From a virus (lineage: Duplodnaviria > Caudoviricetes): DNA of 64,000 bases. Positions within the stretch are counted from its first letter, which is position 1. Every line of letters begins with the position of its first letter. Position numbers and translations under genes: made by a program. Positions 1 to 64,000 of this stretch are shown piece after piece. The stretch covers positions 11,886 to 75,885 of IMG/VR virus record IMGVR_UViG_3300023311_001083; one strand, 5' to 3'. The notes beneath the pieces were generated by a model. It was not told the DNA's origin, did not search any database, and saw only the letters and a program-made list of their open reading frames with translations.

Positions 1-290
1 CAGCTAGTATTTCTATCTCGATTACGAAACATATCATCATTTTGACTATTGTCAGTTAAGTCTAATTTAGCATGTCCAGCTGAATAAAGACAATGACTAA
101 AGTAAAATTCACCTTTAGTTGGGTCTAAATAATTTAGACTTTCAACTCCATGTGCAAATGATTTAGGAATACGGGCTGGATCAGTATAATTTCCATATCG
201 CTGTTTACCAATATAAGCTGCATAATAGCTACTAGTTGCTGGTAAAAAATACGCATAATCAGATTGCGTAGTGGTTAAATCTTTAATCAT
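1..290 (-). CDS. Putative tRNA-guanine transglycosylase (TGT/DpdA)-like protein, N-terminal part only (runs off window)
   Basis: Not in ORF track. Hand translation: MIKDLTTTQSDYAYFLPATSSYYAAYIGKQRYG...CLYSAGHAKLDL...DMFRNRDRNTS. Resembles, from memory, N-termini of large-phage TGT-like proteins just before their DSGGFQ motif, which would lie outside the window. Confidence 0.4.
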   Translation of the reverse strand, partial: MIKDLTTTQSDYAYFLPATSSYYAAYIGKQRYGNYTDPARIPKSFAHGVESLNYLDPTKGEFYFSHCLYSAGHAKLDLTDNSQNDDMFRNRDRNTS

Positions 291-1344
291 TATTTTTCCT
301 GGTTAGATGTGTCAACATTATATCAGCAGATAAGTAATCTTTCAAGAGAATTTCATTTTGTATTTTCAACTTAGGAAGATAATAATCATAATTTTCAATT
401 CTATCAGTAATAAACTTAATTAATGCGTTCTTATAGATTTGATAATTTTCAAAACTTTCAGTCCATAAACTAGGATATTTAAAGCAATGTAAATACATTT
501 CTGAATAAGATGCACGATCTGGCACAATTGGTATTGCACCAGATAAACATCCTTCCATCATACTAATCCCAAGATTTTCATGTAATGAGCAACTAAAAAT
601 AATTTTACTTTCTTTTAATAATTCATAATAATCTGATTTATTTAAATCAAGTTTACTTGTTATTATAACATTACCCAACATTGTGTCGATATCTTCTGCA
701 ATTTCTGGCTGTTTATCTGAGTTATATCTATGTGGCCAGATAATATTATTGTTTTTTTCAACCGTATCTAAATCTACAGTTATTTGCTTTGTAATACTAT
801 TATGTGGTTGTCCACTTCTAATTGCTTTTTCAGTGGTGTCATTAATTGACAAGTTACGTAAAAACATATCACGATGAAAGTTAGAAGCATAATAATTATA
901 ATCACAACAATTAAATATACTTCGTTCAAAATCAGAAACCCAGCTTTTATCTAATTTCATACCAAGAATATCTGTTGGATCATATGCACCAGCATGCCAT
1001 ATACCATGAATTTCAACAGGAATATCTAATAATTCACTCATGTACTTAATATTAATTATACCTGGATTCCATGCGTCTGTTATTAGAATTTTATCACCAG
1101 AAATTATTTCATTATTAGCAAATAACTTACTAAGTGAACTTATTTGAGATGATTTATATATGTTTGTTGCACCAAAATTTAAAAATGCACCAGCTGTGAC
1201 AGAATCGGTTATTTGTTCACCATCTATTACTACTATATTAAATTCACTAGATGCATCTTTAATAATTTCAGGTATAATATCATACCATTGTTTAGTATAG
1301 CGTTGATCGATTGGTTCTATTGGTAAAATGTAAATTGTATTCAT
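283..1344 (-). CDS. GT-B fold glycosyltransferase
   Basis: C-terminal ENLGISMMEG...GAIPIVPDRASYSE matches the GT4-type donor-binding motif (ExFG...E...G.P.V). Confidence 0.7.
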   Translation of the reverse strand: MNTIYILPIEPIDQRYTKQWYDIIPEIIKDASSEFNIVVIDGEQITDSVTAGAFLNFGATNIYKSSQISSLSKLFANNEIISGDKILITDAWNPGIINIKYMSELLDIPVEIHGIWHAGAYDPTDILGMKLDKSWVSDFERSIFNCCDYNYYASNFHRDMFLRNLSINDTTEKAIRSGQPHNSITKQITVDLDTVEKNNNIIWPHRYNSDKQPEIAEDIDTMLGNVIITSKLDLNKSDYYELLKESKIIFSCSLHENLGISMMEGCLSGAIPIVPDRASYSEMYLHCFKYPSLWTESFENYQIYKNALIKFITDRIENYDYYLPKLKIQNEILLKDYLSADIMLTHLTRKNND

Positions 1345-1679
1345 TATATTGATCCAGTAATGTAAGATGATGTACCAATTGGCCCAATTGCTGTCCCCAT
1401 GCCATATCCAATGCTATATCCGATACCTGCCCCTCCTATATTTTGATCATACTTATTAGTTTCATTTAACCTAGATATTTCATAATACATTTCTAATTTA
1501 GAAATACGCTTGTCTTGCTCATTTAACAAAGCGCGTATAGGACCAACAGATACGTTACTATTTTCTGTAATGCTAGTTACTAACAATAAATTCTTCAATA
1601 ACTTAGTTACTGCTGGTGCATCAGACGTTATTGCTTTATCAAATATGTCAATTAGAGTTGATATTTCAGTTTCAGTCAT
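1344..1679 (-). CDS. Hypothetical protein with Gly-rich C-terminus
   Basis: 111-aa ORF abutting both neighbours. Confidence 0.6.
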   Translation of the reverse strand: MTETEISTLIDIFDKAITSDAPAVTKLLKNLLLVTSITENSNVSVGPIRALLNEQDKRISKLEMYYEISRLNETNKYDQNIGGAGIGYSIGYGMGTAIGPIGTSSYITGSI

Positions 1680-1680
1680 A

Positions 1681-2415
1681 TTATTTTACTTGAGCTGGTA
1701 ATATGTAATTATATTCAGCAATACCACTATCAACTGTAACTTGCAGAGCACCTGCATTTGATATACGAATAGTCATATCACCAGAAAGATTTAAGATGCT
1801 ACGAAATTGAGATATTGGCCATGAAAATGGTCTAATTAATTTTCCATTGACATTAGTTTCAAATATAAAACTTCCAGCATGTGTACTTGCATCACCAAAC
1901 GTAAATATTAAGTCATTATTCGCATCAGTTGACACTTGAAAAACAGTTTCTTCGTTGTTTGCAGTTTGTTGATATTTAAATTTTTCAATACTTGTCAACG
2001 ATGGGACGAATGTGATATCCCAATTTGCACCTTTAAATTTAACTGATTTTAATTTCTCATTAATGATTTCTTGTTTCATAAATCGATAATCATTTTGAAA
2101 ATCACCAGCTTTATTTTTAAAATGCAAACCTTTACAAATTACTTCACCATCTTTTGTATCAGTTACAACATTAATATTTGCATCATCTTTATACTCTGGA
2201 CATTTTAAATGTATGTCTAATTTGTTAAGATTTGGCATACCAAATGTCCCTTCAAGATTTGAAACTGGAACATGTGTGGTGGCATTAACAATAACTGACC
2301 TATCTTCAGCAATAGATTCGATTAGTGTTTCTGTACTAGATGATGATATTTTAACCAATGGTAAAAAACTTAACGCGTGGGTATGTGAAACTAAATCCTT
2401 TAAAAAATCTTTCAT
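1681..2415 (-). CDS. Sliding clamp (gp45/PCNA-like)
   Basis: ~244 aa, beta-rich, next to DNA polymerase, clamp loader present in window; start moved to MKDF, which follows a GGAG RBS. Confidence 0.6.
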   Translation of the reverse strand: MKDFLKDLVSHTHALSFLPLVKISSSSTETLIESIAEDRSVIVNATTHVPVSNLEGTFGMPNLNKLDIHLKCPEYKDDANINVVTDTKDGEVICKGLHFKNKAGDFQNDYRFMKQEIINEKLKSVKFKGANWDITFVPSLTSIEKFKYQQTANNEETVFQVSTDANNDLIFTFGDASTHAGSFIFETNVNGKLIRPFSWPISQFRSILNLSGDMTIRISNAGALQVTVDSGIAEYNYILPAQVK

Positions 2416-2436
2416 GTAATTCTCCATTAAAATTAT

Positions 2437-2465
2437 ATTATATATTATTTGTATATTTTTGTCAA
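2437..2465 (-). promoter_or_regulatory. Consensus sigma70-type early promoter
   Basis: TTGACA-17 nt-TATAAT on minus strand. Confidence 0.75.
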
Positions 2466-3557
2466 TTAAAACTCAAACAAACTTTCAAACATGTTAGTTC
2501 GTTCAGTACTTCTTAAATCCCAATGTAATACGCCAATTAAATTCTCCAGTTTCTTATTAATAATAATTGTTTCCATAGCGTCATGATCAAATGGTAATTC
2601 CTTAAACCATTGCGGTAATCTTAATTCATCAACAGGATATGCAACTGATGTTATACCTAATGGATTGTTTTTAAGCTTACAAACAATAACTTTCATACCA
2701 TCTACTATACTCATAGAGTATTTGTCACTATTCATACGTTGTAACGTATTCCAATTGATACTCGCTCTAACATGACCTGGTAATCTAGCTTTACCTTCGT
2801 CGTTTTCTTTAGCTTGATAGTACGTGATTTTATTTGCTCGTTTGGGAGAACCTTTCTCCCAACCTGGACGTTCTTTGAAAATAATCCTAAAATTAACTAT
2901 ATGTTCCAAAACTTTTTCTTGTGTAGCATCAGTTAGCACCATTTCAAGTAATTCACTTAGAAATTTCTGAATAAAAACAGGTGTATCACTACGTCTGAGA
3001 TCGAGACCCATTGCTTTTATCTTTCCTTCTTTACCTTTGATGTCTTGACGTTTTCCATCTTTATCATAAACTAAAACTGCATACCGCTTCTTAGTTATGA
3101 ATAATCCAGTAGTACCAACAATTTCTCTTCCAGCTTTTATAACTTCACCACGTGATTTTGGACAATGAAATGCATCATACATAAATTGCGGGAATGTTTC
3201 ATTAACCATATCTGCCATTTCATCATATAATTCAATGATTGAATCTTTATTCCAGTCAATCCGCTTAGCATCAATATCTTTTTTAAATGTTTCATATGCT
3301 GAGAAATATACTGAATTATGCAATAGAATATTATTACCAAACAACCAAGGCTTCTTTTCGTTTTTCATTCCAATATCATATACATACTCGTTGTTAGCTT
3401 GTCTTACCTTTTTAACTGATTTAACTGGTGCACGATGCAGTGAGATCGTTGTTGGTTTTATTTTTGAAATATTTTTTCGAATATCAGATAATACCTGAAC
3501 TTGTTCTTCAGTATTTGTTGAATGAATTAATGTTTTAAATAATGTAGTTAAAGTCAT
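2466..3557 (-). CDS. polB: Family-B DNA polymerase C-terminal fragment with N-terminal split intein IntC
   Basis: YVYDI...GNNILLHN|SVYFS junction, then KKRYA and KAMGLDLRRSD PolB motifs; ATGA overlap with upstream ORF. Confidence 0.9.
   Translation of the reverse strand: MTLTTLFKTLIHSTNTEEQVQVLSDIRKNISKIKPTTISLHRAPVKSVKKVRQANNEYVYDIGMKNEKKPWLFGNNILLHNSVYFSAYETFKKDIDAKRIDWNKDSIIELYDEMADMVNETFPQFMYDAFHCPKSRGEVIKAGREIVGTTGLFITKKRYAVLVYDKDGKRQDIKGKEGKIKAMGLDLRRSDTPVFIQKFLSELLEMVLTDATQEKVLEHIVNFRIIFKERPGWEKGSPKRANKITYYQAKENDEGKARLPGHVRASINWNTLQRMNSDKYSMSIVDGMKVIVCKLKNNPLGITSVAYPVDELRLPQWFKELPFDHDAMETIIINKKLENLIGVLHWDLRSTERTNMFESLFEF
3315..3557 (-). other. Split intein C-part (81 aa)
   Basis: Block F YVYDI, block G ILLHN, +1 residue Ser at 3312-3314. 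Confidence 0.9.
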
Positions 3558-5296
3558 GGTGTTGTTTTCTCGTTATTGGTTAATTGCATTTCAAAAACTA
3601 TTTGTCCACAATCCCAAATTCTTCGATATTTGTTAAAATACATATTCTCTATTTCAGTAAGATTGTGGTTGTAATTTATTAATAAGTTAGCAAGGTTTCT
3701 TTTTTGAAAAAAAGAACGATGCCAGATCTTCTTACAATCAGTATAATAATAACACGGATCAGTAACATGTGTCAATGTAAAATTACATTGTTTATATACA
3801 TTTCCGTTGCTCCATCTGCGATTTGCATATGAAATCAACATTCCGGTATGTGTTTTTTTAAATTCATTAATAATTTTACTAAATCCACCAATCACTGACG
3901 TGTTTATTACTGATGCAAAACGTATTAATTCGAAATAGTTATCAACTTTTTTTCTAAATCTAGATTTTCCAAATGTTGCAAGTGATACAATTTCTTGGTT
4001 ATAAACTAAACCGATATGAATTGATCCAGATGCATACCCTTGTAAGTGATTTTGTTCAAAGAATGCTTTACTGTCTTTACCAGATAATAAAATAATTTTA
4101 CAATGTCTAGCAAATATTCTACGAGATGCTTTTTTTAAATGATGTCGTATTGTAGATTTCCATATTTCTTGTTTTATAACGTCTTTCCATTCTAAATCTA
4201 GAATATGTAATAATTGTATTCCGTTTTCTTCGCATACAGTTGTTTTATTTAGGTGTTGTTTTGATTTAGCAAAATCAGTTTCTTTTGAAGCTGACGAATG
4301 CCAATAAATGCCGTTATATTCTATTGCTAAATTAAACTTTGGTAAATATATATCAATTTCAAACCCTAAATCTCTCCACGAATGATTTATTTCATCAACA
4401 CCAATTTCTGTTAAAAAATTAATAATTTCATATTCCGCAGCTGATTTATTTGTAGTAAATTGGATCCCACATTGTTTACATCCATTACCTGCTAAATGAT
4501 AATATGCAACTTGTGAGAATTTTCCGTGTTTTTGACATATAATATCAACGATCTCACGAGCCGAGTTGTATATAGTTTGACTATAATCATATTTTAACCC
4601 GTGAATGTTTTGTGCTTTTAAAATGAATTCAGGGGTTGTTAACAGTATTTTTTTGGCATTTTGATCAAGACCACATTTCTTACATCCATGCCCACGCATG
4701 TGTACGCCTGCTACTTGTAAAAAAGACCCATGTATTGGACACACAATTTCTATTGAACTATTAATATCAATAAACTTGCGTTTGTCATATATATAGAAAT
4801 TATTGTGTTCTTTCATGCTTCTAGCAATCCAGTCTTCAACAGTAATACGTGGAATAATTGTATCACCATAACATTTTTGACACCGCATGCCTTTGATAAA
4901 ATTTCTTGCTATTTGAAAAAATACTCCGTGTTTTTGGCAGTTTAATTCAATATACTGTATACTGCTTAGAAATTTTGGAACATTTATTAATTCATAATTA
5001 TGAATGTTATGTTTTTTTAATGTTTCTAAAGAAATAATATTATTTGTATTAACGTGTAGGTTACACCGATATTTTGCATTTTCAAAATTTCTAAATTTTG
5101 AAATTATTGTTAATTGGGCATTACATATTTCACAAACTGGACTATCTTGGTTGTCTAAAAATAAGCATATGGCGGCCTGTACATCAAATATGTTTTGCCG
5201 ACCGCCATATTTTACGAGTATCTTATTAAATAATCTTGGATATTTTTTTTTAAACGAGGATACCGTTAAACCTCGAGTTATAAGCGAATTTGTCAT
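3554..5296 (-). mobile_element. Free-standing homing endonuclease-like gene between the intein halves (Zn-binding repeats plus PD-(D/E)XK/Vsr-like domain)
   Basis: Three C-x2-HG-x-F-x-Q...H-x2-G-x2-C-x2-C repeats; EIDIYLPKFNLAIEYNGIYWH; TATAAATA at 5301-5308. Confidence 0.75.
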
Positions 5297-5308
5297 ATTA
5301 TATTTATA

Positions 5309-5665
5309 TTAATCTTTTTGACTAATTGAAATTAATATATCTGTTTCTTGAATATCAGCCGGCTTTACTTCTAGCAGGATTCCGGCTCGTTCAATCATTA
5401 CTGAGTGGTCTTGAGTTACTGTTACAATATTACCTAACGCATCTTCGATTTCGTACAAATCTTTAGAAACTTTATGCCGATAGATATAATTAATGTGCCC
5501 TAAGTATGGCTCGTTCCTATCTGGGTCAAAACTCATAACGATTAACTCTGGATTATATGCATACTCTTTATCCCCGTCATTCCAAAATTGCGAGCACGAA
5601 CTGAATAACTCTTCAACTGTTTTCTCACCAAAATTAGTTTGATGCAATGTTGTGCCTATCCAACT
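5309..5665 (-). other. Split intein N-part (118 aa, Ser1)
   Basis: Starts SWIGTT directly after YGDTD; block B TVTQDHS; ends at stop. Confidence 0.88.
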
Positions 5666-7291
5666 ATCAGTATCACCATATATAAGACTAGCGCCAAGAT
5701 GGTCATATTTACCAGTGATAAATTCATTAGTTTTAGCACTCATGTGCTTAACAATTTGTCTGCCAGTTAATGTTGTTGATTGTCCAATTCGTTTATCTGA
5801 GAAACGGCATCCTTCATTTAATAACGCGCCATATAATGCATTTAAATTAATTTTCTTAACTAATTGTCGTTTGTCCCAGTATTCTTCAGCAATTTTATCA
5901 TTTTCATCTTTTGCTATTGCTAATTTTGCCTGCAATTCTTGACGTTCTGCATACCATCGTTTTAATAATCCAGGAATGATACCTTCTTTTTCATAAGTAA
6001 AAATAGTACCATTTGCACTTAGCATCCAAGGTTGATTGCTTTTGAATATTAATTTATAAACTTCGGCAGCACTTAATATGTCACTTTCACCATTAACCCA
6101 ATCAATTGTTATTTCAGTTCCTAATTCTTGATTCATAACTGACGTATATTCTAAACTTCCGAATATTCCTTCCCATGCTTGTGCTGCAGTTTTACCTTTT
6201 TTACCAGAAACTGATTTAGCCATCAGTTTAGCAATGTGCGCCTCAGTTGCTGTCTGTCTTAACTGACCTACAATTGTTTCAGGGCTCATATTTACTGCGC
6301 GAATAGCACTGGGATATAGTGAGTTTATATCGAAAGAACCTATCCACCGATGAAAACCTTTCTTAGGATATGCTACATATGCACCAGCGGCACCTGATTC
6401 AGATTTAGTTAATTTTGATCTATTCGGAACTTGTAATCCCCTACTATGCGCTTCATTGATGATAGCTTGTTCAGTCATTGCAACTGTGCCTAAAGTTGTG
6501 GGCAATAGAACTGTGTTTTCATGTGCTAGTAAATTAGTTTGATATATGAATTTTAATTTAGCATCCAATTTAGCTAGGAGGTCTGTATCCTGTCTATTAT
6601 ATTGAATAAATGTTTTAAAATCATTATTATATAATTGATCTAAGGTGCCATCATACTCTGTTTTCTTTTCACCAAGTTCATACTCTGCAATTGCATCTAA
6701 CGAATAACTATGACGTTCTTCATAAGTATACTTTTTATATAAATCTAGACTATCAATATTTACTCGTCCAATAAAATCATATGTAATTGATGTTTTTCCA
6801 TATTTTTCATATTCACGTTTTTTTGGTAGCTGATCAAATAAACAAAATCGTCTAGTATCATTTTTACTTAGAACTTTAGCAACTCTATGCACGGTATATG
6901 GGACATCATACGCTTGACAATTCCACCCTGATAATACGTCCGCATCTTGAATTAAATCCAAGAATGTATCCAATAATTCTTTTTCAGTTTTGAAAAGCAA
7001 TGTATTAGGAAATTCTTTGACTTCTTCAATTGCCTGGTCCATTGTCAAAGATTTTGGTGGCACTGATAAACATATAGTTGTGTTTAACCATTGCAGATGA
7101 ACTGCTATTGCAGTAATTGGCATGAATGCGTCATCAGTTGAACTATAACCAGGACCAGGTTTTAAGTATCTGCAACCATCAATGTTAACCCACTGTTTTT
7201 TAATAGAATCCCATACTTCATATTCATGTTTATTAGGTAGTTGGTTTAATTCAAAGACCGTTATTTCTTTTTCTTCCTGCACTTTTATCAT
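5309..7291 (-). CDS. polB: Family-B DNA polymerase middle fragment (ExoII/III, Pol A/B/C) with C-terminal split intein IntN
   Basis: SGWNCQAYD, YNRQDTD, SFDINSLYPS, KKINLNALYG, YGDTD followed by intein sequence; exact start uncertain. Confidence 0.92.
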   Translation of the reverse strand: MIKVQEEKEITVFELNQLPNKHEYEVWDSIKKQWVNIDGCRYLKPGPGYSSTDDAFMPITAIAVHLQWLNTTICLSVPPKSLTMDQAIEEVKEFPNTLLFKTEKELLDTFLDLIQDADVLSGWNCQAYDVPYTVHRVAKVLSKNDTRRFCLFDQLPKKREYEKYGKTSITYDFIGRVNIDSLDLYKKYTYEERHSYSLDAIAEYELGEKKTEYDGTLDQLYNNDFKTFIQYNRQDTDLLAKLDAKLKFIYQTNLLAHENTVLLPTTLGTVAMTEQAIINEAHSRGLQVPNRSKLTKSESGAAGAYVAYPKKGFHRWIGSFDINSLYPSAIRAVNMSPETIVGQLRQTATEAHIAKLMAKSVSGKKGKTAAQAWEGIFGSLEYTSVMNQELGTEITIDWVNGESDILSAAEVYKLIFKSNQPWMLSANGTIFTYEKEGIIPGLLKRWYAERQELQAKLAIAKDENDKIAEEYWDKRQLVKKINLNALYGALLNEGCRFSDKRIGQSTTLTGRQIVKHMSAKTNEFITGKYDHLGASLIYGDTDSWIGTTLHQTNFGEKTVEELFSSCSQFWNDGDKEYAYNPELIVMSFDPDRNEPYLGHINYIYRHKVSKDLYEIEDALGNIVTVTQDHSVMIERAGILLEVKPADIQETDILISISQKD

Positions 7292-7985
7292 TCCCAGTAT
7301 ATTTTGTTACATATTTGACAACTGACCCATCATTTAATTGCCCATTGCATTTTTTTATTTTATATTTTATATGGTCGTATGTATACCCTGTTATGAACAT
7401 TACTTGTTCATATGACCAAAATTTAATAATTGACCCATCCATTTTTGTTAGTTGCATTTGTGAGCCTTTTCCTTTTCTTATCATGTTACCACGTGTTTTT
7501 TGATCACACTGTCCAACTGACGCTTTCATTCGAACATGCATTTCTTCTTTAGATAGTTTGCTCAACGTATTTTTTAATGTATTACTCACTTTATTATAAT
7601 CATACTGATATTTTCCTAATTTATGATTTTCACTAAATCGGCGTTTTCTTTCTTCACATTTGTTTGGATTCTCATCAATATATCTTTTCCTTGCTTCAGC
7701 ATACGCATGACTAGTTACTACGTAACTATTATATCCGGATCGTGTTTTTGCCATCCACCATAATGCATATATCATTTTCTTTCTAAATGTCGGGTTATTT
7801 TTATACATTTTTACTAATAAAAGATGGCAAATAAAATGTTCACGAGTAGTTAAGTATACGAGGTTAAATTCATCATTTGTACCACCACAACTTTTTGGAA
7901 GAATATGGTGTTTTTCTAATCCAATATCTTTTGTTTTAAATTTAGAATTTTCAATTATACTAAAATATATTTTTTCATAGTTCAT
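7251..7985 (-). mobile_element. Free-standing HNH homing endonuclease gene interrupting the polB exonuclease domain
   Basis: EKHHILPKSCGGTNDEFNLVYLTTREHFICH HNH motif; TAAATA upstream; overlaps the middle polB ORF by 41 nt. Confidence 0.85.
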
Positions 7986-8031
7986 AAGTTTCTCTTATAA
8001 CTATTTAACTTGAGCTCCTCCATACCAATAA

Positions 8032-8424
8032 TTATTTTAGTTTTTTTCTAATTTTTACTATTTGTTGGCTTGGAACAGCAAATGGTTGCATATCAACTTC
8101 AATGTCCCAGAAAGCGACATTTAAATTTGGTGATTCTTGATGCATATAGTGTTCAGCTAATGCAACAAATACTGGATTGGTATCAGATTCAAATAATACT
8201 TTACCGCTATTAATTGCTTGTTCTTTTCTAAAATCATTTGTAGATTTACATACAATACGATTTAGTTTATCCCCATAAATACTTTCATATTTACCTTTTG
8301 TATCTTTGTAATAAAAAGTATACTTAACTGGTATATTTCGAAATATACGTTCACCAGATTTAGATCGTTCTACTATTTTAATTTGATCTGCGTTTCTATC
8401 AAAGAAACCATCCACATATGACAT
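8032..8424 (-). CDS. polB: Family-B DNA polymerase N-terminal fragment (contains ExoI)
   Basis: Ends AFWDIEVD (ExoI DxE) plus a 19-aa tail; GGAG RBS. Confidence 0.85.
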   Translation of the reverse strand: MSYVDGFFDRNADQIKIVERSKSGERIFRNIPVKYTFYYKDTKGKYESIYGDKLNRIVCKSTNDFRKEQAINSGKVLFESDTNPVFVALAEHYMHQESPNLNVAFWDIEVDMQPFAVPSQQIVKIRKKLK

Positions 8425-8477
8425 TTAATCTCCTTGTTATTGTGACTGCTAAATTAATAGCAGCCACTATCTTTCTT

Positions 8478-8735
8478 TTAGATTTTTTTAGTTATATCTA
8501 AAATAGCTTCAACTTCTTCCCAATCTTCATTGTAATCTTGCCAGTTTCCTTTATGTGCAATTTTTATTGCTTTATTAATAACACTAGGTTTTACACTTAG
8601 TTCTTCTGCAACCGCTTTCACAGTTTCTTTAAGTCCTTCTTGTAAAGCTTCAATTTCATGTAATACTGTACTTCCTTCATTAATTAGCCGTTCTAATTTT
8701 GATTTTTCTTCTGGGCCGTAGCTTCTATCTGCCAT
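8478..8735 (-). CDS. Small dsDNA-binding protein (T4 DsbA/GapR-like)
   Basis: EIEALQEGLKETVKAVAEEL...INKAIK helical pattern; GGAG RBS before MADRSY. Confidence 0.55.
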   Translation of the reverse strand: MADRSYGPEEKSKLERLINEGSTVLHEIEALQEGLKETVKAVAEELSVKPSVINKAIKIAHKGNWQDYNEDWEEVEAILDITKKI

Positions 8736-8763
8736 TTTGTTCTCCGTGGTTATTAAAATAAAC

Positions 8764-8792
8764 ATTATACATTAAATAGTTATGTATGTCAA
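8764..8792 (-). promoter_or_regulatory. Consensus sigma70-type early promoter for the dsb/polB operon
   Basis: TTGACA-17 nt-TATAAT. Confidence 0.8.
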
Positions 8793-8801
8793 TTATAAGA
8801 C

Positions 8802-8829
8802 AAAAAAAAGGCAGATATAAATCTGCCTT
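8802..8829 (-). terminator. Rho-independent terminator
   Basis: AAGGCAGAT/ATCTGCCTT stem plus U-tract on minus strand. Confidence 0.8.
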
Positions 8830-8877
8830 AGTGTAGTGACCATAGTTCAGTGATTTTTACACACCGAGTTATTATAG

Positions 8878-10518
8878 TTATAGTTTAGAAATTTCAGCCC
8901 ATTTAGTTTTTAATGCATCTAATTGTGGTTTAAGAGGAGCATCTGGAGTAGCAGTTTTTAAACGACTTTCAATTCTTGCTCTTAATTGGTCTAGTTCCAT
9001 ATCGCTTCTAAATTTAGCATTTTGAACTTCGCTATTTGCAAATGGATTAGTTGTTGTATTATGATCATAAGGCCCGATTATCGGTTCTATATCGCCACCT
9101 TGATTAAATACATGATCTAATGCAGCACCAGCTGCCATACCGCCACCAATTTTAGCAGCATTTCCTAATTTACTAGATGATGGTTTTGCATTTTTCTTAA
9201 ATAAATTTTGTATTGGTTGAGGTTGTGTTGGTGGTGTGGGTTTTTTAGCAAATAAACCTTTAACCCAACCCGCATCTTTTTTAGCACCGCCCCACGCAGC
9301 TTTACCAGCAAATTTTCCTGCTCCTATAGCAGCTCCTAATGCACCTTCAGCTACTGCACTATCAATTGGTGTAAGAGTATTAGGATCAACTGGGTTGTCG
9401 TTTTCATCAAATAACCCTTCTGGAGTCATTGCATATTTTTTACCATCTTTACCTTGAATTAAAATTGGCTCTTCTTCAACAGTAACACCTTCATTAATCA
9501 TATCTAATTTAGCTTGTAGCAATCTTATAGATTCTGCAAGTGATGGTTGATTAGTATTAACTTTATTTTGAATTAACTGAAATTCTGGTGGTGGAGTTGC
9601 ACCTTGTTGTGCTAATATTGCATAAGTTTTTTCACCAATTAGTCCATCTGGTGTCAGACCATTTGCAGTTTGAAATGATACTATTTCATCACGCGTTGAT
9701 GGCCAACTTACTGGTTGTGTTGGTTGTTCTTCTGGTATTTCACCTTCTAAATCTCTAGTTGCATTATATACGTCCAACCCTGTTCCTACTGCCCACCCAA
9801 TACCAGGAATAAAATATGAGGCACCAGCTAGTGCGGCAATTCCAGCACCTTCTATATCTCCTTTTTTAAGACGATCATATGCATCTTTGGCACTAATAGC
9901 AGATCCTACAAACGGAACTGCTTTTGCTAATGATCTTCCACCTACGCTTGATGCAATTTTACCAGCAGTTGATGTAGTAGCATCTTCAGAAGTATACCTA
10001 AAGCTTTCTAATAACTGATCTGAAATTTTAATAGATTCCATTGCTGGTTTAGGTTCTGGTTTTTTTGTTTTAGCAATATAATCTTTCAATGCTTTATATT
10101 GATCAATCATACTTGAAATATCTTGTAACGCTGCTTGTTGAGTTGATGCTCTATCTGATGCTTGGTTTGCAAGATCACTTTTGTATTTTGTTGCTGCGTC
10201 ATACACATGATCATTTCCAAACATATGAGATGAAGTTTTTGCATTGGCTGGTATTAAACCCAGTCTTGATAATTCACGATCAGTATTATCATCTGAACTA
10301 GATTCAGAACCAGTATTATCAACAAAACTCCCAGACACTGGATCATATAAACCAGGTAAATTATTAGTTTTTGCAAACTGTCCTAATGATGCAAATCTAC
10401 CAGCTGGGTTTTGTTCTTGACCTAGTATAGCAGCAGAAACATCTTTTAAAGTTATACTTTCCAATAAAGAAGAATTTTCAATATCAGATAATTTTTGCAT
10501 TAATGATTTTAAATCCAT
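8878..10518 (-). CDS. Putative virion protein with peptidoglycan-binding domain and Gly/Ala-rich hydrophobic hairpins
   Basis: EIVSFQTANGLTPDGLIGEKTYAIL (PG_binding_1-like); VPFVGSAISAKDAY...IPGIGWAVGTGLD. Confidence 0.55.
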   Translation of the reverse strand: MDLKSLMQKLSDIENSSLLESITLKDVSAAILGQEQNPAGRFASLGQFAKTNNLPGLYDPVSGSFVDNTGSESSSDDNTDRELSRLGLIPANAKTSSHMFGNDHVYDAATKYKSDLANQASDRASTQQAALQDISSMIDQYKALKDYIAKTKKPEPKPAMESIKISDQLLESFRYTSEDATTSTAGKIASSVGGRSLAKAVPFVGSAISAKDAYDRLKKGDIEGAGIAALAGASYFIPGIGWAVGTGLDVYNATRDLEGEIPEEQPTQPVSWPSTRDEIVSFQTANGLTPDGLIGEKTYAILAQQGATPPPEFQLIQNKVNTNQPSLAESIRLLQAKLDMINEGVTVEEEPILIQGKDGKKYAMTPEGLFDENDNPVDPNTLTPIDSAVAEGALGAAIGAGKFAGKAAWGGAKKDAGWVKGLFAKKPTPPTQPQPIQNLFKKNAKPSSSKLGNAAKIGGGMAAGAALDHVFNQGGDIEPIIGPYDHNTTTNPFANSEVQNAKFRSDMELDQLRARIESRLKTATPDAPLKPQLDALKTKWAEISKL

Positions 10519-10520
10519 TT

Positions 10521-11033
10521 TTAGTTATCCTTAGTTAATAATTTTTGTTCACCTACTATTGCATCATAATGATCCATAGTTAGTACGTTTCCTGCAGCAC
10601 TAAATTCAATTAATTTTTCAGAAACATTATGTAAATCCATATCTGTTTCAGCATCTTCCCTAGCATATTCTAATAGTCTAATTAATAAAGGAACATCTAG
10701 TTTAATAACATCTGGTTTATTTTTTTCAGTACCTGTACTAATTATATCTGAATAAGATTCTTTTAATCTTACTTTTTCAGCTATAACACGTGCATACTGA
10801 TTAATCAATTGACGTTTTTCAGTTTGTTTTTGTATTTTATCTTCTTCAGCTTCTTTGAAATATGTTTTCAATAACGATGGTTTCTTTACTGTGTCAGATA
10901 ATGGTTTAGCATAATGCTGCATTGTTATTTGTTCAGCCATAGATAATCTATTATTACTTTCAGTTATTATCTTTGTGGCTTCTACAGGCGTAGAAGCATT
11001 ATCAATCGCCTGTAGAATTTTTTTCATATCCAT
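10521..11033 (-). CDS. Hypothetical, probable head/internal protein
   Basis: In late cluster; ITES/LKES-type motifs. Confidence 0.5.
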   Translation of the reverse strand: MDMKKILQAIDNASTPVEATKIITESNNRLSMAEQITMQHYAKPLSDTVKKPSLLKTYFKEAEEDKIQKQTEKRQLINQYARVIAEKVRLKESYSDIISTGTEKNKPDVIKLDVPLLIRLLEYAREDAETDMDLHNVSEKLIEFSAAGNVLTMDHYDAIVGEQKLLTKDN

Positions 11034-12655
11034 TATTTTAAACCACTCAGCATTTTGATTGCATCTAATTCAACAGATTCATTTAAATCTCTTTCATATC
11101 TATCATCTCTTGCTGCATCTCTACGAAAGACTGCTTCTGCATCAGCTTGATTTTCTAAGCTATCTGTAGTTTCATGTTCATCAGCATCGTATTCTGCTTC
11201 AAAATTAGCTATTTTAACTATTTGGTCAATTACGTAATGTGGTAAAATATCACTAAATTCATCTGATAATTTATCAACAAGCCTGCCTATTTCGTGTTCT
11301 TGTACTGGTAATTCAACACCTAAATCTTTTATTGCGCTTACAACATCGTCATACCATGATTCTTTAACAGCTGAATTATGTTCTTCAGGATCAGTTTCCC
11401 ACTCAGAAATATTTTCTGATTGTTCTTTAAAGAATTTAACTTTTTTAGCCCAATTTTTAGCAGCTATTTTATCACCTTTTTCTTTACCTTCTTTAGAAAC
11501 TTGTTTAAAAGGTTTGCTTTTTCGGTTCAATGATTCTTCTAAGTTATCAACTGCTTTTTCTATACCTTTTTTACGTTTTTGAATTTTGCTATTTAATTCA
11601 CCAAATTTATCTATCGAACCAGGCACATCTGCCATTTTTCCCAATCGATATGCTTTATTATCAATATCTCTTGTTGCACGTTTAGTATAAGATTTCAACG
11701 TATCTTTTGATAGCCCAGTTTCAGCTATTTCGCGTTCTTTCTTTTTATTAATTATTGTATGTGGAAAACTTTTTGAAGAATGGTCGATTAACGATCCTCT
11801 TGGGATTGTTTCACCTTCTTCGTGTTCATCAGAATGTGGTGTGAACCAATGTTTTTTACCATCCCATCTTCCTAAAACATTACCTTTTCTATCTATTACG
11901 TTTGTAGCTTCATCAATACCCATATCCATACCAACTTCGTGTTTAGCATGAGCAATAGCTTCTTTTTTATCGTCAAAACGTGATACATTTTTTGGTCCTA
12001 AATGTTTACCATCTTTGTAGATGTGTACTGTAAAGCCATTACCAGGCCCTTCAGCGCGAACTTCTGCAGTACCACCAGAATTATCATCAAACGATGCAAT
12101 TTTTCTAGAACCTTTTGTAAGGGTTGATTCACCTAAGTCATAATTAGTTTTTTTGTGTTTTTCGTCACCGCGTTTAGCTGCTTGTTTTTTATCTTTATGA
12201 GCACCTGCACCAGCTGTTGGGGCATTTTTAGCAACAAAATTATTAATTTTAGGAGCATCGTCTGATTTATTTTTTTTAGCTTCTGTAATTTTTAATTCTT
12301 TAATTTTAGCTTTTGCTTCCATTAATTTATTTTTTAACGCTGCTTTTTGACTCTCGGAGTAAATGTCACTATTTTCTAAATGATCACCATATTCACTGAA
12401 TTTTTTCTCATATTCAATGTAATGATATACTGATGCAATATAATCAGCAGCTTTAGTAATTTTGGCTTGTACCCAAGATTCTAATTGGTCATTATCTTCT
12501 AATTTTTTAAATAATTTAAAACTATAAGTAGCTAATTTGTATAAATCAGCTTTTGCCATTGCACCCTCATTATCATCTTCTGTATGACCTAAGCCGATAA
12601 CATTATCTTCTTCTTGCGGTGCTAAAATAGCGAATTCATTTAATTTACGTTCCAT
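11033..12655 (-). CDS. Mosaic probable internal head protein
   Basis: Modules separated by [LIV]-x-E sites; C-terminal ESVELDAIKMLSGLK; TAAATA at 12678-12683. Confidence 0.55.
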   Translation of the reverse strand: MERKLNEFAILAPQEEDNVIGLGHTEDDNEGAMAKADLYKLATYSFKLFKKLEDNDQLESWVQAKITKAADYIASVYHYIEYEKKFSEYGDHLENSDIYSESQKAALKNKLMEAKAKIKELKITEAKKNKSDDAPKINNFVAKNAPTAGAGAHKDKKQAAKRGDEKHKKTNYDLGESTLTKGSRKIASFDDNSGGTAEVRAEGPGNGFTVHIYKDGKHLGPKNVSRFDDKKEAIAHAKHEVGMDMGIDEATNVIDRKGNVLGRWDGKKHWFTPHSDEHEEGETIPRGSLIDHSSKSFPHTIINKKKEREIAETGLSKDTLKSYTKRATRDIDNKAYRLGKMADVPGSIDKFGELNSKIQKRKKGIEKAVDNLEESLNRKSKPFKQVSKEGKEKGDKIAAKNWAKKVKFFKEQSENISEWETDPEEHNSAVKESWYDDVVSAIKDLGVELPVQEHEIGRLVDKLSDEFSDILPHYVIDQIVKIANFEAEYDADEHETTDSLENQADAEAVFRRDAARDDRYERDLNESVELDAIKMLSGLK

Positions 12656-12680
12656 GACGATCTCCGTTGTATTAGTATAT

Positions 12681-13064
12681 TTATCTTTTTATTGTTGCTG
12701 ACGGCCCGCCAAATAAGTTATTACTATCTAACCCATTCTTAGCAGTACCGTCTGAATTTTTTGGTTGTTTAACTATAGGAGGTTTAGGCGCTTTAGTACC
12801 TGATTTCCCTGGTGTGCCAGTATATGATTTTTTACCAATGGCTTTACCTATAGCAATATGTGGATTAACTACAGTTGCAATATTTGCAGCACTAGTTGCA
12901 CCTGCTGTTGCATCTTCACTCACTTTAACACAGTTATTAACACGCGTATCACCTTTCATCTTAGTGCCTTGTTTTTTATAACCTTTCCAGCATTTAGAAT
13001 CTAGGCGAGTATCTTCTTTGGTATATTCTTCTGGATCTTCAGCTAAAATTTCATATATTTTCAT
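12681..13064 (-). CDS. Hypothetical with capsid-targeting-like N-terminus
   Basis: MKIYEILAE. Confidence 0.55.
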   Translation of the reverse strand: MKIYEILAEDPEEYTKEDTRLDSKCWKGYKKQGTKMKGDTRVNNCVKVSEDATAGATSAANIATVVNPHIAIGKAIGKKSYTGTPGKSGTKAPKPPIVKQPKNSDGTAKNGLDSNNLFGGPSATIKR

Positions 13065-13303
13065 TTTTTATTTCCTTGGTACATAAAAGGTGGGATTTTA
13101 TCTTGATTAATTTTACTAATTCGATTGTTACTAACATGCATTGGATTATTATTCATGCGATATTCTGCGAGTCTTTCTTTTGCTCCTAACCCATCTAGAT
13201 AACTTTGAATTTTTAACTCATGAATAATATCATCTGGTGCTAGATAACAATCATCATCGTCATTCATTGAAATATTTCCAGTTGTGATTCTATATTGTTT
13301 CAT
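13061..13303 (-). CDS. Hypothetical protein
   Basis: 80-aa ORF coupled to neighbours. Confidence 0.55.
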   Translation of the reverse strand: MKQYRITTGNISMNDDDDCYLAPDDIIHELKIQSYLDGLGAKERLAEYRMNNNPMHVSNNRISKINQDKIPPFMYQGNKK

Positions 13304-14448
13304 TATATACCTGCCTTACTTTTTTTAAATGTTGGTAATGAACTTTTTACATTAGTTCCATCAGTTTCTTTACTACCTTTAGTAGTAACATCAGTTCCTT
13401 TTGAACCCATAAACTTCTCAGTAGCTTTAATAATTTCAGCATCAGCATCAGTATATGCGATAGTAACTAATTTTTGTCCAGTAGGCCCTGTTTTATCCAT
13501 GTTAAATTCAGGAGATCCTGCCATAGCAATACCAAATCTCCATGGAGCATATGGACTGCTATTATCCAATCCATCATGTTTTCTCATATTAGGAACTGCA
13601 TTAGTTTCTGTTTTTCTAAATTTACTTTCGGACATCATTTCATCCATATCAATCATTGCAGCTTCTAGTTCTAACAATCGTGAATCCATGTGCTTAACAT
13701 TTACTGAATGATTTAAAATATTCTCGCTTAGTCTAATACTAGTTGTTATTTCATCCATTGCTTTTACTATATCAAATAAAACTGTTTCATGTAAGTTAAT
13801 TTTTCTATTAGATAATTCACGTTGTAATGCTTGTAATTTGTCATCTTTTCTAGCAATTGCATGTCTAATTTCACCAGCCACTTTAACTGGTAGACGTTTT
13901 AAAACACTGCTAATAATTTCTTCAACTTGAGAATTTTGTTGTCCAGTAATTCTATCATTTATTGATTTTTCACTGCTTCTTTCTTGCTCTAAATCTTGAT
14001 TTAATTTAGATTCTTCTTCTTTTAAGTTTTCAATATGTGTTTTATACAAATTGCGTTCTTGTGCCCATCGTATTGCATTTCTTTTAATGCTTGGTGTTTT
14101 TATTTTATCACTTAGTTCAATTAAAATTTCTGGTAATGAATCAGATACTTCTTTAAATGATGATGGGTATGTAGATAAGAATTCATGCAAATATACTGCA
14201 TTTTTTGGTGAATATTTAACTAAGTCATATAAATCGCTTTGTAATTTATTTTCATAAAACGTTTGAAACCATCTACTTCCAGTACTTCCTGATACCATAC
14301 CAAAATTTCTAATTTTATGATGTTTTTCAAAATACTGAGATGACATTGAGGTAAGAGTATGATACAGCTGTGTTATTGGAGTTCCAATTCTAGCAGTTAT
14401 AGAATTTACAGTTGTTTCAAAACTGATTCCTTCATTTAGTTTTTGCAT
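13303..14448 (-). CDS. Hypothetical protein, possibly two fused modules
   Basis: 381-aa ORF, compositional change around NLHE/LSEN. Confidence 0.55.
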   Translation of the reverse strand: MQKLNEGISFETTVNSITARIGTPITQLYHTLTSMSSQYFEKHHKIRNFGMVSGSTGSRWFQTFYENKLQSDLYDLVKYSPKNAVYLHEFLSTYPSSFKEVSDSLPEILIELSDKIKTPSIKRNAIRWAQERNLYKTHIENLKEEESKLNQDLEQERSSEKSINDRITGQQNSQVEEIISSVLKRLPVKVAGEIRHAIARKDDKLQALQRELSNRKINLHETVLFDIVKAMDEITTSIRLSENILNHSVNVKHMDSRLLELEAAMIDMDEMMSESKFRKTETNAVPNMRKHDGLDNSSPYAPWRFGIAMAGSPEFNMDKTGPTGQKLVTIAYTDADAEIIKATEKFMGSKGTDVTTKGSKETDGTNVKSSLPTFKKSKAGI

Positions 14449-14451
14449 TTT

Positions 14452-14823
14452 TTAATCCTCATATTTTCCAGATGAAATATGTTTGCATACGTCATCATGA
14501 ATTTTTTTACATATATCACTAACCATAGATGATTCCAACTCATCTGGTAATTCACGGATAGGAAATTTTTTAATATATGCATGGTAACTATTTTTCACTG
14601 CTGGTTCAAAAAACGAATGATTTGTCTTACGATTGGCACTAATTAGATCTATACACTTAGTAATTATTGGATGTAGTTGTTTTCTATAAGTATCATCATC
14701 GTCATGCATGAAAAAAATTAAGTCTTCAGGAATATCAAAATCTATTTCTCTACCATCAGCTGTGTGTTTAATAAAAGCTAGATCATTAAAATCATTACTT
14801 TCTAAAAGTTCAGTTATACGCAT
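14452..14823 (-). CDS. Hypothetical with capsid-targeting-like N-terminus
   Basis: MRITELLES; TAAATA at 14853-14858. Confidence 0.55.
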   Translation of the reverse strand: MRITELLESNDFNDLAFIKHTADGREIDFDIPEDLIFFMHDDDDTYRKQLHPIITKCIDLISANRKTNHSFFEPAVKNSYHAYIKKFPIRELPDELESSMVSDICKKIHDDVCKHISSGKYED

Positions 14824-14884
14824 ATTCTACTCTCAAGTTAGGGGTTATTACGTATTTAGCGATTTTTACTATTTTAATAACCAT

Positions 14885-14920
14885 AAAAAAACCGCATGTT
14901 ATAAATAACATACGGTTTTT
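14885..14920. terminator. Bidirectional intrinsic terminator
   Basis: AAAAACCG-ATGTTAT/ATAACAT-CGGTTTTT hairpin. Confidence 0.7.
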
Positions 14921-14937
14921 ATTAGCATAACTAACTT

Positions 14938-17205
14938 TTATATTTCAACTGTGTCAGCTATTTTAAATTTCTTTGCAACTGGTTGTAATTGCAATTTATC
15001 ATTTTTAACGGTAATGGATAATACTCCACCAGATTGCAAGTCACCAAATAACATTAATTTAGCAAGATCACGTTTAATTTCTTTATCAATAATTCTGTTC
15101 AAAGGTCTTGCACCCATTTTGCTATCAAATCCATTAGTAATTAACCAATTTATAGCATCTTTATTAATTTTAATACGAATAGATTTTTGTTTAACTTGAT
15201 TACGCAATTCATCAATAAATTTATTAACTACGTTCACCATATCATCTTTACTTAATTTATTAAACGTAATAATACCATCAAGTCTATTACGGAATTCAGG
15301 TGTAAAGAATTTTTTCAATTCAGCATCATCATAAATTTTTTCTTGATTTCCAAACCCAATTTGATTTTTCTCAGCACTTGCAGCACCGGCATTAGTAGTT
15401 AAAATTAATACAATATTTCTGCAATCTGCCTGTTTACCATTACTACCAGTAATAAAACCATTATCCATTAGTTGTAATAAAACTGTTAACACGTCTGGAT
15501 GTGATTTTTCAACTTCATCAAATAATAAAACTGCATTTGGATTTTCTTGAATCTGTGTTATTAGTTGACCAGCGTTATCATCAAAACCAACGTAACCTGG
15601 CGGGCTACCAATTAATTTACTGATACTGTGTTTCTCTTGATATTCACTCATATCAAATCTTAACAATTTAACACCAAGATGTTTAGCTAATGAAATTGCT
15701 GTTGCTGTTTTACCACATCCACTATGACCCATAAACACAAAACTACCAATTGGTTTATTTTCATTTTTTAATCCAGCATGTGCAACCACAATCTTATCAA
15801 CAATCTCAGTGATTGCACCATTTTGACCATAAACTTCTGCTTCAATATTACTTTGTAAAGTGGATAGATTAGAACTTTCAGTTTCCATTATTTTTTCTAA
15901 TGGCATATTAATCATTTTAGCTAATTCAAATTGAATTTCAGTATCTGTAATAGTTCTATTTTTAGTTTTAACTAAATTAAGTCTAGAACATGCACAATCA
16001 AGTAAATCAATTGCTTTATCTGGTAATTTTTTATCTGCTTGATATTTCACACTTAGCTCAATTGCAGAATTTAGCGCAGTATCTTTAATTTTTACATCAT
16101 GGTGTGATTCATAATATTTTTTAATACCTTTTAATATTTTAAATGCCATATCAGGTGTGGGTTCGTCAACCACGATACGTTGAAACCGTCTTACTAATGC
16201 ACGATCTTTTTCAAAATGTTTGCGATATTCTTCCCAAGTAGTAGAAGCAATTACTTTTACATCACCTTTACTTAATGCAGGTTTCATCATATTAGCTAAA
16301 TCATTAGCAGAGTTGTTTCCAGATCCAGCACCATTAATCATGTGTGCTTCATCTATAAATAAAACACATTTACCGTTATCCTGTAATGCAGAAAGAACTA
16401 ATTTAAATCGTTCTTCAAAATCACCACGATATTTACTGCCTGCAAGCATTCCACTAATATCAAGATCGTAGATAGTATAATCTTTTAAAAATTCTGGAAC
16501 ATTACCATTAACAATATTATATGCCAATCCTTCAGCTATTGCAGATTTACCAACCCCAGGGTCGCCAACTAGAATAACGTTATTTTTACTACGTCTTCCT
16601 AAAGACAATGCAATATTTTCTAGCTCCGTGGCACGCCCAATCACTGGATCGATTTTTTTATCTAAAACTTTTTTATTTAAATTAGTAGTAAATGATTGAA
16701 GTGCTTTTGCACTTCTACTATTATCATCAGATGGTTTTAGTTCGTCACTATCTGTTGTTTCTTCAGTGTGTTGTATATAATCAATGTATTTTTCTTTACT
16801 GATTTCTGCATTACTAATGTAATAAAACGCCCAACTGCGTTTTTCACCCATAATTGCAACAAATATATCAGATGGTTCAATTGCTGGTCTACCGCTGAAT
16901 AAAACTTGCGTAAATGCTCTATTTAAGATTCTATCAACTGCTTGTGTTTTTTTAGGTTTAACACCGTCTTCATCAGTTATAATACTTTCGCATTTATTAT
17001 TTAAGAATTCATAAACTTGGTTTTTAAGTTTTTTAGAATTTGCACCAATTTCATCTAAACCTTTATTAAATTCTTTTTCCATAAGTAACGCATATAGAAT
17101 ATGTTCAATTGTTACATACTCATGTTTTAATGCTATCGCAGCCGCAGATGCATTTTCAAAAACGTTATGTAAATTTTCACTTGGCTCAACCATTTTATTA
17201 TCCAT
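14938..17205 (-). CDS. clpA: ATP-dependent Clp protease ATPase subunit ClpA
   Basis: Clp N-domain (HEYVTIEH), Walker A GDPGVGKS and GHSGCGKT, FIDEAH, FDEVEK, ClpP-docking IGF loop, no ClpB M-domain. Confidence 0.92.
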   Translation of the reverse strand: MDNKMVEPSENLHNVFENASAAAIALKHEYVTIEHILYALLMEKEFNKGLDEIGANSKKLKNQVYEFLNNKCESIITDEDGVKPKKTQAVDRILNRAFTQVLFSGRPAIEPSDIFVAIMGEKRSWAFYYISNAEISKEKYIDYIQHTEETTDSDELKPSDDNSRSAKALQSFTTNLNKKVLDKKIDPVIGRATELENIALSLGRRSKNNVILVGDPGVGKSAIAEGLAYNIVNGNVPEFLKDYTIYDLDISGMLAGSKYRGDFEERFKLVLSALQDNGKCVLFIDEAHMINGAGSGNNSANDLANMMKPALSKGDVKVIASTTWEEYRKHFEKDRALVRRFQRIVVDEPTPDMAFKILKGIKKYYESHHDVKIKDTALNSAIELSVKYQADKKLPDKAIDLLDCACSRLNLVKTKNRTITDTEIQFELAKMINMPLEKIMETESSNLSTLQSNIEAEVYGQNGAITEIVDKIVVAHAGLKNENKPIGSFVFMGHSGCGKTATAISLAKHLGVKLLRFDMSEYQEKHSISKLIGSPPGYVGFDDNAGQLITQIQENPNAVLLFDEVEKSHPDVLTVLLQLMDNGFITGSNGKQADCRNIVLILTTNAGAASAEKNQIGFGNQEKIYDDAELKKFFTPEFRNRLDGIITFNKLSKDDMVNVVNKFIDELRNQVKQKSIRIKINKDAINWLITNGFDSKMGARPLNRIIDKEIKRDLAKLMLFGDLQSGGVLSITVKNDKLQLQPVAKKFKIADTVEI

Positions 17206-17207
17206 TC

Positions 17208-18038
17208 TTAATTTTTCTCGTTAATTTCAATATCTAGTTGTTTTAATTTTGCAACTAATTCTGGGTCTTTTACAATTGTTGGTTTAATATCAACCACAGT
17301 AACAAACCGTCCTTTTCTAGTAGTATTCACATTAGTAAATCCCAACCCATGTCTGGCATATTCAGTACCAGAAAGTATTCCTGGTCTAATCTCTATAAGC
17401 ATTTCTTCACCAGTGATTGCTTCTACTTTTTTAGAACATCCAATCATTGCTTCGATTGATGATACATAAATTGTTTTATATATATCATCCCCGACTCTTT
17501 TAAATAATTCATCAGGGTCTACTTTAATAGTGACATTTAAATCACCACGTGGAGCGTTAGGAATTGAGTCATCTCCCATACCAGCATAACGTATTGTCAT
17601 ACCATTGTCAATACCTGGTGGTACATTAATTGCAATTGTTTCTTTTTTACCGCTTGGTAAAGTAAAATTTGCTTCAATTTGCTTTCCATAGTATGAATCA
17701 ATAAATGAAATAGTATATTGTATATTTAAATCTCTATTTCTATATACTCGTTGATGAGTTTGTCTGAACATCTGTTCAAATGGATGCCCACCGCCTCCAA
17801 AAAAATCATTAAAGTTAAATTGCCCGAATGGATTATTTTGCATTTGTTGTTGCTGATCGTATTGTGATCGGTTTGCAACATCACCAAGTGTATCATAGGC
17901 AACTGATATATTTTTAAATGTATCTTGATCGCCTCCTTTGTCAGGATGGTGTTGATTAGCTAATTTTCGGTATGCTTTTTTAATCTCATCTGCTGATGCT
18001 GAAGGGTCTATGCCCAATGTTTGATAATATTCATTCAT
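17208..18038 (-). CDS. dnaJ: DnaJ/CbpA-class co-chaperone (no Zn finger)
   Basis: J-domain EIKKAYRKLANQHHPDKGGD plus DnaJ C-terminal domain. Confidence 0.88.
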   Translation of the reverse strand: MNEYYQTLGIDPSASADEIKKAYRKLANQHHPDKGGDQDTFKNISVAYDTLGDVANRSQYDQQQQMQNNPFGQFNFNDFFGGGGHPFEQMFRQTHQRVYRNRDLNIQYTISFIDSYYGKQIEANFTLPSGKKETIAINVPPGIDNGMTIRYAGMGDDSIPNAPRGDLNVTIKVDPDELFKRVGDDIYKTIYVSSIEAMIGCSKKVEAITGEEMLIEIRPGILSGTEYARHGLGFTNVNTTRKGRFVTVVDIKPTIVKDPELVAKLKQLDIEINEKN

Positions 18039-18084
18039 AGTCTCAATTTATTAATAGTTAAAAAGATTATTTAGTGTATAAGTA

Positions 18085-18113
18085 ATTGTACTACGAATAA
18101 TTGTAAATGTCAA
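18085..18113 (-). promoter_or_regulatory. sigma70-type promoter for dnaJ-clpA
   Basis: TTGACA-17 nt-TACAAT. Confidence 0.7.
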
Positions 18114-18122
18114 GAAGAAGTA

Positions 18123-18395
18123 TTACTTGATAGATGAATATATTTCCGTTTGTTCTTTATACCATTTTTGCCATGCTAAAAGTTTTTCTCTACTTTCATA
18201 ATAAGTACCATAATTTGCATTTGCATTTGATAAAATATCACTTAATTGAGTTTGTTTTCCATTTAATGATTTTAATAATGGGACGGGTTCTAATAATATA
18301 CTCGGTGCTTCAGGAAATTTTGGTTTTATTGGAACTGTAGAAGTCCAACATGCGGTCAAAAATAATGACATTGTAATTATTAATAATTTATTCAT
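18123..18395 (-). CDS. Putative o-spanin (lipoprotein)
   Basis: Signal peptide with lipobox LTAC, Pro-rich mature region, overlaps upstream membrane gene. Confidence 0.65.
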   Translation of the reverse strand: MNKLLIITMSLFLTACWTSTVPIKPKFPEAPSILLEPVPLLKSLNGKQTQLSDILSNANANYGTYYESREKLLAWQKWYKEQTEIYSSIK

Positions 18396-18855
18396 GATGA
18401 TGTATTATGGAGTCATTATAAATTTTTAATGCAACTTCGGGAATTTTGCACTCAGAATTGATTGATTTTTCGTTAGTTTTAATTAACTCATATGTTTCAG
18501 CTACTTGTTCTTTAATAACTTTAACTTGTTTCACAACTTCAGTTTTAATTATAGTGTTTACAACAGCAGATTTTTGTTCTGCTACGATAACTTTTTGTTC
18601 AAGTTCGAAAATTTTATCTTTCCATTGTTTATCTGAAAAAAAGAAACCTTCAAAAAATACACCAGTTATTAACAATACCAACGATATATTTTTTATGATA
18701 TGTTGATAATTGTTTATTATAGGTACAAATTTTACGATTAATCCAACAAAATTGCCTGTGATACCAATAAAAATAGCAAGATGAACTATCCATATAATAA
18801 AATTATCAGGCATAAAGTGAAGTATGAACATCATTTTCTTAAAGCCACTGCCCAT
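18388..18855 (-). CDS. Putative i-spanin
   Basis: N-terminal TM segments, coiled coil, C-terminal Cys (ECKIP). Confidence 0.6.
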   Translation of the reverse strand: MGSGFKKMMFILHFMPDNFIIWIVHLAIFIGITGNFVGLIVKFVPIINNYQHIIKNISLVLLITGVFFEGFFFSDKQWKDKIFELEQKVIVAEQKSAVVNTIIKTEVVKQVKVIKEQVAETYELIKTNEKSINSECKIPEVALKIYNDSIIHHHE

Positions 18856-19562
18856 CCGTTATTTTCAAAAATAAACACATTATTTATTTTAGTAATATTG
18901 TAATTTCCTATATATTTTGTATAAAATATAACTTCGGAAATATCTTTACTTTCAAGCATTATCGGGCCTTTGATAGAATTATAAACATAATCTTTAGGCC
19001 CACTTGTAATAATATTAAATTTTACTGCTTGTGCATATTCACGTTTAAATTCTATCGATTCATCAATAACATTTAAATCATTGGCATAACTATTAGAAAA
19101 GAAGTTACTAAAGTTATTTAAACTATTTTGTTTTGTAGATAAAAAGTATGAATTTTTATCAGCTGGAACTTCAGATTTTAAGTTTTCAATTGATGCAGGT
19201 TGGCTTTTAAAACTTTTATAATATCTAAATCTCAGTTCTTCTAAACCTGATAATTTTTTAATACCTTCTAAAATTTCATATATCTGTTCTGCAACTTTTC
19301 TGCCACGTTCTAATTCAACAAAAACAATATATGTACCATTTTCAGTTTCACCTGGGCTAGTATCAGCATCTAATACAAAATCATATCCCATTTCTATGAA
19401 ATTTTCCAAGTCCTTAGCTGCATCCTCATGATCAACTGTGAAACTAAGTACAACAACGTCTTGGTCATCATCTATTTTACTTTTATAAGAATCGATTTCA
19501 AAAACTTTTTTAACTAAGTTTTTAAGATCATTCGCCATTAAATTTTCATTTATAATATTCAT
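18831..19562 (-). CDS. Hypothetical protein
   Basis: 243-aa ORF in operon. Confidence 0.55.
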   Translation of the reverse strand: MNIINENLMANDLKNLVKKVFEIDSYKSKIDDDQDVVVLSFTVDHEDAAKDLENFIEMGYDFVLDADTSPGETENGTYIVFVELERGRKVAEQIYEILEGIKKLSGLEELRFRYYKSFKSQPASIENLKSEVPADKNSYFLSTKQNSLNNFSNFFSNSYANDLNVIDESIEFKREYAQAVKFNIITSGPKDYVYNSIKGPIMLESKDISEVIFYTKYIGNYNITKINNVFIFENNGWAVALRK

Positions 19563-19567
19563 GATGT

Positions 19568-20137
19568 TTACATCGCTGGTGCTGTTTGTGGTGCAGCAGG
19601 TGGCATTCCACTTGGTGCAGATGGTGGGACGGCGCCTGGTACAGTAGGGGCTGGTGCTCCGTTGACAGGAGTAGTCTCTTTTAATTTATCAGAGTGTTCT
19701 TCATCATTTTTCATTTTATTCATATAACCTTTATACATATCAAATGCAACTTTTTTGGGCATTTGAAATTCTACAATCCATATAGGCCTTCTGTCTAATT
19801 TACCTTTTTTACTATTGGGTCGAATATCTTCTGGTGTTTTTATTGGTCTAGGTTCAATTAAATGAGATTTTTGATAAACTACCTTACATCCGATATCCAC
19901 TAATCTTTTACCACCAATTGGATCTGGCATTTTATCTCTTGGCCACATGAAGCCCACTGTTATCCAATGTCTTCCTACAACAGGCCCGTACGCCAATTCA
20001 CCATCAATCCAATTATCATAAACATATAAATCCATTTCATCAAGAACTCGCTCAAAATCTTTTAATATGCCTAAACTAGAGTTATTCTCATATAAGTCTT
20101 GAATATTTTTTATTACATCTAATATATCAGTAACCAT
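19568..20137 (-). CDS. Hypothetical protein with Pro/Ala-rich tail
   Basis: 189-aa ORF; TAAATA upstream (~20162). Confidence 0.55.
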   Translation of the reverse strand: MVTDILDVIKNIQDLYENNSSLGILKDFERVLDEMDLYVYDNWIDGELAYGPVVGRHWITVGFMWPRDKMPDPIGGKRLVDIGCKVVYQKSHLIEPRPIKTPEDIRPNSKKGKLDRRPIWIVEFQMPKKVAFDMYKGYMNKMKNDEEHSDKLKETTPVNGAPAPTVPGAVPPSAPSGMPPAAPQTAPAM

Positions 20138-20267
20138 TTTTTCTTCCCAAAGTTGTTCTAGTATTTAGCATTTTATGACTTATGTATAAACATGAATGTA
20201 TTGTTATATAAATAAATGTAATGGATAAGGAATATTCATTAATTTAAAATATCGTCGGAGATAACAA

Positions 20268-20990
20268 ATGGCTTTAAAACGTGAAAAGAAAGTTGAATCA
20301 GATAAAATAATTAAACCTAAGTTTGCAGTTGCAAGACAGGAAAACATAACACCGTTAGTTCCATTAAATCCGCTTCAAGCAACTTATATTAATCATATTT
20401 TAACTAAAAAAATAATAATTTCAACTGGATATCCAGGAACTTCAAAAACATATATTCCTACAGTAATGGCATGTGATATGTGGCGAAAAGGTGAAATTAA
20501 TAGAATATATTTGACCAGACCAAATGTTTCAAATTCCAAAAGCTTAGGTTATTTCAGCGGTTCTCTTATTGAAAAAATGACTAATTGGTTATTGCCTATT
20601 TTAGATATAATGAATAAACGTTTAGGAAAATCTGTAGTTGAAATCGCTATTAAAACTGGCGATATTTCTTTTATACCGTTAGAAACTATTAAAGGTATGA
20701 GTTTTGGACCAGATACATTTGTAATATGTGATGAAGCAGAAGATTTAACCGTTAAAGAAGCAATTTCTATTGTTACTCGTATGGGCGGTTGTAGAATGGT
20801 GTTAGCTGGAGATTTAGAGCAATCAGCATTAGATGAAAAAAGTGGACTGTTATATTTAAAACAAATGGTAGAAACATCACCAAATTTAGAAGAATATACT
20901 GGATTTGTTGATTTTAATAGACCATCTGATATTGTTAGATCACCAGAATGTAAAGCATGGATACTCGCGATTAAAAATAGTAAAAAATAA
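20268..20990 (+). CDS. phoH: PhoH-like ATPase
   Basis: GYPGTSKT, TRPNV, LGYFSGSL.EKM, DEAED, GDLEQS, DIVRS. Confidence 0.9.
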   Translation: MALKREKKVESDKIIKPKFAVARQENITPLVPLNPLQATYINHILTKKIIISTGYPGTSKTYIPTVMACDMWRKGEINRIYLTRPNVSNSKSLGYFSGSLIEKMTNWLLPILDIMNKRLGKSVVEIAIKTGDISFIPLETIKGMSFGPDTFVICDEAEDLTVKEAISIVTRMGGCRMVLAGDLEQSALDEKSGLLYLKQMVETSPNLEEYTGFVDFNRPSDIVRSPECKAWILAIKNSKK

Positions 20991-21036
20991 TAAATTATAT
21001 AAGTGGGTTGGATTAACAACCCACTTATTCTTCGTC

Positions 21037-21954
21037 TTACAATTTAGACAATCTAATCATAACTGCAGCCAAATTAATCTCAGTATCACTCATTGCAACT
21101 TGATCAACAATTCCTTTTTGAATAATTAAAATTGCTTTGTCTTGCTTTTCTTCATCACCAAAAATTTCAATATTATCATACATCCATCTATAGATTGAAT
21201 CATGCTCTTCTGGTCTTGCTTGACTACATACTAATTTGCGAGCTTCTCTAATTTTGCCTGCTTTGAATAAATTTACCATTTCTAGTCTATAATCAGCACT
21301 ACCAGATGAATCGGATTGTGGTGTTTGCAACACTCCATCTAAACTATTCATTTGAATATTATTAATACATTTGCGTAAATCAGGATATGATGCTTTTACA
21401 TATGTATCTAACGTATCTAAGTCAAACTTAACATTTTCATTCATTAAGATAGTAGCAACACGCGCAGTATATTCAGTATGATCAATTGTTTCAATTGGAA
21501 AGCTTTGACATCTCGAATGTATCGCTGGAATTATTTTATTACTGTAATTACCAGTGAGTATAAATCTTGCAGTTTCGTGATATTCTTCCATGACCCCACG
21601 TAATGCTGCTTGTGCCTGTAATGAAAAGAAATCAAACTCATCCAATAATACCACTTTAAAAGATCCGAAGGGTATCATTTGAACAAAATTTGTAATTTTT
21701 TCACGAACATCATCAATTGAGTTTGATCTACTTGCATTTAATTCTAAAATATCAAATGGATTTATCTCTAATTCATTAAATAATATTTTAGCTAATGTTG
21801 TCTTTCCACGTCCAGCCCCACCTAATATAAGTAAATTACCGATTGATTTATCTTTAATCCATCGTTCAACTTGCTGTCGTTGTTGATCGTTATTAAATAC
21901 ATACCCATCAAGTGTTTTAGGTCGGTAACGTTCAGTCCATAGTTCTGTTGCCAT
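21037..21954 (-). CDS. Clamp loader AAA+ subunit (gp44/RFC-small-like)
   Basis: WTERYRPKTL, GGAGRGKT, LNAS, LDEFD, SRC. Confidence 0.9.
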   Translation of the reverse strand: MATELWTERYRPKTLDGYVFNNDQQRQQVERWIKDKSIGNLLILGGAGRGKTTLAKILFNELEINPFDILELNASRSNSIDDVREKITNFVQMIPFGSFKVVLLDEFDFFSLQAQAALRGVMEEYHETARFILTGNYSNKIIPAIHSRCQSFPIETIDHTEYTARVATILMNENVKFDLDTLDTYVKASYPDLRKCINNIQMNSLDGVLQTPQSDSSGSADYRLEMVNLFKAGKIREARKLVCSQARPEEHDSIYRWMYDNIEIFGDEEKQDKAILIIQKGIVDQVAMSDTEINLAAVMIRLSKL

Positions 21955-22020
21955 TTTATTCTCGGATTTTTGTTAAGAAAAAGAAAGATAGTAGCACAGT
22001 ATTAAATGTGCTACTAATAT

Positions 22021-22404
22021 TTAAAACATTGGTTGTGAGAAATCAAACTCTTGGGTTGTTGACGCGTTTGATTTGCCGATATTAATATCAGATGGTAAAA
22101 AGTTAGAAACTGCTATAATTGCATTAGTATCGACTCGTAAAATTTTAATTTTAGAGCCATCATGATCTATGACTTCAAAGCTACGAGTCCATCTTCCATG
22201 TTCTACTAAAATCCAATCACCAACGTTTACGTCGCTTTGTTCTTTGCCTATTGCCCATACTCTTGCCCATCGAGGTCTAATACCTTCAGATTTGCCATTA
22301 TCACTATTAACAATAATGCCACTTGCAGTTTTTTGCTCATCAAAATTCATATCAGTAACAATGACATGATCATGAATTGGTTTAACTACTGGTGAAATAC
22401 TCAT
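22021..22404 (-). CDS. groES: GroES-like co-chaperonin
   Basis: VKPIHDHVIV...EQKTASGII...VGDWILV. Confidence 0.8.
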   Translation of the reverse strand: MSISPVVKPIHDHVIVTDMNFDEQKTASGIIVNSDNGKSEGIRPRWARVWAIGKEQSDVNVGDWILVEHGRWTRSFEVIDHDGSKIKILRVDTNAIIAVSNFLPSDINIGKSNASTTQEFDFSQPMF

Positions 22405-22736
22405 TTATTACCTTTTGAAATATTATTGGGTTTAACTTCTACCACTGGTGGTTGTTCAACAGCTGGCACAGGGTTTGGAATTGTCACAGTGCTTTCTTGT
22501 GTAACTGGTTTTTCTGCTTGTGCAACTGGTCTTGTATAATCGGGTACTATTTGTGAGGATGATATTTCTTTAATAACATCTTCATGTTTTCTAATAATTT
22601 TACCGCCTGGTCCTAACTCATCACCGCGTGCATTTACTCTAACATTACCAACAGCAACAGTCATTTCATGTTGGTTAATTAATTGTTCCATATTTACTTC
22701 TTTACCTAAAATAGATTTATACATTGATCCGGTCAT
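22401..22736 (-). CDS. Hypothetical protein
   Basis: 111-aa ORF. Confidence 0.55.
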   Translation of the reverse strand: MTGSMYKSILGKEVNMEQLINQHEMTVAVGNVRVNARGDELGPGGKIIRKHEDVIKEISSSQIVPDYTRPVAQAEKPVTQESTVTIPNPVPAVEQPPVVEVKPNNISKGNK

Positions 22737-22774
22737 AATGCCTCCTTATAGAATAGTACTTATCATTTTATTGT

Positions 22775-23284
22775 TTATCTAAAAAATTCTTTATAATCTA
22801 TGTTATATTTAATTGAGTTTATTTTATGCACACCTAATAAAAATAGCACATAACTAGCGACAGAACTTCCACGTCCAACACCCCACAAAACATTGTTTTC
22901 CAAACAAGTATCTACAAAATATTTTAACCATTGTAGCAATCTAATTAAGTTTCTATTTTTAAACTCAGATAATTCAATTTCTACTCTTTCTTTTTCTACA
23001 TTAGAAACGCATTTTGTTAAACAGAATTCACTTACATCAAATGTATAGTATTTTTCTGGCATGAACCATTTATCTTGAAGAGCTGTATCAAATTCATTGA
23101 TGTTAAGTGTTTGGATTGTGCTATTATATTTTGTAAAATTTATATTAGAAATTTCAATAAATTGGTCAATATCAATATTATCCGAAACCATTAACTCGTT
23201 AAGTTTATCAATATGACCTAAATATATTGCATTAAATATATCAGTTTCGTTAAAAACAGGATTTTTAAATTTATCTATTTGCAT
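22775..23284 (-). CDS. Short DnaE (Pol III alpha)-like fragment
   Basis: WGVGRGSSVASYVLFLLGVHKIN matches the DnaE GRGS.A.S.V.Y.LGIT motif; ends before the catalytic PDxD. Confidence 0.7.
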   Translation of the reverse strand: MQIDKFKNPVFNETDIFNAIYLGHIDKLNELMVSDNIDIDQFIEISNINFTKYNSTIQTLNINEFDTALQDKWFMPEKYYTFDVSEFCLTKCVSNVEKERVEIELSEFKNRNLIRLLQWLKYFVDTCLENNVLWGVGRGSSVASYVLFLLGVHKINSIKYNIDYKEFFR

Positions 23285-23294
23285 AGATAATATT

Positions 23295-23525
23295 TTAATT
23301 TACTTTGATTAGTTTGTCAAGATTTTTATTTGGTGTTTCTAATGTTTTTTGCCATGCAAGTACTTTTCTACGTTCTATTTCAGCGTTATACGTATCTAAA
23401 TATAAAATTATCTCTGCTTTTATATCTGGATTTCGGGTATTAAAATACTTATTTGTCAAATCATATATTTTTGCTTCTATATCAGCATCTTTCATCTCAC
23501 TTATATCACCAACTAATGGATGCAT
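23295..23525 (-). CDS. Hypothetical protein
   Basis: 76-aa ORF. Confidence 0.55.
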   Translation of the reverse strand: MHPLVGDISEMKDADIEAKIYDLTNKYFNTRNPDIKAEIILYLDTYNAEIERRKVLAWQKTLETPNKNLDKLIKVN

Positions 23526-24637
23526 TAAAATTCTCCGATTAAATCAATATACACATTATCTCCACCATCAGTACTCCATGCTTGGAGAACTTTTTTATTT
23601 ATAATCTCCCCTAACACAACAGTTGCTTCTGCTGGAGTTGAATTTGCTGATATAATTTCAACAGTTGGTGCTTCTGTAAAACCTTGGCCTGGATCAGTGA
23701 CTGTTATTTTGTCAATACCAAAGTATATCTGAATTATTGCGCCAGAGCCATTTGCTGAATTAGAAAATAAATTTCTTGTCGGATTGGTGAATGAAGTTGG
23801 TGTATCATAAATCCCACTTGATATTAAATCTAGTGCAGTTATCATTCCAGAATTGCCAATACTTGTTACTTTTAATTTTGTTTGTGGATTAGTAATATCA
23901 TAAAAAATATCATCAACAACATATCCTGATCCATCATTCCCAAAAATAAAATTTACTACTTTATATGTAGCAGTTGCAGTAGGTAGTCTATAATTGGTTA
24001 TTGTATTCGCCGTAGTAAAAGTAAAGGTCGCTGGTACTGTGTATGATGAGCCAGGGCTAGTAACGTTAATTTGACTTACTGATTTACCACCCAATGAAAC
24101 TTTATTAGCGGTTAATGATTGAGTTGGAAAATATTCAAGCAGTTTTTTACTATAATGAATATTTCCTGGGGTTGTTGTTTCAAAACCAACATCCCAAACT
24201 CCACTTTGTTGACTATTATCTAAAATTATGGTAGCATGTGAATATGTTCCAGCAACACCCCAATTAGTAAATCTTAATGAAGCACTATATGTGAGAGATA
24301 ATTCATATGTGGGTGCTACATTTAAATTTATTTCGTTAGAATTTGTAACACCACTTAAAACAACATCAGTATGAACTATACTATTAAATTGTTTGAATTT
24401 GCCATTGCTTATTGTACTTTGGCCGATATCATTGACTACACTAGACGTATTTCCTGAAGAGTTAGTTGCCAATGATGCTTTTAAAACTGATCTATTTTCC
24501 AAAGTTGTAATTGCTGTATTTGCCGCAAGCAATCCTTCACGAATATATGTAAAATTATCCCTAAAACCTTGACTACTATTATCCACACCAGCTACTGGAA
24601 ATGTTACATCTATTGCATCGTAATTAATATTACTCAT
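23525..24637 (-). CDS. Virion structural protein (baseplate/tail region)
   Basis: NSSQGFRDNF N-terminus, beta-rich ITVTDPGQGFTEAPTV repeats. Confidence 0.55.
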   Translation of the reverse strand: MSNINYDAIDVTFPVAGVDNSSQGFRDNFTYIREGLLAANTAITTLENRSVLKASLATNSSGNTSSVVNDIGQSTISNGKFKQFNSIVHTDVVLSGVTNSNEINLNVAPTYELSLTYSASLRFTNWGVAGTYSHATIILDNSQQSGVWDVGFETTTPGNIHYSKKLLEYFPTQSLTANKVSLGGKSVSQINVTSPGSSYTVPATFTFTTANTITNYRLPTATATYKVVNFIFGNDGSGYVVDDIFYDITNPQTKLKVTSIGNSGMITALDLISSGIYDTPTSFTNPTRNLFSNSANGSGAIIQIYFGIDKITVTDPGQGFTEAPTVEIISANSTPAEATVVLGEIINKKVLQAWSTDGGDNVYIDLIGEF

Positions 24638-26913
24638 ATTGTCATCCTATCATTGTTAAATTCTAAATATTTATCATTTGGGTATCCGGTAACAGCATCT
24701 ATTATGTAACGATCTATGTAATAATCTATTTGTTTAAAATCAAAATTACTACGTTTTATATTTGATATAATACCAGCAGCTTTTCCTACTTTACAGAAAC
24801 ATAATGGAATAACTAAACGTAAACCAACGTCAGTAGAGTTAGTTAAATCTATTGATTGCATCCACAAAGGTATATAGTTTCCATTAGTTATTAATGTTGA
24901 ATTATGTGTTGTTTTAATGCGTTGTTCCCAATTATTAACACTACTTGGGTAATAAACATTATCATTGATTGACTTTTCTAACGAAGCTGATTTACCATTA
25001 ATCTCAGCTGAATCAATCATTTGCAAGTATATAACTTCATAGAGACCATTTCTTGTGCCAGGAGAAACTGCAGTTGAATATGATATATTTCCAAATTGAA
25101 ACCTCTTGTTTTTATGGTTATGATTCATGCTACTAACAAACATGCTTGCAGTATCGCGCTGAATACCAGCATAAATTAACATGGATAATTCATCTTGAAT
25201 TCCGTAATTTTCATCTCCTACTCTATAAAGACTACTTGGTGTAAAAATAGTAGGGTCATTTATAAAATCACTCCATAATTTGCGTTGTTCAATCTTTAAC
25301 AATGGTTTTACTTTAATATTACTATAACTAAGTGTATCAGAAATATCAATTGACATTGTAAACGTTCTATCAGCTGTCCCATTTAAATCAGATGCCCTTA
25401 TAGTAAATTGGCTAGGTGTTGTATTGGTTATATAAGGTGTACCAACTATATTTCCATCTGGATCTAACTCTAAACCTGATGGCAATGTACCATCTATTAA
25501 TTCATATATTAACTGAGCACCTTGATGTGAACTCACTGCTTTTAATGCTACGTTAGAAATAATATTAGCGGGTAGAGTATCTAAATTATTATTTGTAATC
25601 CAAGTAATTTTAGTAGCCAATTCATTAATTAATGTCATGCTAAAAGTTCTCGATGAACTTTCATGATGTCCTAGATCATCGTATACTGTAGCAGTAATTG
25701 TAAATATATAGTCACGATGTCTAGCTATTTGTTCAGGTACATATCCAAAAATACTTCCAGTAACTGGATCAAACTGCATTCCTGATGGTAAATTTGAAAT
25801 ACTATCAATAGAAAAAATTGTTGATGCTGGTGAATAAACCGCCATAACAACAGCTATATAATTTCCAGTTCTAAATAATCCTAACTGTGCTGGTGTTACC
25901 CATTTTGGAGGAATGATATGTGTTGCATCAATAGTAAAATTAGTTGAATCGATAGTGTATTGATTATTATCAGCATTTAAAAACTCGTTACCAACTGCAA
26001 ATATAGTAAATTGACGCTTAATTGAAGAAAAACCATCTGAAACTGTGACTATAAAATCATAAACTCTACTTAATTCTATCGCTTCTAAATCTTCAAAGCT
26101 AGTGTCATAAAAATCAGTATCATACGCTAATGCTTCATATCCTTTTATTACTCCACGTTTATTTGGAGCAGTAACTGGTATAATTTCAGTATCAAATAAA
26201 GGTCCATCAAATGCAAAACTATCATACCCTCTAATTTTTGATGGATCGATAAATGGTGTTTTGGTTAATAAAGAATCATATACGTATGATTCAAAACCTT
26301 TTGTATCATAAATCAATTCTACTATGATTGGATCTTCTATAAGTGCATCTGAGTCATACAAATTATTTTCATATCTTGATTTTTCATACCCAACTTGATC
26401 ATTATATAATTTTGTTAGCGGTGTTACTTTTCCACTAATTACACCATCAAGTGATAATGACAACCCATCTGGTAAAACACCGTCATTACTTGAAATAAAA
26501 TATGTTAATGTCCTGCTTGCAGCAGTATCATTATCATGGGCAGCAATTTTAAATTCTACATATGTGTCTTCTAATGCATAATATTGACCGTGGTACCCTA
26601 TTTGCAATAATCCGCTATTTGTGTCAATAACTGTTGGATCTGCACCAGTAATAGTCATTGTAAATGTTCTATCTGATGTTTGATTGCCGCTGGTTGCACG
26701 AATACAAAATATAAAATCTGTAATATCCCCAACTTCAGCAGGTATACCTTCTATTCTATCATTTTGTATAATTAATCCAGGTGGAAGTTGGCCTGAAATT
26801 ACTTTATAAGATGCTATTTGATAAGGCAGTATAGGAAGCGATTCACTAATAGCTGTATTTTCGTCAAAAACACCGAACGAGTACCCAGATTTTTCTGACC
26901 ATATATTAAGCAT
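24634..26913 (-). CDS. Baseplate-like structural protein with putative-Ig repeats
   Basis: Four LP[PDS]G[LM] Ig-like (He_PIG-type) repeats. Confidence 0.6.
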   Translation of the reverse strand: MLNIWSEKSGYSFGVFDENTAISESLPILPYQIASYKVISGQLPPGLIIQNDRIEGIPAEVGDITDFIFCIRATSGNQTSDRTFTMTITGADPTVIDTNSGLLQIGYHGQYYALEDTYVEFKIAAHDNDTAASRTLTYFISSNDGVLPDGLSLSLDGVISGKVTPLTKLYNDQVGYEKSRYENNLYDSDALIEDPIIVELIYDTKGFESYVYDSLLTKTPFIDPSKIRGYDSFAFDGPLFDTEIIPVTAPNKRGVIKGYEALAYDTDFYDTSFEDLEAIELSRVYDFIVTVSDGFSSIKRQFTIFAVGNEFLNADNNQYTIDSTNFTIDATHIIPPKWVTPAQLGLFRTGNYIAVVMAVYSPASTIFSIDSISNLPSGMQFDPVTGSIFGYVPEQIARHRDYIFTITATVYDDLGHHESSSRTFSMTLINELATKITWITNNNLDTLPANIISNVALKAVSSHQGAQLIYELIDGTLPSGLELDPDGNIVGTPYITNTTPSQFTIRASDLNGTADRTFTMSIDISDTLSYSNIKVKPLLKIEQRKLWSDFINDPTIFTPSSLYRVGDENYGIQDELSMLIYAGIQRDTASMFVSSMNHNHKNKRFQFGNISYSTAVSPGTRNGLYEVIYLQMIDSAEINGKSASLEKSINDNVYYPSSVNNWEQRIKTTHNSTLITNGNYIPLWMQSIDLTNSTDVGLRLVIPLCFCKVGKAAGIISNIKRSNFDFKQIDYYIDRYIIDAVTGYPNDKYLEFNNDRMTI

Positions 26914-26926
26914 TATATTTCACCTA

Positions 26927-27478
26927 TTAATAATAAAGTTTAACACTTATCGTTCCGTTTATCATAAAACGTATAAAAATAGTATCTTCAGCAGTATAGC
27001 TATGAATTTCGTCAACAACATTACTTAACGTATATATAAATGCATCTTGTTTTATAACATCATGAATATTTCGAGTACTGATATATATTGACCCACTTCC
27101 AGTTAGCCCTAAACGATATGAACTTGGTATTGGGATCCAATTGTTTTCGGCAACATCGTATGAAAGTTCAGATGTTACTGCGATAACTCTCCCATAAGTA
27201 TCTACTATAATATTTGGATGAAAATATTTTCCAGGTGTTATTCCGGTAGATGAAAGCTTTATAGTCGCTTGTTGAATTTTAGAATTATAACTAGCAATAA
27301 GAGTACCTGATGCGTCAAGTGTTTCTAAACCGTCACCAGGCACTAACGGATACGTTGGTGCGTTAATACCAGCATAAACTTCACTAAAATTAAAATTAAC
27401 TTTTTCAAATGCTTGTCTGATACCATCACCAGTACCATCATTTCCTGAATTTCCGATATTAATTACTTGATTTGCCAT
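26927..27478 (-). CDS. Baseplate/tail-fibre-associated protein
   Basis: INIGNSGNDGTGDGIRQAFEKVNFNFSEVY, the T4 gp9/10-type N-terminal motif. Confidence 0.6.
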   Translation of the reverse strand: MANQVINIGNSGNDGTGDGIRQAFEKVNFNFSEVYAGINAPTYPLVPGDGLETLDASGTLIASYNSKIQQATIKLSSTGITPGKYFHPNIIVDTYGRVIAVTSELSYDVAENNWIPIPSSYRLGLTGSGSIYISTRNIHDVIKQDAFIYTLSNVVDEIHSYTAEDTIFIRFMINGTISVKLYY

Positions 27479-27544
27479 ATAAAAATTACCCTTTAATTAT
27501 ATAGTATTTATCCGTAATGATAAATATAACATTGGGAGATTAAT

Positions 27545-27766
27545 ATGATTAATACAATAAAAAAAATATTTGGATTACTAAAAACTAAAGAGAATGAAAA
27601 AATTGAAGAGATTATTGCACCAGTTTTAGAAACTGTTGAAATAGTAGAAAAGGTTATTACTAAAAAAGATAAAAAACCAAAAACTAAAAAACCGTCAGCA
27701 GTGGTTGAAAATACACCAGATCCACAAGTAAAACCAAAAAGAAAATATAATAAAACTAAAAAATAA
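27545..27766 (+). CDS. Small Lys-rich protein
   Basis: Divergent TAAATA at ~27521, GGGAG RBS. Confidence 0.55.
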   Translation: MINTIKKIFGLLKTKENEKIEEIIAPVLETVEIVEKVITKKDKKPKTKKPSAVVENTPDPQVKPKRKYNKTKK

Positions 27767-27773
27767 GTTAAAT

Positions 27774-27800
27774 AAAAAAAGGGCGGAATCGCCCTTTTTT
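27774..27800. terminator. Bidirectional intrinsic terminator
   Basis: A7-GGGCG-GAAT-CGCCC-T tract between convergent genes. Confidence 0.8.
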
Positions 27801-28334
27801 TTATCCTATATATTTACAATGACTTTTTTTTGTTTCCCATAACTCAAGGGCAACTACTTTTGCAACATCATCGATCATACTTTGTGCATAAATTTTAAGA
27901 TATTTGCAAATGTTCTCAGAGGTAGGAACAAAATTAACTAAAACAAAACTTTGATAATGTAATTGAATATTTGGATCAGCACTATCTACATAATCTATAA
28001 GAAAATCAAAATTTTCTGCTTTTTCAACTACTTTAGGATTTACTCCAGTGATGATTTCAAAATTTGGATCATTTATATCTATCATAAACTTATGATCTAA
28101 TACATCATCAACAAATTGTTTCATAAAATTTAAATTTTTAAAATCAGTAACCATTGAACTATCATCTAATCTATCAGCACCTAAAAATACTTTAATAGTA
28201 TAGCTATGACCATGTAAATGTTTACATGCACAATCAGTACTAATACTTAAATCTGGTCTATCTAATTTCTGAGCCCATACTCTGTGTCCGCCTTCCCATG
28301 AAAATTCTTTATCTATAACCCATTTATAACTCAT
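27801..28334 (-). CDS. queD: 6-carboxytetrahydropterin synthase QueD-like
   Basis: GHRV...CKHLHGHSY, DFKNL, DHKF, PTSENIC, LWETKKS; start moved to MSYKW (AGGA RBS). Confidence 0.85.
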   Translation of the reverse strand: MSYKWVIDKEFSWEGGHRVWAQKLDRPDLSISTDCACKHLHGHSYTIKVFLGADRLDDSSMVTDFKNLNFMKQFVDDVLDHKFMIDINDPNFEIITGVNPKVVEKAENFDFLIDYVDSADPNIQLHYQSFVLVNFVPTSENICKYLKIYAQSMIDDVAKVVALELWETKKSHCKYIG

Positions 28335-28350
28335 ATTAATTCCTATTAAT

Positions 28351-29571
28351 TTATGCAACTTTCAATAGTATTTGATTTTGATTAATCCTACCAGTTGCCT
28401 TGATGTCTATTGTTTTGATTGTATCCATAAATGTTCTTAATGATACTTTACCACATTTATTAAATTCTGCTAATTGTTCCATTGGTTTTCTTAGTGTTTT
28501 ACCAATTGAAAGACTCTCATTAAAACCAGTAACAGATGTGCCGTTTACTGCTAACTCATCGAACTCAGATGCAACGTATTTAAACAATTTTTTAGTTTTA
28601 GTATCAAAACACCATAATTCTTTTGCACCAATTATACTTGTAGGATTTATTGATACTAATTTTAACGGTTCAAATGTTTTTAAATATTTTAATTTAGATA
28701 CCAGTTTATCTTTCGGCACTGATTTTTTAGCGCGAACTTTTCTTTCTGCTTTAGCTTCTTGTATAAGCATATCACACGCTGATTGAATCTCCTTTAAGAA
28801 CAATAGCATGTTTTTTGTTTGTTTTTTAGTTCTATGTGAATAACCTTCTTTTAGTTGTTCATCAACTTCTAATCCATGTAATTCTTCAAACTCATTTAAT
28901 ATTTTACCATAATATTCACGAATAAATCTAGCATGTGCTGCTTTTACTTCTTTTCCTTTTAGCAAATTTACTATTTTTAATTTTTTAGGATCAAAATTAT
29001 CTGGATCAGTTTGCCAAACTTCAATAGCGTCTTCAATTTCATCAGTCATTAATAAGGATGCATCATAAACCCGATCTTGAATGGTAACTACAGGTGCCAC
29101 AAGTTTTGTTACTGGTGTTTCATCATCTTCATCATCACTAATTGATTCAGATGTTGTGGTTAGTATATATATGATTTTATTACGTAACCATTCTTCCATA
29201 CTAGCACCATTGTTTATTTCTTTATGACTTGATGGCATTCCTCTTAATAAGCATAAGGCTATACCACCAGTTGTAGAATTGCAGTGCCAATCTTTAGTAG
29301 ATTTAAATTGTGTTATAACGTCTTTATCATAATTGACAGTCTGCATCCATTTTAATACAGCTGGCTTATAATCTTTTTTAGAAAGATTTATATTATAATG
29401 TTTCATGGCGTCATGAAAAGTTCTTAAAAACGCGCCCTCAGGCCATGTTTCATATCCATCCCATAAAGGACTTAAATCCTTTCCTCTATTTTCTCGTATT
29501 GAAACTGAAGTTATACGTGTTTTTTTAGCTTTAGATTTTGAAGCACCGGCAATTTTTACATTTTTAGCCAT
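28351..29571 (-). CDS. Hypothetical protein
   Basis: 406-aa ORF. Confidence 0.6.
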   Translation of the reverse strand: MAKNVKIAGASKSKAKKTRITSVSIRENRGKDLSPLWDGYETWPEGAFLRTFHDAMKHYNINLSKKDYKPAVLKWMQTVNYDKDVITQFKSTKDWHCNSTTGGIALCLLRGMPSSHKEINNGASMEEWLRNKIIYILTTTSESISDDEDDETPVTKLVAPVVTIQDRVYDASLLMTDEIEDAIEVWQTDPDNFDPKKLKIVNLLKGKEVKAAHARFIREYYGKILNEFEELHGLEVDEQLKEGYSHRTKKQTKNMLLFLKEIQSACDMLIQEAKAERKVRAKKSVPKDKLVSKLKYLKTFEPLKLVSINPTSIIGAKELWCFDTKTKKLFKYVASEFDELAVNGTSVTGFNESLSIGKTLRKPMEQLAEFNKCGKVSLRTFMDTIKTIDIKATGRINQNQILLKVA

Positions 29572-29607
29572 TGTTGTTTCCAGTTAAATTAGAAGAATAT
29601 TTTTTAT

Positions 29608-29979
29608 TCACTGCTTTGTTATAAATGGGTTTAAATTTGGTGGAGAATATGAAGCTGGTTTCATTACTTTTCCATCTTCACGTTTAATTACTTTGCCAGT
29701 TGTAACATCTACTTTACTCATATTGGAACGAATAACCTCATCCCATGCACCTTGTGCATCAACACCAGCTGAATGTAACGCACCAACAGTTACTACTAAG
29801 ATGTCAATTAATGCGTCTAATTGTTCAACTACATCGTTATTTTCAATAGCATCTGCTAATTCATTAACTTCTTCTGTAATTAAATTTATGTACAAATTAT
29901 ACTGTTCTGCGTTGTATTTGTCAACTGATTGGTCTGATGCAACCATAAATCTTTCTTGATCTTTAAATATATTACTCAT
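29608..29979 (-). CDS. All-alpha NTP pyrophosphohydrolase (MazG/PRA-PH-like)
   Basis: LITEEVNEL...EQLDALIDILVV...SNMSK. Confidence 0.75.
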   Translation of the reverse strand: MSNIFKDQERFMVASDQSVDKYNAEQYNLYINLITEEVNELADAIENNDVVEQLDALIDILVVTVGALHSAGVDAQGAWDEVIRSNMSKVDVTTGKVIKREDGKVMKPASYSPPNLNPFITKQ

Positions 29980-30021
29980 TTTATTCCTTGTTGTTTATTT
30001 AATTGTGGTATTAAGTTAAAA

Positions 30022-30195
30022 TCATCGTTGATATTGTATTAATGGTTTTTGTTTTGGTTTTAGAAACCAATCATATTCTGCAAAGCAATCAACACACGCC
30101 TTCATATTAAGTGATGTGAATAACAGCATGGCTGCCCCGCATTTTGGACAATTTCTAGAGGGAGCTTCTTTTATTAAGTTTTTTTCTTCTGCCAT
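30022..30195 (-). CDS. Small Zn-ribbon protein (57 aa, not in ORF track)
   Basis: Hand translation MAEEKNLIKEAPSRNCPKCGAAMLLFTSLNMKACVDCFAEYDW...; two CxxC motifs. Confidence 0.6.
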   Translation of the reverse strand: MAEEKNLIKEAPSRNCPKCGAAMLLFTSLNMKACVDCFAEYDWFLKPKQKPLIQYQR

Positions 30196-30227
30196 GTTTT
30201 ATTATATCTATACTATCAACAAGATTT

Positions 30228-31607
30228 TTATAGTTTTTCACCAGGTTCAAATCCTCGAAATCTGCGAAATCTAGGGAATCGTAAACTAAATGTTCCATCT
30301 CGATTTTGTGATATTGAATCAGCACGTATCTCAATGATTCTACCAATTAGATCAGACCCGTCTGGATACTCAGTTTCGGTAATAAGTTCTTTATTTTTCA
30401 CATGTGTCCATTGCACTGGTTTTTTTGTATAATTTGCCCAAATTTGTGCTCGTAATTTAAGGGAATAACCACCACCAACATTTACTGTTATTTGTTTTTC
30501 ATCATCAATACCAGAACATGTTAATGCACCTAGCGTTCCAATTAAATCTTTTTCACCTTCTTCTACTCCAGTAATATCCAATGAAACCTCGATGAATGGT
30601 TTTAATTTCATCCAAGAATATGAACGCTTCAATTCATACAATGCATATGGATCTTTAATCATTATGCCTTCAAATCCACCATCTATTGCAGATTTATTTA
30701 TTTCTTTAAATCTGCAATTACCTTCTAGTGTGTCTAAATCAACCAATTCTTGACCAATCACATCGATGCTTTTAAATGAATGTTGTGATACCCAATCACG
30801 AAGATACATTGACCGTTCACTCTGATTTAAGGTTGATGATCCATTTTCAAATTCAGATAATGGTAATATATCAAATAATTGAAGTTTTGCATCACTAGTT
30901 TCAACGTCGTCTTTTCGATACAACTGTTTCATCAAATCTTGAAACGATGAACTAACAACTTCTCCATCAAATACCATAGGTTCCGATAACGTGTTAGAAA
31001 CAATAGAGAATTCATTTTTTATGTGAGGGTAATTTATTATTTCCTTTCCGTTACGACTGAATTGATCAACCCTTCCAGTTGGATACACAATAGAAATTAA
31101 CCGAACTCCATCTAATTTAACATCAATTAATTTCTTTCCAACTAAACGATGTTCTTCACCAACAATATCTTTGGCTAATTGGACTGTAAACACTGGGACG
31201 GAATATTGTGGACAAAGTTTTTTTACAGCATTATTAACCGTTTTTTCACTTACACCACAACGTAAATCTTTTATTAGTATCCTTCTATACCAATTGTTCC
31301 ATTCAGCGCGAGTAGCTGTTTTTAGACACAATTCAATGGCATTTCTAGCATCGTTTCCAGTTAGTTCACGGTTTTGCAATTGTTCAACCAGTTTGAAAAA
31401 AACTGCTGAGGGCAATCCTTGACCATCTGGACCACCGTGAACTGGGACTTGTTTAACCCCGAATGAAATTAACGAATCTAATGCTAGTTTAACACCTTGA
31501 AAGAAATCATCATTTTTTGATCCAGCTTCTTGCTTTATCAATGTCTCTTTGGCTATTCTACTATTGTCAGATTCTAACGCTGTTATTACATCCCATGGTT
31601 TTCTCAT
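30228..31607 (-). CDS. lig: ATP-dependent DNA ligase
   Basis: VKLDGVR, VFDGE, FEGIMIK, WMKLKP, LRFPRF. Confidence 0.92.
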   Translation of the reverse strand: MRKPWDVITALESDNSRIAKETLIKQEAGSKNDDFFQGVKLALDSLISFGVKQVPVHGGPDGQGLPSAVFFKLVEQLQNRELTGNDARNAIELCLKTATRAEWNNWYRRILIKDLRCGVSEKTVNNAVKKLCPQYSVPVFTVQLAKDIVGEEHRLVGKKLIDVKLDGVRLISIVYPTGRVDQFSRNGKEIINYPHIKNEFSIVSNTLSEPMVFDGEVVSSSFQDLMKQLYRKDDVETSDAKLQLFDILPLSEFENGSSTLNQSERSMYLRDWVSQHSFKSIDVIGQELVDLDTLEGNCRFKEINKSAIDGGFEGIMIKDPYALYELKRSYSWMKLKPFIEVSLDITGVEEGEKDLIGTLGALTCSGIDDEKQITVNVGGGYSLKLRAQIWANYTKKPVQWTHVKNKELITETEYPDGSDLIGRIIEIRADSISQNRDGTFSLRFPRFRRFRGFEPGEKL

Positions 31608-31615
31608 TTGTTACC

Positions 31616-32200
31616 CTATTTTCGCTTTGTAATTATCTCATCAGCTAATCCGAAATCAATAGACTCTTGTGCATTTAAGAAACAATCACGAGTCATTGCT
31701 TGTTTAAATTCTTCAAAAGTTTTTCCTTTAGTATTATGCTTGACGTACATCTCTGTTAATGTGTTATTCAAACGAATCATTTCTTCCATTTGAATTTCAG
31801 CATCCCAAACTGTGCCTCTATGGCCACCGGAAACTGAATGAATCATATGTCGGCTTGTAGGCAGCATGAATCGTTTTCCAGGTGTTCCAGCATTTGCTAA
31901 AAAGCTACCCATGCTACATGCTTGTCCCATAACAATGGTCGAAACATCTGGTTTTATAAATTGTATAGTATCATAAATTGCTAATCCAGCAGTTACTTCT
32001 CCACCAGGTGAATTAATATATAGGTAAATATCTTTATTGGTATCTTCTGATTCTAAGTATAGTAATTGTGCCACTACTACATGTGACATTTCAGTACTAA
32101 CTCCACCATTCAAAAAAATTACTCTATCGTTAAGCATTCTTGAAAAGATGTCAAACGCCCTATCTCCTTTTGGAGTTTGTTCTACAACCATTGGTATCAT
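31616..32200 (-). CDS. clpP: Clp protease proteolytic subunit
   Basis: [21 protein letters not shown] (Ser), MIH (His), RDCFL (Asp). Confidence 0.95.
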
Positions 32201-32226
32201 GTGTATTTATTCCTATGTTATTAAAA

Positions 32227-32559
32227 TTACGGATGTCCTGCCCATTTACCAGCAAAACAATGTCTTACTTCATGACCCATTGTATGATAATTTACCGTAT
32301 GCTTAGTGTAAATTATACATGAATGACCAAATAATGATCTATTCCAAAATGAACATGCACGCATTTTATATTTAAAATTAGGCATGCCACGTTTACTAGC
32401 TTCAAAAGTACATGTTTTTTCTATATCATCAACTTGTATCCAAGTGACTGATGTAGAGTTAGTCATATTATGTTCTGCATTAAATGTATCTGTAGGAGAT
32501 TCATCATATGCAAACGCAAGACTCGATGTTAACAGTAAAAGTGCAAATATATATTTCAT
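32227..32559 (-). CDS. Secreted protein with HExxH motif
   Basis: Signal peptide; MGHEVRHC. Confidence 0.5.
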   Translation of the reverse strand: MKYIFALLLLTSSLAFAYDESPTDTFNAEHNMTNSTSVTWIQVDDIEKTCTFEASKRGMPNFKYKMRACSFWNRSLFGHSCIIYTKHTVNYHTMGHEVRHCFAGKWAGHP

Positions 32560-32589
32560 AAGTTTTTCTCAGTTGTTAAATTAATGTGT

Positions 32590-32618
32590 ATTATAAGTTA
32601 TTTCTTTATATCTGTCAA
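32590..32618 (-). promoter_or_regulatory. Consensus sigma70-type promoter
   Basis: TTGACA-17 nt-TATAAT. Confidence 0.75.
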
Positions 32619-33151
32619 TAATGCATCATTGGTTCAATTAATAGTAATTCTTCAATGATATCGTCTAGCAGTGATACTATTTTTCCAGTAGCATCATAAC
32701 CTACATCTTTTATACGGCCAGTTATTCCTGTTGGATTACCGTGACGGTGACCATGAAGCATTAATGCACCACGTTCACAATTTTTGTGATCAAATATAGG
32801 ATAATGACACATTACTATTTTTTGATCATTATATTTTACATCTAGCAACTGATGTATAGATTCAAAACAATCTCTAAAAGTTTGTTTTCTTAACAATCCA
32901 CTATCATGATTACCAAATACTAAAATTTTTTTACCATTAAGTTGTGATATAACTTCTACTGCATTATTTGGGCTAGAAAAAGAAATATCACCAAGGATAT
33001 ATGTTAAATCGTCAGGATTTACAATATCGTTCCATTGTTTAATCATTTCTAAGTTCATATGAACAATATCTGTATATGGTCGTGTTTCTGGACAAAATCT
33101 AATTATTGATTTATGTGAAAAATGTAAATCTGAAGTTATGTATGTGTTCAT
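32615..33151 (-). CDS. Calcineurin-like metallophosphoesterase
   Basis: SDLH, LGD, GNHD, LHGH. Confidence 0.85.
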   Translation of the reverse strand: MNTYITSDLHFSHKSIIRFCPETRPYTDIVHMNLEMIKQWNDIVNPDDLTYILGDISFSSPNNAVEVISQLNGKKILVFGNHDSGLLRKQTFRDCFESIHQLLDVKYNDQKIVMCHYPIFDHKNCERGALMLHGHRHGNPTGITGRIKDVGYDATGKIVSLLDDIIEELLLIEPMMHY

Positions 33152-33218
33152 AAAAATGCTCCATCGTTAATATTCAACATATTATACAGATATTTTATAA
33201 AATGTCAATAAATATAAT

Positions 33219-33539
33219 ATGGATTATTATTTAAAACCACCTGACCCTAAGATAATTTATAATAGATTAAAACAATCTGCTAAGAAACGTGGCATAGAAT
33301 TTGATTTATCAGTACATGACATATGGTTGTTAGATATTCCAATAACATGTCCTATTTTAGGAATTCCGTTGAAATGGCACAGGGGTAGTCCACAAGATGA
33401 TAGTGCAAGTTTTGATAGAAAAGATTCATCAAAAGGTTATTCAATTGATAATTTAGAAATTATATCTTTCAAGGCAAATCGAGCAAAGAATAATTTAACG
33501 GAAGAAGAATTGAAGAAATTCAGTCAATATTTTGGATAA
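33219..33539 (+). CDS. Small His-Me finger (HNH-like) endonuclease
   Basis: CPILGIPL...SFDRKDSSKGYSIDNLEIISFKANRAK; opposite strand; TAAATA 33209-33214. Confidence 0.7.
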   Translation: MDYYLKPPDPKIIYNRLKQSAKKRGIEFDLSVHDIWLLDIPITCPILGIPLKWHRGSPQDDSASFDRKDSSKGYSIDNLEIISFKANRAKNNLTEEELKKFSQYFG

Positions 33540-33592
33540 TTATACTTTTTCGGGTGACAGGAAAAGTATTAAACCCCGTGAGAGCAGCCCAT

Positions 33593-33644
33593 TCTGACAT
33601 TTCGCTTCAGCCGATGCGGGATAGCAGATGCTGTCAGACCCGCC
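33593..33644. ncRNA. Candidate pseudoknotted RNA element
   Basis: TCTGACA(33593-99)/TGTCAGA(33632-38) crossed with GCGGG(33616-20)/CCCGC(33639-43). Confidence 0.3.
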
Positions 33645-33652
33645 AAACATAT

Positions 33653-33922
33653 TTAACCAATGCGTTGAATCAAATGATATCCAAATTGTGTTTGAACTGG
33701 TTCACTAACTTTTCCAATTTCCAATGCAAATGCTGCATCTTCAAATGGTTTTACCATTTGACCTCTTCCAAAAGGACCTAAATCCCCACCATTTGCACCA
33801 CTTGGGCATTTACTATGTGATTTAGCTAGTTGAGTGAATAATGATCCTTCATCTAACTGTGATTTAATTTTTTGAATTTCTTCAAACGTTTCTACTAAAA
33901 TATGTCTTGCGTTTACTTGCAT
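33653..33922 (-). CDS. ppiC: Parvulin-type peptidyl-prolyl isomerase
   Basis: ARHILV, SKCPSGANGGDLG.FGRGQMVKPFEDAAF, TQFGYHLI. Confidence 0.92.
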   Translation of the reverse strand: MQVNARHILVETFEEIQKIKSQLDEGSLFTQLAKSHSKCPSGANGGDLGPFGRGQMVKPFEDAAFALEIGKVSEPVQTQFGYHLIQRIG

Positions 33923-34170
33923 TATTTTTCTCCTTTCTCTTTTATAAAATCTCTATATGCCCATTTCAATGGTAATATTACCATATACCCTATAACGTTT
34001 ATACCACACAATCCTAAAAACAAACCAATAAAAAATAATGCCACATGTTTAAATGTTTCAAGATCAAGAATTAAATAAGATACTTCTAGTATTAAAAGAC
34101 TGACAATTATTACAGATCCAATTAAATTTTTCTTTATTAACCAAATAATAAATTCTAAAATATTTCTCAT
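33922..34170 (-). CDS. Membrane protein
   Basis: Two hydrophobic segments. Confidence 0.55.
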   Translation of the reverse strand: MRNILEFIIWLIKKNLIGSVIIVSLLILEVSYLILDLETFKHVALFFIGLFLGLCGINVIGYMVILPLKWAYRDFIKEKGEK

Positions 34171-34730
34171 AAAATTTTCTCATTAACCAATGTTTCAACA
34201 ATATTCTCTGGAAGTTCGATAGTGATTTTAATATTTAATTCCAACAATTGATCTTTAATGGTTTGTTTTTTTCTTTTCATTAATTGGACATTATCTGAAA
34301 ACACACCTATATCATCTTTTGAATATATACCAGATTCAATATAATCTTTATGATAATAGTTGCCTTCTTGGTCTTTTAATTTCTTTAAAGTTCCAGTTAA
34401 TACTTCATCAGGTAATTTTACTGGACTTGACGCTAATGAAGAATATTGAAGCATCATTTTTTCTAATGATGCAGATTTAGCTAATAACTCATTTATCCCA
34501 GCTGTATGATTAGCATTTCCAATAGATATACGAATGTATTCCAACGCATAAAATAAATTTTTTATACGCTCGCTATTTTTTAGATTTTCTTTTTTGATTT
34601 CATCAAATAGTGTTTCAGTATTTTGAAAAATATTAACATTAGTAGATGTAATAATTGGAATTGATTTTAACAATTCGTTGATTGCTATTTGAATAGCTGC
34701 AGATTTTCGGAGTGAAATTGTTAGGCTCAT
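34167..34730 (-). CDS. Hypothetical helical protein
   Basis: 187-aa ORF with long structured leader. Confidence 0.55.
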   Translation of the reverse strand: MSLTISLRKSAAIQIAINELLKSIPIITSTNVNIFQNTETLFDEIKKENLKNSERIKNLFYALEYIRISIGNANHTAGINELLAKSASLEKMMLQYSSLASSPVKLPDEVLTGTLKKLKDQEGNYYHKDYIESGIYSKDDIGVFSDNVQLMKRKKQTIKDQLLELNIKITIELPENIVETLVNEKIL

Positions 34731-34759
34731 AATATTCTCTTTGTTAAATTAAACAGTAG

Positions 34760-34972
34760 GTAAAAAGATCGAGTAATATACTCAGACAAATTACAATATA
34801 CAAAACACAATATACAAAACACAATGAACGCATATTCCCAAAAAACAAATTACAAAGTCAATTAATTTGGATCACGCGTTATATCGCCATGCCACTGCCG
34901 TTACACAGCAGTATTTTGTAGTATATCCTCTTTTATCTTTTTACTTTACCGGGTGCTTTAATTTAAAGCACC
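34760..34972 (-). promoter_or_regulatory. Structured 5' leader with tandem repeat
   Basis: GTAAAAAGAT/ATCTTTTTAC long-range stem, ACTGC/GCAGT and GGTGCTTT/AAAGCACC hairpins, 14-nt tandem repeat at 34793-34825; TTGACT-16-TATAAT upstream. Confidence 0.4.
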
Positions 34973-34991
34973 AAAACCTTATTATACACGA

Positions 34992-35408
34992 TTAATAAAT
35001 TAAGTCAAGTATTTTTTCATACCATTTATCAAAATTATGATCAATTATTCTAATATCATATTTTTTTGGTGGAGTAAATAAAATATTAGTATCTGGATAT
35101 CTACCACTACTAATAGTATCAACCCATATCAATACATCTGGGTTGATTATTTCTCTAAATTCTTCTAATGGTGCAACCATATCAATTATGGTATGTACTG
35201 ATTCAGAAGAATCTGCGAGATTTTTCATACGATGTGCTTGTCTAAATCGCCCTTCATATGAAAAATCCCAATCATCTAAATGTTCTCTTACTTTATCAGC
35301 ATTATACCAATTTACAGTAACATTGCTACTCATTAATAATGATGCTAGTTTTTCAGCAAGATTTGTTTTTCCTGAGCCAGGAAGCCCCATTATTAAAATT
35401 GTGCTCAT
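34992..35408 (-). CDS. Adenylylsulfate-kinase-like P-loop kinase
   Basis: GLPGSGKT, NADKVR, DFSYEGRFRQ. Confidence 0.65.
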   Translation of the reverse strand: MSTILIMGLPGSGKTNLAEKLASLLMSSNVTVNWYNADKVREHLDDWDFSYEGRFRQAHRMKNLADSSESVHTIIDMVAPLEEFREIINPDVLIWVDTISSGRYPDTNILFTPPKKYDIRIIDHNFDKWYEKILDLIY

Positions 35409-35596
35409 GCTACTTTACGTTCTCTTTTTTCTAAAACTAAAATTCTAGATCTAACCCTGGCCTTTGCTTTCTTTGATGATGCTTTTTCAAACATATCTCT
35501 CAACTGGGTTAAATTAAAAGATTTTAATCTAATTTTACCATTTCTAGTTAACGCTGGCGTGCAGCGTGGTCTATTTGCTTTACTAATTGTTGCCAT
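35405..35596 (-). CDS. Small basic protein
   Basis: 63 aa, Arg/Lys-rich. Confidence 0.55.
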   Translation of the reverse strand: MATISKANRPRCTPALTRNGKIRLKSFNLTQLRDMFEKASSKKAKARVRSRILVLEKRERKVA

Positions 35597-36036
35597 TATT
35601 CACCTATTTCGTCAGTTGTTGTGATGGGTTGAGTATTTAAGAATTCTTCTTCTTCAGCTGCATTAAAAAACCACCGTCCGTACTTTTCAATTTGTTCTCT
35701 TCTTACATCAATAGATGGGCCTGGTGAAATTGCCATCAACTCTAAATCAGGATATTGATTCTTTGCTTGATCCAATGCTTCATCTGCGGTGCAATCCGAG
35801 TAATATCCATAAATGCGTTTATTAGCATCATGTTTATCCACAAACATTGCCATATACTCACGTACTAACCCATCATAATTTTTATTTTCCATATCTGTAT
35901 CCATTATGCTAATATCGTCAACAGTCTCTTGTTGATCGGTTTCTTCTTTCTTTTTACTAAAAATTGCATCCCAATTAGCGGCAAATTTTTCACTTGATAC
36001 GCTTTTAGGTCTTGCTCTACTTCCTTTTCCTGCCAT
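35596..36036 (-). CDS. Hypothetical protein
   Basis: AGGAG RBS; basic N-terminus MAGKGSRARP. Confidence 0.55.
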   Translation of the reverse strand: MAGKGSRARPKSVSSEKFAANWDAIFSKKKEETDQQETVDDISIMDTDMENKNYDGLVREYMAMFVDKHDANKRIYGYYSDCTADEALDQAKNQYPDLELMAISPGPSIDVRREQIEKYGRWFFNAAEEEEFLNTQPITTTDEIGE

Positions 36037-36045
36037 ATTTTCTCC

Positions 36046-36114
36046 TTATTTTTGTCTTCTACGTAATGCTCTTCTAGCTGCTGCTTGTGTTGATGTTTTT
36101 GCACGATATGCCAT
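36046..36114 (-). CDS. 22-aa Arg-rich peptide (not in ORF track)
   Basis: MAYRAKTSTQAAARRALRRRQK; TTGACA-17-TATACT promoter upstream; stop abuts RBS of next gene. Confidence 0.5.
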   Translation of the reverse strand: MAYRAKTSTQAAARRALRRRQK

Positions 36115-36193
36115 GATATTTCTCTCTGTTAGTTAATGTAAGATATTAGTATATATTAAAAGACATATAATGTCAAATATTTATATGCACTAA

Positions 36194-36574
36194 TTAATCG
36201 GTAAAATAATCTATTGAACAACCACATTCTCCATCTTCACTTATATCAATATTAATATAACGGTTAGGATATTTTAAATTAATCTGTTCGTATAGATCAT
36301 TAGCAATCATTTCGCATGATTTATAATTTAAATCAAGTATTCCAGTATAAAGTGATTCAAGCCAATTTAAAAATTGATGAAATTCAATTTCTCTATCATC
36401 ATGAAATACTTCAATTGTTACTTTAAATTTAAAAAGATGACGATGTGTATTACTTAAATAACTCACATCACTATATTGAGTGCCAGGTAACGCATCTGGA
36501 AATTTGTGAGTCCCAGATTTATTGAATGTTACCCATATTTTATTAAACTGTTTTATGGTATTTAATTTATTCAT
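36194..36574 (-). CDS. Hypothetical, possibly T-fold (QueD/FolE-related)
   Basis: HRHLF...REIEF...SCE.IA pattern reminiscent of T-fold proteins; inference only. Confidence 0.35.
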   Translation of the reverse strand: MNKLNTIKQFNKIWVTFNKSGTHKFPDALPGTQYSDVSYLSNTHRHLFKFKVTIEVFHDDREIEFHQFLNWLESLYTGILDLNYKSCEMIANDLYEQINLKYPNRYINIDISEDGECGCSIDYFTD

Positions 36575-36631
36575 ATTATACCTCGTTAAAAAGTATATTA
36601 TATATGAATTGTCAAATTAAATCAAGTATTT

Positions 36632-36763
36632 TTACAAATACCACCATGTTGTTTCTATAAAAAAACCACAAAACATAAGCCAAATTAATCCAATATATAA
36701 TAACAAACTTAAACTATATATTAATGTACTCGGTTTTATTTTTTCTTTAATTTTTTCTAACAT
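36632..36763 (-). CDS. 43-aa membrane peptide (not in ORF track)
   Basis: GGAGG RBS; MLEKIKEKIKPSTLIYSLSLLLYIGLIWLMFCGFFIETTWWYL. Confidence 0.5.
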   Translation of the reverse strand: MLEKIKEKIKPSTLIYSLSLLLYIGLIWLMFCGFFIETTWWYL

Positions 36764-36926
36764 ATTTTCCTCCAGGTTATATAGTATATAGTTTTATTAT
36801 ACAGATAGTATAGTTAAAAAACAAGAACTTATAAGTAAAAATACTATCAACAAATAATAAACAATAAAGATTTATTTTTAAATTTATGTCATTAATTTGT
36901 AACAATAGAAAATGATAAATATTACT

Positions 36927-37844
36927 ATGAAAATGAATGAATTATTACTTGAAAGAATTTCAGTATCATCTAATACACAACAGTTGCAGACTGAAATATT
37001 ATCGATTGTTGCTGAAATTAACAATAGAACATATAAACAGTTTAACTTACCTGAAGAAAGTAAACAGTATGGTTTTAAACTTCTTGTATTACTTGATGCA
37101 AAAATTACAAAGTTTTTAACTGATAAAATAAAAGAAATAGCAGATACTCATGTTAAAATTGAATTTTTAGATATGGATAACGAATCTGGATCTGGTGGTT
37201 ATGTATTTGAAGAAAATAAATTAAAATTACATAAAAAGTTATTGACTAATATAGCAAATTGGGCAGCTCATATAAGAACTCAGGCTGCGATGGGTAAAAC
37301 ATCGAACCAACAAATTACAATAAATATGTTAAAAACGGCAATTGCATCATTAGTTAAGATATTTTTACATGAAATAACACATGTAATACAAATAAAATCA
37401 GCTGGTAAACCTTATGAAAAAAGCAAGATTTATAATAAACAGCAAGTTGATGATTATTTGTCTTCATTAAATTTGAAAACGAGAAAACAACAACAAAATT
37501 ATAAAGGTGATAAAGAAGATTTAAATAAGAATAGATTAAATGTTTTCTTAGCTAGAAAAGATTTGAATGATCCTAAAAATGTTGATGTATATTTAGCACA
37601 GCCAGAAGAAATAACTGCTTATGCACAAGAATTAGTTAGTGATTTTGCTTCTAAATTAGTAAATAAATCAAAAACTCAACAGTTAATATCGATAAACAAT
37701 TTTACAAATCAATTAAAAACTAATCAAATACAGCATCCATATTCATTTATGGCAAATAGTGAAGATACAAAATATAAAAATGTATATAGAAGATTTTTAA
37801 AGAGTGTTATGCAAGAATTAGTTGCATTTAAGGAACAACTATAA
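36927..37844 (+). CDS. Putative zincin metallopeptidase with capsid-targeting-like N-terminus
   Basis: MKMNELLLE; FLHEITHVIQ and later YLAQPEEITAYA; TAAATA 5 nt upstream. Confidence 0.55.
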   Translation: MKMNELLLERISVSSNTQQLQTEILSIVAEINNRTYKQFNLPEESKQYGFKLLVLLDAKITKFLTDKIKEIADTHVKIEFLDMDNESGSGGYVFEENKLKLHKKLLTNIANWAAHIRTQAAMGKTSNQQITINMLKTAIASLVKIFLHEITHVIQIKSAGKPYEKSKIYNKQQVDDYLSSLNLKTRKQQQNYKGDKEDLNKNRLNVFLARKDLNDPKNVDVYLAQPEEITAYAQELVSDFASKLVNKSKTQQLISINNFTNQLKTNQIQHPYSFMANSEDTKYKNVYRRFLKSVMQELVAFKEQL

Positions 37845-38289
37845 TTTTATCAAACCCTTCAGCTTCTGTTGGCATTTCTAAATTAGATTTCATTTGATCT
37901 AAAACATGTGTTGGTATAGATTTACCAGGACGATTTAATCTTCTTTTATGTTCTTCTTCATCTGGAGTTGTAAACACGACAGCCACTTTATAGTAATTTA
38001 GAAAATGCTTTAATTTATTAATTCTAGTTTTTGAAGTAATATTAGTTTGATCCCATATCACATCATCTCCAGATGCAACTGCATCAGCCACTTCATCATT
38101 CATCATTTTTGTAGCGTGTGGTATAAATTCAGAAAACACTTCATTATATGTTTTTCCAACTCGTTTAGCATACTCTTCAATGTAATGATCACTGCTAATA
38201 TAACGACAATCATTTGTCCATTGTTGTGATTTAACCCAAGTTGATTTTCCTGAACCTGGTACTCCGATTAAAAAGTAAACAGTACTCAT
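37828..38289 (-). CDS. Polynucleotide-kinase-like P-loop protein (AAA_33)
   Basis: GVPGSGKST, ISSD, IWDQTN. Confidence 0.75.
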   Translation of the reverse strand: MSTVYFLIGVPGSGKSTWVKSQQWTNDCRYISSDHYIEEYAKRVGKTYNEVFSEFIPHATKMMNDEVADAVASGDDVIWDQTNITSKTRINKLKHFLNYYKVAVVFTTPDEEEHKRRLNRPGKSIPTHVLDQMKSNLEMPTEAEGFDKIIVVP

Positions 38290-38483
38290 TGTTTTATTTT
38301 TTCCTTGAAATTTTTAATGGCCACATATCTTTTTAAATATTTTGTAAATGGATGAACATTTTTTATAGGTGCCATACTTGCAAAACTTGATTCTTGAAAT
38401 CTTGAATACCATAATTCGTAATGTTCTGGTTTAATTTCCAAATATTTCATTAAATCTTTTTGTTCTTCGGTAAAAGTATGCAT
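38286..38483 (-). CDS. Hypothetical protein
   Basis: 65-aa ORF, ATGA-coupled. Confidence 0.5.
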   Translation of the reverse strand: MHTFTEEQKDLMKYLEIKPEHYELWYSRFQESSFASMAPIKNVHPFTKYLKRYVAIKNFKEKIKQ

Positions 38484-38535
38484 ATAAATTCCTGTTAAAG
38501 ATACCGGGTAATAATATAATTACCCGGTGTATAAA

Positions 38536-38802
38536 TTATTTAAGTTGTGATGATAAAAATAATTTATCTAACTTATCATTAATATCTTTTAGACTAGCTA
38601 ACGCTTTTTCAGAATGTGATAATGCAGCATTAGCTTGAGCATTTGATGTTGCCAATGATAATTTTGTATTAGATAAATCTGCAGTAATGCTAGACTGAGT
38701 TTTAGATATTGTATCTAGTTGTGTTTGCAATCCTTCGATATCAGAATTTGTAGCACATGCAGTTAACATTAATACAGCAGTAAAAATCATAATTTTCTTC
38801 AT
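38536..38802 (-). CDS. Lpp/OprI-like coiled-coil lipoprotein
   Basis: Lipobox LTAC; heptad Ala/Leu zipper; ends DKLDKLF. Confidence 0.65.
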   Translation of the reverse strand: MKKIMIFTAVLMLTACATNSDIEGLQTQLDTISKTQSSITADLSNTKLSLATSNAQANAALSHSEKALASLKDINDKLDKLFLSSQLK

Positions 38803-39120
38803 TTATTGTTTTCCTATAAGTTAAAGTTTAAAAAATACATCAATAAAGAACTCTTAGAGTTTGGTTTATTTCCATGGCTGCCCAGAGTTACAGCTCTGCT
38901 CTATAGTCCAGCCTTAACATGGTACATATTTGTTCATCAATTTTTAAATATATGCTGTAATCATATATCTAAGATTATTAACATGGTGCATGGTCTATGA
39001 CCAAGAATTATAATAAACTTCCGATCTATTATAATTATGTTAACACCACAAATATGTGTGAGTTCTTTAGTGATAGATTTATTTATCATTCAATAAAATT
39101 ATGATTAAGAATTATATGAG

Positions 39121-39720
39121 GGGGCTTACGCCGCCCTTCCATTTCATGTTCATTTCAATTTCGCTTCGCTCAATTTCATAAACATTCATGGATATTATTT
39201 TCAATTATAATGGTTAATAATTATGGATCCCATTCACTAGATTGTAAGCCATTATTACCCAGTTGCCCAGGCAAAAAAATAGTATATTCACTGAGTCGGC
39301 TGGTTAGGCATACCATTAGCGTTAACGCATTACAGAGGCGGTCATCCGGTACCTCGAGCGCAGTTATTATTATGACGGTGGCTTGTAAACATACGCTAAC
39401 ATGCTTACAAACGTGTAGGTTCTCCCTACTCTTTTAGCCTCGGTTTTATTATTGTAATAAGTAAATCAAATCGGTTTGGTGCGGGCATATCCGATCAACG
39501 TCCTGTAAAGGATAGTGATTTACATCTCTGCTGCTACGTCAGAAATTCACTTCATTGTGACCCTAGAATGGTCCAACTTTAAGTCCACCAATTACAGTCG
39601 CCGGTGGGAGCTTTATATTAGCAGTTATGTGCCTGAGTTAAGTTATTCATAATGTGCCTGAGTTTGTTATTGAGATAATACTTTCGTATTAACAGAGTGC
39701 CTGAGTTTGTTATTGTAATA
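39121..39720 (-). ncRNA. Candidate large structured ncRNA (family not recognised)
   Basis: No credible ORF, own promoter, GC-rich (32/60 in 39301-39360), many hairpins, GNRA loops and G-U pairs favouring the minus strand. Confidence 0.5.
39629..39715. repeat. Three direct repeats GTGCCTGAGTT(T/A)...
   Basis: Copies at 39629, 39654, 39697; copies 2 and 3 identical over 19 nt. Confidence 0.85.
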
Positions 39721-39726
39721 GTGTGT

Positions 39727-39755
39727 ATTGTATATTAAAATTACTATATTGTCAA
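39727..39755 (-). promoter_or_regulatory. sigma70-type promoter firing into the ncRNA candidate
   Basis: TTGACA-17 nt-TACAAT; cspA terminator hairpin lies just upstream (~39766-39797). Confidence 0.7.
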
Positions 39756-39805
39756 CACTTTTTTTGAAAAAACGCAGTATTTTTAATACTGCGTTTGAAT
39801 GAAAT

Positions 39806-40012
39806 TTATAAAGTCTCTATATTAGATGCTTGTAAACCTTTTTGACCTTGTGTTAAATCATATCTTACTGGTTGGTTTTCCGTTAATGTTCTAAAACCAC
39901 CATTTGATTGAATAGCAGTGAAATGTGCAAATACATCGTCACCACCATTATCTGGAGTAATAAAACCAAAACCTTTTTCATTTGAAAACCACTTAATTTT
40001 TCCTGTTGCCAT
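39806..40012 (-). CDS. cspA: Cold-shock protein
   Basis: [23 protein letters not shown]. Confidence 0.95.
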
Positions 40013-40042
40013 TACTTAATATTTCCTATTGTTAAAAATTAT

Positions 40043-40076
40043 ATTATACTATCTATTGACAACCTTGTCAATAGAT
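40043..40076 (-). promoter_or_regulatory. cspA promoter overlapped by a 10-bp inverted repeat
   Basis: TTGACA-17-TATAAT; ATCTATTGAC-AACCTT-GTCAATAGAT. Confidence 0.7.
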
Positions 40077-40130
40077 TAGCGAAGATATTTATCTATAAAA
40101 ATACTAAATATAATAAAACTAGGAGATATT

Positions 40131-40283
40131 ATGTTTACTACTATGAATTTTATAAAAACAATTGGTTTTATAATAGCAACAATATTATCTGCTGGTTTGT
40201 TTATAACAATATTAATAATGATAATAGTGACAATTTTAATATTAGTCACTGGTATAATATATTTAAAACGAGTAAAATCATGA
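40131..40283 (+). CDS. 50-aa hydrophobic membrane peptide (not in ORF track)
   Basis: TAAATA, AGGAG RBS, ATGA overlap with next gene. Confidence 0.55.
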   Translation: MFTTMNFIKTIGFIIATILSAGLFITILIMIIVTILILVTGIIYLKRVKS

Positions 40284-40531
40284 AATTTTTATATCAAGAT
40301 TCACATACTGGAAAGGCAAGTACTTCAAAAATATGGACGCATATTGCATATGGTGTTGCTACATATGTTGTTATTAAAACAGCAGATAATGAAAGTTGGG
40401 AAACACTGTTAATATATATGGCAGTTGTTGGTGGATCAGAAATTGCTAAAAAGATTTTGACATTAAAATTTACAGGAAGTGATCATTCATCAATGATAGA
40501 TGAATCAACTACTGAAACACATAAAAAATAA
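40280..40531 (+). CDS. Small two-TM protein, holin-like
   Basis: Two hydrophobic helices; late promoter; holin call is inference. Confidence 0.45.
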   Translation: MKFLYQDSHTGKASTSKIWTHIAYGVATYVVIKTADNESWETLLIYMAVVGGSEIAKKILTLKFTGSDHSSMIDESTTETHKK

Positions 40532-40533
40532 CA

Positions 40534-40911
40534 ATGAGAATAAAAGAACTATTAGAAGAAATAACCCCCTCGAATTTATTAGAAATTGAACGTTTTGCAA
40601 ACGGTTTATGGCAAAAATTAGGCATTGATGTTGAATTTTCATCACATTTTTTAACACAAGCTAATCATGAACGTAATGGCGAACCAGTAACTAAAAACGA
40701 ATTAATAAGTATGTTTAAAAAACAATATAAATATAATGGAAAAGACATTTCCAAATTAGGCAATATTGAAGCAGTAATGAAAGATTTATTGACAGATATT
40801 AATTTACCATTTGTTATTAGAGATACTGATCATGGTAAGACATTATTTGCAAAAACAGTGATGAGAAAGAAAGATTTCTTCTCACCTGACGAAATGTTTA
40901 AAGTTAATTAA
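40534..40911 (+). CDS. Hypothetical with capsid-targeting-like N-terminus
   Basis: MRIKELLEE. Confidence 0.55.
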   Translation: MRIKELLEEITPSNLLEIERFANGLWQKLGIDVEFSSHFLTQANHERNGEPVTKNELISMFKKQYKYNGKDISKLGNIEAVMKDLLTDINLPFVIRDTDHGKTLFAKTVMRKKDFFSPDEMFKVN

Positions 40912-40959
40912 TTGCCTTAAGGCTGTACGAAGAACAAAGAAATGGGAGCGGATCATTAA

Positions 40960-41253
40960 ATGAGAGCACGCGAATTTATCAATGAAGATTGGCAAAAAGT
41001 AAACAAAAAAGATAAAACTGATGGGATGAGTAAGAAAGCTGTAAATACTTACCGTAAAGAACATCCTGGAAGTAAGCTAAAAACTGCTGTTACAAAAAAA
41101 CCGAGTGAATTAAAAAAAGGTAGTAAAGACGCTAATAGACGCAAAAGTTTCTGTGCAAGATCAAATGGCCAGAAGAAAATGCATAATATTGACTGTTCAA
41201 AAACACCAGATAAACCAATCTGTAAAGCACGTAGCCGATGGAACTGTGAATGA
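40960..41253 (+). CDS. Basic Cys-containing phage protein with capsid-targeting-like N-terminus
   Basis: MRAREFINE; RRKSFCARS...WNC. Confidence 0.6.
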   Translation: MRAREFINEDWQKVNKKDKTDGMSKKAVNTYRKEHPGSKLKTAVTKKPSELKKGSKDANRRKSFCARSNGQKKMHNIDCSKTPDKPICKARSRWNCE

Positions 41254-41720
41254 AAGTTAAAGAAATTTTAGAAGTAACTATGAATAGTAAAACAGGCGCT
41301 GGTGCTGTAAGCAATAATGATGAAGTAGATTACTTTGGTATTCGTGTAAAAATGAAACCATCAACATTTTTAAAGTTAGCAGAAGAAATGCCAATAGATT
41401 CAGAAGTAAAACAACGAATTTTAAAATTAGCACAGTATATAAAAGATGGCGGGGAAATTGGTCAACCATTTTTTGGTATACATATTCCAGAAAAATGGAA
41501 TTCTGGAGACTTTACAGAATCTGCTGAAATTACAAATCATGAAGGACGCCATCGCATGGAAGCAATTATATTAGCGGAAGGTGATAACCCAGTTGAAGTG
41601 CATTTATTTCCTCAATATTATAGAAATAGACATATAACATCTGAATGGATTAAACGACTTAATAAAAGTATTATTAGCGAGACTGGCCAATTGATTTCTG
41701 GCCCATTGTTTACAATTTAA
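41250..41720 (+). CDS. ParB/Srx-like domain protein with capsid-targeting-like N-terminus
   Basis: MKVKEILE; ITNHEGRHRMEA. Confidence 0.55.
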   Translation: MKVKEILEVTMNSKTGAGAVSNNDEVDYFGIRVKMKPSTFLKLAEEMPIDSEVKQRILKLAQYIKDGGEIGQPFFGIHIPEKWNSGDFTESAEITNHEGRHRMEAIILAEGDNPVEVHLFPQYYRNRHITSEWIKRLNKSIISETGQLISGPLFTI

Positions 41721-41722
41721 GA

Positions 41723-41812
41723 ATTGCCCTTAGGACCGCAATACGTTGCGAGGCAATAGGTGACTACCACCTTTAGAACGTTGATTCGCTACCAACGTTC
41801 TATAAAGGGTAG
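41723..41812. other. Structured intergenic element / possible bidirectional terminator
   Basis: ATTGCC/GGCAAT stem with inner GCAA-TACG-TTGC; long CCTTTAGAACGTTG/CAACGTTC-TA-TAAAGG stem. Confidence 0.5.
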
Positions 41813-41818
41813 TATTAA

Positions 41819-42049
41819 TTATGCGTAAGAATCTGTATCAGATGGTCTAATGTAATCTGGAACTGTACCAGGTTGACTCATTTGTTTTGAATGAACTAGT
41901 TCATCATCTACATTATAAATTTTTACAGTATGTGAAAATTCTTTTTCTGCAAATTTTAATGCTTCTTCAAATGATTCAAAAAAATTATCGTATGTTGTTA
42001 ATTTACCGTCATTCCAAAAATGTCTCTTTACTTTATGTTTATTACTCAT
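41819..42049 (-). CDS. Hypothetical protein
   Basis: GGAG RBS; 76 aa. Confidence 0.55.
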   Translation of the reverse strand: MSNKHKVKRHFWNDGKLTTYDNFFESFEEALKFAEKEFSHTVKIYNVDDELVHSKQMSQPGTVPDYIRPSDTDSYA

Positions 42050-43111
42050 TTAAATCTCCTTTTTAAAATAATTATTCCATATTTCTGATGTTTTATTAGT
42101 ATACTTTGAAAGTGACTCTTGGTGCTCTAAAACATTCAAATCATACTCATTATAAGTAATATGTAATTTTTTAACTATGTCTGTGCTGTCAACAGGGTTA
42201 GCACAATACTTTTCTATGGACCAAGGAACCTCTGAAAATGTAGTTACTAATGGTATTCCTTGACTCAGTAAGTCCGCTGACACAATATTAAATGTTTCAG
42301 AGAAACTTACTTGTAATCCAATATCCATTCCACTGCATAAATCTAAAAATTCTTCTCGTGGTCTCCATTGATGGCCAATTAATTGATGATTTGAATCAGA
42401 AATCTGTTCAAATAATCTATATAAATTATTCATTACTGCATCACCTTTCATTTCAACACGGCCAGCATTAATGTGGAATCTTAACTTTTTACCAATTTGA
42501 TTGGCAAAATCAATAGCTGCAAATGCTTGTAATATATGATTTTTCAAAGGTCTAATGGCACCGAAACATGAAATATCAATATATTCTTTATTCTTATCTA
42601 GTACTTTAGTTTTATAATCTTGTGGATAATAATTCGGTAGATATAAAAGTTTTTTAGAAACTTGTTCATTTGACCAATTATTACGCGTTTTTAAAAATAC
42701 TGAAATTTCATGAAGCATTCTAGGTGCATTTATCCCTATAATAATATTTTTAAAATTAGAATAGTCACCGATCCAATCTAATGCAGAACCTTCACCAGCT
42801 AAAAATGGCATTTCAGAATGAAGTCTTATAATCCAAATTACATTTGGATGTAATTTTTGTAAAATGACAAATTTTTGTGGCACAACCCATAATGCTTCAA
42901 TTATAACATGTGTTGGATTATAATCAGATACTAATTTATCAATGCAATTGTTATCTATTGCAACTTTTAAATCACTTTCAATACCTAGATTATTTAACAT
43001 GTGATTCATAAAACTTGCTGAGTTAAATAAACCTGTACTAAGACCTAATTTATTATGGACAGAAGCATTAAAATCTTCTCGTCTTTTTAAAATAAATAGT
43101 ATTTTTGACAT
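42050..43111 (-). CDS. Glycosyltransferase-like protein
   Basis: CFGAIRPLKN and SFSETFNIVSAD...GIPLV GT-B motifs; start moved to MSKILF. Confidence 0.65.
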   Translation of the reverse strand: MSKILFILKRREDFNASVHNKLGLSTGLFNSASFMNHMLNNLGIESDLKVAIDNNCIDKLVSDYNPTHVIIEALWVVPQKFVILQKLHPNVIWIIRLHSEMPFLAGEGSALDWIGDYSNFKNIIIGINAPRMLHEISVFLKTRNNWSNEQVSKKLLYLPNYYPQDYKTKVLDKNKEYIDISCFGAIRPLKNHILQAFAAIDFANQIGKKLRFHINAGRVEMKGDAVMNNLYRLFEQISDSNHQLIGHQWRPREEFLDLCSGMDIGLQVSFSETFNIVSADLLSQGIPLVTTFSEVPWSIEKYCANPVDSTDIVKKLHITYNEYDLNVLEHQESLSKYTNKTSEIWNNYFKKEI

Positions 43112-43131
43112 ACTGTCCTTTTTATTTAAAG

Positions 43132-43803
43132 TTAAAATGGGAATAAACATGAATTGATGTACGCATGTGCATCATCTTCAGATAACCCAAGCGTTGATAA
43201 AATTCTAGGATTATGTGGATTTAAACGTTGATTTTCTATATAACATTTATGTTTAATAGAGATATCATCTATTGTATTGTTTGTGTCTTTTAATGAAGAA
43301 AGATATATATGAAGTGTATTAGAAATTGTCTTTGAAATTTGTGCTAACTCATCATTTGTTTGAATGTTACCAGCTGCTATAATATCATTTGAAAATATAC
43401 GTTTTGCCCATTCAGGCAACTCGCGCTTTTTATTCCAACTTAATTTAGAAGATTCATCAGAGAACCAGGCTGATAACGAATGATTATCTATTACTGGACT
43501 AAAATCATGAAAACATCCAGTAATTTTATTTTTACCTGCAAATACGTCAAAACCAAATATAGGGGCAGTATTGTGGTAATGTGGATAAATGCAGCAATGC
43601 ATCATCCACAAACCTTTTGAGTCCATAGCATCAATAATATTGATATGTGCTTTTCTATATAACTCAGATTCCCAGGTTGTATTATACCAACCTGGTTTAT
43701 TAAATTGGTCAGCTTCTGGTATATAAATTTCCTCACCAGTCTGCTTAAAGTTATAGTTAAATAGCTTACTTATATCAATAAGAGACAATTGGATGTTATT
43801 CAT
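43132..43803 (-). CDS. Ferredoxin-dependent bilin reductase (PcyA/PcyX family)
   Basis: YRKAH, MMHCCIYP, PIFGFDV, FHDFSP, WAKRIFS; near heme oxygenase. Confidence 0.8.
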   Translation of the reverse strand: MNNIQLSLIDISKLFNYNFKQTGEEIYIPEADQFNKPGWYNTTWESELYRKAHINIIDAMDSKGLWMMHCCIYPHYHNTAPIFGFDVFAGKNKITGCFHDFSPVIDNHSLSAWFSDESSKLSWNKKRELPEWAKRIFSNDIIAAGNIQTNDELAQISKTISNTLHIYLSSLKDTNNTIDDISIKHKCYIENQRLNPHNPRILSTLGLSEDDAHAYINSCLFPF

Positions 43804-44110
43804 CTACTGGTAACCATGCCCACGATTTTATTAATCTATTGATATTAGGTCTTCGTCTGAATAACCATATTCTACGATGTGGACCTGTATTTACAGTAAA
43901 ATCATGTGGATCCATCTGTGTAACAACTTTAGAAAATGGTAATTCTATTCTAATATACCAGCCATCATCTTGAATGCCAATTACTTCTGATGAATACACA
44001 TGTTTACACTGAAGTTTGTATTCATGTCTTAAATTTTTACCAAATGCTAAAAAAACATTTGAAACATAAGGTTCGCCTGCAGTATGTGTTTTTATCTTAA
44101 TAAGTTTCAT
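43796..44110 (-). CDS. Hypothetical protein
   Basis: 104 aa, overlaps both neighbours. Confidence 0.5.
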   Translation of the reverse strand: MKLIKIKTHTAGEPYVSNVFLAFGKNLRHEYKLQCKHVYSSEVIGIQDDGWYIRIELPFSKVVTQMDPHDFTVNTGPHRRIWLFRRRPNINRLIKSWAWLPVDE

Positions 44111-44639
44111 CCAAACCTCTCATAATTTTTATAGCCCATTCAAATGCTACTCTAGCTTCATCGCCTAAATCATCAGTTAATTCTGCTCTAATTGCATTTC
44201 TAAGTCCTTCGACATCATCGAATTGATAAAATTTACCAGATCCAGGGACTGTTTTAGCAATATATTGACCACCGTAGAGATCTCCCATGTGCCTAACATA
44301 TAGGTGTGCTTTTACTAAGTGTTTACGTTCTGGATCATTGATTAAATCTAAAACATAACGGTTATAATCTAATGTTTCTGGTAACCACGCATAATGGGTA
44401 TCTTTATCAGCTAATTCAGCAAAATCTTGATAAATGCCCGGCATTCTTTCAACACCAGGTAAATTATCAAAGAAACCTTGAATCCTACATCCAAATTCAA
44501 CTGGACCATAACATGCAATCATTTGATATAAGTAACTTGTATATAGTTCTTTAGATATTTTACTAGTTAGTAAAAGTTTAGCAAAGTTAGTTTTCTCTGC
44601 TTCTGTGTGTAAATCTTTAGTAATTTCTTTTAAACTCAT
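44097..44639 (-). CDS. Heme oxygenase
   Basis: LKEITKDLHTEAE (proximal His), AHLYVRHMGDLYGGQ. Confidence 0.9.
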   Translation of the reverse strand: MSLKEITKDLHTEAEKTNFAKLLLTSKISKELYTSYLYQMIACYGPVEFGCRIQGFFDNLPGVERMPGIYQDFAELADKDTHYAWLPETLDYNRYVLDLINDPERKHLVKAHLYVRHMGDLYGGQYIAKTVPGSGKFYQFDDVEGLRNAIRAELTDDLGDEARVAFEWAIKIMRGLDETY

Positions 44640-44944
44640 TTTAAGTCCTCTTCAAGTTTAATTTGTAATGGAAAGTTGTTTTTTCTAGCATAACTTGTTG
44701 CTTCTACTGCCTTAGCTTCAGCAATTTCAAATGTATACGTACCAGCTAACCCTGAACCAGTATTATGAACAAGCATAGTTATATCAATTGCAGATTCCAT
44801 ACTATGTTTAAATATGTCAACCAATATATCCTCAACAAAGTCAACTGGAGTAACATCATCATTTAATAATACAACTTTCCACAAGGATGGTTCAGCAATT
44901 TTAGTTTTAATTTTTTCTTTTAATTCAATTTCTGAATTTGACAT
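44636..44944 (-). CDS. clpS: Clp protease adaptor ClpS
   Basis: WKVVLLNDDVTPVDFV, MLVHNTG, FPLQIKLE. Confidence 0.9.
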   Translation of the reverse strand: MSNSEIELKEKIKTKIAEPSLWKVVLLNDDVTPVDFVEDILVDIFKHSMESAIDITMLVHNTGSGLAGTYTFEIAEAKAVEATSYARKNNFPLQIKLEEDLK

Positions 44945-44955
44945 GATATAATTCT

Positions 44956-45414
44956 CTATTTAGGTAATGATGTTTGTGTATCACTTAATGTAGTAATATT
45001 TATTTTTTTAGAATTTGATTCATCTGGAATAAGTTTTTCTAATCTAACAACTAGTATTCCGTCTTTAATAGTTGCGCTTCTAACATCTACATTTGCTGCA
45101 AGTGTAAAAGTTCTATTAAACGTTCTAGTTGATATACCTTTATGTAAATATAAAATCGGTAAATCTTCTTTTGATTGTTCTCCATCGATAATTAATTTAC
45201 CATCTTTGAACTCAATCCCTATATTATCTGCATTAAAACCAGCAACTGCTAATTCCACTGCATAATGCATCTCATCCAACTTTACTATATTATATGGAGG
45301 GTATGCACTTTCTGCTCTTGTTGTATTAAAATATAATTCGTTAAAAATTTGATCAAACCCAATTGAATATCGATGCAAGGTGGGTATGCTAAAACTAGTT
45401 GTGATATTAGACAT
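44956..45414 (-). CDS. ibpA: Small heat-shock protein (Hsp20/IbpA)
   Basis: YPPYNIV, ELAVAGF, YLHKGISTRTF, DGILVV. Confidence 0.9.
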   Translation of the reverse strand: MSNITTSFSIPTLHRYSIGFDQIFNELYFNTTRAESAYPPYNIVKLDEMHYAVELAVAGFNADNIGIEFKDGKLIIDGEQSKEDLPILYLHKGISTRTFNRTFTLAANVDVRSATIKDGILVVRLEKLIPDESNSKKINITTLSDTQTSLPK

Positions 45415-45471
45415 TTAAAAATCCTCATGAAAATGCGCGGGTGGAAAACTAACCACCCGCATTGCAGTTAA

Positions 45472-47364
45472 TTATTCAACTTCAGTAAATTCAGCATCAA
45501 TAGTTTCACCTTTTTGTGCAGTTTCAGTTGCTTTTGCCTGCTCTGCTTCTTGTTTTTTAGTGAAAATTGGACTTGCTGCTTCAAAAAGTTTTTGAACTGC
45601 ATCTGTGATTTTTTCTACATCATCACTGCTAATTGTTTCATCTATAACTGAAATTGCTGTTTCAAATGCCGTTACTTCTTCAGAAGATAACTTATCTTTA
45701 TATTCTTCAAAGTCTTTTTGAAGAGTATGACGTTGTGATTCAGCTGTGTTTTTAGCTTCGATTAATGCTCTAGCTGCTTTATCAGATTCAGCATTTTCTT
45801 CAGCTTCTTTAATCATACGTTGAATTTCTTCATCTGTCAAACCGCTATCTGCTTTAATGGTGATATTATTTTCTTTGCCAGTATTTTTATCTTTGGCACT
45901 AACATTTAAAATACCGTTGGCGTCAACATCTAATGTGACTTCAATTTGTGGTACACCACGTGCAGCTGGTGCAATACCTTCTAAATTAAATTCACCAAGT
46001 AATTTATTATATTTAAATAAATCACGCTCACCTTGTGCCACTTTAATAGTTACAGCTGGTTGATTATCTTCTGCAGTAGAAAATGTTTGGCTATGTTTAG
46101 TTGGGATAGTTGTATTTTTACTAATTAAATTAGTAAACACACCACCCATTGTTTCAATACCTAAACTTAATGGAATAACATCTAATAACAATACATCATT
46201 TTTTTCACCAGATAAAACTGCGCCTTGAATTGCAGCACCAGCAGCAACTGCTTCGTCTGGATTTACATCTTTTCGTGGTGCTTGTTTAAAGAACTCTTCC
46301 ACTACTTCTTGAATTTTAGGGATACGTGTTGAACCACCAACAAAAATAACGTCATCAATATCAGTAATTTTTAATTTAGCATCTTTCAACGCTACTTTAC
46401 ATGGTTCAATAATTCTTGATAATAAACCATCAATTAAAGATTCAAATTTACTACGAGAAATAGTTACATTTAGATGTTTAGGACCAGACGCATCTGCAGT
46501 AATATATGGTAAATTAATTACAGTTTGTGTAGCACTTGAAAGTTCAATTTTTGCTTTTTCAGCTGCATCCTTAATACGTTGAAGTGCCATAACATCTTTA
46601 GTTAAATCAACACCAGTTTCTTTGATAAATTCTTGATTTGCGTATTCAATAATGGCATGATCGAAATCAGCACCACCTAATAATGAATCACCTGATGTAG
46701 ATAACACCTCAAATTGATGTTCACCTTCAACATTTGCAATTTCAATAACTGAAACATCATGTGTACCACCGCCACAGTCTACAATTACAACTTTTCGGTC
46801 TGATTTAGATTGTTTATCTAAACCAAATGCCAAAGAACTTGCTGTTGGTTCATTGATAATTCTATCAACAGTTAATCCAGCAATTTTACCAGCATCTTTA
46901 GTTGCTTGTCTTTGTGAATCATTAAAATAAGCAGGTACTGTGATTACAGCATTGGTAACTTCATACCCTAAATAATCCTCTGCAGTTTTTTTCATTTTTC
47001 TTAGAATTTCAGCAGAAACTTGTTGTGGTGATAATTGTTTACCATCAATTTCTACCCATGCATCACCATTTTCAGCTTCGATTATTTTATATGGAAGAGT
47101 TTTAATGCTTTTTTGTACATCAGCATCTTTAAATTTACGACCAATTAATCGTTTTACTTCAAAGACTGTGTGTTCGGGATTTGTTACTGCTTGACGTTTA
47201 GCGGCAGAACCAACTAAAATCTCGTTACCAGTGTATGTAACCATACTAGGAGTTGTGCGTGCACCTTCAGAATTTTCAATTACTTTATAAGTGCCGTTTT
47301 CATATACCGCAACACAAGAGTTTACGGTGCCCAAGTCTATACCAATAGTAGTTTTTTTACTCAT
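45472..47364 (-). CDS. dnaK: Hsp70 chaperone DnaK
   Basis: [53 protein letters not shown]. Confidence 0.97.
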
Positions 47365-47442
47365 TTTATTTTCTCCTTTTAATTAAGCAAGTATTGTGGA
47401 CAACATGTCCTTATATCAAACCCGTTCGGCATTTAATATATT

Positions 47443-47721
47443 TTATTTATCATTTTTATTAAAAACAGTGGACCATTTTTGCAATTTTACTATTTTAGCA
47501 GCAGCAGCTTCATTAACTTTATTTTTGTCAATGACGTTGTTTTCTTCTAGTAATAGTATAAGTGCTTTAAGGTCACCAATTTCTTCTTCAAGATGTTCCC
47601 TATTAGTTTCACCTTGCCAAGAAGTATCAATGCCAAATCTGAATATTTTACTGATGGCTTGAATTATTTCAGAGCATTCCTCAATTGTAATACTCAAAAT
47701 CTCGTGGATCTGTCTATCCAT
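47443..47721 (-). CDS. MazG-like pyrophosphohydrolase
   Basis: EECSEIIQAISK...EEEIGDL. Confidence 0.7.
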   Translation of the reverse strand: MDRQIHEILSITIEECSEIIQAISKIFRFGIDTSWQGETNREHLEEEIGDLKALILLLEENNVIDKNKVNEAAAAKIVKLQKWSTVFNKNDK

Positions 47722-47729
47722 GTTTATTC

Positions 47730-48305
47730 CTATCGTTTTGAAAAAGGTGTTATTCTATCACCGTTATCTGTGATTGAATATCTAAGTGTATTGCATACTT
47801 GTTGAACACCTATTGCTTGTGCAATAGCATCTTCTAATGCATCATGCGCTGTAACTTTTGGAAGATTAGGAGATATACCAAGATCATAAATTGTTCGACA
47901 ATCTCTAACTTGCCAGTACTTCCATGGTGGAAGTTTATTTAATCTCTTAAAAACAGTTTCACATATTACTATATCGAACCCAGAACCGTTAGACCAAACT
48001 TGTTTAGCACCCCAGCAGAATTTATATAGTTGATCAAATGCATCAGCAATATCGATGCGATTTTCTTCACTAAATGCTTCGTCTTGTGCTTCTTGAGATT
48101 GTTTAGCCCACCATTCAAGGGTACTATCGCTTATAGATAAATTTAAATCATTTTCTAGCGATATTCTAGCATAAAATTTATCCATTTGTGGATTTGTTAA
48201 TTCATCTTCAAATGGGTCAAATTTTACTGCACCTATTGATAAAATAGCCGCATCTGTATCTGTGGATAAAGTTTCGAGATCGATCATTATCGCTGTTTTT
48301 GCCAT
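47730..48305 (-). CDS. DEDD 3'-5' exonuclease (Rv2179c-like)
   Basis: MIDLETL, WSNGSGFD, HDALEDA; TTGACA-17-TATACT promoter upstream. Confidence 0.8.
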   Translation of the reverse strand: MAKTAIMIDLETLSTDTDAAILSIGAVKFDPFEDELTNPQMDKFYARISLENDLNLSISDSTLEWWAKQSQEAQDEAFSEENRIDIADAFDQLYKFCWGAKQVWSNGSGFDIVICETVFKRLNKLPPWKYWQVRDCRTIYDLGISPNLPKVTAHDALEDAIAQAIGVQQVCNTLRYSITDNGDRITPFSKR

Positions 48306-48356
48306 AGTTGTATACTCTAATTAAAAATTAAAGTATACAACTATATGAAGCAAATG

Positions 48357-48581
48357 TCAACGTTTTTTTGGTGGGAGAGAGTCTTTTTCTACTCTCTTAC
48401 GATTTCGTGACTTAGCAGCACCAGCTGCTTGTTTACGTTTAGTGGTAGGCTTAGTATAAAAAAGACCATCCTTGAAGTCTTCTAATTTTCCAGATTCACC
48501 AGTTACTTTTTTAAATCGTCTAAGTAATTGATTTATATTTTCATCTGGTTTAGCATATACTCCAGTTCTAATCATCCTCAT
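48357..48581 (-). CDS. rpsU: Ribosomal protein bS21
   Basis: ENINQLLRRFKK...FYTKPTTKRK...AAKSR. Confidence 0.8.
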   Translation of the reverse strand: MRMIRTGVYAKPDENINQLLRRFKKVTGESGKLEDFKDGLFYTKPTTKRKQAAGAAKSRNRKRVEKDSLPPKKR

Positions 48582-48990
48582 CTAAATCCTCATCTATATC
48601 TAAATTATTATCAGCACGTATCTGTTCAGCCAGCCAATCTAAATTATAAATTCTATTTTTAGAAATTAAATCAAATGGAGTAGATTCATCAGATGTGATG
48701 TAATATGAATTAGGTTGTGCTAATATAAACGATATAAATTGTCTTGTGACTATATCACAATTATCAACATCAATTATAATAACATCTACTTGGAAAGCCG
48801 TACTTAGTACCCAACTTATATCATATTCATCATTTTCATAAATGAAGACGTTAATACTTTCAAATCCATTACTTAAAATAGTTTGAAATTGTTGTTTAAC
48901 ATGCATTGACGGTGCAATTAATAGATAACTAACATTCATATTAAATAATCTATCAGGTGGTGATACTAGTGTAATCTTTCCTAAATTCAT
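48568..48990 (-). CDS. Hypothetical protein with acidic tail
   Basis: 140-aa ORF. Confidence 0.55.
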   Translation of the reverse strand: MNLGKITLVSPPDRLFNMNVSYLLIAPSMHVKQQFQTILSNGFESINVFIYENDEYDISWVLSTAFQVDVIIIDVDNCDIVTRQFISFILAQPNSYYITSDESTPFDLISKNRIYNLDWLAEQIRADNNLDIDEDLDEDD

Positions 48991-49002
48991 AAACCCTTCT
49001 TG

Positions 49003-49461
49003 TTAAATTATTGTTAGTGAAACTTTTTGTATTCCACTAATACCTATTTTGGCTGCTGCTGATTTAGATAAATCAATTAATCTATGCTTAGCATATGGGC
49101 CTCTATCATTAATAACTACCTCAACTGACTTCTTATTTTTCAAATTAGTTACTAATACCTTAGTCCCAAATGGTAAACTACGGTGTGCAGCAGTTAATTT
49201 ATGTGGACTAAAAATTTCACCATTAGCAGTTTTTGGTTTTCTTTTATAACGAGGGCCTGATTCATACCCGTACCAACTAGCAATTCCTATATTATTTATC
49301 TTCTTGGGCTTACTTTCATTAGATGATTTATTGAAATGTGTAGAACTCGCTACACGACTGATTTTAATTGTATATTTCTGCGCTGAAAATACCGTGTTAG
49401 GCGTTATTAAAAAAACGCTAAAAGCGGTACACAACGCAATTTTTTTAAATTGCGATAACAT
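49003..49461 (-). CDS. rlpA: RlpA-like (DPBB) lytic transglycosylase family protein
   Basis: [37 protein letters not shown]. Confidence 0.9.
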
Positions 49462-49709
49462 ATTGTATCTCCTTTCACTTGGTGTAGTTTATACCGCAAA
49501 CTACATTACATTATGGAGAGAAGTAACACGAGGCTCATGGAACCCTTATTTTCGTGATTTCTCATCCTCCAGTGGCAGCAAATGTGTAACTGCACTTTTG
49601 GCGAGATGGCTCCCTATTTTCCGGTTTCTTATTGCCATTCTCGCAGGAATATCGTAATGAGTAAAACCGATATCCCTAACCTAGATTCTTTCGAATCATT
49701 AAGTATTTA
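49462..49709 (-). promoter_or_regulatory. TAAATA late promoter plus ~240-nt structured leader of rlpA
   Basis: GAUUC-GAAA-GAAUC; GCGAG-ATGGC/GCCAT-CTCGC stem; TGTAGTTT/AAACTACA hairpin next to RBS. Confidence 0.5.
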
Positions 49710-49764
49710 GTAAAAACATTACTAATAATAGCAATATTATACTAAAAATAATAGTTTTTGTCAA

Positions 49765-50085
49765 CTAATTTGCAAAAACTTTACTTGCACCTTTAGTTAT
49801 TTTAGCACCGCATTCATAAGTATCATCCACTCTACCAATTTTTTTACCATTGGCAAACACATTACCTGAAAATTTATTTAGTTTAGGTGTATGTGTAACA
49901 CAGGCTATACCATCATTATGCGCAGTAACTGTATCATCTTCCCTAACTACTGCTTTATTTTCTGCAAATACATTAGGTGATGCAGTGTCAGTGGTGGTGG
50001 AAGTTTTTGAATCGTTACACTTATCACCACCTATAGCACCGTGTACAGTATCCACAGCATCACCATGTCTAGCTACAGCAGGCAT
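49765..50085 (-). CDS. PAAR/gp5.4-like spike-tip protein
   Basis: ARHGD, SPNVFAE, SGNVFANGKKIGRVDD...GASKVFAN. Confidence 0.8.
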   Translation of the reverse strand: MPAVARHGDAVDTVHGAIGGDKCNDSKTSTTTDTASPNVFAENKAVVREDDTVTAHNDGIACVTHTPKLNKFSGNVFANGKKIGRVDDTYECGAKITKGASKVFAN

Positions 50086-50372
50086 TATAGTATCAACCCA
50101 GTAGTTGATCTTGTGTATTGCGTGGCTGATTCTTTATCAGATGGTTCTAATACAACAATAGTTGCTCTCATAATTTTAACATCACGATCTGGATCAACGG
50201 TAAACAAATAAGGCACCATGCCTATTCCATTATTTGCTGCAGTTAATACTCTTGGTTTATTAACTTTTAAAAAATCGTCACGTTCTTCAACTAAGGAAGC
50301 AATTAATTCTTCTCCTGATGTTAGTTTTATTGTAACTACATCACCGGGACTTACGCCTTTATCTATTAACAT
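50085..50372 (-). CDS. Hypothetical (possible Sm-like fold)
   Basis: VVTIKLTSGEELIA beta pattern; fold call is inference. Confidence 0.45.
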   Translation of the reverse strand: MLIDKGVSPGDVVTIKLTSGEELIASLVEERDDFLKVNKPRVLTAANNGIGMVPYLFTVDPDRDVKIMRATIVVLEPSDKESATQYTRSTTGLIL

Positions 50373-50815
50373 TATTTTACCTCGTCTGTATTGTATGTTT
50401 GAAAGAATATATCTTTTTGCACTGGGCCATATTCATCAGTACCATGCCTTACAATGTAATGCTCACCTTTCGAGTAAGTTAAGTCACCCCAGTTAGAATG
50501 TATTACACCATCATGATCTGCTAATTTGGCATATTTAATTATTTTTTTAGGTGTAGCAGTACCGTCACCATTATCATCATACTTATCATAGAATGACTCT
50601 GGTGGTACAGGGTACTGTTCACCTTGTGGGCCAGTTATAATTTTATGACCACGTTCATAATCTCTAGGACCTTCTAAAGTTTCAATAGTGCCTGGTTTAT
50701 GTGCAGTTTCAAAGCTAATAGGATTGCCCAATTTGAACGTTTTGAAACTACCGTGTTTGAACCATTTATCATTAATTCCTTCAAATGACTCTACTAAATC
50801 AATAAAATCTCTCAT
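50372..50815 (-). CDS. PGDYG-like protein
   Basis: TLEGP...IITGPQGEQYPV...F.DKY duplicated module. Confidence 0.55.
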   Translation of the reverse strand: MRDFIDLVESFEGINDKWFKHGSFKTFKLGNPISFETAHKPGTIETLEGPRDYERGHKIITGPQGEQYPVPPESFYDKYDDNGDGTATPKKIIKYAKLADHDGVIHSNWGDLTYSKGEHYIVRHGTDEYGPVQKDIFFQTYNTDEVK

Positions 50816-50979
50816 TATGCTACTTGAATCTCAACTAATGCACCTGCACCTGATAATTCTTGAATAACTGCTTCTATACTTGCTAAACTATCGTCAGTTA
50901 CTAATACTTCTGGTTCATCACCATCTTTTAATAATTTACTAATTTTTACTACTAAAACTTCTTCATGTAATTTTGCCAT
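50815..50979 (-). CDS. 54-aa hypothetical (not in ORF track)
   Basis: GGAG RBS; TAATG overlap with next gene. Confidence 0.6.
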   Translation of the reverse strand: MAKLHEEVLVVKISKLLKDGDEPEVLVTDDSLASIEAVIQELSGAGALVEIQVA

Positions 50980-51065
50980 TTTATTTCTCCTCATATTAAT
51001 TGATAAATAGATATAGATCGCGGAATCCTACTTCCCATCTATTCTAATCGTATAAGGATGATATT

Positions 51066-51311
51066 ATGATCAGCAAACATATTTATTCAATATTAAATTC
51101 TAAAAAAAATAATATGCATTTCGGAAAATTTTCCAACTCAACTAGCGAAATATTAAAAACGTTAGGAACACCATCGAGTATCATAAAATGGTGCAAAAAC
51201 TGTGATATAGTGATCAATCATATCCATGTTAACAAAACTGTGTAGTTAACACGTGATATGATTGGAAAAACTTTTAGGGAATTAGGATTTTATTTTGAAC
51301 CGTTTGTTTAA
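51066..51311 (+). pseudogene. Decayed free-standing endonuclease-like gene remnant
   Basis: TAAATA, hairpin leader, AAGGA RBS; in-frame TAG at 51243 then ...MIGKTFRELGFYFEPFV; no nuclease motif left. Confidence 0.4.
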
Positions 51312-52279
51312 GACCAAACGTCGCCCCAATTTCCTTGTAATGCACCTTTTGCATAATCTGTAATAGTAGTTTCGAAAAAATTCCCATGAATTGGTGCATT
51401 TATCATTTCATCAACCCAAGTCAAAGGATTTTTCTTTATTTTGTAAATACCTTTTAATCCCATAGAAATTAGCCGTCTATCACAAATATATCTAATATAT
51501 AATTTAACATCTTCTGCGGTCAAATTTTCCATTTCACCAATACTGAATGACAAATCGATAAATTTATCTTCTAATTCAACCATCTTTTCAGCAATGCAGT
51601 ATAATTCAGATTTCAACTCATCTTTCCATATATGGCGATTTTCTTCAATGTGTGTTCTAAATAATTTTATCATTCCTTCAGTATGTGCAGATTCGTCAAT
51701 TAAACTCCAAGATACAATTTGTCCCATGCCTTTCATCTTACCGTGCCTTGGGAAATTTAATAACATAACAAACGATGAAAATAATTGTAATCCTTCAGTA
51801 AATGCAGAAAACGCAGCAATTTGCTGTGCAATATTTGTTTTATCCATATTATGGAATTCTTCAAAATACTCATGCTTTTCTTTCATTTCTTTATATTCAC
51901 TAAATTCTGAATATATTTGTTCTGGCATACCAAGCGTTTCAATTAAGTGAGAATATGCTGCAACATGGATAGCTTCTCTTGCAGCAAAACCACACAGCAT
52001 CATTCTAATTTCTGGCTGAGGGAAATATGGTAAATAATTTTTTACATAGCCACCAGCAACATCTAAGTCTCCTTGGGTAAAAAATCTAAATATGTTGGTT
52101 AGAAAATATCTTTCAGCATCATTTAATTTTTTAGACCAATCTTTTACATCATCTTGCATGGCTACTTCAGTGTGTAACCAATGTGATTGTTCATGTGCCA
52201 ACCAAAAATCATATGCCCATGGATATGAAAATGGTTTATAATGTGGTCTTTCGTGTGTTAATTTATATTTTTTTGCCAT
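51308..52279 (-). CDS. nrdB: Ribonucleotide reductase class Ia beta subunit
   Basis: FFTQGD, EAIH, EGLQLFSSF, DESAH, NFFE. Confidence 0.95.
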   Translation of the reverse strand: MAKKYKLTHERPHYKPFSYPWAYDFWLAHEQSHWLHTEVAMQDDVKDWSKKLNDAERYFLTNIFRFFTQGDLDVAGGYVKNYLPYFPQPEIRMMLCGFAAREAIHVAAYSHLIETLGMPEQIYSEFSEYKEMKEKHEYFEEFHNMDKTNIAQQIAAFSAFTEGLQLFSSFVMLLNFPRHGKMKGMGQIVSWSLIDESAHTEGMIKLFRTHIEENRHIWKDELKSELYCIAEKMVELEDKFIDLSFSIGEMENLTAEDVKLYIRYICDRRLISMGLKGIYKIKKNPLTWVDEMINAPIHGNFFETTITDYAKGALQGNWGDVWS

Positions 52280-52288
52280 ATTAATTCC

Positions 52289-54073
52289 TTATTGACATGC
52301 CAAACATTCTGAATCATCGATAATTGCCGACAACTCAAGTTCTTCGATAATGTTTCTTTGTATTTGTTGAGATACCTTGTCTGCTTTATTAAGTTTATCT
52401 GACCGTAAATAATAAAGACCTTTTATTCCTTTTTTCCATGCTGAAAAATGTATTACATGGAGATATTTAATGTGAGCATCTGGTCTTACAAATACATTAA
52501 CAGATTGACCTTGGTCTATAAGTGGCGCCCTGTCAGCTGCTAGATCAATTACCCATCTTTGATCAATTTCTAATGCTGTCTTAAAAATTAATTTTTCATC
52601 ATCAGAAAGAATAGACAAATGTTGAACTGACCCGTCGTGTGCTATAATATCTTTCCAAATTTCATCAAGTTGTTTAGATGATACTTGTTTAGAAATTAAT
52701 AAGTTATTAAGCCATTTATTTTTATAAATTGAAAAACCGGATAAGGTATCTTGTCTATATGCATTTGCTCTGAATGGTTCAATGCCAGGGGACGTATTTC
52801 CCATAATAATTGAGGAAGACGCATTTGGGGCAACTGCCATGGTGTACGAAAACCTTTTATTATAACCAACTGCATCTGGACATTCTCCACGTTCATTGGC
52901 TAATTCTTCATTAACCAAATCTAAATGATACTTAATGTTTTTGAAAATCCCTATATTTAGACTTTTGGCCATTGCACATTCAAATGGAACATGTTTTTGC
53001 TGAAGGTATGAATGAAAACCCATGACACCCACACCTATGGCACGTTCACGCTTTGCAGAATATATTGCTCTATGAAGTTCAGGCGGTGCAGTAGAAATAA
53101 AAACCTCTAACACGTTATCAAGCATTTCTGCAACATCTCGGTAAAATTGGTGATCATCTTTCCATTCATCATAATAGTCCAAGTTTAATGATGCTAAGCA
53201 ACATACTGCTGTTCGTTCTTCGTTAGTACATAACTCAATTTCTTGACACAAATTTGACCCATTTATTTTTAATCCTAGGTCTTTTTGAAACTGCATTACT
53301 GCATTATTTGCAGTATCGATAAAATGCAAATACGGTTCGCCACGTTGGTGTCTAGTTTCTATTAATAACTGCCATAGATGTTTTGCTGAAATAGTGCTAG
53401 TAACTTCTTTTGAATTAGGATCAATTAAATCCCATGAATCATCATAATCTGGGTGTATCATACAATTTTCAATAATTTTCATAAACTTATCAGATATATT
53501 TACACCATGATTCATATTAGAACACCGTATATTAGGATCACCAGTCGCTTTTCGCATCTCGATAAATGGAATAATTTCGGGATGTGAAATATCTAAAAAC
53601 GCAGCGTAACTACCGCGCCGTGTTGAGCCTTGCTTATATGCTAACGCAGATGCGTCATATGTTTTTAAGTGCGGTATTACACCAGTTGATTTACTATCCG
53701 CTGACCTAATATCCATGTGTATTCCGACCCCACCACCTAACATAGAAAGAGTATTAACCTCTGACAACGTGTCTATTAATCCACGTGACGTATCTGGTAA
53801 GTATGTTAAAAAACAAGATATTGGTAAACCAGATTTATTTCTGCCATACGCTAGTTCTGGTGTTGCATAGCTTAACCAATGAGACGATGCATGATTATAT
53901 AATCGTTGAGCATGTGACATATTCGACGAAAATGCTTTCGACACATGAGCGTATCGTTGTTGGGGGGAGTCTTCTCCTTCCTTCATGTACGATTCACTAA
54001 GTCTTTTCAATCCTAACTCATCAAATAACTTATCCTTTGATAAGTCAATATTTATTCCCATCCATTCGTTCAT
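52289..54073 (-). CDS. nrdA: Ribonucleotide reductase class Ia alpha subunit (no ATP cone)
   Basis: PISCFL, GSNLCQE, VAPNASSS, GLYYLR, C-terminal CLACQ. Confidence 0.95.
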   Translation of the reverse strand: MNEWMGINIDLSKDKLFDELGLKRLSESYMKEGEDSPQQRYAHVSKAFSSNMSHAQRLYNHASSHWLSYATPELAYGRNKSGLPISCFLTYLPDTSRGLIDTLSEVNTLSMLGGGVGIHMDIRSADSKSTGVIPHLKTYDASALAYKQGSTRRGSYAAFLDISHPEIIPFIEMRKATGDPNIRCSNMNHGVNISDKFMKIIENCMIHPDYDDSWDLIDPNSKEVTSTISAKHLWQLLIETRHQRGEPYLHFIDTANNAVMQFQKDLGLKINGSNLCQEIELCTNEERTAVCCLASLNLDYYDEWKDDHQFYRDVAEMLDNVLEVFISTAPPELHRAIYSAKRERAIGVGVMGFHSYLQQKHVPFECAMAKSLNIGIFKNIKYHLDLVNEELANERGECPDAVGYNKRFSYTMAVAPNASSSIIMGNTSPGIEPFRANAYRQDTLSGFSIYKNKWLNNLLISKQVSSKQLDEIWKDIIAHDGSVQHLSILSDDEKLIFKTALEIDQRWVIDLAADRAPLIDQGQSVNVFVRPDAHIKYLHVIHFSAWKKGIKGLYYLRSDKLNKADKVSQQIQRNIIEELELSAIIDDSECLACQ

Positions 54074-54171
54074 GCGAGTCTCCGTATTTCAGCCTGTTCT
54101 TTAGCAAATTCAATTGCTTGTTTATAATCTACAGTATACGTAGATTTTGGAGTTAATAATCTTTTTGTCAT
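54070..54171 (-). pseudogene. 33-codon remnant resembling the N-terminus of a different nrdB
   Basis: AGGAG RBS, MTKRLLTPKSTYTVDYKQAIEFAKEQAEI, then ATGA overlap with nrdA. Confidence 0.5.
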
Positions 54172-54361
54172 ATCACTCCTTGTAATGTTAATTTGTCCAT
54201 ATTGAAAGTCCTGAATTGAAAAAGTATTTATATCAGTATATAACTGAATATAAATACTCTGATATAGATTTTTATTGATAAAAATCAAATACTTATGATG
54301 AAAAATTAGATTAACATCAATGTAATATTATATAGCAAAATTACATTGATGTCAAGAATTT

Positions 54362-56122
54362 TTAGAATGATGAAGAATATGTATAAGTTATTTCACCGTC
54401 TGAATAGCTTGACGTTGATGAATAACGAACAATTATTGAATATGGAACGTTTGTGCCTGGTAATATAATATTGCCATTAAAATCAAGAAGTTCTGCCACA
54501 AAAGTAAAATCTAATTCATTGCTTACTTTTAATAATCTTCCTTGTGTTACCACTACACCAACTGAATCATATTCATCATTAACAGAAATTTGCCCACTAG
54601 TAATATCCACTACAATTGATAAAGTTCCACTTCTTGCAAAATGATTTATATCACTTTTGTAAGTATAGTACACTTTGTGAGTTATTGAACTAGATGGATT
54701 TGCTCCACTACCAACTGCAATTGGTAATCTAAATAAATCACCATCTAGAGTTGTGACTGATAAGTTGATACTTCCAAAATAATCATAATGGCAGTGGCCA
54801 CCTATTTCATTATAATATGGATACGTTACTGTTGGGTCGCGCAATACAGCTGATCTATCAAATTTGTTATTAAGAGCGGTATTACCATATTTTTGAAAAT
54901 AAATATTTGGATACGCAGCACTTGTATCAGGCCCACCGTGATTATTTCCAACTAATACAAAATTACAATTTGTTACTGAGTTGTCAGATCCAATTGAAAT
55001 ATAAACACCATGTGTATAAACATCATAAAATCTATAATTCGTAATTATTACACCTTCTGGACCATATTGCTGCCCCACTATAAGACCATTAATATCTGAA
55101 TTTGTTGATGAATTAAATCCAAAAGAAAACCCTTTAAAAACATTAGAAATTAATCCATAATCAAATATATTATCATGCATATCATGAATTGAATAAACCC
55201 CATACGTAAACCCGGACATGGAAATATTTTTAAATAAGTTATAACTGCATGATACTAATTCACTAACTGCAGTAAGTTCAATGGCAAAATCTGAAACTGC
55301 ATTATTGGCTGGGGATGTCCATGCGCCTTCAAAATTTAAATTTTCAAAATGACATCTATGAACTGAATTTAATTGTAGTACTGGGTAGGTATGAAAGAGC
55401 GTTTTAATAGACATATCTTTAAGGGTTATATATCTAGGACAATTTAAATTTGTGGTATATTGAATACTGTTATTATCACTGTATGCGTCATGAATAAATT
55501 GTATAGCAGGGCCATTACCTAGATAATATATAATGGTTTTTTCAGTTCCAGAACCCACTAATGATGCATAACTAGGTATAAATATAGTGCTAGAAATACG
55601 ATATACACCAGGTAACATATTTATAGTCAATCTATTTGGAATTCCATCAGTATCATATGATTTAGCTTTTAAACTATTTTTGTAAATTTGATTAATTGCT
55701 TTTTGTAATGCTGCTGTGTCATCATCTAATCCATTACCAACTGTACCAAAATCAGTAGTATTTACTTGGTCATCAAGTCTTGATTGTAATAATCGATAAT
55801 ATGGGCTAGAAAGTGATGAGCCTGTAATAGTAGCACCATCATTTAATTTATAACTATATTGTGTTGTGCTGTCAAATGTACCACCAGAACCACCACCGCC
55901 GGGAGGAGTTACGATACTGATTATAGACGGTAAATCATCTTCAGTAAGAATTCTAGTGTTGCCAATTTCTGGAGCACCTTCCGCAATAGAGCCATTACCA
56001 ATAAATAGCTGTTGAGTATCTATCGCCCAACCTAATTCTCCACTGGCTAATTGTGGTAAACCTGTTCCGCCCTCAGCTCTTCCACGTCTATGTTGTATTT
56101 TGCTTATCTGTAAAATTGCCAC
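54362..56122 (-). CDS. Tail fibre/spike-like protein with pectate-lyase-like beta-helix
   Basis: PQLASGELGWAIDTQQLFIGNG; DFGTVGNGLDDDTAALQKAI; PGVYRIS. Confidence 0.7.
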   Translation of the reverse strand: MAILQISKIQHRRGRAEGGTGLPQLASGELGWAIDTQQLFIGNGSIAEGAPEIGNTRILTEDDLPSIISIVTPPGGGGSGGTFDSTTQYSYKLNDGATITGSSLSSPYYRLLQSRLDDQVNTTDFGTVGNGLDDDTAALQKAINQIYKNSLKAKSYDTDGIPNRLTINMLPGVYRISSTIFIPSYASLVGSGTEKTIIYYLGNGPAIQFIHDAYSDNNSIQYTTNLNCPRYITLKDMSIKTLFHTYPVLQLNSVHRCHFENLNFEGAWTSPANNAVSDFAIELTAVSELVSCSYNLFKNISMSGFTYGVYSIHDMHDNIFDYGLISNVFKGFSFGFNSSTNSDINGLIVGQQYGPEGVIITNYRFYDVYTHGVYISIGSDNSVTNCNFVLVGNNHGGPDTSAAYPNIYFQKYGNTALNNKFDRSAVLRDPTVTYPYYNEIGGHCHYDYFGSINLSVTTLDGDLFRLPIAVGSGANPSSSITHKVYYTYKSDINHFARSGTLSIVVDITSGQISVNDEYDSVGVVVTQGRLLKVSNELDFTFVAELLDFNGNIILPGTNVPYSIIVRYSSTSSYSDGEITYTYSSSF

Positions 56123-56220
56123 TATATTTCTCCGAGTAATTAACTTATCTATTATTTATCAGAAAAACATGACAATTAAGGGTGTGATTGTGCGTTATAA
56201 TTAATAACGCACTAATAAAA

Positions 56221-56622
56221 TTAAGATAACGTTAAAGAAGTTGCAACAGTTACAGTGGTATGGCTAATATCAATTGAATTAGGACCAATGCTAGTTAAAG
56301 ATGAATCGGCTAATTTACCTATAGAGCGTATTCTAGTTTGTAATTCAGCTGCACTATCAATTGATAAATCTACTACAACATTAATTACACCAGTGTTGCT
56401 ATTTACTATAAAATATGCCAATGGATTAATTTCGCGGATAATTGCTTCGGCAACTCCCACTTTATCAACAATAGCATCCCCGCCACTAGTATCTTCAAAT
56501 CTTAAATCAATTATCGTATCATTAGTATCTTTTACTACTATTGTAAATAAATTGCAATTATTTGTATATAGTGTTCCTGCAGCTGCAGCAGCACCATGTG
56601 TTCTTGTTACTTCAAAAGTCAT
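56221..56622 (-). CDS. Hypothetical, probable virion protein
   Basis: GGAG RBS, TAAATA upstream. Confidence 0.5.
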   Translation of the reverse strand: MTFEVTRTHGAAAAAGTLYTNNCNLFTIVVKDTNDTIIDLRFEDTSGGDAIVDKVGVAEAIIREINPLAYFIVNSNTGVINVVVDLSIDSAAELQTRIRSIGKLADSSLTSIGPNSIDISHTTVTVATSLTLS

Positions 56623-56639
56623 TGTACTATCTCCTGTTA

Positions 56640-57341
56640 TTACGTATTTATTAAATTTTTATAATATAATTCTACTTTGTCCCACATTTTATTTTCATAA
56701 AATTTCCACTCTTCTCCTTCTATTATAAATTCTTGAAATTCATAATGTTGTGAACACATTAAGATGACACCTTTTTGTATATTAGTATTATAAAGTTTAT
56801 TGTGTGCAGTTCCATAGAAAACTAATTGTAAAAAATAATCATCAATCCATTCTCGTTTTTTAGGTTTATTCGTTTGTTTATAATCTATTATGCATTCCTT
56901 ATTAAGATGAATACCAGCACAATCTGTAGTTCCAGCATATAATCCCGGATAGTATAACGGTATTTCAATGCCCCAAATTTCATTTATATCAATGAAACTG
57001 TTAGATATAATAGTGTCGGCCATTTTATGACTTTGTATACTATACGGATTTGAACCAGACGGTCCAAGTGAGCCAGTTGTACAATAATCTTCTAAGAATT
57101 TATGCATTCTGGTTCCTCTAGCTGCAGCAGTTGAAGTAATTTCTTCTGCAGTTTTATAACCGACTTTTTTACGCCAATTTTCTAAAATTTCTTTTTTTTC
57201 TTCACTTGCTGTTGCTGATAATATAGACGTTACTGACGGTAATTTCTCACCGTCAGGGGTTGCATAATAACGTTGACCATTAATATTTTCACGGTAAATA
57301 TGTGTATAGTTAAATTTAGTTAAAAGCTTTTTTTGTTGCAC
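56640..57341 (-). CDS. PD-(D/E)XK exonuclease (Cas4/lambda-exo-like)
   Basis: LPSVTSIL, RGTRMH, YAGTTD, IIDYKQT, YFLQLVFY; start uncertain (GTG). Confidence 0.8.
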   Translation of the reverse strand: MQQKKLLTKFNYTHIYRENINGQRYYATPDGEKLPSVTSILSATASEEKKEILENWRKKVGYKTAEEITSTAAARGTRMHKFLEDYCTTGSLGPSGSNPYSIQSHKMADTIISNSFIDINEIWGIEIPLYYPGLYAGTTDCAGIHLNKECIIDYKQTNKPKKREWIDDYFLQLVFYGTAHNKLYNTNIQKGVILMCSQHYEFQEFIIEGEEWKFYENKMWDKVELYYKNLINT

Positions 57342-57639
57342 GTTTTGCCATCTTAGTCACTGCACCTGTACTGGCTGGTTCTTCTGGTACTTCAGGAGTT
57401 GACATAACATCAGTTATTAATGTAATTCCTTCCTCTTTAGAAAAATCACTAACTATTTTTTGAATGTCAGGATTTGTATCCCAAAGATTTGAAAAACCAG
57501 TAAAATCTACTTTTGGTGAGTTAACTGGGAGTAAGTTATTAAGGGAAACCCAGTCTAATTTAGCCTGGGTTTGATTATTATTTGCTGATGTTTGTATTTG
57601 TCTTAATGTGGATATGATTGGTTCAATTGTTTCAATTAT
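57316..57639 (-). CDS. Start-less 107-codon ORF in the -1 frame of the upstream gene
   Basis: IIETIEPIISTLRQIQ...TKMAKRATKKAFN*; no ATG/GTG/TTG near its 5' end; begins at the A11 run. Confidence 0.55.
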   Translation of the reverse strand: MIETIEPIISTLRQIQTSANNNQTQAKLDWVSLNNLLPVNSPKVDFTGFSNLWDTNPDIQKIVSDFSKEEGITLITDVMSTPEVPEEPASTGAVTKMAKRATKKAFN

Positions 57640-58610
57640 TTTTTTTTTTGAGAACTTAACATCATTCCTAATTTTCGACTATAATCAATACTTTCACGTT
57701 TTTCACGACTTGGGTCTACTGCAGGTAAATCAGATCCCAACGCTTCTGGTGCTGGTTCTTCAATACCAGGAGCCATTGAAGCATCTAATGATGTAGCTGG
57801 TGCAGATGCCATAGTTTGCTCTTCACCACCTGAAACCATAGCTAGGCCATTACTTAAAATTTGACGAGAGTCTTCCAATGTGCTGTATAAAGTTTCTAAT
57901 CCAGAACGAACTGTTTCAGAATAACGTTGTGCAACATCATTGCCAAATTCACGTTTTATTTGATCAATTAATTCAAGTAATTGTTCAGCTTTCATAGTCG
58001 CAACGTCTTCCAACCAACCTGTAACACGATCAACCATGTCTTTATTAGCCATAATCACTTCAGCTTTCTCTTCTTCACCTTCAAATATAAAGTTAATTTG
58101 TGATTCATTTAAATCATAACGTAACGATAATTCAGCAGATAATTCATCACGATCTGATTCACCTAAGGTCATTCTGCTGATAGCTGTGTCAATCCAGGAC
58201 TCAGGTATTGAATGTTTCATTGCATTTTTTCGGATAGTGGCAAAATAAACTGATTTACCTTTATCTTTACCATACTGTTTTTGCATAGATTTTTTCATAT
58301 CAGATGGATCAACTTTAGCTTTTATTGATTTTTCTTTAGTTTTCTCAGCTGGTGTCATTTCTCGTTCAAAAATTTCTTGATTAATTACATCTAAAAACAT
58401 TTTAGTTTTTTGATATTCATGATTTTCTGAAATACCAGAATAACTTTCATTCATTTCAAATTGGCTGATTTTTGTACGTAATTTATTTCTAGCATCTTCT
58501 AATTGAACATCTGAAAATTGTTCTAATTTGATTTGATAACCGAAATTTTTAGCTAAACTTTCATTTAAAAGTTTACTAGTAAGTTTTTTAGATAAGTCGT
58601 TTATATACAT
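57636..58610 (-). CDS. Acidic probable prohead core/scaffold-like protein
   Basis: Repeated LNES/MNES/LGES sites; ends SQKKK on C-A11-TAA; TAAATA 58635-58640. Confidence 0.55.
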   Translation of the reverse strand: MYINDLSKKLTSKLLNESLAKNFGYQIKLEQFSDVQLEDARNKLRTKISQFEMNESYSGISENHEYQKTKMFLDVINQEIFEREMTPAEKTKEKSIKAKVDPSDMKKSMQKQYGKDKGKSVYFATIRKNAMKHSIPESWIDTAISRMTLGESDRDELSAELSLRYDLNESQINFIFEGEEEKAEVIMANKDMVDRVTGWLEDVATMKAEQLLELIDQIKREFGNDVAQRYSETVRSGLETLYSTLEDSRQILSNGLAMVSGGEEQTMASAPATSLDASMAPGIEEPAPEALGSDLPAVDPSREKRESIDYSRKLGMMLSSQKKK

Positions 58611-58637
58611 TGTATTTTTCCTAAGCTGTTTTTGTAT

Positions 58638-59075
58638 TTATACAAAAGCGCAATTAAATCTTTTAAATATTTCATTTTTAAAATATTTAGCACGTTCAGT
58701 GCTATACTCTAATCTTGTTAGTGTAACAAGATATCTATGATCTGTATACTTAATTTTAGTTAATAAATTATTAAATCTTACTGAGTCATTATAATTTGAC
58801 CAATAAATTTCATCTAATAATTTAACTTCTACTCTAGAAGAATACGCGCGTGAAATATATTCTTTAGCAAATAATAACGCGCAGCTTTTTAAAAAAAAGT
58901 GACCAATTAATTCTTTGTTATTAATATCAAAAACACCCCATTTATTATGTTTGGTATTTTTAATAAGTAAGTTTTTATAAACTAAAACACCATTTGTTAA
59001 TGGCACTAGCGGTAAATGTTCTTGTAATTCTTCATCAAACACTTTGGCTAAATTTTTAAGCTTATACTTTTTCAT
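58638..59075 (-). CDS. Hypothetical protein
   Basis: 145-aa ORF. Confidence 0.55.
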   Translation of the reverse strand: MKKYKLKNLAKVFDEELQEHLPLVPLTNGVLVYKNLLIKNTKHNKWGVFDINNKELIGHFFLKSCALLFAKEYISRAYSSRVEVKLLDEIYWSNYNDSVRFNNLLTKIKYTDHRYLVTLTRLEYSTERAKYFKNEIFKRFNCAFV

Positions 59076-59265
59076 TTATAACAACTAATGGGTCTTTAAA
59101 ACCAATTTTTTTTACTAAACTTTTATGAATCATATTATTAATTTTAAGTTGATCATGTTCATTAAATAATGATAGTTTTACTGGATTTTCCAATTTTTTC
59201 AATAATTTAGACTCTTCAATAGTAATCCAAATTGAAAAGTCTGAAATTAATTCGTTAATTTTCAT
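59062..59265 (-). CDS. Hypothetical with capsid-targeting-like N-terminus
   Basis: MKINELIS. Confidence 0.55.
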   Translation of the reverse strand: MKINELISDFSIWITIEESKLLKKLENPVKLSLFNEHDQLKINNMIHKSLVKKIGFKDPLVVINEKV

Positions 59266-60020
59266 CTTAAGCCAGCAATTCTCAACATTTCAATTAATTC
59301 AGCTGATTCGGCATACGATGCTCGACCTTGTCCACTATTATTGTTATGGCCTCTTGCTGAACGTGAAAATTCATGATCTTGAATATCATTTATGAAACGA
59401 TCAGTTTTATCTCCACCAACATCAATATTTTCATGGTCCGGATCAATTGTATCGTCTTCATCTTGATCTTCATCAACAAATTTACTTCTATATGAATTTT
59501 TTTCAGTGCTATTTCTAGAGCCAATTACACCCAATCCTTCACCTGATAATAACATATCATACATCATTTTTATAACAGCCATTCTTGAATTAAGCATTTC
59601 TAATCTATTTTTAAAGTATTCAATTTTTTCAGGTTGAATACTAGCTGGGCCTTCATTGCTGATTAATGCAAATGCTTGTTGTTTTAATTCACCTAAATCT
59701 TTAATATGATTTAATTTGCCTAAGTCCTCTGGTGTAAAGTTAACATGTACTTTTGCTTTTTTGCCACGTTCTTCTGCAACTGGTTTATTAGGATCTGCTG
59801 GTTTTAATTTATCACCAACTTGTGGTGCAGCATCTGGTTTTTTATTAGGATCATTATTAGTTGAAACTGTGCCATCTGGGTTTTTTGATAAAGATAAAGC
59901 ATCTGGATAAGTAGTAGTTACTTTTGTTTCTGGGTCAGTTACTGTAACTGGTTTTTTAGGATCATTAGGATCTATTGCAGTGATCTGTTGATCTTCTTTT
60001 AAAATTTCATTAATTTTCAT
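59262..60020 (-). CDS. Probable internal head protein
   Basis: MKINEILKE; C-terminal ESAELIEMLRIAGLR. Confidence 0.55.
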   Translation of the reverse strand: MKINEILKEDQQITAIDPNDPKKPVTVTDPETKVTTTYPDALSLSKNPDGTVSTNNDPNKKPDAAPQVGDKLKPADPNKPVAEERGKKAKVHVNFTPEDLGKLNHIKDLGELKQQAFALISNEGPASIQPEKIEYFKNRLEMLNSRMAVIKMMYDMLLSGEGLGVIGSRNSTEKNSYRSKFVDEDQDEDDTIDPDHENIDVGGDKTDRFINDIQDHEFSRSARGHNNNSGQGRASYAESAELIEMLRIAGLR

Positions 60021-60708
60021 ATTTTTCTCCGAAGCTTAAACGCTTACTTTCTAATTTATTTATATGGTTTGCCAGTTTATCAATTTTCCCACGGGCACGA
60101 AGTAATTTAAATGCTAAATTTTCCACAGAGTATTCACCGGTTTTAGCTAAACCAGACTTTCTCAATCTACGAATATCTTCCATGGTTTGTGAAGCATCAT
60201 CCAAATTATCTGATTTTAATGCTTTATTAATTCTTCCGGCATAATTTCTAGCTTTACTGTTAACTTCTGCTTCAGAAACAACAGGTGCTGAATGTTTGGG
60301 TTTTACTAACCATTTATCATTTAAAATACTATAAATTCCAGCAGATGCATGTGGTTGGTCTTTATCCTGTACATATAATTCTACTGGAATTGATTTAATT
60401 TTTATATCATGTGTAAAATTATAATTATTTTTTTTAGCAGTATAAAAATCTGCCATCTCTGAATCCATTTTTACAACTAAATGTAAGTCTATATCAGAAT
60501 ATTGAGTATATCCAAAACTAGCATTGCTTCCGCTAATGGTTATATCAGTGAGATTTAGTTTTTTAACATTTAAAAAATTAGCAAAATTTTGAGCAATCAG
60601 CATTAAACGATATCTTATTTCAGTATTTAATTTATCATTTTCCCACAATAGAGGATTTAATGTTTCATTAAATGGAACTGCTTGAATTGCTAATTCATTA
60701 AATGTCAT
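60010..60708 (-). CDS. Pol-beta-superfamily nucleotidyltransferase
   Basis: ISGSNASFGYTQYSDIDLHLV plus later VELYVQ. Confidence 0.7.
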   Translation of the reverse strand: MTFNELAIQAVPFNETLNPLLWENDKLNTEIRYRLMLIAQNFANFLNVKKLNLTDITISGSNASFGYTQYSDIDLHLVVKMDSEMADFYTAKKNNYNFTHDIKIKSIPVELYVQDKDQPHASAGIYSILNDKWLVKPKHSAPVVSEAEVNSKARNYAGRINKALKSDNLDDASQTMEDIRRLRKSGLAKTGEYSVENLAFKLLRARGKIDKLANHINKLESKRLSFGEKYEN

Positions 60709-60710
60709 AT

Positions 60711-60953
60711 TTAAAATTTCATTAATATTGTAATAACGGTTGATAATAAACCAGCAATAACTGTTGCTGTGGAACCGATTATTACTTTGTTTATGCTAGA
60801 CTGGCTAGTACTAAGATTTTCTGCTAATGCAGTTACTTTTGATTCAATTGCTGATAAACGTACTTCTAACTGTTTATATCGCTCTGCACATAATTCAACA
60901 TGTGCTTCCAAGTTGTTTTTTTCAATATCAGTCGTTGCCATTATGTTCTCCAA
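60711..60953 (-). CDS. Coiled-coil protein with C-terminal TM helix
   Basis: LEVRLSAIESKV...IIGSTATVIAGLLSTVITILM. Confidence 0.55.
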   Translation of the reverse strand: MENIMATTDIEKNNLEAHVELCAERYKQLEVRLSAIESKVTALAENLSTSQSSINKVIIGSTATVIAGLLSTVITILMKF

Positions 60954-61010
60954 TCTGTTAATAGGTCAAAATACCATGTGTCAGTTGTATTTATCGAATT
61001 TTAAAATTAT

Positions 61011-61415
61011 TTATATCTTGAAAAATATTATATTTTTACCTATTCCAGTTGTAACAAAAACTGCATATTTCTGTTCCATTAGTTCATTTAACCCTTGAAT
61101 ATATGGTACTAAATTAAAATCTTTTTTTAATAATACAACCGGATCATTTTCTGATTCGTATAAACTGTCTTGTTCAGTATAGAAATCAAATCGCCATACT
61201 CTGATAAAATCATCAGTATCAAAACCAATTAAAGAACCTTTAATTTCTGACATTATTGGACTAGAATTATAAAAAATGTTAGCTCTAATCCCTAAAGTTT
61301 GTAATATTGTATTGAAGTTTTGTTCTTGTCGTTTAGCCGTTTCTGTAGCAGTATGTGGGGTGTATTTTCTAGAATGAGTGATGTCTACTAAGGTATATAG
61401 TTTATAAGTGTTCAT
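61011..61415 (-). CDS. Hypothetical late protein
   Basis: Start moved to MNTY, 4 nt after TAAATA (61420-61425). Confidence 0.55.
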   Translation of the reverse strand: MNTYKLYTLVDITHSRKYTPHTATETAKRQEQNFNTILQTLGIRANIFYNSSPIMSEIKGSLIGFDTDDFIRVWRFDFYTEQDSLYESENDPVVLLKKDFNLVPYIQGLNELMEQKYAVFVTTGIGKNIIFFKI

Positions 61416-61432
61416 GTAGTATTTAGTAGCCA

Positions 61433-61461
61433 AAAAAAAGGCTCATATAAAATGAGCCTTT
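61433..61461. terminator. Intrinsic terminator
   Basis: A-tract-GGCTCAT/ATGAGCC-T-tract. Confidence 0.75.
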
Positions 61462-61479
61462 TGATATGTTAATTACTAA

Positions 61480-62004
61480 TTATCCGCGAGAATTAACAGC
61501 ACTTCCAACAAAGTTAGAAGTTCCTGCAGCAGTGTCAATAGCAGTCACAACAACTGTACCATCATACACTGAACCTGCTGAGCCAGAAACTGTACCATTG
61601 CCTAAACGTCTAGCAAGAGTATCAGTAATTGCAGCTTCTAAATCAGACCAAGATTTATCTTGTATGTTAGCGTTAGAACCAGTACCACTGTCATTAGCAG
61701 TTTCAGCAGCTACAACAGCTAAGAAAGTTGTTGCATCTGGTTGACCAACTGCATAAATTTCTGCAACTGAAGAAATAGCACGAACTGCAGCTGAAAAATA
61801 ACTGTCTGAATCAGTGTAAGAGCCAGTAAACGCACCTGTTGATGCACCAGTTACTGCAAATTTTTGAACAGTAAAATCAATATCACTGTTACCAGCTGTG
61901 CCAGCAGTTACTTGAATGATACGTAACGCACGAGTGCCGAATTGAGTTGTTGGGCTAGTTTTTAAGTAGTTAGCAGCTACTGTTGTTCCTAATAAAGATG
62001 GCAT
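61480..62004 (-). CDS. Probable virion structural protein
   Basis: Ala/Thr/Gly-rich, AGGAG RBS, own TAAATA and terminator. Confidence 0.5.
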   Translation of the reverse strand: MPSLLGTTVAANYLKTSPTTQFGTRALRIIQVTAGTAGNSDIDFTVQKFAVTGASTGAFTGSYTDSDSYFSAAVRAISSVAEIYAVGQPDATTFLAVVAAETANDSGTGSNANIQDKSWSDLEAAITDTLARRLGNGTVSGSAGSVYDGTVVVTAIDTAAGTSNFVGSAVNSRG

Positions 62005-62070
62005 AGTATTTCTCCTTTTTAACCATGTGGCTTACAATTGTGAGCCTTACGAAAGTATTTATCATTTCTG

Positions 62071-62322
62071 TTATTTTTTACTTTCCTTCAGAAGTTTAAT
62101 GCCACGATTAAATTTAGCAGGATTTTTTGATTTTATACTATTAATGAACCGTCTTTCTAGATCATCTGCTATTTCCGGATCATAACTTTCTTTAATTAAA
62201 TTAATTAGATTTATTGCACTTTGAATAATATTAGCACCGCGACAGTCAATGATCAAATCTTGATTTTTATTAATTGAAATGTCACTTAATTCTTGTAAAA
62301 TTGATCTAGTTGACTTTTTCAT
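62071..62322 (-). CDS. Hypothetical protein
   Basis: 83-aa ORF. Confidence 0.55.
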   Translation of the reverse strand: MKKSTRSILQELSDISINKNQDLIIDCRGANIIQSAINLINLIKESYDPEIADDLERRFINSIKSKNPAKFNRGIKLLKESKK

Positions 62323-62333
62323 ATGCTATCCTA

Positions 62334-62741
62334 TTATTCGACTGCTTGTTGACCAAATAATTCTGGGTGTAATTTACCCCATTTCCGCATTACCACAGCA
62401 GCTTGTGCATTTGCTTCATTCTCTTCTGGACTTCCATCTACTCCGCTATCTTGGGTTAATTGATCATTTAAATCTTGTCTATAGTGAACTAGCTCATGTG
62501 CCAATGTCCTGAGGCAATCATTAATGTGACGGTTTTTAACAGTAAGATTAATACTTTTATTACCTGGTCCATACCCACCAAATGAACGATGTTCTATGCT
62601 GTGGGAATTATCATCTTGGATATTAATATTAGGTAATTCATCCAAATTTAATTCATTGGCTGCAAATTTAACAAAGCTATTAATTATTTTAATAGCGTTG
62701 TCTCTTTTTAATCCTTCTGTTAAAATTTCACGTATTTTCAT
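62334..62741 (-). CDS. HExxH metallopeptidase-like protein with capsid-targeting-like N-terminus
   Basis: MKIREILTE; LRTLAHELVHYRQ...EENEANA. Confidence 0.65.
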   Translation of the reverse strand: MKIREILTEGLKRDNAIKIINSFVKFAANELNLDELPNINIQDDNSHSIEHRSFGGYGPGNKSINLTVKNRHINDCLRTLAHELVHYRQDLNDQLTQDSGVDGSPEENEANAQAAVVMRKWGKLHPELFGQQAVE

Positions 62742-62745
62742 ATAC

Positions 62746-63999
62746 TTATTTATCGAAATTTGTATAATAATCGTTCAATAACAACTTAACTTTTTCTAAT
62801 GGTTCTTTCCAAGAACGTGGTTTTGATTGTGTAATCACGGTAAAGTTATCACCATACCATGGTGATGAATCATCTGTTCTAGTTGAGTACCATAAGTAGT
62901 ATTTGGCTATTGGTACAATAACTATTGTGCGTTTACCCATTGCGCCTGCGGCATGAACTAAACTAGTACATGATGAAACAATTATATCCATTTGATCGAT
63001 ATAATCTAATGTATCCTCCCAAGTTTCAAGTTTATCAGCTAACGAGATTGTATCAGGGTGAGTTTTATCTTTATCAAAATAATAAATTGATGCACCTTTT
63101 GGCAATGCTTCTAACATTTCATCTATTGGTATTTTACGATAAATTTCTTGATGAAAGTACAGGTTCCCATCACATTTAATACCTATTTTAAAATTGGTAT
63201 CATGTAATTTATTTTTTTCTTGTCTAAGAGGCGTTATATATGGTTTTGTCCAAAGATTTGATTCGTTAACACCTAAATAGGCTGGTAAACTTAATAAATT
63301 TGTCCATAAATATTCTTTTTTAAAAAATAAGTGATTATCAACAATATTAAAACCATGACGTTTAAATACCTCAAGTGTTCCAAATTTTCTGGAAGGGTCT
63401 GTGTATATAATAACATTCATCCCTAACTTTTTCAGTCTATCAATAAATCTAATATTAATAAATTCATCACCTATTCCTCCTTCCATATTGATAACAATAG
63501 TCGAACCAGGTTTTGATACACCATTCCAAAATTTAAGATTCAGAATATTTTCAAATAGTTTATTTTTTTGTTTATCAATATTAATAAAATTTAATATTCC
63601 TTCTGATGTTTTTCCGTTACATAACAATTTTCGAAATAAAAAATTATTTTTTGATTTATTTAATTTTTCGTCACTTATATGCATAGAGGATAATAGGTTA
63701 TCTGCTGATTTATAATCTCCTGTTAAGCTAATTGCGCCAGATTTTGAAAGTAAGCTTTCTTCATCTGTGGGTTTAATCATAAGATTAATATTAATATAAA
63801 ATAAAGCTTCATTTGGATAATTTAAACGTAAATACGCATTATATAAATTTACTCTACTTGAAAATAATTGTTCAGAAGTTTTAGAATTGACATAAACATA
63901 TTTTGCGCATTGTAAAAATAATTCAAGATGATTAGCAATACTTGCGCATTCTCCTAAAATTTCAAAATCATCTGTATCCTGTGCAATTTTTTCAAACGC
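62746..63999 (-). CDS. TPR-region plus GT9-like glycosyltransferase (5' end outside window)
   Basis: Frame is open upstream of 63780 to the window edge; MEGGIGDEFINIRF and DIIVSSCTSLVHAAGAMG motifs. Confidence 0.65.
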   Translation of the reverse strand, partial: AFEKIAQDTDDFEILGECASIANHLELFLQCAKYVYVNSKTSEQLFSSRVNLYNAYLRLNYPNEALFYININLMIKPTDEESLLSKSGAISLTGDYKSADNLLSSMHISDEKLNKSKNNFLFRKLLCNGKTSEGILNFINIDKQKNKLFENILNLKFWNGVSKPGSTIVINMEGGIGDEFINIRFIDRLKKLGMNVIIYTDPSRKFGTLEVFKRHGFNIVDNHLFFKKEYLWTNLLSLPAYLGVNESNLWTKPYITPLRQEKNKLHDTNFKIGIKCDGNLYFHQEIYRKIPIDEMLEALPKGASIYYFDKDKTHPDTISLADKLETWEDTLDYIDQMDIIVSSCTSLVHAAGAMGKRTIVIVPIAKYYLWYSTRTDDSSPWYGDNFTVITQSKPRSWKEPLEKVKLLLNDYYTNFDK

Positions 64000-64000
64000 A

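What the first reader, a model, noticed from the sequence alone, without database searches (positions are those of the whole stretch)
39121..39755. ~600-nt ORF-free structured RNA candidate with its own early promoter
Seen: TTGACA-17-TACAAT (39755-39727), insulated by the cspA terminator, fires into a GC-rich region with no credible ORF. Minus-strand hairpins: UAAUAC-GAAA-GUAUUA (39676-91), CCACCGG/UUGGUGG with two G-U pairs (39585-607), GUAGG-GAGAA-CCUAC (39415-29), GAGG..CGG-AUGA-CCG-CCUC (39335-55), GGC-GUAA-GCC (39123-32). GNRA loops and G-U pairs work on the minus strand, which argues for RNA rather than DNA structure. I do not recognise it as tmRNA, RNase P, 6S or a group I/II intron. 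It may be an undescribed large phage ncRNA or an origin-priming transcript, and it lies next to cspA, an RNA chaperone.
Basis: partly seen in the sequence, partly recalled or inferred. Interest (0 to 1): 0.78.

Follow-up and report, generated by a model that had tools for sequence, protein, structure and literature searches.

The report
Twin-box phage RNA, extended Polynucleobacter-1
The gene-free stretch behind cspA in this uncultured freshwater giant phage encodes a real, multiply knotted non-coding RNA of about 520 bases with its own promoter; only its first third is catalogued (the orphan Rfam motif Polynucleobacter-1), the rest carries one short word twice, and its job is still unknown.

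Summary
Window 39112-39640 (minus strand) is a structured RNA gene, not a decayed CDS.

- **Known part:** 39459-39612 matches Rfam RF01718 (Polynucleobacter-1) at 84.4 bits against a cut-off of 37, over the full model.
- **Uncatalogued part:** homology in more than 120 IMG/VR phage loci runs about 350 nt further 3'. Rfam has no model for this part.
- **Structure:** a curated fold of 92 pairs with three pseudoknots forms standard pairs in 93% of cells across 45 diverse homologues. 69 pairs show compensatory changes; 0 of 500 shuffles reach the observed values.
- **Twin boxes:** two single-stranded boxes, CUC+7 nt and UCU+7 nt about 54 nt apart, are identical within each genome in 76 of 78 RNAs, with 17 variants across genomes. 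The window has a unique word, AGUGAAU.
- **Window context:** most homologues follow a small GIY-YIG nuclease gene in T4-like phages. Here the RNA follows the cspA terminator and has its own near-consensus sigma-70 promoter. No GIY-YIG gene lies in the 76-kb record, which argues that the nuclease is a neighbour and not a partner.
- **Cellular copies:** full-length copies occur in a few small Burkholderiales genomes beside an integrase. One of them lies near a Zorya defence system.

The scan has already described this family on other DNA.

The parts
39806..40012 (-). cspA-like cold-shock gene (context only; adjacency unique to this window)
   Evidence: PF00313 CSD at 2.9e-26. tblastn finds no CSD gene in the other RNA loci.
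39767..39794 (-). cspA intrinsic terminator: 10-bp stem, AAA loop, U run
   Evidence: Read directly from the sequence. Not listed by the consensus scan.
39727..39755 (-). sigma-70-type promoter TTGACA-17-TACAAT; predicted start near 39720
   Evidence: 11 of 12 matches. The start site is inferred, not shown.
39627..39720 (-). Leader with three copies of AACUCAGGCAC(A/U) at 39695-39707, 39652-39664 and 39627-39639, plus the GAAA hairpin at 39676-39691. The last copy overlies the conserved AGGCA 5' boundary of the family.
   Evidence: Repeat family D2. AGGC is conserved at the 5' edge of alignment A2.
39459..39612 (-). 5' domain, the Rfam Polynucleobacter-1 motif. Helices: P2 39601-39607/39585-39591; P3; P4 39540-39545/39525-39530; P5 39516-39523/39461-39468; P6 39509-39512/39501-39504; P7 39491-39496/39469-39474.
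   Evidence: cmscan 84.4 bits, E = 1.8e-16, model positions 1-141. Helices 3-10 covary.
39531..39624 (-). Pseudoknot PK0: CUGCUA 39619-39624 pairs with UAGCAG 39531-39536 in the P4 loop
   Evidence: Pairing read from the sequence. Family helices 1-2 have 4 of 5 pairs with double changes.
39316..39429 (-). Uncatalogued knotted core. P8 39415-39429; P9 39381-39412; PK1 UUAGCG 39394-39399 with CGCUAA 39316-39321; PK2 GUCAU 39372-39376 with AUGAC 39341-39345; P10 39358-39361/39325-39328; P11 39351-39355/39335-39339.
   Evidence: All window pairs are standard. Helices 11-16 covary and PK1 has 6 of 6 pairs with double changes.
39281..39314 (-). Box R1, CUC 39293-39295 plus AGUGAAU 39286-39292, displayed in a loop closed by GGUAU 39310-39314 / AUACU 39281-39285
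   Evidence: The closing stem is more stable with a sequence's own partner than with foreign partners (-4.88 vs -3.65 kcal/mol, p = 2.6e-7).
39255..39274 (-). Hairpin P12 between the two boxes
   Evidence: Helix 17. The window register was read by hand.
39232..39241 (-). Box R2, UCU 39239-39241 plus AGUGAAU 39232-39238, 54 nt after R1
   Evidence: Identity covariation in the family: same = 0.99, MIp 0.7-0.87.
39138..39192 (-). P13 rod ending in the GAGCGAAGCGA tip, with repeated GA internal loops
   Evidence: MFE fold. The family stem flanking GAGCGAAAGCGAA is helices 18-19.
39119..39137 (-). Terminal hairpin P14 (GGC-GUAA-GCC tip) and probable 3' end; no U run follows
   Evidence: Family helices 20-21 have 7 of 8 pairs with double changes. 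The 3' end is inferred.

Best explanation
Window about 39115-39635 (minus strand) is an autonomous gene for a highly structured non-coding RNA of about 520 nt. The primary transcript, from about 39720, would be about 600 nt.

It is a divergent, full-length member of a widespread freshwater-phage RNA family. The 5' third of that family is the orphan Rfam motif Polynucleobacter-1. The 3' two-thirds, a doubly knotted core followed by two identical boxes, a rod and a terminal hairpin, are uncatalogued.

**Shown:** homology, the fold, the strand, the promoter-like site, the identity of the two boxes, and the lack of coding signal.

**Inferred:**
- Host RNA polymerase transcribes it early from the sigma-70-type promoter.
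- The RNA acts in trans as a rigid scaffold that presents two single-stranded copies of one 10-nt word (YCUY + AGUGAAU here) to a sequence-specific reader encoded elsewhere or supplied by the host.
Because its specificity differs between phages, both boxes change together.
- Small nucleases (GIY-YIG, PDDEXK) and integrases sit beside the gene in other genomes most likely because a conserved RNA gene is a favoured landing site for such selfish genes, as tRNA genes are. They are probably not partners of the RNA.
For: **Known motif and wider homology.** RF01718 matches at 84.4 bits against a cut-off of 37. An nhmmer profile finds 123 loci. Of these, 79 span profile positions 3-458, which reach window 39112.

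**Fold.**
- 92 pairs form standard pairs in 93.3% of cells, against 77% in shuffles and 38-44% with slid partners.
- 69 pairs have double changes; 650 compensatory cells against 181±13 in shuffles; 0 of 500 shuffles reach the observed values.
- 44 of the 57 pairs outside the Rfam part have double changes.
- After fixing registers by hand, the window forms all core helices.
- A natural strain variant changes both partners of the P3 pair 39576/39555, from U-A to C-G.

**Strand.** z = -2.29 for the minus strand and -0.21 for the plus strand.

**Promoter.** 11 of 12 matches, directly after the cspA terminator.

**No coding signal**.

**Boxes.**
- 76 of 78 RNAs have an identical 7-mer in both boxes, with 17 variants.
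- No complementary partner exists inside the RNA: own score 5.01 against control 5.19.
- R1 sits in a loop closed by a covarying stem.

**Independence from any neighbour.**
- The window record has no PF19835 hit.
- Eight loci carry PDDEXK_15 in place of the GIY-YIG gene.
- The bacterial copies have an integrase and a DUF6641 gene as neighbours instead.
- No neighbour protein is shared between these contexts.
Against: - No transcript data exist, so the start, the end, any processing and the timing of expression are all inferred.
- No reader of the boxes was found. A protein or nucleic-acid reader is therefore a deduction from identity covariation alone.
- The window record is only about 22% of its genome, so a GIY-YIG gene could lie in the missing part.
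- The homologues were collected with two conserved patterns, so divergent relatives are under-sampled.
- Many of the sequences are related, which inflates the shuffle statistics. The slid-partner control does not have this weakness.
Confidence: 0.55

Rival explanations
1. Nuclease-RNA system: the RNA is the guide or scaffold of the small GIY-YIG nuclease encoded directly upstream in most homologues, forming an RNase-P-like or OMEGA-like ribonucleoprotein.
For: - 97 loci have a 144-aa SegE-type GIY-YIG gene (PF19835, 1.9e-36) ending a median of 9 nt before the RNA on the same strand.
- The protein lacks a separate DNA-binding domain.
- In 8 loci a PDDEXK_15 nuclease gene sits in the same place.
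Against: - The adjacency sits inside one conserved T4-like synteny (gp47-gp46-GIY-RNA-baseplate hub), so it counts as roughly one evolutionary observation.
- The window has no PF19835 match in 75.9 kb and the RNA has its own promoter.
- L202, L146 and the bacterial copies also lack the GIY-YIG gene.
- Replacement by an unrelated nuclease fold fits a homing-endonuclease hot spot better than a specific partner.
Confidence: 0.08
2. Processed precursor: the two boxes are cleavage or recognition sites of one sequence-specific endoribonuclease. Cutting releases the roughly 55-nt P12 hairpin with box-derived tails, as with ToxI or crRNA units, and this fragment acts as decoy or inhibitor in phage-host conflict.
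For: - The boxes are identical within a genome but differ between genomes.
- Their spacing is a constant 48-59 nt around a conserved hairpin.
- They are single-stranded.
- A cellular copy lies in an integrase island about 1.5 kb from a complete type I Zorya system.
Against: - Only two partial repeats are present, not an array.
- The intervening hairpin is conserved rather than variable.
- The large knotted 5' part has no role in this model.
- There is no RNA data and no candidate nuclease.
- The Zorya neighbourhood is a single case.
Confidence: 0.15
3. Replication-origin element or origin-priming transcript.
For: - A strong promoter fires into a non-coding region.
- Two direct repeats could be protein-binding sites.
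- T4 origins use promoter-driven R-loops (general knowledge).
Against: - Conservation is RNA-type: G-U pairs, compensatory changes and three pseudoknots.
- Only two short repeats are present and there is no AT-rich unwinding element inside the conserved part.
- In T4-like homologues the element has no promoter of its own visible in the 9-nt gap behind the GIY-YIG gene.
- GC skew shows nothing specific at the site.
Confidence: 0.04
4. Cis-acting 3'-UTR element: a stabiliser, terminator or exonuclease block for the upstream operon.
For: In most phages it directly follows the last gene of the gp47-gp46-GIY operon, and a hairpin ends it.
Against: - In the window it is insulated from cspA by a terminator and has its own promoter.
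- 500 nt with three pseudoknots and twin boxes is far more than such a role needs.
- In the bacterial copies the upstream neighbour (DUF6641) is on the opposite strand, so no co-directional gene precedes the RNA.
Confidence: 0.05
5. Decayed or recoded protein-coding gene.
For: An antisense ORF of about 66-75 aa is open in 34 loci, including the window at 39210-39437.
Against: - Open frames are no longer than in shuffled sequence.
- Variability has no period of 3.
- The ORF is open in a minority of loci only.
- The covariation is of base-pair type.
Confidence: 0.01

Closest known systems
Polynucleobacter-1 RNA motif (Rfam RF01718; Weinberg et al. 2010, Genome Biol 11:R31, PMC2864571)
   Same: Window 39459-39612 matches the whole 141-position model at 84.4 bits. 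The habitat is freshwater or pond. The motif is an orphan with unknown function and was suspected of being phage-linked, lying downstream of GOS11034 genes with a possible cyanophage P-SSM2 homologue.
   Different: - The published motif is 141 nt. Here it is only the 5' third of a 460-530-nt RNA with two more pseudoknots, twin boxes, a rod and a terminal hairpin.
- The authors found it in no purified phage. Here it lies in more than 120 viral contigs.
- About 25 loci have the 3' core with another 5' domain that RF01718 does not detect.
- In the window the upstream gene is cspA.
Large ornate phage-associated RNAs GOLLD and ROOL (Rfam; Kretsch et al. 2025, PMC12286853)
   Same: These are also large (over 400 nt), multi-pseudoknotted RNAs of unknown function encoded by phages or prophages. 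The analogy suggests a scaffold or oligomer role.
   Different: There is no sequence or structure match (cmscan to E = 10). No tRNA genes lie nearby. GOLLD and ROOL are not described as carrying twin identical boxes. Oligomerisation was not tested here.
Type III antitoxin RNAs (ToxI) and CRISPR repeat units
   Same: Short sequences are repeated in one transcript, are identical within a genome and vary between genomes, presumably read by one sequence-specific RNA-binding nuclease. The resemblance comes from general knowledge.
   Different: Only two repeats of about 10-13 nt are present, embedded in a large folded RNA. The intervening segment is conserved. No toxN- or cas-type gene is linked.
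tRNA/tmRNA genes as targets of Seg-type homing endonucleases and integrases (e.g. T4 segB in the tRNA cluster; general knowledge)
   Same: A conserved structured-RNA gene is flanked by free-standing GIY-YIG or PDDEXK nuclease genes in phages and by a tyrosine integrase in bacteria.
   Different: It is not a tRNA or tmRNA (ARAGORN found none). No cleavage or att site was mapped.

Membership tests
Rfam RF01718 Polynucleobacter-1 | Covariance-model score at or above the curated gathering score (37 bits) | tested here: met
   84.4 bits, E = 1.8e-16, on the minus strand.
Rfam RF01718 Polynucleobacter-1 | Full model covered, including the 3' half that is 'not always detected' | tested here: met
   Model positions 1-141 of 141, not truncated.
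Rfam RF01718 Polynucleobacter-1 | The model's helices are formed in this copy | tested here: met
   The cmscan alignment shows no non-canonical pair marks. P2-P7 were paired by hand.
Rfam RF01718 Polynucleobacter-1 | Usual context downstream of a GOS11034-type gene, which here is the small GIY-YIG gene (descriptive, not defining) | tested here: not met
   The upstream gene is cspA. The 75.9-kb record has no PF19835 hit.
Extended 'twin-box' phage RNA (family defined by this scan, unpublished) | Conserved 3' core with pseudoknots PK1 and PK2 around GGUACCGG..ACCGCC | tested here: met
   All PK1, PK2, P9, P10 and P11 pairs are standard in the window. The family covaries.
Extended 'twin-box' phage RNA (family defined by this scan, unpublished) | Two identical 7-nt words behind CUC and UCU, 48-59 nt apart, flanking hairpin P12 | tested here: met
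   AGUGAAU occurs twice with a spacing of 54.
Extended 'twin-box' phage RNA (family defined by this scan, unpublished) | GAGCGAAAGCGAA-tipped stem followed by a terminal hairpin | tested here: met
   GAGCGAAGCGA tip at 39161-39171 within the rod 39138-39192. P14 lies at 39119-39137.
tmRNA / tRNA | tRNA-like acceptor and T arm, tag reading frame | tested here: not met
   ARAGORN finds no gene in the window.
RNase P, 6S, group I/II introns, GOLLD, ROOL, known ribozymes | Match to the Rfam covariance model | tested here: not met
   Apart from RF01718, 38400-40200 gives only chance-level matches up to E = 10.
Replication origin / origin-priming RNA | Iteron array, AT-rich unwinding element, skew switch or replication start | tested here: inconclusive
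   Only two short repeats are present, the conserved part is the most GC-rich stretch locally, and skew shows nothing specific. No functional test was possible.

The most novel reading that the evidence does not exclude
The twin boxes form a programmable specificity module. The large knotted RNA presents two copies of a phage-specific word that is recognised, and perhaps cut, by a sequence-specific host or phage factor. That would make this a new class of RNA decoy or guide in phage-host conflict. It would also explain why copies have moved into bacterial integrase and defence islands.
Probability: 0.15. Interest if true: 0.85.

Novelty: new variant of a known kind. Interest (0 to 1): 0.6.

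Why it matters
Large, intricately folded bacterial and phage RNAs are rare. OLE, GOLLD, ROOL, HEARO and raiA are the main examples, and each has opened new biology.

This work shows that a 16-year-old orphan motif is the head of a triple-knotted RNA of about 500 nt that is common in uncultured freshwater phages.

The window adds a natural experiment. The RNA stands alone, with its own early promoter, in an unrelated giant phage. This separates it from the nuclease gene that accompanies it elsewhere.

Two always-identical, fast-changing boxes point to a sequence-specific reader, which can be sought by pull-down or by swapping boxes.

Tried and rejected
- **Cultured phages.** blastn of the window region and of the near-consensus homologue L109 against 50,697 GenBank phage records found only cspA matches or nothing.
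- **Genome-contig pattern scan.** It was swamped by chance hits in high-GC genomes, and none was a true homologue.
- **RNA runs.** No RNA holder was listed for the window sequence, so expression could not be examined.
- **Contig laying.** It showed that assemblies break inside the RNA where conserved segments are shared with co-occurring phages. It says nothing on transcription.
- **Cis partner of the boxes.** None was found: own score 5.01 against control 5.19.
- **Extra copies of each phage's own box word in its flanking DNA.** No enrichment on either strand: 81 vs 76 expected in sense, 64 vs 59 in antisense.
- **Closing stem around R2, and pairing of post-R1 with pre-R2.** Neither was supported (p = 0.11 and 0.85).
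- **Mini-ORF reading of the boxes** (many contain UAA or UGA). Rejected by eye because the distance from the GUGAC element to R1 is not kept in frame.
- **Hammerhead-like reading of GAGCGAAAGCGAA.** Rejected because the flanking bases are a covarying stem and no Rfam ribozyme matches.
- **Shared neighbour proteins between bacterial and phage contexts.** None was found.
- **Literature.** Searches found no paper on the extended RNA.

Full report
**1. What is in the window**

Between the cspA stop codon (39806) and the next minus-strand gene, an Lpp-like lipoprotein starting at 38802, lie about 1 kb without a credible ORF. GC content rises from about 27% to 40-44% over 39200-39600.

A near-consensus sigma-70 promoter, TTGACA-17-TACAAT at 39755-39727 (11 of 12 matches), follows the cspA terminator directly. 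The terminator stem is 39794-39772 and its U run is 39771-39767.

The minus strand of 39112-39640 folds better than shuffled sequence (z = -2.29). The plus strand does not (z = -0.21).

**2. Part of it is a known family**

cmscan against Rfam 15 gives one match above threshold in the whole 64-kb window. It is RF01718 Polynucleobacter-1 at 39612-39459 (-), 84.4 bits against a gathering score of 37, covering model positions 1-141. A permissive scan of 38400-40200 finds nothing else credible, and ARAGORN finds no tRNA or tmRNA.

Weinberg et al. 2010 described this motif from freshwater and estuary metagenomes and from one Polynucleobacter genome. They noted that it usually lies downstream of GOS11034 genes with a possible cyanophage homologue, and that they saw it in no purified phage (PMC2864571). 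No later paper in the library mentions it.

**3. The RNA is much larger than the catalogued motif**

Two pattern scans of IMG/VR, followed by nhmmer, found 123 loci with homology. Of these, 79 span a 458-position profile that reaches window 39112, about 350 nt beyond the 3' end of the Rfam match.

About 25 further loci match only the 3' half. None of the ten such loci tested is seen by RF01718, whereas all ten full-length loci tested are. The 3' core is therefore the more widespread part.

GenBank phages give no blastn match.

**4. Structure**

I aligned 45 homologues that share less than 80% identity (A2). On this alignment I tested a curated structure of 92 pairs in 21 helices with three pseudoknots.

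| Measure | Observed | Control |
|---|---|---|
| Cells forming standard pairs | 93.3% | 77.3% shuffled; 38-44% with partners slid 1-3 columns |
| Pairs with changes on both sides | 69 of 92 | - |
| Compensatory cells | 650 | 181±13 shuffled |
| Shuffles reaching the observed values | 0 of 500 | - |

- Outside the Rfam part, 44 of 57 pairs show double changes.
- PK1 is a hairpin loop pairing with a strand about 75 nt downstream. All 6 of its pairs have double changes.
- PK2 is paired in 100% of cells.
- An independent mutual-information scan found the same helices.
- In the window all core pairs form. MAFFT misregistered some peripheral helices, which I re-read by hand.
- A co-occurring strain variant changes both partners of the P3 pair 39576/39555, from U-A to C-G.
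- There is no coding signal. The longest open frames equal those of shuffled sequence (median 70 vs 69 aa), and variability has no period of 3.

**5. The twin boxes**

Two segments are identical within each genome in 76 of 78 RNAs: R1 (NNA-CUC-x7) and R2 (NNA-UCU-x7), 48-59 nt apart and flanking the conserved hairpin P12. Across genomes they take 17 different 7-mers. The matching columns covary by identity and not by complementarity (same = 0.99).

The window carries a word seen nowhere else, AGUGAAU, at 39286-39292 and 39232-39238.

- R1 lies in a loop closed by a variable stem that is more stable with its own partner than with foreign partners. In the window this stem is 39310-39314 with 39281-39285.
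- R2 lies between P12 and a small hairpin.
- No complementary partner exists inside the RNA.
- A phage's own word is not enriched in its flanking DNA.

Strict A/G identity argues for a reader that tells A from G. Such a reader would be a protein or a covarying nucleic acid encoded elsewhere.

**6. Context and what it implies**

In 97 loci a 144-aa SegE-type GIY-YIG gene ends a median of 9 nt before the RNA. It sits within a T4-like synteny: SbcD-like gp47, SbcC-like gp46, sometimes a radical SAM gene, then GIY-YIG, the RNA, and a convergent baseplate-hub gene. In eight loci a PDDEXK_15 nuclease gene takes the place of the GIY-YIG gene.

The window is different.

- Its record is 75.9 kb, about 22% complete, and encodes a Lon-like protease, DNA polymerase, ligase and ribonucleotide reductase.
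- It has no PF19835 match.
- The RNA follows a terminator and has its own promoter.
- Its closest relative among the loci, L202, shares two neighbour proteins of the window about 7.6 kb from its RNA. It also lacks the SegE gene and has a T5orf172 gene 1.3 kb downstream instead.

Three of 151 sampled genomes of the order around a Burkholderiales MAG, all of about 1.8-1.9 Mb, carry full-length copies with twin boxes AGCGAAA or GGCGAAA.

- One of them (L354) has a tyrosine integrase downstream and a DUF6641 gene upstream. A second shares the DUF6641 gene and a third shares the integrase.
- In L354 a complete type I Zorya system lies about 1.5 kb away.
- No neighbour protein is common to the phage and bacterial contexts.

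I read the nuclease and integrase genes as selfish elements attracted to a conserved RNA gene, as seen with tRNA genes, and not as partners of the RNA.

**7. Mechanism: shown and inferred**

*Shown:*
- This is a conserved, knotted RNA gene on the minus strand.
- It has a strong promoter-like site.
- It carries two identical single-stranded words.

*Inferred:*
- It is transcribed early by the host polymerase.
- It acts in trans.
- It presents the boxes to a sequence-specific reader.

A variant in which the boxes are cleavage sites that release the P12 hairpin is possible. An origin role, a 3'-UTR role and a coding role are unlikely for the reasons given under the rival explanations.

**8. Novelty**

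The 5' third is a catalogued motif. The full-length architecture is not in Rfam or in the searched literature.

Earlier agents of this scan described the same family as a 'twin-box' or extended Polynucleobacter-1 RNA on at least eight other genomes. I reached the same anatomy independently before reading those notes, and I reuse their name.

This window adds:
- a stand-alone context with its own promoter and no nuclease gene;
- a unique box word;
- a triplicated 5' boundary motif in the leader;
- the bacterial integrase, DUF6641 and Zorya context;
- a compensatory change within natural populations.

Noticed in passing
L354:7730-18947 (bacterial genome G052, contig 4): A cellular full-length copy of the RNA (about L354 9215-9730, minus strand) lies between a 212-aa tyrosine integrase plus a 224-aa orphan ORF on one side and a DUF6641 gene on the other. 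It is about 1.5 kb from a complete type I Zorya system (zorA-D). In another genus, one short contig (L351) shares the DUF6641 neighbour and another (L352) shares the integrase.
   Followed up: partly
L020:3963-4484, L053:9985-10506, L224:8819-9385: In eight T4-like loci a PDDEXK_15 endonuclease gene replaces the SegE-type GIY-YIG gene directly upstream of the RNA. This is a non-orthologous swap of small nucleases at one position.
   Followed up: partly
L162, L178, L125, L217, L150 and about 20 others: About 25 viral loci have the 3' knotted core and the terminal parts but a different 5' domain of about 200 nt. Neither the profile nor RF01718 detects that domain.
   Followed up: partly
window 39627-39720: The leader holds three copies of AACUCAGGCAC(A/U). 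The last copy coincides with the family's conserved AGGCA 5' boundary, and the ACUCAG part also opens box R1. These could be processing or binding sites, or a duplication.
   Followed up: no
window 39545-39563 vs 39232-39250: A third near-copy of the R2 unit (79% identity over 19 nt, including AGUGAAU) lies in the 5' domain after P3. The equivalent segment in other phages (GGGAYGGAA) does not follow their box word.
   Followed up: partly
window 38803-39110: A further stretch of about 310 nt downstream of the RNA is AT-rich and ORF-free. It has weak promoter-like sites and a GGCUG...CAGCC hairpin near 38876-38913. It is not conserved in the homologues.
   Followed up: no
window 37828-38289 and 38536-38802: An AAA_33 polynucleotide-kinase-like gene and an Lpp-like alanine-zipper lipoprotein gene lie just downstream of the RNA. 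Neither is linked to the RNA in other loci.
   Followed up: partly
window 40534-41720 (+), L202, L020:4979-5917: Several small ORFs near the RNA in different phages begin with MK(I/V)xE(I/L), for example MRIKELLEE, MKVKEILE and MKINEIT. From memory, this resembles the capsid-targeting N-termini of T4 internal proteins.
   Followed up: no
window 39316-39359 and 39484-39516: Logan contigs of four pond and virome runs break or fork exactly at the most conserved RNA segments. Their loose ends carry other phages' versions of the RNA with other box words. Many variants therefore co-occur in one sample.
   Followed up: partly
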